Assembly: GCA_013115125.1 (NCBI GenBank)
Contig: JABANN010000295.1
Location: 1-41,828, forward strand
DNA from: Perkinsus olseni
Taxonomy: Eukaryota
Direction of reading: 5' to 3'
Length of the DNA: 41,828 nt
Positions within the stretch are counted from its first letter, which is position 1. Every line of letters starts with the position of its first letter. Both the position numbers and the translations under genes were made by a program. Below the pieces are notes generated by a model. The model saw only the letters and a program-made list of their open reading frames with translations. It was not told the DNA's origin and searched no databases. Shown in pieces: positions 1 to 41,828 of this stretch.

Positions 1-163
1 GCACGCATGCGCATACCACACTGCACGCATATACAAGGCAGAACTTGGCAGTCAGTGCGCATCAATCCTCAATACCCTCAAGGTAAAACATGATGAACTC
101 TATGGCACACAGTATTCGTCATCGAGTACTCGAGAAGGACTTCGATCGGCGAGAGGAAAAAAA

Positions 164-1639
164 CTAAAGTTTTGAGGTCCATCGACGTCCTAAGGTTGTC
201 TCGTCACGAACAGTCGCACAGCCGCCGTTCACCAGGACATCCTCACGAAGGCGCGATGCAAGAAAAATTATTGCGCAGAAACAGCGATAGGACTCGTAGC
301 AACTGGACAGATATCATTCACACGGTAGACTGCAAACTGAGCAGCCCCTCCACATACTCGGAGAGCTTATTCACGGGATTCTCCTTCAGTTTCAACAGGC
401 TGCTCTCTCGGCCTCCACTTTCCAGAAAACGTACCGTCAGGAAGTACCTGAGGGACGAACACTACTGGAATTAAATACGACAGGGAATGAGCGCCCATCC
501 ACTGCTACCCCTCCTTGAAAGACGCGATCTGTCGCGCCGGCGCGAAAGGGTATAAACACTCGGCGAGGCTTCCAAGCAGGTCACATAGAGGCGGCCGAAA
601 GTTCAGCCATACAGCCGGAAAAGGACAGTAGCGTACGACTTTCGTCGGGTCGTGGTCATCGGGTACAGCAAACAGGTGCGAGAAGAAGCCGTCCGCCGAT
701 GGAAAATTCTGAGGGAGAACTCAGTGGATTTCAGTCGGCCGTTACAGCGGTAGTGGTTACATCAAGAGCAACCGTCTGTGTGAAGAACGGCGGTATACAG
801 ATGACAGCGCTGATCACTCTACAGAACTCCTCGAATGTCGCTGGGCACTTTAAACAGACAGGCGTCGGCCAGGGTCGGAAGGAAGTGATACCGAAAAATA
901 GCTGTTGACTATGACATCGTTGTTGCAACTGAGAGAACATCATAAGCATAAAGACACGTTCCCCTCTACTGTGTTCTACGAGCGAGTTTCACTACCACGA
1001 ATATTACCGTTTCTTCGGTAAGCCCGGCACAAGCTTTCAGCTCATCCACCAGCATCCGTGCGAACCACGAGACGTCCATCATGTAGCAGTTTCCGACGCC
1101 CTCACGAAGGACTCTAGCTCGACAACGGAAAACTGAGACACTACTTGAGCTCTAGGTAGCCCATACAAATCTACTTACGAGCCAAGCTCACAGCAACAAC
1201 ATCCAATTCCGGCGAACAGAGTAGAAGAGCTCCAATGGCTGATCCAGATATTGCAGTCACCCTCAACGCACTGAAAGTCGAGAGAATGATGCAACTCCGA
1301 AGAAGCAAGAATGGTTGACATTTACCTGATATCAACGTAGTCTCTGAGGGCTGCAACTGAGCCCAGCATGTAACCCATGCGAAGGCCACTACCGCCCAGT
1401 GCCAGAGTGGGCCTGTCGTCGACCACTGTCTCAGAGGTCTCCTTCTGTCGGGCTCTCCTTCGACGAGAGATACCCAGCGCAATCAAACCGCCAGCACTAA
1501 CGGCAACCGCCGCACCCAGAAGGTTTCGCTCGGACAGCCTCTGACACTTCTCCGAAGAAGCTAGTAGCTGCACCAACTTCAGACATCCCGCCCACTCGCT
1601 GTGGGCACTCCGAGCAAGGGAAATCGATGATGAGGACAT
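164..1639 (-). CDS. Patatin-like phospholipase (PNPLA/ATGL-like), multi-exon
   Basis: The spliced translation has a Gly-rich loop (LALGGSGLRMGYMLG), a nucleophile-elbow-like segment (TAISGSAIGAL), SAVICIPPFF, a DGx motif (ADGFFS) and the PNPLA-like tail SFKEGYFLTVRFL. ATG at 1639, TAG at 164-166. Confidence 0.75.
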
Positions 1640-1782
1640 CGGTGGAAAATAACGAAAAGGCTACACTTCGCCAGCAACGATCGAACTGGACGTTCTGGGC
1701 ACCCCAAAACAAACTTCTCTGTCTCATAACAACAGCTGCAACGGCAGTGCTTATCATGCATCAACTTATGACTATCACAACC

Positions 1783-4059
1783 CTATATCGACGGACATCG
1801 GTGAAGATAGGGCATATTGCTCGGATCGAACTGAAAGACACAATCAGCCGTTTTACTGCTGCCGCCGTGGCTCTCTGCTTACTTCTCGTTGTACGCTAGC
1901 ATCCTCGCTAACCACCACTAAGGGACTTGCAACCGGCTTGGTCTTCACCTCCTGTAGGGCTCTGAGGCTGGCTGAGGATCTCGCCATAACAGACCCCTCG
2001 TTGCCATCGGTCTGCGACGACAATGTCTCCAGTACGCCACGGACGGATCTTTCATTGTGGATACTTCGAATCTGCTGGACCACCCAAATAAAAGCCCTAA
2101 GAAGATGAAACTCTACCTTGTGGTTCTCCTTCAAAGCCTGGCTCACGAGACTCTGCGTCTCATCGTCCACCGGCAACGGTTTCGAGTCCCACTCGGGTCG
2201 ACCATCCTGGTTGATCTGCCTGTACCGGTCCCTGGAAGGGCCCGGAGCAAGATGACCGGAACCAGCCTATCGACTCACCTGGTGGCACCCTCCGACGCTG
2301 CAACACTGCTCGAGAGCACGGAGTCCTCCCGTCCCTTCTGGCTCGCCGAGTCCTCGAAGCCAATGCCGCTTATTGAACCAACACCATCATCACTCTCCTT
2401 ATCACAATCTAACACCAAAAATACGCACGTTATCATTATCGATCCAATACGCGATCTGATGGCGCTCCAAAGCCCACACGGCCAACGACAGCCTCTGACC
2501 CAGTTGAATGTACAGGAAAGCTAAGCGTTCTCCGTTTGTGCTCACCATCATCCTCATCTACCACTCCAGCCTGCTCCTCTTTGAGCTCTCTCTCATACGC
2601 CTCCTGCAGGGACTTCCTGAAGCTCTCTTGTTCTCTGGTCAGCCTCCCAGCTCGATCCTGCAACATCAGATACCTCTTTACCTCAACAACGCCAAGCCCA
2701 TCATCTCGACACGAAAATCAAACAGCGATCGACTCCAACCCTCACCTTCATGACAGCCAGGGCAGTACGGAACTCCAAGTCGTTTATGTATTCATCAAAG
2801 TTGACACTCTCAGCAAACGCCAGCAGCTCCTCCTCATCAACCTGATTGCACCCCGTCCCTTTGACAATCCTGTCCCAGAACGACGACCCCACCTGAGCGG
2901 CCTCCACAGCTTGCGCTTCTGTAAGAGACCACACAGGTCGCTCCTTGGGTCCCTTGCCCGACTTTTTCTTCTTTCCACTGATTGCTTTCTCCATGCAGTC
3001 CCTGTCTGCGCAGCCCCCCTCAACGTCAGCAAGGTCTTCCTTTCGAATCCCATCATCTGCTTCACACGACTTTCTGGTATCCTCCAGTACCTGACTCAAC
3101 AACAGCATACACGATCGTTAGGCAGTAGACCAGAAACTAGTCCTCTTGATGGCACCAAGCCAGGCTTCCTTGAATATACGTGAGACCGTTTAGGAGCGGA
3201 CAGAACTACTCGACCCATCGCCGATTAATTGAGCAGGTTCTTTCTGTTCACAGATTTTACAGCAGGCGGGCCCTCTCAACACTCATCGTACCCTGCGAAC
3301 GTCCTCGCGTTGTCTCGCTGCAAATTCGCTGATCCTCTTCAGTCTCTCTTCCTCCTTCTTGACCGACTCCTCCTGAAGGACATCATTTACCGCCGATAAT
3401 CAGTGATGACCGCCAGTGGACCGGGAGGCGCCCGAGACCGACCTTCTGAGCCCGCTTAGCCGCCACGCCCTCAGCGAAGCTCTTGAGCCATTGTGTGTGC
3501 TTCCGCAGAGCCTGAGACATAACTCTATTCCCCCGCAAACTGAGAGCGGCCACAGCGCTAACTCACAGCAGTGGGAGCAGACAGTCGTTTTGACCAACAG
3601 TCAGTCGGACCAGCAACAGCGTTTGGGGGAGTCAGACCCAACTGAAGCGAACCCGATGACACTTAACAACGGACATCCCCACAAGCGATGAAGAGCCTAC
3701 CGGGTCATTATACGTCTTCGAGATTGCGGACCGGAAAGGAGGAGGTCCCTTCGACTCTAGCGCTACTCGTCGCTCCGCTTCAACATCTGCTGGTCGATTG
3801 CAGAGCATGACACCTTTGAAGTTCCCCAGACCTGCCCAACCACCACTCCTTACGGGACTATTTACACGCCCGAAGCGGCGCCTTGTAGGCTCCACGTGGA
3901 GCGGAAACAGTCCAGAGCGCGTGCTGGGGGCAATCGACAAGTATTACCCGAAGTTGGTTCGACGGGCATCGAGACGCTGGTTGAGGGAATGCCTTCAGCG
4001 GAGCCAAGCGAGACGTTCGGGTATATCGATATCGAGCCTCCCGACGCCTCAGCTGTCAT
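1783..4059 (-). CDS. Conserved hypothetical coiled-coil protein, multi-exon
   Basis: The exons give GNFKGVMLCNRP, LSRHKQWLK, PVWSLTEAQA, LLAFAESVNFDEYINDLEFRTAL, IRSIHNERSVRGVL and the C-terminus FDPSNMPYLHRCPSI* (stop 1783-1785). Start is uncertain (4059, possibly 4162). Confidence 0.7.
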
Positions 4060-4693
4060 TGGCTTGAATACTGTGTGAAGCGCTGTGATTGTCCCGTCCC
4101 TACCACACGCCGCACAAATACACTCTACTCATAGTTACAACACGATAAGCAACTTGCTGCATATCTCCGTCCCGTAGGGCCAACCAACTCGTCGACAGTG
4201 CTATCAGGGAAAAGAGAGAAGGACGATGGATTTAACAAAAAAGCGCCGAGAAGATCAGTTCAAAATGCGCTCAATGGTCAATCAATCGTGAGGAAAATGC
4301 TAGAGAGAGCAAGATTGGCAAGATCTTGCCCCAGCGCCATCACGAAAGTGATCTACCCTCGTTGTACGTTGGCAGCCTGTCAGCATCACCGATTCTCCGG
4401 CTGTCGAAGATTCAGTAACACTGATAAGTGCCCCATGGGCCCTGTGAGGTTGCACTGAGCGCACAATCACGCTTTAATCTTGTGAAGATTCATGAAGATT
4501 ATCCTCGATAGGGGACGGCTGATCATCCGCTCGCATAGGTTAGGTGCCTAGCATCCGCTGTCTCTAAGTTAGAGCTCACTTTGGACTGCTGAACTCAACA
4601 AAGCGATACTGTTAAAAAACTGCAGTTAATAGAGTTCGGACTCTGTCTGACAACAACTGAACTGCCGCAGGTCCAAGAACATCACCGCTGCCA

Positions 4694-6122
4694 TTAGGAG
4701 AGCCTAAACCAACACACTGTCCACAACAGGAAAAAAGCAAAGCCCGAGAGTACGTATATATCTTCGGTCCGCGTTTGCTTCCTGCCAGGAGAATCGTAGC
4801 CTCTAGCCTTAAGAAGCCAGTCGTCTGATTGTGAATCCGAGAGCTCCACATAAAACCTGTCGGCCGTCGGTGAAAGTCGGCAACTCGATTGGCACACTTC
4901 TGAACCTGAACGGGGACATGAGATGCTCGCGTCCGAGCCCCATGCTTCGGTACGGAGAGAACGGGATACTAGCAACAAGTACAGTCACACAGTGCCATCC
5001 GTCCCATCTCACATGAGGGACTGGCCTTGGTGACACGTCCAACTACAGATTCGTTCTCATCAAGGATGACAAACCGCACATGCCGGCACGCGCCGATGCA
5101 GAAGCAACACGACGTGCAACAACAGAGGACGGGTATTTGACAGCCGCTGCCTGAGAATGACGATTATTTTCCCAGCGACACGCCCACATCAAAAGTGGCG
5201 CTGCTCACCGGTTATGTAAAACCGTTCTGACTCTACGAGCTCGTCGCCAGGCAGCTCTATTTCCAGCCTCATCGAACCCGAAGGAAAACAGAAGAGGCAC
5301 TCCCTAGTGCAGTCCCGAATGCTGCCAATGACACTTCCAGCGTCAATCTCCCTCACAGTGAGCGTGTCACCATTGGCTGAGGCTTGCAAGAACGGCACCT
5401 GGGTAATGCTTCACTCAACGTCACTCGATAAACACAAATTCTCACCAGCGTGGGAGTGACGGGTCTCAAAAGGTCGACGGTGAAGTTGACCGGCCGCGAG
5501 TGCGGTGGCGAGCACCACGCCGTCCACAAGCCATCCCAAGCCTGTCTACCGCGGAAGACCTCCCTCCCTGACCCAGGGCGTCGCTCTGAAACGCAGATCT
5601 CGCCGTTGACCCCCGGTGAAGCCGATGCCTACGCTGTGTTATCGGATCTATCGAGCCTGGAGCATCTTCGCTGTGTTCAATCACTTTGTATTCATTCCCG
5701 AGCACTACAGTGCAGCACATCGGCACCAGGCAGGGGTAAAAACTGACGACCAGCCGAGCGGAAGTTCACCCGATTCACCGACAGCCGACGACCACCACCT
5801 ACACGTCGCCCACCGGTACCGACTGTGCAACAGTGAACTCGCGTTGTAGAAATGCAGTTGATATCATAAACCGGCCACTTCGAGTCTCCCTGAGGTCACA
5901 TGAGTGCACTGGAGACAATGGCAACGGGAGCGCTCGCCTCACACAGCATCAGCTCCAATGTACTCTGACGGCATCTCGTTTTGGGTCGGGGGAAAACTCA
6001 CGGTCTGAGGTTGCCCTAATACATTATGGCTATTCATAGAAAATAAGATACTACACAAGACAGGGGGCGCTGATGCAACATCCTCAACGAGAGCAGCCAG
6101 ATCCCCATACCTCCCAGCTCAT
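4694..6122 (-). CDS. Hypothetical protein, possibly phospholipid scramblase/Tubby-C-like fold
   Basis: A chain of GT-AG-bounded exons runs from MSWE|YLISMNSH through VDLLRPVTP, TLTVREIDAGSVIGSIRDC and TADRFYVEL to a hydrophobic C-terminal helix (YVLSGFAFFLLWTVCWF*). The family assignment is weak pattern similarity only. Confidence 0.45.
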
Positions 6123-6285
6123 GGTCCATGAGTCACGGACGCGCGGTCCAACTGCACTGAGCAGAGCGTGAACTCCCAACCCCGAAATGAAGCATCCTGT
6201 TACTGAACGAGCACATACATTAGACAGTTGGATAGAAACCTTTACGTTGACGTTATTGACAGTGGCATATGGTAAAGTCACGCAT

Positions 6286-9200
6286 CTACTCCTCATCCAC
6301 GATCTTTTGGTACTGGGCCGCGAAAGTGGCATGAGCCGATGGCGGCAAGTCTTGGAGTGCCCTCCAGTACCTATCCCGTAGCACGTGCGCCACCGAAGTC
6401 CCCAGCCCAGTCCCTTACAATGCCGAGTCGCCCGCCTTGCTCGTTGCGTACTTCAACCACCACTCCACCAACTCCGGCAGCATCGACGGCACAGATGACA
6501 GCAGCGAGATGATGGACTCGAACAAACGTTTCTGTTCCCGCACGGAGATATCTTCACCGGCCAACAGCTAACAAGGGACTTCCTCTCGGACGCAGGCGGC
6601 ATGCCATTGTCTTACGCATTCCGCACAGGGGACGGCGACCCGGGCGAGCTGCTCCTTAGTCCACTTCGCTACTGCAGCGTTCCGACGACTCTTAGCCTCA
6701 GCGAGGCAGTCCCTAGCGAGCTCCTCGGCGGCCTCTCGGGACTTAGCTGTCGCCAGATAAGCAGTGCAGACCTAAGTGGACGGAGGAGGCGGTGGAAAGG
6801 TGGTAAGCTCAGCGGCGAGTCACCTGGCCACAGCACTCCGGCTTGGAGCACAGTAGTAGACCGAAGACATGGTCCTGACCAGCCTCCATCACATGGGGCA
6901 GGAACGCCTCGGCCGCTTCCGCGCCTGATAAACGCAACCCTTCATGAAGCGAACCCAACGTGGCACGCCGGCTCCCGAAAGCCTTCAGCAGAGCTAGTGG
7001 TGTCAGAAAGGCGTCCTTCCAATGCATAGCCTGAGCCCAACGCTAACCTCCCACCCAGCGATCGATGATGAGAGCTGTCTTGAAGCCAAGCATTGATGTC
7101 CGTCTTGCATCCCATCTTAGAGCCTATGACCAGCAAGTCAACTCCCTGGGTGGAGGGCTTCAGGCACTCCTCCTCGACGTGGGCAACAACTTCCTGCGGC
7201 GCCAGCAGGCTTGGGCTCAGCGTCTGATAGTCACCGAGCGGAGAGTCCCATGGAGCAGCTAGACAATAGAAGTACCTTAGCGCCTTCGATCAACGCAGCG
7301 AGCATATCACCAGAAGCCTGCTTGGCGAATGACCAGAGGACGGTGGCTGCCAATTCTGGATCCACCGTTACTGCCGGAAGGGCTGCCCAAACATCGTCTT
7401 CCTTGTCTTCAGCGTCTGCAATGATACGAAACTCGAACACTATCGGAAAACACTAGAGGCTCCTCGCCTACTGTCTGCGTTGCTCGACTCTCCGGTAGTT
7501 GCATCATCCAGGATGAACGCTCTTGATTTCAGACAGAACGTCACGAAGGCCTTCAGCCGCTCCACCGACTCGGCGTCCACGATGGAGCTCACAGCCTAAT
7601 GAGATAGCCAAAATATTCCCTCGATGAGGAGCCATCCATTCATTACCCGTGTTAGCCTTTTTTCGCTCGCTCCTTCCGGTCCCTGCCACTTGAGACGCCA
7701 CTCAACCTCCGCCAGCTGAGGATACTCCTTCGACTGCTCTACGCAGGCGCTAATGGCCGATACCTGACGTATGGTACGGTGCAACCGAGCATGAACCGTA
7801 CTCGAACTGGCAGTCTCTACGGGGCAGCGCTCAACGTACTAAACATGGTTGCGCTCGATGCGCCACTCGAATGATTCGTTGCCTGCCCTACGAATAATCT
7901 CATCTCCCATCAGCGCGCGAGAACTTCCGAGATCTCTCGATTGTCGGCGATGGCGAAAGGCTACAGTGACGTCGCTACTACCATCAGATCGCCCAGACCA
8001 GCCACTTCCCGCCCAGCCGCAGATACTGATTCTTGCAGTCTCAGTACAACATCGAGAAAGTGCAATAGCTGCAAAAATAGGCTCGAGTCCTTCCGGAGAA
8101 AGAAGCAGTACTACGAAGCGCGGAAGAGACGGGGTTCCGGCCAGATCCGACACTCCATGCTTGAAGAGAACTTCTAGGACTGCGCAAGATACCTGCGTGA
8201 AGGATAGAGGAAATGATCGAGCATCTCTAGTGCAAGTGTATACCTCCTCGTTGCCTTTGAGAGATCTGTTCAGAGCAACCGCCTCTAGCTTGATGAATGC
8301 CGAGAGCAGCTCGGCCCTACCGTTCGTCCCAGGTGGTACAACGCGTAGGGCTCGTTGCATCAGGGACCTACGGATCCGTCGTCGATTGACGTGCACGGAA
8401 GGAACGAACCGCGGAGGAGAACTGCACATTCCCTATACTACCTTGCATTGTGAAGATGGCCGAGGCGGACCTCACGGTCACAGGCGATCAACCATAGGCC
8501 ATGGTCCGAAGGGAAGTAGCGCAAAGCACGCATTACGATCTTCAACAGCATTTTAGTGCCTACCGACGATCGGAAGATACGGCAAGTCCAGCAGGCACCA
8601 GTGACGTGTCAAAAGTCTAGGGTACGACGAGTGTGGTACTTACTTCCTGAGTCCATGCAGTACTGTAGATAATGGTACCATAAAGGAAGATCCTTCGACC
8701 CGAAGCGAGCTAGGCACCTGAATGGGATACGATATAGTCCACCAGTTGAGAATAATCCGAGCTCAGCCCGAAAGAGTCGGTGCAAGGACCGCCGTATCAT
8801 CCGCATCTGCGTTGTATCGAACCACCAACCGCGGAGAACTACTCATCTATCCCCGCATAATCGCTACTACCTGTCGTATATGCTGTGGATGCGGCGCTGT
8901 ATCGAAATGTCCGAAATACTGCGTTTACGAACACTATCCTTTATCCCGGCTAATCTGAGAGAGGCCCGCAATTCTTCGTGACACACAGGTAAGAAGGCAG
9001 GCTTGCGCTCATTGATACTACCTCTTCCGCCGCGTGTTCTCCACCTTAACTTCGTGCTTAATGTACTTGAGAAATCTGACCGAGTCGTTTCAGTACACCC
9101 TGTGGGCTCCGCGGGACTGCCTCCCTCGAGTTCTACAGTTCCCAACTTACTGGGCTTTGGTGCAATTGCCAGCTTGGAGTTCGTACTCCATATTGCGCCG

Positions 9201-9377
9201 TTTCTTCACGATTTCTCTGAGCTCCTTGACAGTGAAAACCTGACGGAGGGAGCCTTGCCATTCAATGGCCGTTTGAGACAGCCTCTCCCCCATCCCCTTC
9301 AGCCTTACCCCTTTCTCTTGCAGGTCCATGAGCTCAGGAAGCATTGCTTCCATATTCTCCTGTACGACGTCAGACAT
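6286..9377 (-). CDS. UTP6: U3 snoRNA-associated protein 6 (HAT-repeat SSU processome factor)
   Basis: The N-terminus MSDVVQENMEAMLPELMDLQEKGV|FTVKELREIVKKRRNMEYEL matches the Utp6 N-domain. HAT-like segments follow (DLPLWYHYLQYC, RALRYFPSDHGLWL, MQRALR), and the C-terminus is YWRALQDLPP...IVDEE* (stop 6286-6288). Confidence 0.85.
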
Positions 9378-9631
9378 GACAGGATAGGATCATTAACAAG
9401 CTGTCACAATGTTAGTGTTGATAGAGACGTTGAGAAGGCGGCTTATGTCACGTCACGCGCAGTCTGGGCCAATTACAGACTTACAGCCAACAAGTCCTCG
9501 CGCCTTCAGTGCTCCTGCGGCGTGTGTCCAATCGATGCCTGACTTCTGAACAATGTTTCCCTACTGGGACGTTTACCTAGAGCACAAACTCTCCTATTTT
9601 ATGTCCATCGGGCCGTTAGTATTACACCAGA

Positions 9632-9703
9632 GACCTCGTGGCGCAATGGAAGCGCGTCGGTTTCCGGAGCCGAAGGTTGCGGGTTCAAGTCCCGCCGGGG
9701 TTA
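9632..9703 (+). tRNA. tRNA-Arg (anticodon CCG)
   Basis: Full cloverleaf: acceptor GACCTCG/CGGGGTT, D arm GCGC-AATGGAA-GCGC, anticodon arm TCGGT-TTCCGGA-GCCGA, T arm GCGGG-TTCAAGT-CCCGC. Confidence 0.95.
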
Positions 9704-9928
9704 TTTAGTCTTGGCTGTCGCAGCACAATGTTGGGTTTTCTTATTCGCAAGTCTGAAGGATAGTGTACTAGCCTACGGCACACAGAAGAGCAGTAGGATT
9801 CGGCGTTTTCTGAGTGAGGGCGCTAGAGGCCTCAGCAATTCATTCTCTGAGAGCCACTTACCAATACTTCTCTTGTGGATAGTCCCCTTAAATCTTTTGA
9901 AGTCCTAGTAGTTTTTACTCTCCATCTC

Positions 9929-11816
9929 ATGGACAAGGATACAATGCCTTCTAACGAACGCTCGAACTCGCTGATGACGGAAGCCATCAGTCGCGCCGCT
10001 GTTATCGGAGGCGGAAGTTTCGGTACAGCACTCGCTTTGGTTCTTGCTAGAAAGGGATGTGAAGTATCGGTTTGGGCGAGGACTGAGGAGCAGTGCCAAA
10101 GGGTAAGCATAGAGAGCGTACGTTAGTCTCCTAAGGCTCCCTTTTTCTCTTCGGTATTTTTCTCATGTATATGAGAGAACGGAAGTGACACACACCTACG
10201 AGTGCTCTACGTCTGATCTGTTTTGTTGGCGATCGATTGACCATTGATTAGGTTAACGAAACCCGTGAGAATAAGAATTATATGCCAGGCGTCACCCTTC
10301 CAGAGTCCATCCATTGGACGAATTCCGTGGAAGAAGCCGTGGAAGGTGAGACCTCGTAGTCAGGCTCGTCCGTTCTTCGTACTAAACTCTCGATTTTTGA
10401 CTTGGTTTTTGCGCGTTGTCCAGGGATAGTCGGATCCCCTCGTTCTTCTCAGACGTCGAAATGGTGCTCCTCGTCATACCAACACAATTCCTAAGGAACT
10501 TCGTAGCATCTAACAGGTAGTTTTGAAATACGATAATATGGTCGCGAGTCACGCCTGCCAGGCGTCTTGCATCTAGAGCATTTCTCGCTTTTCTAATAGG
10601 TTGTTTGACTTAGGGCAATCCTCCCTGTCGGCGTTCCCATTGTCCTCTGTGCGAAGGGTATTGAGGTTGACTCGCTGGAAACTCCGTATCAAATCGTTGA
10701 GGATGAGCTCCCTGGTAAGCGCACGTCTGGAAGTCTTGTAGTGCGGTTGCCATGATCTGCGGTGGCAAGTTGATCACTCGGAGCCTAATCCGTCGCCTTG
10801 CCTTATGAATGCTGCTGTGTCGTTCATCTGGGGTTCTAACACCGTTCAACGGGTTCCCATATTAGGTAAATACAGCAAGTACCTAGCCGTCCTCGCTGGC
10901 CCTTCGTTTGCTAAGGAGATGGCTCAGAATCAACCCACGAACGTCACTGTAGCCTCGAAGAACAGAGAAGTCGCTACGAGGGTAGGGCCTACTTATCCAC
11001 AAGCCTGTGCCGCCGTCTCGGGAGAGCCGCTGAGTAGAGTTTTGCTAGTGTAGTTCTGTGTGGCAGGTACAAAGTCAGCTGTCCAGCCGAGAAGCTAACT
11101 TCCGTGTTTACACTTCTGATGATTTTATCGGCTGCGAGATTTGCGGTGCCGTCAAGAATGTAGGCGATTCCCTCTGACCGGATTCGCCGTAGACTCCTGC
11201 GTTTCGGTGTAGGTGCTTGCTATTGCTTCTGGAGCTTCCACTGGTTTGGGGTTCGGTAACAACACCAGAGCAGCGCTCATATGCCGAGGCCTTGCGGAAC
11301 TCAATCGCTTAGGTGAGCCTCGATAACTAACAGCTGTATTCAACCCTCCGCTGCCTTCGATTGGGAGCGGAACATTTGTCCCTGGTTTCAGCGAGAAAGA
11401 TGGGATCCAACTCAAAGTGTATGTCGGGGTTGGCTGGCGTTGGCGATTTGTTGCTGACCTGTTCTTCCGAGCTTTCCCGGAACTTTACGGTAGGATACCC
11501 GGGGTGTTCGGAGCTGGTGACCCGCTGCGTTGTTCTTAGGTCGGCTATCGACTTGCCAAAGGAGAGACGCTGGAGGAGATCAATTCCTCAATGAAGAGCG
11601 TGGCGGAGGGAGTGGCCACTGCGAAGAGTCTGTGGACACTGGCTGATCAGTTGGACGTTGACATGCCTATCAGTAAGCGCTTCAAGGCGTGAACCCTCGG
11701 ACGTGTATTGAACCTCTATCGTCGTAGGTGGCGAGGTGTACAAGGTGCTCTATGAAGGGAAAGACGTTAGAGAAGCTCTGACACTACTGCAGAGCCGTCC
11801 CCTTCGGGAAGAGTAG
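9929..11816 (+). CDS. gpsA: NAD(P)H-dependent glycerol-3-phosphate dehydrogenase (GpsA type), multi-exon
   Basis: Rossmann motif [13 protein letters not shown], then [67 protein letters not shown] and VAEGVATA. Ends PLREE* (TAG 11814-11816). First ATG could also be 9944. Confidence 0.95.
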
Positions 11817-12087
11817 AGCATCAACGGCAGCGACCTATGCCCAGTTTTTACGCTTTCACAGGCAGGTGGTTGTCGCTGTATCGAACTCTGTATTTCACTT
11901 CCAACTCTTAGTAAATACTTGTTTCTCATCCGTCACTCATACTGGTGTTGATTAGTTTGCTGGAGGGAGCACAGTCGTGGTGAGCGACGCTGACGGGACG
12001 ACCCGTGAGTGCTTCGATGCGCACGGAAGCTGCCTGTCGGACTCTTGACCCGCAGTCGTTGATTTACGGTCAGCTGCACGACCACTA

Positions 12088-15000
12088 ATGAATGACGGGA
12101 ATCTTACCCTTTCCACTACTGGCCCCTCGGTTGTCTACGCTTGGGGTTCAACGTCGTTCGGGAGGCTCGGCACTGGTTCACTTTCCGGTGTAGCGAGAAG
12201 GCCAAGACGGGTTGTAGGAGCGGCTGATGAGAAAGGTGACTGTTTACTGTACCCGAGAACTACGGCGAGGAGTCCTTACAGTTCCTATTAGTCACGTCTC
12301 CTGTGCGGCGCATCAGACATTCTTGGTGCTATCGTCTGGCGATTGCCTGGCTAGCGGTGATAACCCCCACGGTGCGTTTACGGCAATAGCCGCTCGAAAG
12401 GTTCGAACGTCACTGGATGCCTGGGTGGTGACGGCACCACTGTTGAGGAGGGTGAGGAGGCAGCGGTCATGTGGCCGGTCCCGAGACAGATCTCATCGAT
12501 CCCTGTGGACTGGAAAGTCAAACAGGTGCGCGCCTTGTGGTGCTGGACAGTGTTTGCCAAGGTGGTTGCAGGTCTGCTGCGGTTCTGAGCTCAGTATAGG
12601 TGCTCACACTGTCCTCCTCACGGCTAGCGGCAAAGTCTTTACCTTCGGATGTGCTAAGTGGGTGTCGTTGGCGAGGGCCCCCTTGGCCCCTTCTTCTTCT
12701 GTCATCAGGCTGTGCGGGATCGGTCCCACTGACGAGGAAGTTATTCATACGCCGGCCTTGGTCACGAGGTTCATCACTCCTTGGCGAGTGGCAGAGGGGA
12801 GAAGTGAGGACGAGGAGCTCCACTCGGCCGATGCCATTGCGTCAGGCTCGGTGCGCATAGTGACCTGTTCGGCCGGCGGGGCGTGCACGGCCGTAATCTC
12901 CTCTGAAGGAGCGGTCTTCACCTTCGGTGCGCTGACCTCGGGCAGGCTCGGGTCAGTGCACCTGCGATGGAGCCGAATGCACGAGTCCTTATCCGCAGAT
13001 ACAGACGCCCCCACAGTGGGGGTAACTATCAGCTCCGCCCCAAGGGCGTGCGGCTCGAGTCCCCAGCCGAGAGCGTTGCCTGCGGGGCGGCCCACATGCT
13101 GTGCGTGTGTGCGAGTGGGAAGCTCTGGGGTTGGGGTGACAACTCGGCGGGCCAGCTCGGACAGGGCCATCTCCTGGATGAGTACGCGCCCGTGCGGATC
13201 CACCACACGTCTCACGGCTCGGCGTGGAGCACCGCCGTCGGTGCCTGCGGGAGCAGCTCGCTGGCGATAGACCGCGTTGGCCGACTTTACGTCTGGGGCC
13301 AGATGATGATCTACCTGGGAGGCTCCAGCGCTACCGAAAGGTTCTCGACTGTTGCCTGTACGTTTGGAATTAGGAAGATACTCTTCCCCTGGGCTTGGCC
13401 ACGGCAGATCAGGGGCGTCGAAGGTTCGGGGACTCGTGTGTGTACGGCTAAGTGCATGAAAGAGGCTGTGGTCTTCACCACGAGCGACGATGTCGTTTAT
13501 GAGTGGAAGCCGGATGGGCGAGCTCAACTCCGGTCTGAGCGCGTCATGGATGTGACCGCCACTGATGACGATGAATCTTCGAGCGACGAAGGAAATCCTT
13601 CCCGAGGAGAAGGTGTCTCGAGCGCTATAGGGAAAACACGCACGCCACGTCAAGTCCAATTCCCTCTTGCGCAGAATCTCGTGATAGCTTGTGGTCCTGA
13701 GCACACCGTCGTGGTGGGGCGCCTGGGCCATCGTGCTCTAGTAGAGTGCGGCAAATGCTTGATGGAAGGTCGGCAGCTCCCCTACGCTGACTCCTCGCTG
13801 GCTGGGATACCCGTTCACACGGCAGTGCTCCGGCACCGCCTCTCGGCTGGGGCCTTCTTAGGGGTCATCCAACCACAGCTTGAGAAGATCAGTCATGAAG
13901 ATGATGTTCTATTGAACCTCGTTGAGGACTTCCGAGCCGGCGCATCGGGAGAGGGGTCAGCGACAGGTGATCAGAGCCGAAGCACTACAGCAGGGTCCGT
14001 GCCATCCAGCAGAGTTGAGAGCCTTATAGACTCGGTACTGGACGACGAGAGTGACGCAGAGAACCTCGGTCAGATCCCAACCCCGTAGGTCCTCGAGATC
14101 TTGCCTCTCAGACCACTTCCCCGAGATCCCGAACACGCTGAGGCTGTCCGCCCTACCTCACTCGGTGGTGGTCGCCTTCGTTTACTTCCTCTACACTGAC
14201 ACTCTCCCGGCCATTGGAACAGAGAGCGATGCCAGATCTCGAGCCACGCTTTTAGAACATATTGCAAGGTGAAGCACAGCTGGGAAGATTCCGTCTTCCC
14301 TGCAGTAGTTCATCGTGTAGCGATTATTTTATCTGGTCAGATGCTTGGGCCTCCCGAGACTTCTGGCCCTAGTGGACGGTGATGATGACATAGGTTACTC
14401 TACCCTCCCGAAAGTGCTCGCTGAGATGTTCAACCACCCCTGGCCAGAATACTTGGACGCCGATCTTTCCTGCGCGCCCGCTGCCATCGGTCAGTCGTCA
14501 ACGACCCGTTTGAAGGCTCACATGTTTATTCTGGCCGCTCACGGACTGTCGCCCGCCCAGTTCGAGACCATTCCCGTCGATTTCGCCCGTGCTATACTCT
14601 GCTACGTGTACACGGAACGTCTCCCCTCCAACCTAGGGTTCCCCACCCGTCATTGGGTAGCGTTCGCCGAGACTGTATCAGCCTTGGGATTGTACTCCCT
14701 CGCGGCAGCGGCCTCTGACAGAGTGATGAGCAAGCTGTCCGAGGCCACTTGGGCGACGCTCGCTATCGAGACTGAGGGGTCCCGAGCTTGTAGGCTGGTC
14801 CATCTCGCGTCGCTAGGATGCGGCGTGACGGAGGCTGTGATGCACGTTCGGAGGCGAATGACTGATCTGGGCTGGTTCACCGAGCCCGAGGACGTGAGTG
14901 ACGTCGAACCTCGTGTTGAGAAGCTGCTCGGGTCCTGGTCGGCCGTCGACGAGCAGCTTGGTTTCTTGCGGAAGAGACGCCCTGGACTTTATAACGAGCT

Positions 15001-15551
15001 GGGAGACAGTGTGAGCGGCACTACGGAATGAATCGTCGTGCTCATGATGTGGTCTTTATAAAGGTCTCGCGTGATGTGAAGCAAGCCGTCCAAGCAGAGT
15101 TGGTCGTCATGCAGCACGTTTCACACTATGACAAGCTCAGCCAAGGGGGTGACAACGGTGAGCTTCAGGATGCACACTCATCACCACTTTACGCTACGGC
15201 ACTCGCTGTGTCATCGATCAGCTGCAACGGCGTCAACTGGGCCCGAGCTCCGTGCCTCAATTACTCGCTGCTTTCTGGAACTTCTAGCGCTATTATCGAT
15301 CACCGGAGCTATCGTTTCCATGGTGAGTATTGCTCCTGCTGCCAATCTCTCTCGCGGATTTCTTCATACGCCTGTAGATTCAGTACGCAACGTCTCCGGA
15401 GGCTCCAGTTTGGGCGAGGAGGATATCAGATTGGCTGTTGAACTATGAGACTTTGGTCTTGTATTCTGGCGGTCCAACTCTGAAGATGGTGGTCAACATC
15501 TCCGTAGCAGCAGTGACTGTCATATACATGTTCAATCGGCTTTCCACTTGA
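12088..15551 (+). CDS. RCC1-repeat and BTB/POZ domain protein with predicted C-terminal transmembrane segments
   Basis: RCC1 blades (VYAWGSTSFGRLG, SGKVFTFG, VACGAAHMLCVCASGKLWGWGDNSAGQLGQG, IACGPEHT) and BTB-like segments (FVYFLYTDTL, LKAHMFILAA, AILCYVYTERL). The last exons encode hydrophobic LLALLSITGAIVSMI and MVVNISVAAVTVIYMF, then TGA at 15549-15551. Confidence 0.8.
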
Positions 15552-15583
15552 TGATCTTAGCGTGCTATTGAGTTGTTACTTTG

Positions 15584-15670
15584 GGAGAGCGCGATGTCCT
15601 CTCCTCTGAGGCGGCGCGCGGGAAGGTCCCCGGTTCGAATCCCGGTATGGAGCGTTCTCCTGTAATTTTT
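15584..15670 (+). pseudogene. tRNA-like fragment (3' half with B-box): tRNA pseudogene or small Pol III RNA
   Basis: AGGTC-CCCGG-TTCGAAT-CCCGG-TATGGAG resembles a variable loop, T arm and 3' acceptor strand. Perfect B-box GGTTCGAATCC at 15632-15642 and TTTTT at 15666-15670. There is no matching local 5' acceptor strand or anticodon stem. Confidence 0.5.
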
Positions 15671-16146
15671 CATCCCATTTTTCCTTGACACTTGTCGATT
15701 TGGTGGTTGGTCCTCATCCTGCAACACTGCAGCGTATCCAACCTCAACGCACGTAGCAACCCGACCTCTCCGAACTCTCATTGCATCGAATTTGTGGTAT
15801 CAGCAGAGAACCTGACGGAATCATAGTGTAAAACCCGAAAAACCTTGCAACGCCATTCACCTTTCGTGCCGAGATGTTAGGAAATTATTCCTACTTTTTC
15901 TCATTTTCAAAAAAGCATCAGCGATGCCCGTTCATTGCATGCCGCCGCAGTGAGGTTCGCGTTCCTCTGCGGTCACCAGGAAGGGCGAAATGCGCGTGAC
16001 GGAATGTCGAAGTGCATTGACGTATGTGGACAGGCTGTGTTCCACTTTGGCACCTTCACGCCGATGGGATCGGGTCAAAGGAACGGCTTGTTTAACTTCA
16101 GTTGGTACAATACTGAGTTGGTCCGGCCTCATCCTTAGAGGCCACC

Positions 16147-19100
16147 ATGCTTCCTGGGCATCGTGAGCTTCGAACTCGTCAATGTGAGCCGACGAAGCTC
16201 TTATGTGTGATAAACTCGGAGAAGGACTTGCGCGAGGTGGAGGTAGTACACGATGGGCAAGGTCTGCGAGTCGTTTTTTGTGCTTTATTTAAGCTTATTC
16301 GCACCAACAACCACTCTCTTTCGCCTGGGAGTTGAACACTGTAGGGCCCGTGATCGGGAAGTCAGCTCGTGGATGAGGTCGCCTCGTGCTTTTGTATTGC
16401 TAAGAACGATGAGATACATGGTCGTGGTGAAGACCTCCAACGGCTTCACAAAGAAATAAAACCTTACGAAACTCACTTAATAAACCTTAACGCTAACGAA
16501 ATTCCTGAGAGTGTTTGGTGAAAAGAGCATCTCTGTTCAGTCTGAAAGCGAGAAGAAAGTCTTTGCTGCGGCGGAGCTCATCGAAGCGGGCCTCCAGGAA
16601 CCTCCACCAATGATGTTTTACGAGCCCGGATCGGAGGAGCTGGCAGAGTTTCTGGGAACTCGGCCAGATGGGACGCCCTCGGATAATATCCCTGGTAGCA
16701 TTCATCGAGGAGGTGAAGGATCCCAGTGAATGAGAGGCTTCTGTAGACGAAGCAGCCGTGGCCGTGTCATCCGTTCGAGCATCGTGTTCTTGACCCGTTC
16801 GACTTTCACTCTAGCATTAATAAAAAAGAGGCTGCACCGTTTTAGGTAAACGGCACCACTCGAACGAGCGGCAGATAATAACGCCTCATTCGGCTGTCGA
16901 GGAGATCGATCTCTCATCGTGGGGAATAAACCAGAGGCCGAGGGCACTGCTCATAGGGTGAGCGCTGATTTGCGGTGGATACTCGAAGGCCTCGCAGCTG
17001 CGAAGGGGGAAGGCTATTGTGCTTGAATGCTGGCGTAATTGCAGGAGTCAATGGGGCACAGCAACTTCAGTTGAAGAGCGGTGCCGACGGCAACCGAGGT
17101 GGCTGAACCAGGAAGTTGGATCAGCGTAATACTGGTTATTATGCATGACCTGCTATGTGAAATTGTCGATGGACCCCGGTGGACTACAGTTGAGCGTTAC
17201 GTCTTTGAATCAGCGTTCCTGCGCTCTAGCAAGTTGTTGGCTCTCTCAGGGAGGTGATCGACGAGGCCGGCCTCGATGAGCTTGATATCCGAGGTGAGGC
17301 AAAGGTCGCATGGCCTAGTACAGCGCGTCCGAATGCTGCATGCTGGGGACCGAGCTAACAGTTCTAGCATTTGAGCTTCGCTTCGCTAAGATTGGTCACA
17401 CCCCTCAGCACCGTTCTTGCACTACGACGCTACACAGGAGGATTTGGACTTCGTGGATACTTGGAACGCCTCCAAGGAGCCTCCTATCACTATTGATGAG
17501 CTCCTCATTGCTTTCGATACCTGGGAGAAGAAAACGTTAGACGTGAGGGAACTTGATCGGTTTTTCTATGAGCCACTGACTTTGTCAGGCTCCCCCTGTA
17601 GACCAGACAACAGCGATGCAGTGTCTGGAGAGCCGAGTGATTGGGACTGATTCTGATTTACCAGCACCTAAGGTGCTAAATGAACTCTATCAACGCTGGA
17701 AAGAGGTAGTACGAGCGTGGTAGGGGAAGGTCAGCGCCACCGAGTATATCCAGGCCCGAGTTAATAACGAGGGGAAGCCTCTCTTACGCCAGCTCTGGGC
17801 TGTTGGACAGAAGCATACCGACCCGCCTCCGCCATCCCGTGGCCATCGTAAGTGGGGACCTTCGATACTTGTGCATGAGTCCCGTGGTGCCTAAAGGTTG
17901 CGCTGGTCTTATACTTTTGGTGCTGAGTAGGTGCTATGTGGATCATACAGAACCGTATAGCAACGGGGTCAGGAGGCAGCTCAGCGCAGAAGATGAAGCT
18001 GCGCAGACCGAGGAGAAACACACGAGAGCTCATGACCAAAGTAGGGTCGCTGGAGCCGTGTCCGCCGTCGTACCTCGATGTGTCCTCAGCTCGATCTGGT
18101 GATGGACGATTGGAATAAGATGCGGCGCCTCATCAGCCTCGTGAGCGAACGCGAGGAGCTCAGGCGATGGTTGAGCGAAGTTAGTGTCTCAGCGCAGAGG
18201 ACCGTTCGAGAAGGACGCGGGGTAAGTCTCTTCAGGCAAGCCCAATTCCTAATAGTACCTCCCTCTCGGTTCGTTGTGGGAAGCCACTTCCCTGTCAGGG
18301 GAGCACCAGAGGAGAAGACTGGGGCTTGTTGCGGAATCAAATACGAGGGTAGTGCGGAGATGTTTTCGGAACCTCAACTGTGTATTTGCTACACGCCCGA
18401 AACGCCTCTTCGATTGACGTCACCTACGGCACTTAAGCGCAAACCACGATACGTTTACGTAGAGACTATTTCTGTTTTCTCGACTGTGTCGCCTTTGATG
18501 AAGGTACTATGCAACACATGAGCTGGAGAGGCAAGTTCAGGCGAGAACTGAACACCTCGACGCTATGGAGTTGCTCCATGGGCGTAAACGGAAGTCAGCG
18601 GCCATCACCTCAGACACTTCAGTGGGTTCGCGGGCCGGTTTTTCATTCCTGTGCTTCAGCGCAGCTCAGCGAGGATCATTGCAACTTTGCGTTCTGTGTC
18701 CAGGAGAGCGAGATGTCGACAACGGAGTCCCCGCCGGCAACTTCCGGCGCCCCAAGCTCCAAGAAACCGGCCACGCAGGAGCGACTACCATCGCCCGAGC
18801 TCAATCCTAACGTGGACTACATCATAAAGATACGTCGTCGGATAGGCCGGGACAGGCGGGAATACTTGGATAGGTAACCTCGTCTGTTGGGGCTCTCTGG
18901 CAGGAATCTCCTATGGGAAGGAAGTCGTTCGTAGCACCTGCACTTCGCTGGGTATCAGACGTATTAAGGCTTACCCGGTTGTTGATGATGGTGAATATCT
19001 TCATCTGAGGTTTCCTCATTTTTTCAGGGCTATTATCCCGCGGGAACTCGCTCAGGCGACGGAACAGAGTGATGGGCCGGTCATAGTGGACCCGATATCG

Positions 19101-19994
19101 GGAATGTGAGCTGCCTCAATCAAGCTGTCTTCAACTGCTTCGCACCTTGCTGCGTTGGGTGTTAGGCCCTACGATCCCGATCCGTCGGTGCCCGGGTACA
19201 CACCCCCACCATGGTTTGGTCCAGGGGTCGGGGCTCCAGGTATGACCGTCTGTCCTCCAGGGGCCCTCGGCTTGTCTCCGTCTTGTGCTTCTGGAGATTT
19301 GCAGCGTGTTGTTGACTACTATCGAGAAATTGATAGGTGAGGAGTCACTCTGGAGGTGGGCTGGACTACTTTAATTGTTTTCGCAGGCCGGAGTTGTCCG
19401 GGCTTGGCAACGCTGAGATGAATACTTCGGCGATCGCTTACGATTACCTTGATCGCCTTTACGAGGTCACCAAGTTGAACCATGAGACTGTTTGTGGTGG
19501 CAATCTGGGTACCCATACGATCGACCTGCGGATGCGCAACACCAGGTGAGCCCCGTCAGGGTTCGTCATTGCTACTCCCGTAGCGTACAAGCTGTACCAC
19601 GTCGCATTGACCTTGTGACTATTATTTCTCTCCGCGATGTCGAATCGACATTGTCGATGGAGTGCAGTTCCGCGGAACTATGTGTGTCCAGTCACAAATT
19701 ATTCATTTCAGTAATTACCTTAGCGGAGGGCATCGGACGCAAGAGCTGCTGGCCGAGGAGTGCGAGCGGATACACCAGTGGATATCCGATGCTTGGCGTA
19801 TGTCCCGTGTACTGAAGGAGAAGGCGCGGACAGGAGAGCCTCTCGGCTGGTCTGGTCGATCACAGAACACAGCAGCGCCGCCGCCGCAACAGCCTCATCT
19901 AGCTCATCCGCAAACCGCTAAGATACGGCAGCAACGCCTCACCATACCGCAACAGCAGCAACTGTTACAAGTGCAGAGGCAGCGGCTTCTCTAG
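16147..19994 (+). CDS. EPL1: Enhancer of Polycomb-like protein (NuA4/TIP60 HAT complex subunit)
   Basis: N-terminal RELRTRQCEPTKLLCVI, QIITP, EPL-type HYDATQEDLDFV...IDELLIAFDTWEK, KMKLRRPRRN...RRLISLVSEREELRR, and IRRRIGRDRREYLDR (cf. EPC RRRxGRGGRxxLDR). Q-rich tail ends at 19994. Confidence 0.8.
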
Positions 19995-20223
19995 CGAAGC
20001 TTTATTCACGAACATCGAACCTTCACCGCGTACATTAGTGTTCATCGTCATCGTGTACTTTTTGATTGCAACATTGAAGCTACCACCGTTGGTTTGCGGG
20101 TGTTGGGTATAATAGTGTTAATTTGGCCTTCTCTGAGGCGGCGAGAGATATCGGGAAGTATCGGAGGCTCGTGACTCAGGCTCGTCCGCCTGTTATAATG
20201 TATGATTCACTACACCCTTTGCC

Positions 20224-21155
20224 ATGACGCAGCGCATGCTCGGGCCTCGAGTGATCTCCTCGGAGGTGAGCAGAAACTCTGTCGGATTCCGGGCTGGGCA
20301 CTACTGATTTCACTGGAAATCCAGACCACGCTACGCTTCTTCGCGACTCTCCCTACCGTGGTTGGTGGACGGGACCAGAACTCGGCTTTATCATGCAACG
20401 CTACAGCTCAAGGGACTGGGAGCAGGGGCTATGGTATCTCAGGTGCCTTCGCCGCGATACCAGAGAAAGCGCTGCAAAGCTCCTTCTGCCAAGGTGGGGA
20501 CCCCAACTGGCAGGTGTTGCTGCGAAAATCTCTATGATGATCGCTTCAGGGCATGAGGGGCATTATCCGTTATTCGGCAGCTGGCCGAAGATGACGGCGT
20601 GCTTTACTCTTGCAGGCCTGGCCGGGGGAGCCGTAGCGTGCTGTTGCATGAGGAGAAGCTCAAGGGACAGCGGCGTCCAGGTCGGTAGGCCCCGCCACGT
20701 CCTCGCAGTCCGTCCGGGAACTCGTCTAGACTCTCTGTGAGAGTGAGCGCCAGGCATGCTTCGCTTCCCCGCAATGGCGGCCGAGGTGCAAACTTGGCAG
20801 TTGACTCAATTCCGCAGAGGATGTTGTTGGAGTTGTCGCCTCACTTGAGTTCTCGGCGAGCACTGCCCGCTCATAACCAGGGCCACGTGTATTAGACTCG
20901 TAGCTATTGAGCAGCTCAGTCGGTCCCCTCGTTATTTTTGGTCTCATTGGAAGGTAAGTGAACATCTACAGTTTCTCGCGGCAGACCAAGGAATGGGGGC
21001 TCAGCTGCTACCTCCAGTGGAGTCCCATGAAACGGGCTCAGGCTACAGGGTGAGAGCATTTGCCATTTGCTACAGATGATATGAGCATGTACCCCCCTTC
21101 ATTCCAGGTGATTCGCAACCGGCGTCTAGGTAGACAGGCAGAGGATCCGCGATAG
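20224..21155 (+). CDS. Small basic hypothetical protein, multi-exon
   Basis: A series of short GT-AG introns. The 3' exons splice in phase: MLRFPAMAAE|RMLLELSPH...NQGH|LSRSPRYFWSHWK|TKEWGLSCYLQW...|VIRNRRLGRQAEDPR*. The 5' reading frame is ambiguous. Confidence 0.45.
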
Positions 21156-21925
21156 AGGTATCTTCCACTCTCGATGCAACTGCAGGGATCCGAGCTATGC
21201 TAGCCGCGAATAAAATATTGAATCATCCGTTGCGGACGCCCAACCGGTCTTGGTGTATGACAATGTAGCATGACGCGTGCCCGCTCCTTCGAAAGGGTGA
21301 GAATGTGGTGTTCTGCCATTCGAACCGGTTCATCCCGGGAAAGAACGGAGTTCGGTGCGCCCGGTAGGAATGCGGTACAGTGTTGCCATGTGGTTCAGTG
21401 AGTTCTCATTGTCTAAGCACTCATCTGGGACGACATTCGCCGAGTAGGGCATCAGTGATTTTGATGTAACAGAAACTTTCGAGGCCCGACGCCCCGAGAA
21501 AAGCAACGGGAGCTCCCCAATCGTTCGGGCTCTTGGATGTGGAGGCCAGCTGATGAGCGAGGACCCCTTATCGCTTTGGTATCGCTGTGAAGTAGTACCG
21601 CATCCGCCCACGGGCCGCAACCAGCAGCTGAAAGATTCGGTAGATGAATGGGAATTTCCCAGGGCGCCTTTTTCGCAGAGGCCTAGGACGCGATCTGCCT
21701 CCCTGTAAGCCCCGCTCTCAATATGATACTTGGCGAATGAACAGGGTAGCTGATGCGGTCGATAATCTCGATACCTAACCCATATAGCTTTTCCATGGGC
21801 CTCCAAATTCTTTACTCGCAGTTTTTCACTCATTCTTCGATCCGTCATTTTGAGGTGAGCAGTCGAGGAGAGGGTTAGCGCTAGGCTTAGATGCGCCGGA
21901 GCGTCTCGTGTGTTTCAGTAACCAT

Positions 21926-21961
21926 CCACCCCCCCCCTCTCTCTCCCGTCCCCCCCCCACC
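21926..21961. repeat. Pyrimidine/C-rich low-complexity tract (G-runs on the minus strand)
   Basis: Sequence ccaccccccccctctctctcccgtcccccccccacc, seen directly. Confidence 0.7.
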
Positions 21962-22089
21962 ATTTCGCGCTTCAGTTGCACCTGGCTTGATTTCGTTTGT
22001 CGCTTGCTTTCTCCCCTTGAACGATGAGGTCGTTTAAACCTGAAATTGTTGTGACGACGATTATCTACACCTTCTCCGCCGCAAAGTAT

Positions 22090-22331
22090 CATGATCACAG
22101 TTACTATTAGGGGTGGCACCACACAGTAACATGGTCAGTCACTATTATAGGTGTCACCATTAACACATTAACATGGTGACAGTTACTCACACAGTGGCAT
22201 GGTGACAGTTACTATCAGACCTATCACCACATGGTGACACTTACTATTAGAGGTGTCACCACACAGTGGCCTGGTGACAGTGACTGTTGGACCTATCACC
22301 ACACAGTGGCATGGTGACAGTGACGGTTACG
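22090..22331. repeat. Degenerate tandem repeat, about 7 units of 22-42 bp with an internal palindrome
   Basis: Units start at about 22090, 22130, 22172, 22198, 22230, 22270 and 22310. Consensus CATGGTGACAGTTACTATTAGAGGTGTCACCACACAGTGG, with inverted arms GGTGACA...TGTCACC. Confidence 0.85.
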
Positions 22332-23674
22332 ACGCATCTTAATCCCTACACGGTAGCACGAGATGGCAGAGCGGTTATAAATCTATGTTCCTCTGAATGT
22401 GATGAAGCGGAGCATATACGGAGGAGCGGCATTTGCTCGTCCGTATAATTCCGGACACCGAGGGCCGAGTGACAATGAGTGTGCCGAGTAAACCAATTTC
22501 GAAACTAAGGATCAATCTTAGAGCTCATCTTAACACGTTGGAACTTGAAGTTCTTCCACGATATCAATGCTGACCCTCAGAATTGCTGGACTGAACACCC
22601 TCAGTATAATGAAAGCTTATCTCAAGACGAGAAATAGGAGGGGTTGAAGCCACGTACCAGCAGCGAGGCATCTCGGTTTCGCATGCGGAGGATGCAAGGC
22701 AATTTTTAAGTGTCGATGTGCGCACAGGTACTCCATAAGCTCAGTGTCGAAGGAGATTCTCAATGTGATTGAGACTCCACTTTCGCGGCTAGATTTTTCA
22801 CATTACTTAAAGTGCCTTTCATGTGATAATCACAAAAATCACATTGTGATTTTCGGGTTACTTCAAAATCGCGCCGCGCAGTTTGCGCGTATGCGTGCTG
22901 GCTTGCACGCAGACACAATCCGAGGAATTGGGGATGATCGGAGCACTTCCGCCGTGCAGTACTGGGTGCAGGGTATACATCCTGAGCAAGTGGCGGCGAA
23001 TATGGTGTCTGCATTCCTTCGGTTACAACTTACATTCGTATTTTGGGGTTCATGTTGGTGAAACTCTGCACAGACCGCCTGAAATCTCGTCGAACATTTC
23101 GGCTGGATGCTCTCATTAATTACCGAGACAGGCCGTGATCTGGCCTTCTGTTCATCCCACCCTTTTGAAACACCCACTACACTACTAGCGCAACGCTAGT
23201 CTCAAAACCCGAGTTGTGCTGGACGCAACTGAGCGCAAGATCCACCGACAGTGAAATCAAAGTCCCCAATTAGGATCATCAATCCCGGCTCGGACTCTTG
23301 AACTTGACAAGGGTAGTAGGATATTGATACCCATATCGGGTGATCTTGGTATCGGAGGACTGTGCTGAATTCCGCATCGTCTGATCTTTGCGGCAGACCT
23401 CTCGGCTTCGTTCGATGTGGTCTTCTTCACGTAGAAGACTGGATCTCCTAAAACTATACGGCGCGCTTGTTGATATTGGTCGTTCTGTCAATAGGAGTCC
23501 ACCGGGGATGACTGAATTGGAGTATAATCGTTCGGCGATAACTCATAGCCTGTGTCAGGCTTCTGGTTGGTATCGTCAGTCGTGAACGATATGGCAGCAA
23601 GAGCTTGAACTCTGCCGTTGTCGAAAGGGATAGCGATTGTCCGACTCGCACTCAGTGTTTCTATTGGTCTCTCA

Positions 23675-26285
23675 ATGCTGACGTCACAGAGCTCATTTCT
23701 CTGTATCGGTATTCTGGCCAGAAGGTGCCCCGCTGTAACACAGCTCACCTCCAGGCGATGCATCATCACTGATACTCATGAGCGAATGACTGCAATCCAA
23801 AATATCAAGGTGATTCCGAGAGGGATGTCATCGGCAGTGTCGCTGACCGCTGCGGCCTCCACTCCTTGCCCAGAAGCGAGCATGTGTTGATCGGATGTCA
23901 GGACCCTGGTGAGCTCCTAGCCTACTACGCCAGTCATGCTGATATGGACCCTCGCTCATTGGAGTCCACACTCCGTGCATTGGGCCATGCCACCAACCAG
24001 AGTCTCGTGCAGAGTGTCATCAACGATGAACGCTTCCACAGGCTTCTTACATCTATCACCACTAAGCTTGAGGTTGGTCGTGGTGACACCGCATGAGTGT
24101 TCATTGTAGTGCTTGCTCTGCAGAGCCTCGATGCGAGATCTATCGCCCGGATGGCGAATGCCCTCGGTCTCTTCCCGAGTAGGACAAGTCCGGAGATGCT
24201 AGAGTGTGCGCAGACGATATGCGAAGTGGCAGTAAAGAGGACCAACGCGTTCAGGTCGTGCTGACAATGACCAGAATTCGCCCACATGTCGTTCGTGCTT
24301 CAGTCCGTCGTCCTTGGCGTCTCTTGCGCTCGGTCTGGCGGTACGCGGGGTGCAGACACCCAAGCTGGTCGAGTTTGTTAGGATGGAGACTATGAAGAGC
24401 TTACAGGTACCGATACGGGAGCTAACGTCTTGCGGAGGAGCGGGAGTTCTGCTCATCTTTTGTGTCAGGACTTCGACCCGGGGCAGATGTGCAACATTCT
24501 GGAGGCCTATCGCCGCTGGAACGTATTCAACCGTGAGCTGGTGGATAACGTGGTGGAGAGAATGACTGATGAAGCGGACAGGTTCGTGATGGGAGTGCGA
24601 ATAGGATCGATCTCTATCATCCCGAACTTTATTAGGTTCACCGGCAGGGACGTAGTTTTGGCGCTTAATGTGATGTCCAAGCTCGCCCTTGCCAGGTAGT
24701 CAGGAGAAGCACCCATGGCGGTCGCTTGTCGTGGGATGCAGAGGTGTCAGTGATGGGAGGCTGTGAATCGCTGCTTTATGGACGTTTCCTTGTTCCCTAA
24801 TTGCACTTCTTTTATGCGTTAGAGGCTTCCTGCTCCGCCGTCTCACTGGCCTCGCCTTCGATAACCTACCTCAATTCACTGGCTCGCAGCTGGTACAGTT
24901 AATGTCCAGCTTGGCCAAGCTGAGGTGGGCCCCTCAGCAATCGTCGTCGTCTGACCGGAAGTACCCAATCAGGTTCCTCACGACAGCAGCGGCCGACGAC
25001 ATAGTGGACGCCATTGGCAAATGCAAGCATACCTTGCCGACCACTCAAGTGGGCTACCACACCGCCAGCAACTCCATCATCGCACTGGTACTGAGCCTCT
25101 CAGGTCAGCGAAGTACTCTTCGCACTGGCGCTCTCCGATTATGAGGGTTCCGAAACGACGATGCAGAAGTTTGTTACACAGTATATGAAGGTAGTCTCAT
25201 CTGGGGCAGCTCGTGAATCTCGTCGTGGATCGCTCCGCTGCAGCTTTCATAGCGTGTTGCATTGCTTCAGGCTCTGGATGGCTCTTATGTTACTCTCTCC
25301 TCCCTCGCCGATGTAGCTTGGTCTCTGTGTTTCTCGCTCACGGATGATACCAGTAAGTTCAGGAAAGCTGCGTTGAACTGATTCCGTGAGTTTTATCGGC
25401 TCAGGCGCGTTGGCAGAAGTTGTCAGGAGAATCTACGAGATGCCTGCTCCCAAGAGTAGAGCGATCCTCCTGAAGATGCATGAGGTAGTGTACTCGCCTG
25501 CTACAGCTGTCACTATCACCGCTTCTCCCGGGCCTCGATAAGCGCTGTGCCGTACGTACGGACCGGACGTCGCCGCGCTGCTGCAGGTGCAGAATTCTTT
25601 GAACCTTGAATATCCGGGTATAGCTAAGAAACACCCTGTGCCGACAGCATGGCTCACTTCGATGGAGGAGAACGATAAGATGGACCAGGACAAGTAGGGC
25701 TTGAGGGTCGAAGGGCAGCTCGGGGTTACAGTGCTTCCCATCACCGCTTCCACTGTTTGAAGATTGGTGGTGCCTCTTTCCTTCAGGACTGACTCGTCCC
25801 GCCTCCACGCTGAAGTTCTCACGCTCCTGGATAACGTTAAGGGCACACATGGCATCCGATCTCGATTGTCGGTAGAGAGAAACGTCCCAATCGGTGAGGG
25901 GCATGGCAGAATCAGCGCAAACATGGAAAGTAGTGGTTTTCATGCAGGTCCGTATCATGTGGATTTCTTCGACGCTGCCACCGGTCTCGTAATTGATATT
26001 GACACCCCCAGCAGACCTACCTCCAGGTGGCCCCTTTCGAATACTATGATATTCTAGATTGAGTAATTTCAGGAAAATGAGACACCGTCATATAGAGCTG
26101 CTGCCCAACACGACGTATAAAACCCTCACGATTAACTACTGGTAAGAGGAAGTGTGAGTGGATCGCTGTTTAGTGACCAGTGTAGGGATTGGAGACGACA
26201 TAGCAGAAAAGAAGAAGAGCAAATGAGCTACTTGAAGGCTGTGGTGAAGCAGGCCTTGGAAGGTCCGAGCCCCGAACAAGAGTGA
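23675..26285 (+). CDS. RAP-domain helical-repeat (FASTK/HPR-like) RNA-binding protein, likely mitochondrial
   Basis: Helical repeats (SLDARSIARMANAL, FSPSSLASLALGLA, FDPGQMCNILEAY, FTGRDVVLALNVMSKL, FTGSQLVQLMSSLAKL) and a C-terminal RAP motif (SSRLHAEV...PIGPYHVDF...VIDIDTP...MRHRHIE...NYWDW). Ends PEQE* at 26285. The start, MLTSQSSFLCIGILARRR, is tentative. Confidence 0.8.
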
Positions 26286-26602
26286 GGGAGGAGCATCATG
26301 AAGTTTCCGAGTAATTATCAATCTCATGTTTCTGACCAATTCTTGGATCTGTTTGGCTGGAGTTATCCGAGAGGTTTTTTCCCGGGAGGGCGCTCGCGGT
26401 ATGTCTTCGATGTGTGCTAGCTTGCCCTTCTGCGCACCTTCTTGGGCGATCCTCTTCGTAGCTAGTATCGAAATTTGTCGCCAATCTACTGATCCCGGTC
26501 TGACCAGAACTCGACGGAAACGATGCTCGCTCCTTATGGCCGTCTTCATTCGGGTAGTCTCTCACCCTCTCGCAGTTCATCTAATTCTTGTTATTGTTAA
26601 AG

Positions 26603-29017
26603 ATGGTATCATCACCGTTACCCGCTCCATCCTCCATGAGAGGTTCTACGGTGGTTGAAGGCGTGTCCACCGAGAAGGGTAAGGTGAAAAGCGACGGCAA
26701 CGAGCTACGTGAGAAAGGCTACGTGACCACTGCTGCGGCCATGAGCTGGCCAACAGCGATGTGTAAACTGACCATACTCTTCTTCTTTTACTTCCTTGGG
26801 CTACTCATCTGTTTTATGCCCAAGTGTGCTGTGCGGAGGTGGGCACGCAGGGTGCAGCGGTACCTGGTCGTGTGGGTGTACGACATCCGCCCGCCGGCGT
26901 ACTCGTCGGTGAGGTTTTTGAATGTGAGAGCACCAATAAAGGGTACGAGTTTTGAACTGGATGGCATTCTCGTTCTACCGGGTGAGGGTGATAAATTTCC
27001 CTTTATACTCATCCGCACGCCCTACGGCAAAGAGACGTTAATCAATGACGCTAGGATCTATGCTGAGCGTGGGTATGGCGTACTCATTCAAGACAGTCGT
27101 GGACGGTTTGGGTCCACAGGAGAGTTCTTCCCCCTGGAAAATGAGCGCGAGGATGCAGCGGCAGCGATCGATTGGCTTGTCCACGACTGCGAGTACTACG
27201 ACGGTGAAGGCATTGGCGTGCATGGTCTGAGCTACAACGGTATGTGTGCTTACAGCTCTCTCTCCAACCCCTTGGGAAGGCAGCACGTGAAGTGCATCGT
27301 CCCCGGTATCTCTGCCTGTGAACTCTATCCCGTCATATTCGGTCACGATGGGAATCAGTGGTCCTTCGAGTTGGTATGCCGTTGGCTGTGGTTGGTGATT
27401 GGTAAAGGTGACACGAAACCTCTGCCGGGCAAGCCGATGCCGTTGAGGAAACGTGTTGAGAGGGTTGGAGTTTTGTTGCAGTAAGAATGACCTTTTTGAC
27501 GGCTAAGACAGCTGTAGTGCGACGCTGCATGCAGGTTCTTCTTCATGCGTGAAGCACCGCCATTCAGACTAGCCTACTGGAGTCTGCCGTTGGAGAACGT
27601 GGATAGTCTGCTGTTGAACGGCCAGCCTTCGGAGGTGTATCAGAAAGCTATCCGGGATACTGATGTTGATGGGGAGTTCTGGAAGCATCGGAATGTGCTG
27701 TGCGACTTGCGTAGGTTACCAGGACTGTCGGTCGGCACTTTTTGTGATCACTATATTTCCCCGCAGGGACCGACACACCGCTGGGTGGTATCCACTTCGT
27801 TGGTGGCTGGTATGACTTCTTCCTCCGCCAGATGCTCAAAGACTACACAAAAGCGAAGGCCTCTGGCCGAGGTATGGGATAGTTACAGTCACCGAAATGT
27901 CACTGAGATCTTAGGTGACGTTCGACTCACTGTGGGCAAGTTCGCTCACTGGCAGCTATTCAAGTACGTGCCACTTTACACACGGACTGTGATGGACTTC
28001 TACGACCACTACTTCGCAGCCCGTGGAAGGAAGGCTACAGACGGAGATCAGGCCTATCCCGTTACTTTGGAGATTGTACGTCCCCCTCCTAGAGGGTACG
28101 TCACTCCGTCATGGTCAGATTCAAAGTCGAGAAGATTCCGTCTCGTACTTGCATCTGACGGATTGGCCGCCTCGGGATACAGTTCCCATGAACTTGGTCA
28201 TGACCTCGAATGGGAGGCTTGTAGATGAGAAGGCAGCCATGGACCAAGAGGAGGGCGTGGTGCGGTATGGAACAGTCCTTTCAAACGAGGACGTGATCGT
28301 GGGTGATGTTACAGGTATCACTATGACCCCCGGGCCCCCACACCGGCTGTCGGAGGCACATCTTTCAATGCGAAGAACTGTGGCGAGAAATTGCAAGATG
28401 ATTTTGAGCGGGAGAGGCTCGCCAACGGGGACTTGGTCGTAGGCCTGGGGCTTGTCGAAAAATTGTCAATCGTGCCCTCCTCGAGGTCTTTACAAGTCCG
28501 CCCTTCGAGACTGATTCCCTTATCGTCGGCAATGTCAAGTGCCGGGCGACTGTGAAGTCCACCGCACAGAGCGTAGACATTGTATGCCGACTTTGTAGGG
28601 TCGACGGAAAGGGTCACTCGTATAATCTCTGCGACGGTCTGGAGCGCCTCTGGGATGTGAGTCTGCTGGGTGCCGATTGTCTCCTCTCACTGCCCAGTGC
28701 TTTAGGCAGGCTCCGCTCACACAGTGGAAGTGGACTTAGGCCCGACATGCGTATTGATCCGCAAAGGCGAGCGTGTGAGGTTGCAGATGACCAGTGCGGC
28801 ATATCCCAGGTGATCGTTAGCCCCTAGATTCTCTTGTACATGTGCTCAAGTTTTCAGGTGGCTGCGCAACTTCAACACTGGCAATAGAGACCTCGCTCGA
28901 GAGACTGAGCTTGGTCCGGTCGCGGAGCAGCAGGTCGTCGTCGGTTCGCCATCGGTGTCATTACTAAGTCTCCCAACGCTGAGGAGTGTCTCAGGAGATC
29001 ACGCACATATCGATTGA
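26603..29017 (+). CDS. CocE/NonD family serine hydrolase (peptidase S15-like) with N-terminal membrane anchor
   Basis: Motifs ILIRTPYGK, AERGYGVLIQDSRGRFGSTGEF, nucleophile GLSYNG, acid motif GGWYD, His motif VGKFAHW, YDPRAPTPAVGG, SYNLCDG, and C-terminal GERVRLQMTSAAYPR|WLRNFNTG. TGA at 29015-29017. Confidence 0.9.
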
Positions 29018-29922
29018 GTACTTTTTGTTCAGCGGGCCGGGACGTATCGAATACGTCGTACACTTTTGTTGTGCCCACAATGATACAGTCGTAGCTGTGG
29101 TTTCCCTCTTTTTTATCACCCGGTCTGTGATTTCTTGCCCGGGTACAGGCCGGTGTTGCGTTCAGTTGGCTTCGGGATAACCGTTTCCGGGAATCTACTT
29201 GCCTCTAAATGCCGATGTCTCGAGCCGTTGTGAATGATTTGGCCGAGTATAAAGAAAGAGATTAACGAGCCAGATACGCTGACATCCCTCAATACACATG
29301 ACCGATCCTCTCCCTCAAGCAAGTTATCCTGGCTCATCGCAAGGCCCTGCGAGAGGAAAATTGGCTCGATCACGGCCCACACGCGAGCCCAATGCCCGGA
29401 AAAGAGTTGCCCCGGGGGTTCAACCGTTTGAGCTGGAATTGGACCCCTGGGACTCGTGATTGGTTTTTATAGTTGTTGGATGCAACTGGGCGGCAACTTC
29501 TCAAGTGCAACCCAAGAAGCGGAGCGTTAACTGAGCCTCAGCCTAGCTGCCATAACGAAGTCTGGTCAGGAGTTCCTAGACGAAAAAGTGACATGATGCG
29601 GTGACTTCGTTGCGGTCGGCCCGCAACGGACCCCATCGAGGTGGAAATTTCACGCACACATGCTGTGAACGTCACGGATCCGAGAGGGAAAGCATACGAA
29701 GGAACATACTCATAATTTTCCTCGATCATTGCAATGCATTGCAGGAATAAGGCAGCAGCCTATCTTGTACGACCCCACATTAGCCTCCCACCCTAGTATC
29801 ACCAACGCAAGCAGGATTGATGCTAGCAGATGATTAAAATAGGTGCACTGTATGAAATTTACGAGCGGTATCTTTTCGGTCATGAGCTTCGTTCGAGTCG
29901 CACCAGCCGAAAAACGTGGTGA

Positions 29923-30478
29923 TCAGCATCCTCCCTTGAAGTCTATTCGACCGTGGGTATCGTAGAAGTCCTTCCCTTCCTGATTGACAGGGTCCGCCTC
30001 GCGATGGAAGGTTAATGGGCCAGCCTTCTCCTACATAAACGATCAACACACACAGGATGCCTCAACCTACTTTCCCCGGCATATGAAAATCAGTATCGTG
30101 TTTGTTGTCGGTAAGTTGCTGCCACTCAGAGAGGATTTCTATCCGGTATGCCTCAGTTTTCGTGAGATCGTCCTGAGGGGAGGTCAGAACTACGCTAGCC
30201 CCGACTCGCATTGGAGCCTCACCTGAAAGCCGGGCAAATTCTTGAGCTTTCTCTTCAGTTCAGAAGCTCTCATCCCTCTCGGATCAAGCGGCGTCGCCAC
30301 CATCATGTCCACATCAGTATACTTGTCAAATAGGGCCTCGCACAGCGAGCAGCATGCGGCGCATCCCGCGGTACTAGCACGCAGGAAGCCTCACCTTCGC
30401 AAGAACCGCTGGCCCACTTCCGAAAGTCAATCTGGGTACGGAGGTCGTGCAGAGTTGCCGAGCTAATCGCTGCATCAT
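29923..30478 (-). CDS. iscX: IscX (YfhJ)-like Fe-S cluster assembly protein with putative mitochondrial presequence, 4 exons, 135 aa
   Basis: Exons 30478-30395, 30336-30223, 30172-30071 and 30030-29923 are separated by phase-0 GT-AG introns of 58, 50 and 40 nt. They encode MMQRLARQLCTTSVPRLTFGSGPAVLAKALFDKYTDVDMMVATPLDPRGMRASELKRKLKNLPGFQDDLTKTEAYRIEILSEWQQL...DFKGGC*, which resembles the IscX pattern AL.D.Y.D.DP...R...L......LP.F.DD......E.I...W. Confidence 0.7.
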
Positions 30479-30615
30479 CGGCGGCACTGCGAGAAAAAAC
30501 GTCTGCGAGAGACGACATATTCCGTGACTTATACCAACGAAACGGGCGTGCAAATAGAAACTGGATCAGCCTGTAACGGTATATTAAACAGTGTCACACA
30601 ACTAGTGCGATGAAC

Positions 30616-32800
30616 TCAGTGAGCTTCATCGAACTGAGGATCTTCTTCAGGATCGATGGGAGCGATCATGACCACAGCGTTGGGTGCAAGCCCCATGTCC
30701 TGATAACACGGTGATCCAGGGATAATCCCTTCTCAGAAGATGATGTCCTCACCTTCAGGGTTCTGCCCCGCTTCCCACGAAGCTTGGTCACTGGGAACGC
30801 CGTGCTAAGCTCGAAGTACCTAAAGGACCACTCACGGACCTCGAGTTGACTCTGGCAAATACCCGAGACTGTCTTCCTCCTCTTCCTCGTTCTCTTTGCC
30901 CTGCGTCGAATCATCCACACAAACATCAGCCCAGTCGTATAGGTCTGCTACGGTGGCATCGGCCAAGAACTTCCGATCGAAGCGCTGAGGCACGACGCGT
31001 GAGGCGAGGCCAACGTACTAATAGACGAGCTTTCGAGTAGCGACCCTCCCCCTCCTGCCCCTGTCATCACTACCTTCCCGCTGGGCATCTTCAAGACGAT
31101 ATGCGCAGCACTTTGACCGGCGGCTGGCTGTGCCATACCCTCCACTCGTCGTCGCGCATTCTGCCGGCGTCTCTGTATTTTCTGTGTCCGATCCATCTCC
31201 TCCTTGGCCTCCTGCTTGGCTCCTATTTCCACCACTACTCCCCAACACTCATCATCATGCCACTTACTTTCTTCCGCCTCTTTGCGGTTTCGCTCCGCCT
31301 CTCTATCCTGGGCAAGGGCCTCCTGGTACCTATCACCACAGCTGACCGAACCAGCTAGCGTACAATCACTACTCCTGGTCCTGCTGCTGCCTCAACTCCC
31401 GATCCATCTGTTGTTGGAGCCTTACTGCCTCGACTCTACTTCGCATCTGATTCGTCCCTCTCTACCCACTCGAGTGCTCCACAATTCCCACCTCATTCTG
31501 GTCCTCAACGCACTTCAGAAGGAGTCCCGTAACTTGCTCCACTGAGCATGCGCTGTCGCCTTGCAGTACTCCACTCACACTGAATGACAGAGCAGACTTT
31601 AGGTCAGCGGCCAAGGATCCACTGGGCTCACCGGAGTTCCGAGTCCGGCTCAACTGCTGTCTGTGGACCCGTTGGGGACCCTCCGGCTGCCTTGGGCATC
31701 AGAGCACAAAGGTACGGGAAGCTGCGAGCACGCATCACCTGAAAGTGGCAAGGCGTGGAATTTCATGGCGCGCGAAAAGTATTACCCTGTAGGCCAGAGA
31801 GTAGCCTTGGGCTGTACCACAGTCAACGCCCCAAAGAACGAAGTTCTCATCCAGTAGCTGAGCAAAAGCGAAAGATGATCCCATCTGCCCCACCACCATC
31901 GTCATGCTAGGTACCTCCCGGACGGTTGAATCGCCCTGAAGAATATCCGACTTGAACTTCTCCGTCCCTTCGGCGTAGTGTGGCCCCGAGTTGTGCAGGT
32001 AGACGAAGAGAAACTTCGTCGACCTCTCCGCAGTAGACAGGGCCTGAGGACACCGGCGAGGATAGGCTGTTGGTTGTATGATATATGAAGTACTACTTGG
32101 GAGAAGGTACCTTCAAAAAACCGGGGGTGGGGTCTGGTGTCACCACCCTTCTCGAGCCACTGATTGAAGTTGTACACAGTGGTACCAGTCAAGCCAGATG
32201 TGAAGAAGCTCCAAAGACCCTGGAGATGATGATAACAGTCAAAGAGGAACCGCAGCATAGGTCACCTTGAAGCAAGCTCCGAAGAAGCCAAAGCATTTGG
32301 CGAACAAGGAGGCGACAGCTGAAAGGACCGAGCGCCACCACGGTCGCTGCTGTTGAGGTCCTCTGCCTCCAGCTGGCTCGTCCTGGGAGGCACCAAGAAG
32401 GGGGGTGGTGAGGGATGGATCTGACCTCGGCAGGTATCTCTCATCGCCACTGCCGATATTAGAGTACCAGATGACGGCCTCGTAGGGGCTACAACCCTCC
32501 TAGTGGGAGTGTAGTCAGACCTGTTGTGCCCTGATGACGACGACGACGCCGCTGCCGCTGGTATGGCCGAGGAACTAATCACCAACAAACCTCCGAAGGA
32601 CTGATCGAGCAAGCAACACCATCGTCCAGGTAGTACCTCGGCTGTGCTGCGGCCTCGTCGTTGTTGGCCAGGTGCAACGTGACAGCCCTTTCAACATCAT
32701 AATCACACACCTCCAGGAGCTGTCTGGCTCTGTCGGCTGGGATGTTAGCGATCTCAGCGACTTGGGCTACAGCCGCGTCGTGATCACTCGCCGCGACCAT
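30616..32800 (-). CDS. UBA-UAS-UBX protein (FAF2/UBXD8-like p97 adaptor)
   Basis: UBA-like start (ARQLLEVCDYDVERAVTLHL), a hydrophobic segment, UAS domain (PRFFEGTFSQ, KFLFVYLH, LLDENFVLWG), coiled coil (RELRQQQDQE|YQEALAQDRE) and UBX domain (IVLKMPSG, LERKFLADATVADLYDW, FELSTAFP, MGLAPNAVV). Stop at 30616-30618. Confidence 0.85.
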
Positions 32801-33101
32801 AATTTTCCGAATTCAAAACTGAGTCAGCTCACCCTTAACCCACTTCCCTCGACGGTCCCTACTCACTTACTCTCAACGCAACCTCTACAGCAGAAGGTCC
32901 ACAGCAGAAACGAGTGTGCCGTCGGAAATGCTACCGTTGGTGATGTGAAGGAAAACCGAAACGAATGGATGACCGTGAGGCCCCCTTGCAGTGGTTGGAG
33001 ATCAGCGCGCATTTTAGGGCAGTCTTGGTGGCTCTGTCAGTAGTAGTAGCGATACTTGATAAATTACATGGTCTAGTGGAAGGCGAGCATCATCATCATC
33101 A

Positions 33102-35555
33102 TCACTCAACAATCTGGTGGGCCTTGGCCTTGAGCTCCTCAGCCTCATGCCGCTGCATCGTGTCCACGTCACCTTCATAGTGCGCCAACTTCCAGTTAAG
33201 GATGGTATCAGCCAAACCCTTAGTCAGCTTATTAGCACCTATACGACAGCGAAGGTCCTCCCAACACGTCATATTTCCACTACTCACCAGAGCCGAAAAC
33301 TGCAGCCTGGTAGGCCAGGACCAACTTGCTCATCTGTCTTCCAGAGAATCCATCAGTCCTCTTGGCAACCTCTTCAAGGTAGGAGGAGTCGATGCTCGGG
33401 TCGACCTAAAAGATACACCCTGGCAGCTTCTCCGGCCTAGAAGCCTGCCTACCTCGATAACCTTGCCGGCCTTAGTGGGCTGGCGGATGTACTCATCCAT
33501 GAACAAGTCAAGCATCTGGCGACGCTGCTCAACCTCAGGGAGAGGGAACTCGAACTGTTCATCCACACGATCGAGTACTGCACGATCCAGGACCTGTGAA
33601 GAGGGATGAGAGGAATTTTTGCTTCGCTCCGCCGTCGAAAATTACCTCTCGAACGTTGGTGGCTAGGACGACCATGAATTTATCGTTTTCAGTACCAGTG
33701 TGGGCGAGGAAGGTCGACAGGACGTTACGGGCATCCTCGGACATGTTGCCTAAAGAACGAAAGTTATGGTACGACCAAAACGGCGATGAAAACACTAGTA
33801 TTACTAGAGCTGGACATGCGGCCGCGTCTGAGGAAGGCATCAGCCTCATCGATAAACAGAATGAGTCCCTTCTTGCTGGTGTTGGCCCAGGCGAAGAGGC
33901 GGTTCATCTCATCAACCTGGCAAGCATTCAATAGGGAATCCGCTCAAACTATGATAGCACGCCTACCGCATCCTTTCCGAGCGGGCCAACATCACCACCG
34001 GTCATGATGGCATAGTCCAGGCCAGATTGACGAGCTAGTGTACGAGCGAAGAGGGTCTTACCAGTACCTGTGGTGACGCGAGTGCCATCATCACACGTCC
34101 AGCAACCCAGAGCTTACCCGGGGGTCCGTAGAGCATAAGGTGTCGGAAAGGCGTGCCATTCTTCTTGGCATTGATGATGGAGTTGGTGGTCCACTGAAGA
34201 CGCTCAGCCAACTCATCCTGAAGTACTATCTTCTCCATCATGTTGGTGCTAGCGGGTCGACCCAGACCTGACCAGTAGAGAGTGTCCCATCAACACGACA
34301 ACTGCCGACATTACCGAGAGCCCTGCTCCAGGATTTACGGCTGGTCTCGCGGACCAGCGGGGGCTTGCCCAGCCTCTTCTCCAAGAGGTTGCCAGCGACC
34401 TTGGTGCCGGCCTTAGCAGTGTAGATACCCAAAGCAACAGCAGTAAGGCCAGTGACCAGGGCGGTCATCTTGGTCTTATCATCAAGCAGTGATCGGAAGC
34501 CCGAACCTAATGGATCATCGTGCCCACCAACTGTGTAGCTTGACCAAGTTACCAAGGGAGCCGAGCGTGGCATTGATGGTGTCAAGCTTGGTCTTGCGCT
34601 CCTCAGCTGCCTTAGCGCGCATGGACCGCAGGTGGACCTAGGAGTACACAGCAGTCACCAATAGCACAATAGCCACAATAGCATCATCATCATCATTACA
34701 TCAACATTCTCACGCTCCTGCTTAATACGGCCATCGGCCTCGGCCTGGGCCCGTGCTACATCGTTGTCACGCTGCAGCTTCATTTGCTGAAGAGGATCAA
34801 GCAGAGTACTTCCCCTCCCTGAGCTAATAGATGGCTACCTCCATCAGCGTGCGACGCCGAGACTCTTCAACCTCCACGTCATTCTTCTTGCGAATTTCTT
34901 CTTGCCTGTAGGTGGCGGGGTGATGGGGCGAATGGCGGAGCGGAGGTTATACCTCAAAAATTGTTGATGTTGCTGAGCCAACCAGTCCTCGTTCTGCTTC
35001 TGCTGATCAGCCAATTTCTTCTGATAAAGTTCCGACTCTAGTTGCGCCTTATACCTGACCATAACCTCCGTTCATCAACAGCATCCGACACCACTCCACC
35101 TACTGTGAAGTCCTCCGCTCCTGATCTTGCTGCTCGGCGATGGTCTTGCGCTTCTCCTCGGCTTCGACCTACCATAGCCCAGCTGGCCACGAACACTCCC
35201 AGCCTCCCCTCTAGGCTACCTGAGCCCTTTGAAGGCCCATTTGTGTCCGCTGTGTTTGGGACTTCTCAATTTCAGTTTGGAACTCCTTCTGTTTACTCTG
35301 CTCCTGCAGCTTGATGATCTCGAAGGCCTTGGTAGCATTCGGTGATGAATCCAGCTCCTTCAACGCCTTAGCACCTACCAACGACCACTAGGCTCATACC
35401 ACTCCATTCGTTATCAATCTACCTCTCTCTAAAGCGGTGGGATCGAACTTGCCGGAGATGGCATCAGTAGTCGGATCGCCACTGCTAGAGGACCCGCTTG
35501 AGGCGGCCACTGCAGCCGAGGGCTTCTTATTCCCGGATGATGATGGGAAGAACAT
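33102..35555 (-). CDS. ATAD3: Mitochondrial AAA+ ATPase ATAD3
   Basis: [16 protein letters not shown], coiled coils, a TM segment ([12 protein letters not shown]), [12 protein letters not shown], Walker A (LYGPP|GTGKT), [14 protein letters not shown], Walker B ([11 protein letters not shown]), VLATN, DRVDE and [10 protein letters not shown]. Confidence 0.95.
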
Positions 35556-36204
35556 TTACTACTACTAACCTGCCATTATTACCACCTTACCCCAGCCGGT
35601 GCCTAAGATGCCGTATCCCAGCTCAACGCTTCGGCAGACCTCGCTGTGCAGGATTCTACTAGCGTGTCCACCACGCTACCTCCCCGTTTGCTGAGGGAGA
35701 TTCGGCCACCGTACAACCGAAATTTTTTCCAACATAACCTCCCCACTGGCCGCGGCCTTGCCGAAGCAATTGCGACCCCAACCAAAGGGTCCCGCTCTGA
35801 GACTCCTACGTGAGAGCTTACCAAGTTCATCTCACGGCATCGCACTGAAACGACATCGCGCGCGCCATTCTAATCGATCAATCTCAGCAGCAATTGCATC
35901 ACTCGTTGAGTTGAGTATTGCGAGGTGTGGTTGTAGCGGGGTGCTACCGAAGGCCTCAGAGGGTCGTGCACTGCTAGCGATAGTGGGTGTGGCAAAAGTG
36001 TTCTTTTTCGGGATGATTCAATCGACTTCCTCGGTGGGAGGCCGTGTAGCAGCTGCGGTTGAGGAAGTCCCGATAGTGCGCTGATAGTCTTTTGTCTGCT
36101 TAGCAGGCCTTTAGCAGCGGTATGAGTGAGGGGGAGCCGATAGTCGGTGGATAGGCTGTCTTGGAGTTGAGGAGAAGCGTAGTTTTTGGTTTCCAAGACT
36201 CCTA

Positions 36205-38744
36205 ATGAGTAGTGGTAGTAGTACCAATTCCAAGGACAGTTTCCCTCCTCAGCAGTACAGTACTGATGCTGGGGTTACTGCCACTGGGCTTGCCACTATG
36301 GTGGGGTACAGCAGGGCGATGGCGCTGTGGATGATGGTCGTGCTGTTAGGCTACTATGAAGAACACTTTCCTTGACTTCGGCGCTCCGGCTCCTGAGGTT
36401 AACCTACGGCAGAGGTCCAAGACCTTGCCCGTAGTACCCAACATGAAGGAGCTCTTGCAAAGCTCTCTCGCTAAAGGGGTGAGTAGTGAACATGCCGGAC
36501 ACCTGTTTTCATCATCATGGTCAGGCCATGCACCATACGAGCTTCGACGAAGAGGAAGAGGAGGAAGAGGATGACGATCATACTGAGGTTGATGCGGACT
36601 ACACTGTAAGCGTGTTGTCCTATCGAGGTTCGTCATGTCCTTTGTACAGGTTCTTACACCGCCAGAGAGAACTGCCTTATCACCATCTGGGCATGATGAT
36701 GCTGCGAGGTCAGCGGGCCCAGACCGATTCCGAACGCCCCTACCTTCATCTGCTCAGGTCCTGCCGGCCAGAGACGGCCGTCGGGGCACAACTCTCCAAG
36801 CCTCCTCCCAATCCGTCGTCATCGTCATCGGCCACTATTGACCAGCTTATTGCCATGCAGCTGTTAGCCACCCTGCAAACGCAACAACTACAGCAGGGGT
36901 CCACGGGCGTCCAATTCGGCCTCGGCAGCAGTCCCTGGCGGAGAGGGCAGGTGCTGCTGCGGAAGGGGGGATCTCGTATGTGTGGTTTTCTCCCTACTCT
37001 GATTTATCTTAGGCTAATGATTGCGGTGTCGAGTCCGACGATGACTTTCCTCCCATCTCGGAGGCGTCTTCCTCGCTGGGTGGCTCTAGAGGCTGGGACT
37101 ACACCCTAGTGGATCTCGACAAGGAGGTGATTCCCGTCGCCGCGGGCTGGTCTTTGCTTAAGACCCTCTTCAGATCGACGTATCGCCGCGCAAGCCTCGC
37201 GGCCACGGCCTCCCGCAGTCTCGGGCTCCTTCGAACTTGGTTCCAGCTAGAAACAACAGTAGGACTAGTTGGGCTGACGCGGGCAGGCTGTATGATTTGG
37301 GCAGGTGGTGGTACTCCGACTAATGATACTGACAAGACTACTGTCATGTTACGGAATATTCCCAACAAGTGCGCCTATCCACCTGTCCCTTGCCGGACGA
37401 TGATCCCCGTCGTCTCAGGTACACTCAGAGGATACTCCTCAACTCCATCGATGGCCGAGGCTTCGAAGGGACGTACGACTTCTTCTACTTGCCTATCGAC
37501 TTCCGCAACAGATGCAACCTCGGGTAGCTTGCCTTCGTCTGCTCCATGGTCCTCCCTGTACGGCATTCGGCAGGTATGCTTTTATCAATTTTACCACAAA
37601 CGAGTCGGCGGTTGCCTTTACCCACTCTTTCAACGGCTATGCTCTTCCAGCATTCAAGTCCACTAAAGTTTGTGAGGTGTGTCAGGCTCGACCCCATCCG
37701 CAGTCGGCACCCCTTCTTCAATGCTTTAGGTTTGCTGGGCCCGAGTCCAAGGCTTGGAAGCCAACGTCGAGCATTATCGCAACTCCCCAGTGAACGAGAT
37801 GCCCCATAATGAGTATAAGCCCATGCTCTTTGCTCAAGGTAGAAGCGTATCAGTGTGTGCTAGATGGTTGACGAGCTTCCTCAGGTCATCCGGTGGAGTT
37901 CCCTCGTCCCTTGTCGGCAGCCGACAGTGGCGATCAGAAGCTGGTCGTGCATCAGACGCCACAGCACACGGGAGGGTGAGGGGTGGATGTCGTTTTTGCC
38001 GTTGATTGTCTTCAATTTCGCAGGGGTATCTTGCAGCCACCACCATCGCAAGTCAACCCACAGCAAGGTAGAAATGCGACCTTCATTGTTATCTGCCAGC
38101 ATGTCGGTAAAGATACCGTGGGCAACTCGAGTAGCAGTGGCGCGGCAATGATTCGGAGAAATAAGATCTTTATCGGCGGTCTGTCGGTCACCAGCACGAG
38201 CGAGGCCATACGCCAGCATTTCCAGCAGTGGGGTCGGGTCACCGAGGCCGCGGTCATAACTGATAAGAAGACTGGTAAGGGCGAACTAGTGGTCGAGAGT
38301 ACCATCATCGCCATCCATAGGCCAATCGCGTGGCTTCGGTTTCTGCACTTACGCTCATGATGTGCCTGATGAAGTGCTGACGGCTGAGCATTGGGTGGAT
38401 GGCCGGAACATCGGAGTCCGGATATACGCTAGCGGCCCCCCGACACAGACTAGTAGGCTCGAACAGGGTGTCGTGTATTCACCCTGGTGCTCTCAGGCGC
38501 TGTTACTTCCTCTAGAGTTGTTCAACATGACTTGGGCTTGCCCCAAGAAGTGGTAGCAGCAGGTGGACCTCTTCAGTCCGTAAGAATCACCGAGGGGTTC
38601 TCGTGTAGGTTCTGCATTTCTTCCTCAGGCTTCGGTGAGGAGAGATTACTTGAGCCTGTTGGCTCCGCATGCACCGTCGCTATCACCAACGTCTTTCTAA
38701 GCGAAGCGCAAGATTTTGAAAGTTGCTATTACTTCTACTACTGA
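36205..38744 (+). CDS. Mei2-like RNA-binding protein (Mei2 RRM3-type domain plus a C-terminal canonical RRM)
   Basis: MKNTFLDF motif; Mei2 RRM3 signature TTVMLRNIPNKYTQ...[23 protein letters not shown]...KVCEVCWARVQGLEANVEHYRNSPV; then KIFIGGLS...WGRVTEAAVITDKKTGQSRGFGFCTY. Both ends are approximate. Confidence 0.9.
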
Positions 38745-39137
38745 GAAGCCTATGACCAAGCATCTTTGCGTCAAGTGAATATTTCTGTCATTTATCATGA
38801 GCCGTCAATTCAGACGGTTGTGGTTCGGAAGCACCAGCTGCATTCGACGTCTTTCCGCTGCCATTATAAGGTTGGGCAGCAATCTAGTTTTTTTGCGTTA
38901 CCATCTTGTATTTTCCGTAGCACTCAGCCTAGAGCTCTATTACCATCTAGTTCTACTACCACCCTCAGAGGGTTTAATATTGGTTTCAGTATGTGCAACA
39001 CAACAGCAAACCAATGTTGGGTAGATAGTCGGCACAGTTGGTTGATAAATTTTCACGACTTCCCACCGTCCGCCAAATCGAGCCCGATGTATCTACCATG
39101 GAAATAGTTCGCACTGGCGCACTAGGACCTTGCCGGC

Positions 39138-40129
39138 CTACCTGGTCTGGCCCGATAGCCTCTCCTGAGACCCAGTTAACCTAGGGGCGAGCTGTTTGGC
39201 ACACTCGGGGCTGAGCAGCTCCGTGCACGTTATGGCCCGTGGCAGCAGGCGAGGGTTGGTCAGATCTACAGTGACCGAAGTAAGGCAACAGCCGAACACA
39301 TCATGCGTGCTACCGCCGTCATCAGGGAAGAGTCGTGCTTTCGAAGTTCCGTAGGGCTGCAGGCCTTCCATTACAGCGAAGCTGCGTGGGTAGTCGGCAC
39401 GTAGACGACTCATCTTCAAGGGGTGGACCTTAGGCTGGTCACTCCTCGATGCACATGCCGCCCAGGGTGCCCGAAGGCCCTGAGTAACTTCGCGATGGAG
39501 TTTCGTAAACGTGTTCGAGATACATGGTTACCTTACGCCCCGCTGTTGTTAGTACAAGAGGCTTAAGACCAGCCGTCAAGCCAAGATACGCCTCGTCGTA
39601 TCGGGGAAAGCTCTGCTCGTACAGCGTACCATCTCCGAACAGGCCTCCCTTGGCTTGCCTGAGGAGGTCTCCTACTACTTGTCCGTAACGGCGACGCGAA
39701 TCCATGTGAGACAAGTGTTCTAACCCATGGCTCTTACGATGCAGCAGACGAGGAAGATTCGATCGGGTTTGGCGCAGCTACTGGCTCGTCGGAAAAGGTG
39801 GTCTGGCCTCCCTAATAGCACTGGCAACATCCGCAAGAAACCGCAGTCCACTCGCTATACCATGCATCCGCCAGTTCTATGCCTTGCGATGTTACGGATG
39901 AGACCTTCGCTGAAGAAGTGATATCTGAGCGTCCGCCATCAGGCATCTCCTTATTAACGGGTTGAAGGGAAAGAGTTGAGGAGCTGTACTTGTCAACTTT
40001 GAGCAGAGTTTCATCTTCTGCGTTCTCCTCTCGTTTTTTTGTTCGTTTCTTTACTCCGTTTCCCTTGACTACAGACATTAACAAGGAACCAAGGCTCTGT
40101 CCAGTGGTTCCCATGGCACGATTGACCAT
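39138..40129 (-). CDS. Hypothetical protein, multi-exon
   Basis: Consecutive minus-strand open segments (39812-40189, 39439-39714, 39138-39419) with intron-like gaps. No recognisable motif, and exon phases are not resolved. Confidence 0.4.
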
Positions 40130-40185
40130 CACAAGACCATCAGCTGGTGGATAACAACGCACAAGCGCATAAGCATGAATGAGCG

Positions 40186-41365
40186 TCACGACGATAATAG
40201 ACGGTTCTCCGAGGACCTCAGGGAGTGTTCAAGGCGGCCAGCAGCCAGACTCAGGTCCCTCTCTGGCGACTTTTTCAATGCCTGGATCCGTCGAACAGCA
40301 CCTAACCAGAGAAGGAGTTCAGACTTCTCCCGTCCATAGTCTATCCAACCTCTCTCCTGTATGATAGCTGTGGCCAGCTTCTCATCAACCTCTCCTGAAT
40401 CTGCAGTCACCAAGTCCTGCAGCGCCTCGACTGCGTCCCAGTCGGAGTCTGAGGGGTCAGCGTGGAGCGTTCGATGCCGCCGCAGCTGAGCTCACCAATG
40501 CTGTTGGGAGTTCCCCTGATATGCCGAATTATCAGAGGTATTCCGCCCCGGTCGACGAACTCGTACCGGTATCTAACGATGCAGCATCGGGCTGCTACTA
40601 CCACTGCTGCGGTGATTACCGTGGTGATAGGCGGTAGATATTGGAAGCAAGGCTGAAGGCTGTCGAACGTACTCCCTCCACCTGGTTGTCCATGAAGGGG
40701 AACAGCAGGGGGAAGAGGCCGTGCTGAAGAACGGACGTTGACAGGGGAATCTTCTGGTCCACTCTTACTCGATACATGTCCAGGCAGTTCGCTGGGCAAT
40801 CGATGGCCAAGTAGCTCAATGCTACTAACCCACAATCAACACGGTCCTTAGTGGACTCAGGCGACCTGTCGAGACGACACCTGCAACTCCCTAGTGTATG
40901 ACAGCGCATGTTGCATCACCTAACGAAGTCGACAAGTGTAGCGATGCCTCCTGCTCTTCGGACTCTGTCTTTGGCCTCCTGCGCTACGTCCTCTCCTTCA
41001 GAGTAGGCCGCAATGGCGAGCCGGGTTCCTAGGAGGGATGAGGTCCACACCAGAGCCTCATCTGTACTAGGGTACGGTACCAGCTATAACGCCTATCGTT
41101 CGGGGATTGTCGGCCCATGCGTGATGGGCATCAGAGTCCTCGGGCATCCTGTACGGCTCGAGAGAGCTTAGTAGCTCCACTAGCTGTTCGTAATCACGGT
41201 TCTGACTAGCTACGACGAACCTGATGCACTCAAGAGGTCTTCTACCACGAGTGACGTGCTGGTGGATTACGTATGGTAGTCAGTAGAAGCGAGGCCGTAC
41301 TGCTCGAGAACACTCTTAGCTTTGTATCGGGTGTATTCACGATCAAAGCAACAGTTGTTGCCCAT
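40186..41365 (-). CDS. ARO: Armadillo Repeats Only (ARO) homologue, rhoptry-positioning protein family
   Basis: Starts MGNNCCF (myristoylation/palmitoylation signature). HAWADNPRTIGVIAGTRLAI, KDRVRRAGGIATLV, DRVDCGLVALSYLAIDCPANCLDMY, RYEFVDRGGIPLII and ALKKSPERDLSLAA align with apicomplexan ARO motifs as I recall them (HPWAADPKTIGAL, DRVHAAVVALSFL, CPEQDLAEA). Confidence 0.85.
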
Positions 41366-41828
41366 TCATGTAAAGGGGCGTAAAAAAGACCAAGTCTGAA
41401 TCTCAAAGGTCCGCTCTTCAACAACGCCCAAATAAACGCTATCCTGAGGCGACCAAACAGGTTCGGAAGGCCGTGGATAACCCAGCACTTCCACTCTACA
41501 AAAGGATCGTATCAGCGGATGATCAATGCGATTTACTATATCACAGCATAGCAAAACGTCGGCCTTCCGATTGGGTCCTTAGCGGTAGTTCAGCAGTGTA
41601 GTTCCTAGTGCTTTCTTTCACATCAGTACGAAAGACTAATATAAAAACCTACTCCGCACGTTGGAGCTCAGTCATATTGGGTAAATATATCATCATTTGC
41701 AGATTGTTCAATTATGGTAGCGTGGAAGTGTGCATCTCTCGCCGTATATCCATAGTGTTGTAGTTCCATGGAGACCCTGTGTTGTTTGATGAACCCGAAG
41801 CCATGGTGAGTGAATGATAACAGATTAA

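What the first reader, a model, noticed from the sequence alone, without database searches (positions are those of the whole stretch)
29923..30478. Hidden eukaryotic IscX (YfhJ)-like gene with mitochondrial presequence and a novel C-terminal extension
Seen: four exons splice cleanly into a 135-aa protein that the ORF track misses. It has an Arg-rich presequence-like start (MMQRLARQLCTTSVPRL), an IscX-like core, and a tail of about 50 aa ending DFKGGC. Known: IscX is a small acidic bacterial iron-binding modulator of the cysteine desulfurase IscS that competes with CyaY/frataxin; in eukaryotes it has been reported mainly in Apicomplexa. Here the N-terminal WTD motif is replaced by FGS and part of the surface is basic (ELKRKLKNL). 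Inference: a diverged myzozoan mitochondrial ISC regulator, possibly with a new function for the Cys-terminated tail.
Basis: partly seen in the sequence, partly recalled or inferred. Interest (0 to 1): 0.75.

Follow-up and report, generated by a model that had tools for sequence, protein, structure and literature searches.

The report
Charge-neutral IscX variant with conserved tail
A shellfish parasite makes a small, probably mitochondrial protein shaped like the bacterial iron-sulfur helper IscX, but it has lost IscX's negative charge and gained a conserved tail, so it probably docks on a partner instead of carrying iron.

Summary
The gene is real. RNA contigs of 4 of 4 runs skip exactly the three introns; a spliced-leader end fixes the start; the product is 135 aa. 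The organism is a Perkinsus, nearly identical to P. olseni. The core is IscX-derived: a model built without bacterial sequences has E. coli IscX as its best match among 48,161 chains (Z 8.1, rmsd 1.8 A, 65 of 66 residues; next Z 5.0). It is not a canonical IscX: core net charge is 0, against -5 to -13 in 33 bacterial IscX, and Pfam scores stay under the cut-off. The genome also holds frataxin and two further IscX paralogues with a different tail. In a published complexome the P. marinus orthologue runs at low mass, apart from NFS1 and the large complexes. Best reading: a non-iron-binding adaptor of the mitochondrial ISC machinery that docks through its tail (0.45); partner unknown. New variant of a known kind.

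The parts
30503..30504 (-). trans-splice acceptor AG for the Perkinsus spliced leader
   Evidence: loose end of one RNA contig (run X5) matches the 3' end of PmaSL1
30479..30502 (-). 5' UTR after the leader, no upstream ATG
   Evidence: sequence; covered by contigs of X2, X3, X5
30395..30478 (-). exon 1, residues 1-28: presequence-like start (about 1-17) and start of the IscX core
30337..30394 (-). intron 1, 58 nt, GT-AG
   Evidence: skipped in 4 of 4 runs
30223..30336 (-). exon 2, residues 29-66: IscX helices 1 and 2, 8-residue loop insertion, conserved DP and DPRGM motif
30173..30222 (-). intron 2, 50 nt, GT-AG
   Evidence: skipped in 4 of 4 runs
30071..30172 (-). exon 3, residues 67-100: IscX helix 3 with the invariant Trp, linker, first residues of the tail motif
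30031..30070 (-). intron 3, 40 nt, GT-AG, interrupts the tail motif
   Evidence: skipped in 4 of 4 runs
29923..30030 (-). exon 4, residues 101-135 and stop: rest of the tail, with the conserved motifs and the Perkinsus-only terminal Cys
30004..30079 (-). conserved tail motif, residues 98-109 (consensus PGxEKAGPLTF), split by intron 3
   Evidence: 9-11 of 12 identical in 7 of 7 full-length non-Perkinsus homologues compared; invariant columns
29823..29922 (-). 3' UTR as far as RNA contigs reach
   Evidence: contigs of X2 and X5 end at 29823, X3 at 29828; the X1 contig runs on past 29000

Best explanation
A nuclear gene for a small soluble protein imported into the mitochondrial matrix. It descends from IscX and keeps the three-helix fold, but it has lost the net negative charge with which bacterial IscX binds iron and the Arg patch of IscS. 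It therefore probably neither carries iron nor competes with frataxin for that patch. A short, strongly conserved motif in the unfolded tail probably took over partner binding, and the protein acts as a transient accessory or adaptor of the ISC core complex (NFS1-ISD11-ACP-ISCU), beside frataxin and two other IscX paralogues. Shown: gene, transcript, fold ancestry, charge loss, tail conservation, presence of frataxin, NFS1, ISCU and two paralogues, migration at low mass. Inferred: import, loss of iron binding, tail as docking peptide, ISC core as the partner.
For: Fold: best of 48,161 chains is E. coli IscX 2BZT, Z 8.1, rmsd 1.8, 65 of 66 aligned, next Z 5.0; Foldseek rank 1, prob 0.99, TM 0.75 by target, E 0.2; model from 21 eukaryote-type rows without bacterial IscX, mean pLDDT 61, core helices 73-82. 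Profile against E. coli IscX: prob 92.6, E 4.5e-7, pairwise. The spliced window protein scores 14.1 bits on a profile of 33 bacterial IscX; 0 of 1000 shuffles reach it, best 6.8. Bridge: homologue P0018 passes the Pfam PF04384 cut-off (25.8 against 25 bits) and carries the same tail. Charge: core net 0 (11 acidic, 11 basic), E. coli -13, 33 bacterial IscX -5 to -13; 5 of 11 acidic positions conserved in bacteria are kept; the 7 non-Perkinsus homologues are -3 to +1. Tail motif 9-11 of 12 identical where the core is 15-30 of 71. Partners exist: NFS1 with its Arg patch, ISCU, frataxin. P. marinus orthologue C5KRS5 is in both replicates of a mitochondria-enriched proteome, at low mass, and peaks with no large complex (PMC13623125 supplements). 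Precedent: Plasmodium IscX is said to lack the acidic iron ligands and not to bind iron (review PMC12974877, passage).
Against: No evidence of contact with the ISC core: in mitochondrial replicate 1 the orthologue is in slices 1-8 only, the desulfurases peak in slices 24-26; in the whole-cell gel it is in slices 5-9, 12, 16-17, the main desulfurase peaks at 20. Weak binders may fall off in such gels, but losing the acidic surface removes the only known way IscX binds IscS (PMC5801593, passages), so the link to ISC rests on ancestry. The mitochondrial fraction also holds ER, low slices hold breakdown products, the database model includes 33 UBX residues that could supply peptides, and DeepLoc called that faulty model cytoplasm/nucleus. 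The tail is not modelled with confidence (pLDDT 47-62). Which acidic residues bind iron was not read in a primary paper.
Confidence: 0.45

Rival explanations
1. The fold was repurposed: the protein left the ISC system and serves, through its tail, as a transient assembly factor or chaperone of another myzozoan mitochondrial machine (a respiratory Fe-S subunit, the mitoribosome or its fragmented RNAs).
For: Charge neutralised with a basic helix 2 on a helix-turn-helix-like fold; frataxin and two paralogues with W-x-D are there to do ISC work; myzozoans have already moved a BolA-like protein into the mitoribosome (PMC13623125 section 11).
Against: It is not a stable subunit: no signal above slice 8 of 60 in replicate 1, one trace near slice 37 in replicate 2; no sequence match among solved structures, which include alveolate mitoribosomes.
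Confidence: 0.25
2. The three IscX paralogues act together as a small hetero-oligomer, the tails being the contact surfaces.
For: All three have presequence-like starts, weakened acidity (net 0, -3, +1) and long conserved tails. The C881-type orthologue (about 15 kDa) runs at 44-64 kDa on the soluble scale, and it and C5KRS5 both have their whole-cell maximum in slice 16.
Against: In mitochondrial replicate 1 the maxima differ (slice 1 against slices 7-11) and the paralogue is about 16 times more abundant at peak. The gels resolve poorly at low mass.
Confidence: 0.13
3. It still works as a canonical IscX: it binds iron weakly, sits on the Arg patch of NFS1 and tunes frataxin; the tail is an add-on.
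For: Fold and hydrophobic core kept; 5 of 11 conserved acidic positions kept, 8 of the 18 acidic positions of E. coli IscX in another alignment; the Arg patch of NFS1 and frataxin are present.
Against: Net charge lies outside the whole range of 33 bacterial IscX; D7, E10, E55, D63, E64 are lost, and of the kept acidic positions only D23 is shared by all 7 other homologues; Pfam and TIGR03412 scores are under their cut-offs.
Confidence: 0.13
4. The terminal Cys (GGC) is the active part, as a sulfur or metal carrier or a lipidation site.
For: The last six residues are identical in three Perkinsus species.
Against: They are matched in 0 of 7 non-Perkinsus homologues, most of which end just after the GR motif; much of the tail is equally conserved within Perkinsus, so the Cys does not stand out.
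Confidence: 0.04

Closest known systems
Bacterial IscX / YfhJ (Pfam PF04384 Fe-S_assembly, TIGR03412; E. coli structures 2BZT, 1UJ8)
   Same: Three-helix fold over 65 of 66 residues; I11/L, L15, D23-P24, L39, F42, I57, W61 kept.
   Different: Nuclear four-exon gene with presequence-like start; 8-residue loop insertion; W5-x-D7 replaced; net charge 0 against -5 to -13; 47-aa tail, whereas 33 of 33 bacterial proteins end at 65-67 residues.
Plasmodium IscX (PF3D7_1361600)
   Same: Eukaryotic IscX said to lack the acidic iron ligands and not to bind iron (review PMC12974877, passage); listed as essential in a table of PMC8844926 (passage).
   Different: Plasmodium lacks frataxin; Perkinsus has frataxin and three IscX genes. 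No named apicomplexan protein was among the 11 hits of the Perkinsus profile, so it probably does not carry this tail; its sequence was not examined.
The two other Perkinsus IscX paralogues (G000:C881, equal to FOZ61_002209 / Pmar_PMAR002035 type; G000:C3024)
   Same: IscX core, presequence-like start, reduced acidity, long C-terminal extension.
   Different: They keep W-x-D and carry an unrelated tail of 65-72 aa with an internal Cys; core identity to the window protein 15-16 of 71.

Membership tests
IscX / YfhJ (PF04384) | three-helix IscX fold | tested here: met
   Model of the P. marinus orthologue: Z 8.1, rmsd 1.8, 65 of 66 aligned to 2BZT, next Z 5.0; Foldseek rank 1, prob 0.99, but E 0.2. 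Z 8 alone is middling for a helical bundle; the match gains from covering the whole chain at 29% identity.
IscX / YfhJ (PF04384) | sequence homology to IscX | tested here: met
   hhalign prob 92.6, E 4.5e-7; 14.1 bits against at most 6.8 in 1000 shuffles; bridging homologue P0018 over the Pfam cut-off.
IscX / YfhJ (PF04384) | score over the curated cut-off (Pfam 25 bits; TIGR03412 40.4 bits) | tested here: not met
   Perkinsus orthologues: Pfam 14-18 bits in 3 of 5 scanned, no hit in 2; TIGR03412 17-19 bits in 3 of 4. Single exons of the window give no IscX hit.
IscX / YfhJ (PF04384) | strongly acidic protein with a negative iron/IscS-binding surface | tested here: not met
   Net charge 0 against -5 to -13 in 33 of 33 bacterial IscX; 5 of 11 conserved acidic positions kept. 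Counted on sequence, no electrostatic surface computed.
IscX / YfhJ (PF04384) | N-terminal K-W-x-D motif | tested here: not met
   W5 to F, D7 to G in the window protein; W kept in 5 of 7 other homologues, D7 as D in 0 of 7 and as E in 1.
IscX / YfhJ (PF04384) | binds the cysteine desulfurase IscS/NFS1 and competes with CyaY/frataxin | tested here: inconclusive
   No co-migration of the orthologue with the desulfurase in published native gels, which would miss weak binding.
IscX / YfhJ (PF04384) | binds Fe2+ with low affinity | not testable with these tools
   Needs an assay.
IscX / YfhJ (PF04384) | occurs with IscS and the ISC system | tested here: met
   NFS1 at G000:C1081, ISCU at C2731, frataxin at C3053. 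No gene clustering: neighbours are a UBX gene and an Xaa-Pro dipeptidyl-peptidase-like gene.
Mitochondrial matrix protein with cleavable presequence | basic, acid-free N-terminus and mitochondrial location | tested here: inconclusive
   Composition fits; orthologue in a mitochondria-enriched fraction that also holds ER; no targeting predictor could be run on the corrected model.

The most novel reading that the evidence does not exclude
Myzozoan mitochondria have an unrecognised layer of Fe-S regulation built from duplicated IscX: at least two old subfamilies, each with its own conserved tail, dock on the NFS1-ISCU complex by tail peptides instead of acid-base contact, and work alongside frataxin rather than in its place. 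The tail motif would be a new NFS1-complex-binding peptide, and the essential but iron-blind IscX of Plasmodium would be a survivor of this system.
Probability: 0.25. Interest if true: 0.72.

Novelty: new variant of a known kind. Interest (0 to 1): 0.45.

Why it matters
IscX is described as confined to prokaryotes and Apicomplexa (PMC5801593, passage), and in Plasmodium it has been discussed as a stand-in for the missing frataxin, with the puzzle that it binds no iron (PMC12974877, passage). A Perkinsus genome with frataxin and three IscX genes, all weakened in acidity and extended by conserved tails, says that eukaryotic IscX is wider than Apicomplexa, is not tied to loss of frataxin, and has been remodelled. 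The short tail motif gives a precise handle for finding the partner. It also corrects four public gene models. It is a remodelled known factor, not a new kind of system, and its function is not shown.

Tried and rejected
Single exons against Pfam and solved-structure sequences: no IscX hit; pieces too short. Profiles A1 and A3 against solved-structure sequences: only chance hits, E 0.37 or worse; not found as a chain of a solved complex, which does not show absence from such complexes. First fold from 4 rows: pLDDT 54, pTM 0.23, discarded and not searched. ESM Atlas: no usable hit for P0002; hAT-like RNase-H clusters at 0.94 with 142-147 shared features for P0005, rejected because fold and profile searches point to IscX. 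LINC-PINT (PF21971) on the tail, E 0.03-0.2, under its cut-off: taken as chance. Co-folding of the P. marinus orthologue (residues 48-174) with two copies of a 210-residue exon-encoded piece of the genome's NFS1: no verdict, score 0.00, alignments not used, partner fold uncertain; not evidence either way. Idea that it is ISPR1/2 or a supercomplex subunit: rejected, ISPR genes are other loci and helical dimers (preprint 10.1101/2024.05.25.595893, passages). Idea that it is a C-terminal domain of the UBX protein: rejected, UBX has its own stop near 30615 and its own contigs, and the leader is added at 30504. A fourth IscX-like hit at G000:C970 (E 0.3): chance on reading. Tree of 20 rows: tail-A and tail-B groups separate but deep forks are open and long branches meet; no order of events or donor is claimed. 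Metagenome scan found 4 loci among 96 pattern matches, all of the P0011 type; the other homologues stay unplaced. Earlier findings of this scan: none. Paper PMC4063190 is not held.

Full report
1. The observation. The gene lies on the minus strand. Joining 30478-30395, 30336-30223, 30172-30071 and 30030-29923 gives 408 nt and a 135-aa protein with a stop. Several other donor-acceptor choices also give open frames, so sequence alone does not fix the model; RNA does. Contigs of 4 of 4 runs laid, from 4 studies, skip exactly 58, 50 and 40 nt at these GT-AG introns, with no letter differences listed. Two of the runs are RNA by record, two by guess; spliced contigs are RNA in any case. Of the 24 runs listed, 20 hold the stretch or part of it. 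One contig carries 9 foreign letters at 30504; with the genomic AG they give the last 11 nt of the Perkinsus spliced leader PmaSL1 (PMC3101222, passages). The mRNA is thus trans-spliced 24 nt before the ATG and is separate from the upstream UBX gene, which has its own stop near 30615 and its own contigs.

2. The organism and public models. The best relatives are hypothetical proteins of Perkinsus olseni (2 differences in the first 100 residues, read), P. marinus and P. chesapeaki. All four genomic models seen for full genes are faulty: two end after exon 3, one adds 33 UBX residues and 6 intron residues, one is fused to UBX. The next gene downstream, on the other strand, is an Xaa-Pro dipeptidyl-peptidase-like gene, as is Pmar_PMAR018019 beside the P. 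marinus orthologue Pmar_PMAR018018 (family read by eye from the window translation).

3. The core is IscX-derived. Orthologues hit PF04384 and TIGR03412 weakly, under the cut-offs. A profile of four Perkinsus rows found 11 proteins among 1.84 billion representatives at E up to 0.001: 3 of Perkinsus and 8 unnamed. One of the 8, P0018, passes the Pfam cut-off and has the same tail. The 12-row profile matches E. coli IscX with probability 92.6, E 4.5e-7 (pairwise). The window's own spliced protein scores 14.1 bits on a profile of 33 bacterial IscX, and none of 1000 shuffles exceeds 6.8 (33 proteins were recovered from 34 loci, which were mostly the best-scoring 30 of 80 genomes with a match among 201 searched, so they lean to typical IscX). 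An AlphaFold2 model of the P. marinus orthologue from 21 rows without bacterial IscX (mean pLDDT 61; helices 73-82) has 2BZT as its best match in both searches: Foldseek prob 0.99, TM 0.75, E 0.2; VIA-align Z 8.1, rmsd 1.8, 65 of 66 residues, next Z 5.0.

4. What has changed. Bacterial IscX binds iron and IscS through one negative surface, and the IscS mutant R220/223/225E almost abolishes binding (PMC5801593, passages). The window core has 11 acidic and 11 basic residues; E. coli IscX is -13 and the 33 bacterial proteins range from -5 to -13. Of 11 positions acidic in at least 31 of 33 bacteria, 5 are kept (17, 21, 23, 31, 44); 7, 10, 55, 63, 64 are lost, and 51 depends on the alignment. The seven full-length unnamed homologues compared are also near neutral (-3 to +1; the eighth is a fragment and was left out).

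5. The tail. All 33 bacterial proteins stop at 65-67 residues; the window protein goes on for 47. Residues 98-109 are 9-11 of 12 identical in the seven homologues, whose cores share only 15-30 of 71; a second, weaker motif (D-x-x-G-R) lies at 122-129 with 3-6 of 8; the linker and the last six residues are not kept. The terminal Cys is therefore a Perkinsus feature. The tail is poorly modelled and matches nothing solved. A short motif that is conserved better than its domain and unfolded alone is what a docking peptide looks like; that is inference.

6. Range. Four metagenome loci of the P0011 type are intron-free and gene-dense, three of them next to a bL25 gene. That bL25 matches entries 9g6k and 9i05 at E 5e-65 and 4e-64, the next entry at 2e-6; I recall these two as Toxoplasma mitoribosome structures, which would make the host a myzozoan other than Perkinsus. 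The other homologues have presequence-like starts but are unplaced. No named dinoflagellate, chromerid or apicomplexan protein was among the 11 hits; the profile was narrow, so this is not absence.

7. The ISC set of this genome. NFS1 with its Arg-rich patch (C1081), ISCU (C2731) and frataxin (C3053; weak Pfam hit, E 0.026, confirmed by reading the exons and the LWYSSP motif) are present. Two more IscX genes exist: C881 (2 of 4 Perkinsus relatives pass the Pfam cut-off; profile hits 2BZT at E 8e-4) and C3024 (model from sequence only, 148 aa). They keep W-x-D, are weakly acidic or neutral (-3, +1) and share a different tail.

8. Protein evidence. PMC13623125 (abstract, sections 6, 8, 11, supplement legends, table S3 whole, searched rows of S1, S2, S9; S1 was cut when stored) lists C5KRS5, the P. 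marinus orthologue, in both mitochondrial replicates and in whole cells. Slices run from low to high mass. In replicate 1 it is in slices 1-8 of 60 (28-47 kDa on the soluble scale, 11-21 kDa on the membrane scale); the desulfurases and an Fe-S assembly protein that is probably ISCU peak at 24-26. In whole cells it is in slices 5-9, 12, 16-17; the main desulfurase peaks at 20, with about 8% of its maximum at 16-17. So it is no stable part of a large complex or of the NFS1 complex under these conditions. Caveats: ER in the fraction, breakdown products in low slices, possible UBX peptides in the faulty model, and a DeepLoc call of cytoplasm/nucleus on that model.

9. Mechanism. Best reading (0.45): an imported, soluble, non-iron-binding IscX derivative that docks by its tail on the ISC core as a transient accessory. 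Rivals: repurposed assembly factor elsewhere in the mitochondrion (0.25); partner of the other paralogues (0.13); canonical IscX (0.13); active terminal Cys (0.04). It is an IscX homologue by descent and fold; it fails the cut-off, acidity and WxD tests, so I do not file it as a canonical IscX.

10. What is in print. 'IscX' with 'Perkinsus': 0 papers. With 'Apicomplexa', with 'Plasmodium' and 'mitochondri', with 'Toxoplasma': 5 papers each, of which I read passages of PMC5801593, PMC12974877, PMC10631705, PMC8844926 and PMC8593673 and saw the rest as listings. Two loose searches listed 25 and 15 papers without IscX or YfhJ. IscX does not occur in the main text or the 10 held supplements of the complexome paper nor in the main text of the supercomplex preprint (passages; its supplements are closed). 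The library lacks most subscription papers: the 2006 YfhJ paper, the 2021 Plasmodium ISC paper and the 2025 apicomplexan review were seen only as references, and could already mention perkinsid or dinoflagellate IscX.

11. Verdict. Observation confirmed; interpretation partly supported. New variant of a known kind. Interest 0.45: the widened range, the three paralogues beside frataxin and the conserved tail would interest an Fe-S or alveolate specialist and make a testable case, but no partner or activity is shown.

Noticed in passing
G000:C881, about 43950-44520, minus strand (L001, L098, L100): Second IscX gene with W-K-D motif, presequence-like start and a 72-aa tail with an internal Cys; P. 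marinus orthologues are abundant in the mitochondrial proteome and run at 44-64 kDa, as if oligomeric.
   Followed up: partly
G000:C3024:15765-about 16270, plus strand (L096): Third IscX gene, two exons, 148 aa by sequence, 39% identical to the C881 protein and sharing its tail; no Pfam hit on exon 2; no RNA check.
   Followed up: partly
G000:C3053, about 9700-11000, minus strand (L002): Multi-exon frataxin gene with presequence-like start; no row named frataxin in the two complexome tables searched.
   Followed up: partly
G000:C235:3325-4045 and C131:1027-1945 (L187, L188): Two further ISCU-like copies, similar to each other and with long introns, beside the plain mitochondrial ISCU at C2731; may be duplicates or pseudogenes.
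   Followed up: no
G000:C1415:47644-48330 (L091): A second, more distant cysteine-desulfurase-like gene, 32% identical to E. coli IscS.
   Followed up: no
window 30560-32000 and beyond, minus strand: UBA-UBX (FAF1-like) gene; nine introns inside the laid stretch are supported in 4 of 4 runs; it ends about 110 nt before the trans-splice site of the IscX-like gene, which explains the fused public models.
   Followed up: partly
window about 26585-28700, plus strand: Multi-exon Xaa-Pro dipeptidyl-peptidase-like gene converging on the IscX-like gene; in run X1 one contig runs from the IscX-like exons on past 29000.
   Followed up: no
L084-L087: Intron-free, gene-dense eukaryotic contigs where the tailed IscX gene lies beside a myzozoan-type bL25m and, by eye, a pantothenate-kinase-like and an ATG9-like gene.
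   Followed up: partly
G015:C4:1054523-1054941 (L214): A bacterial iscX followed by two more copies of its last 20 codons at 115-nt spacing.
   Followed up: no
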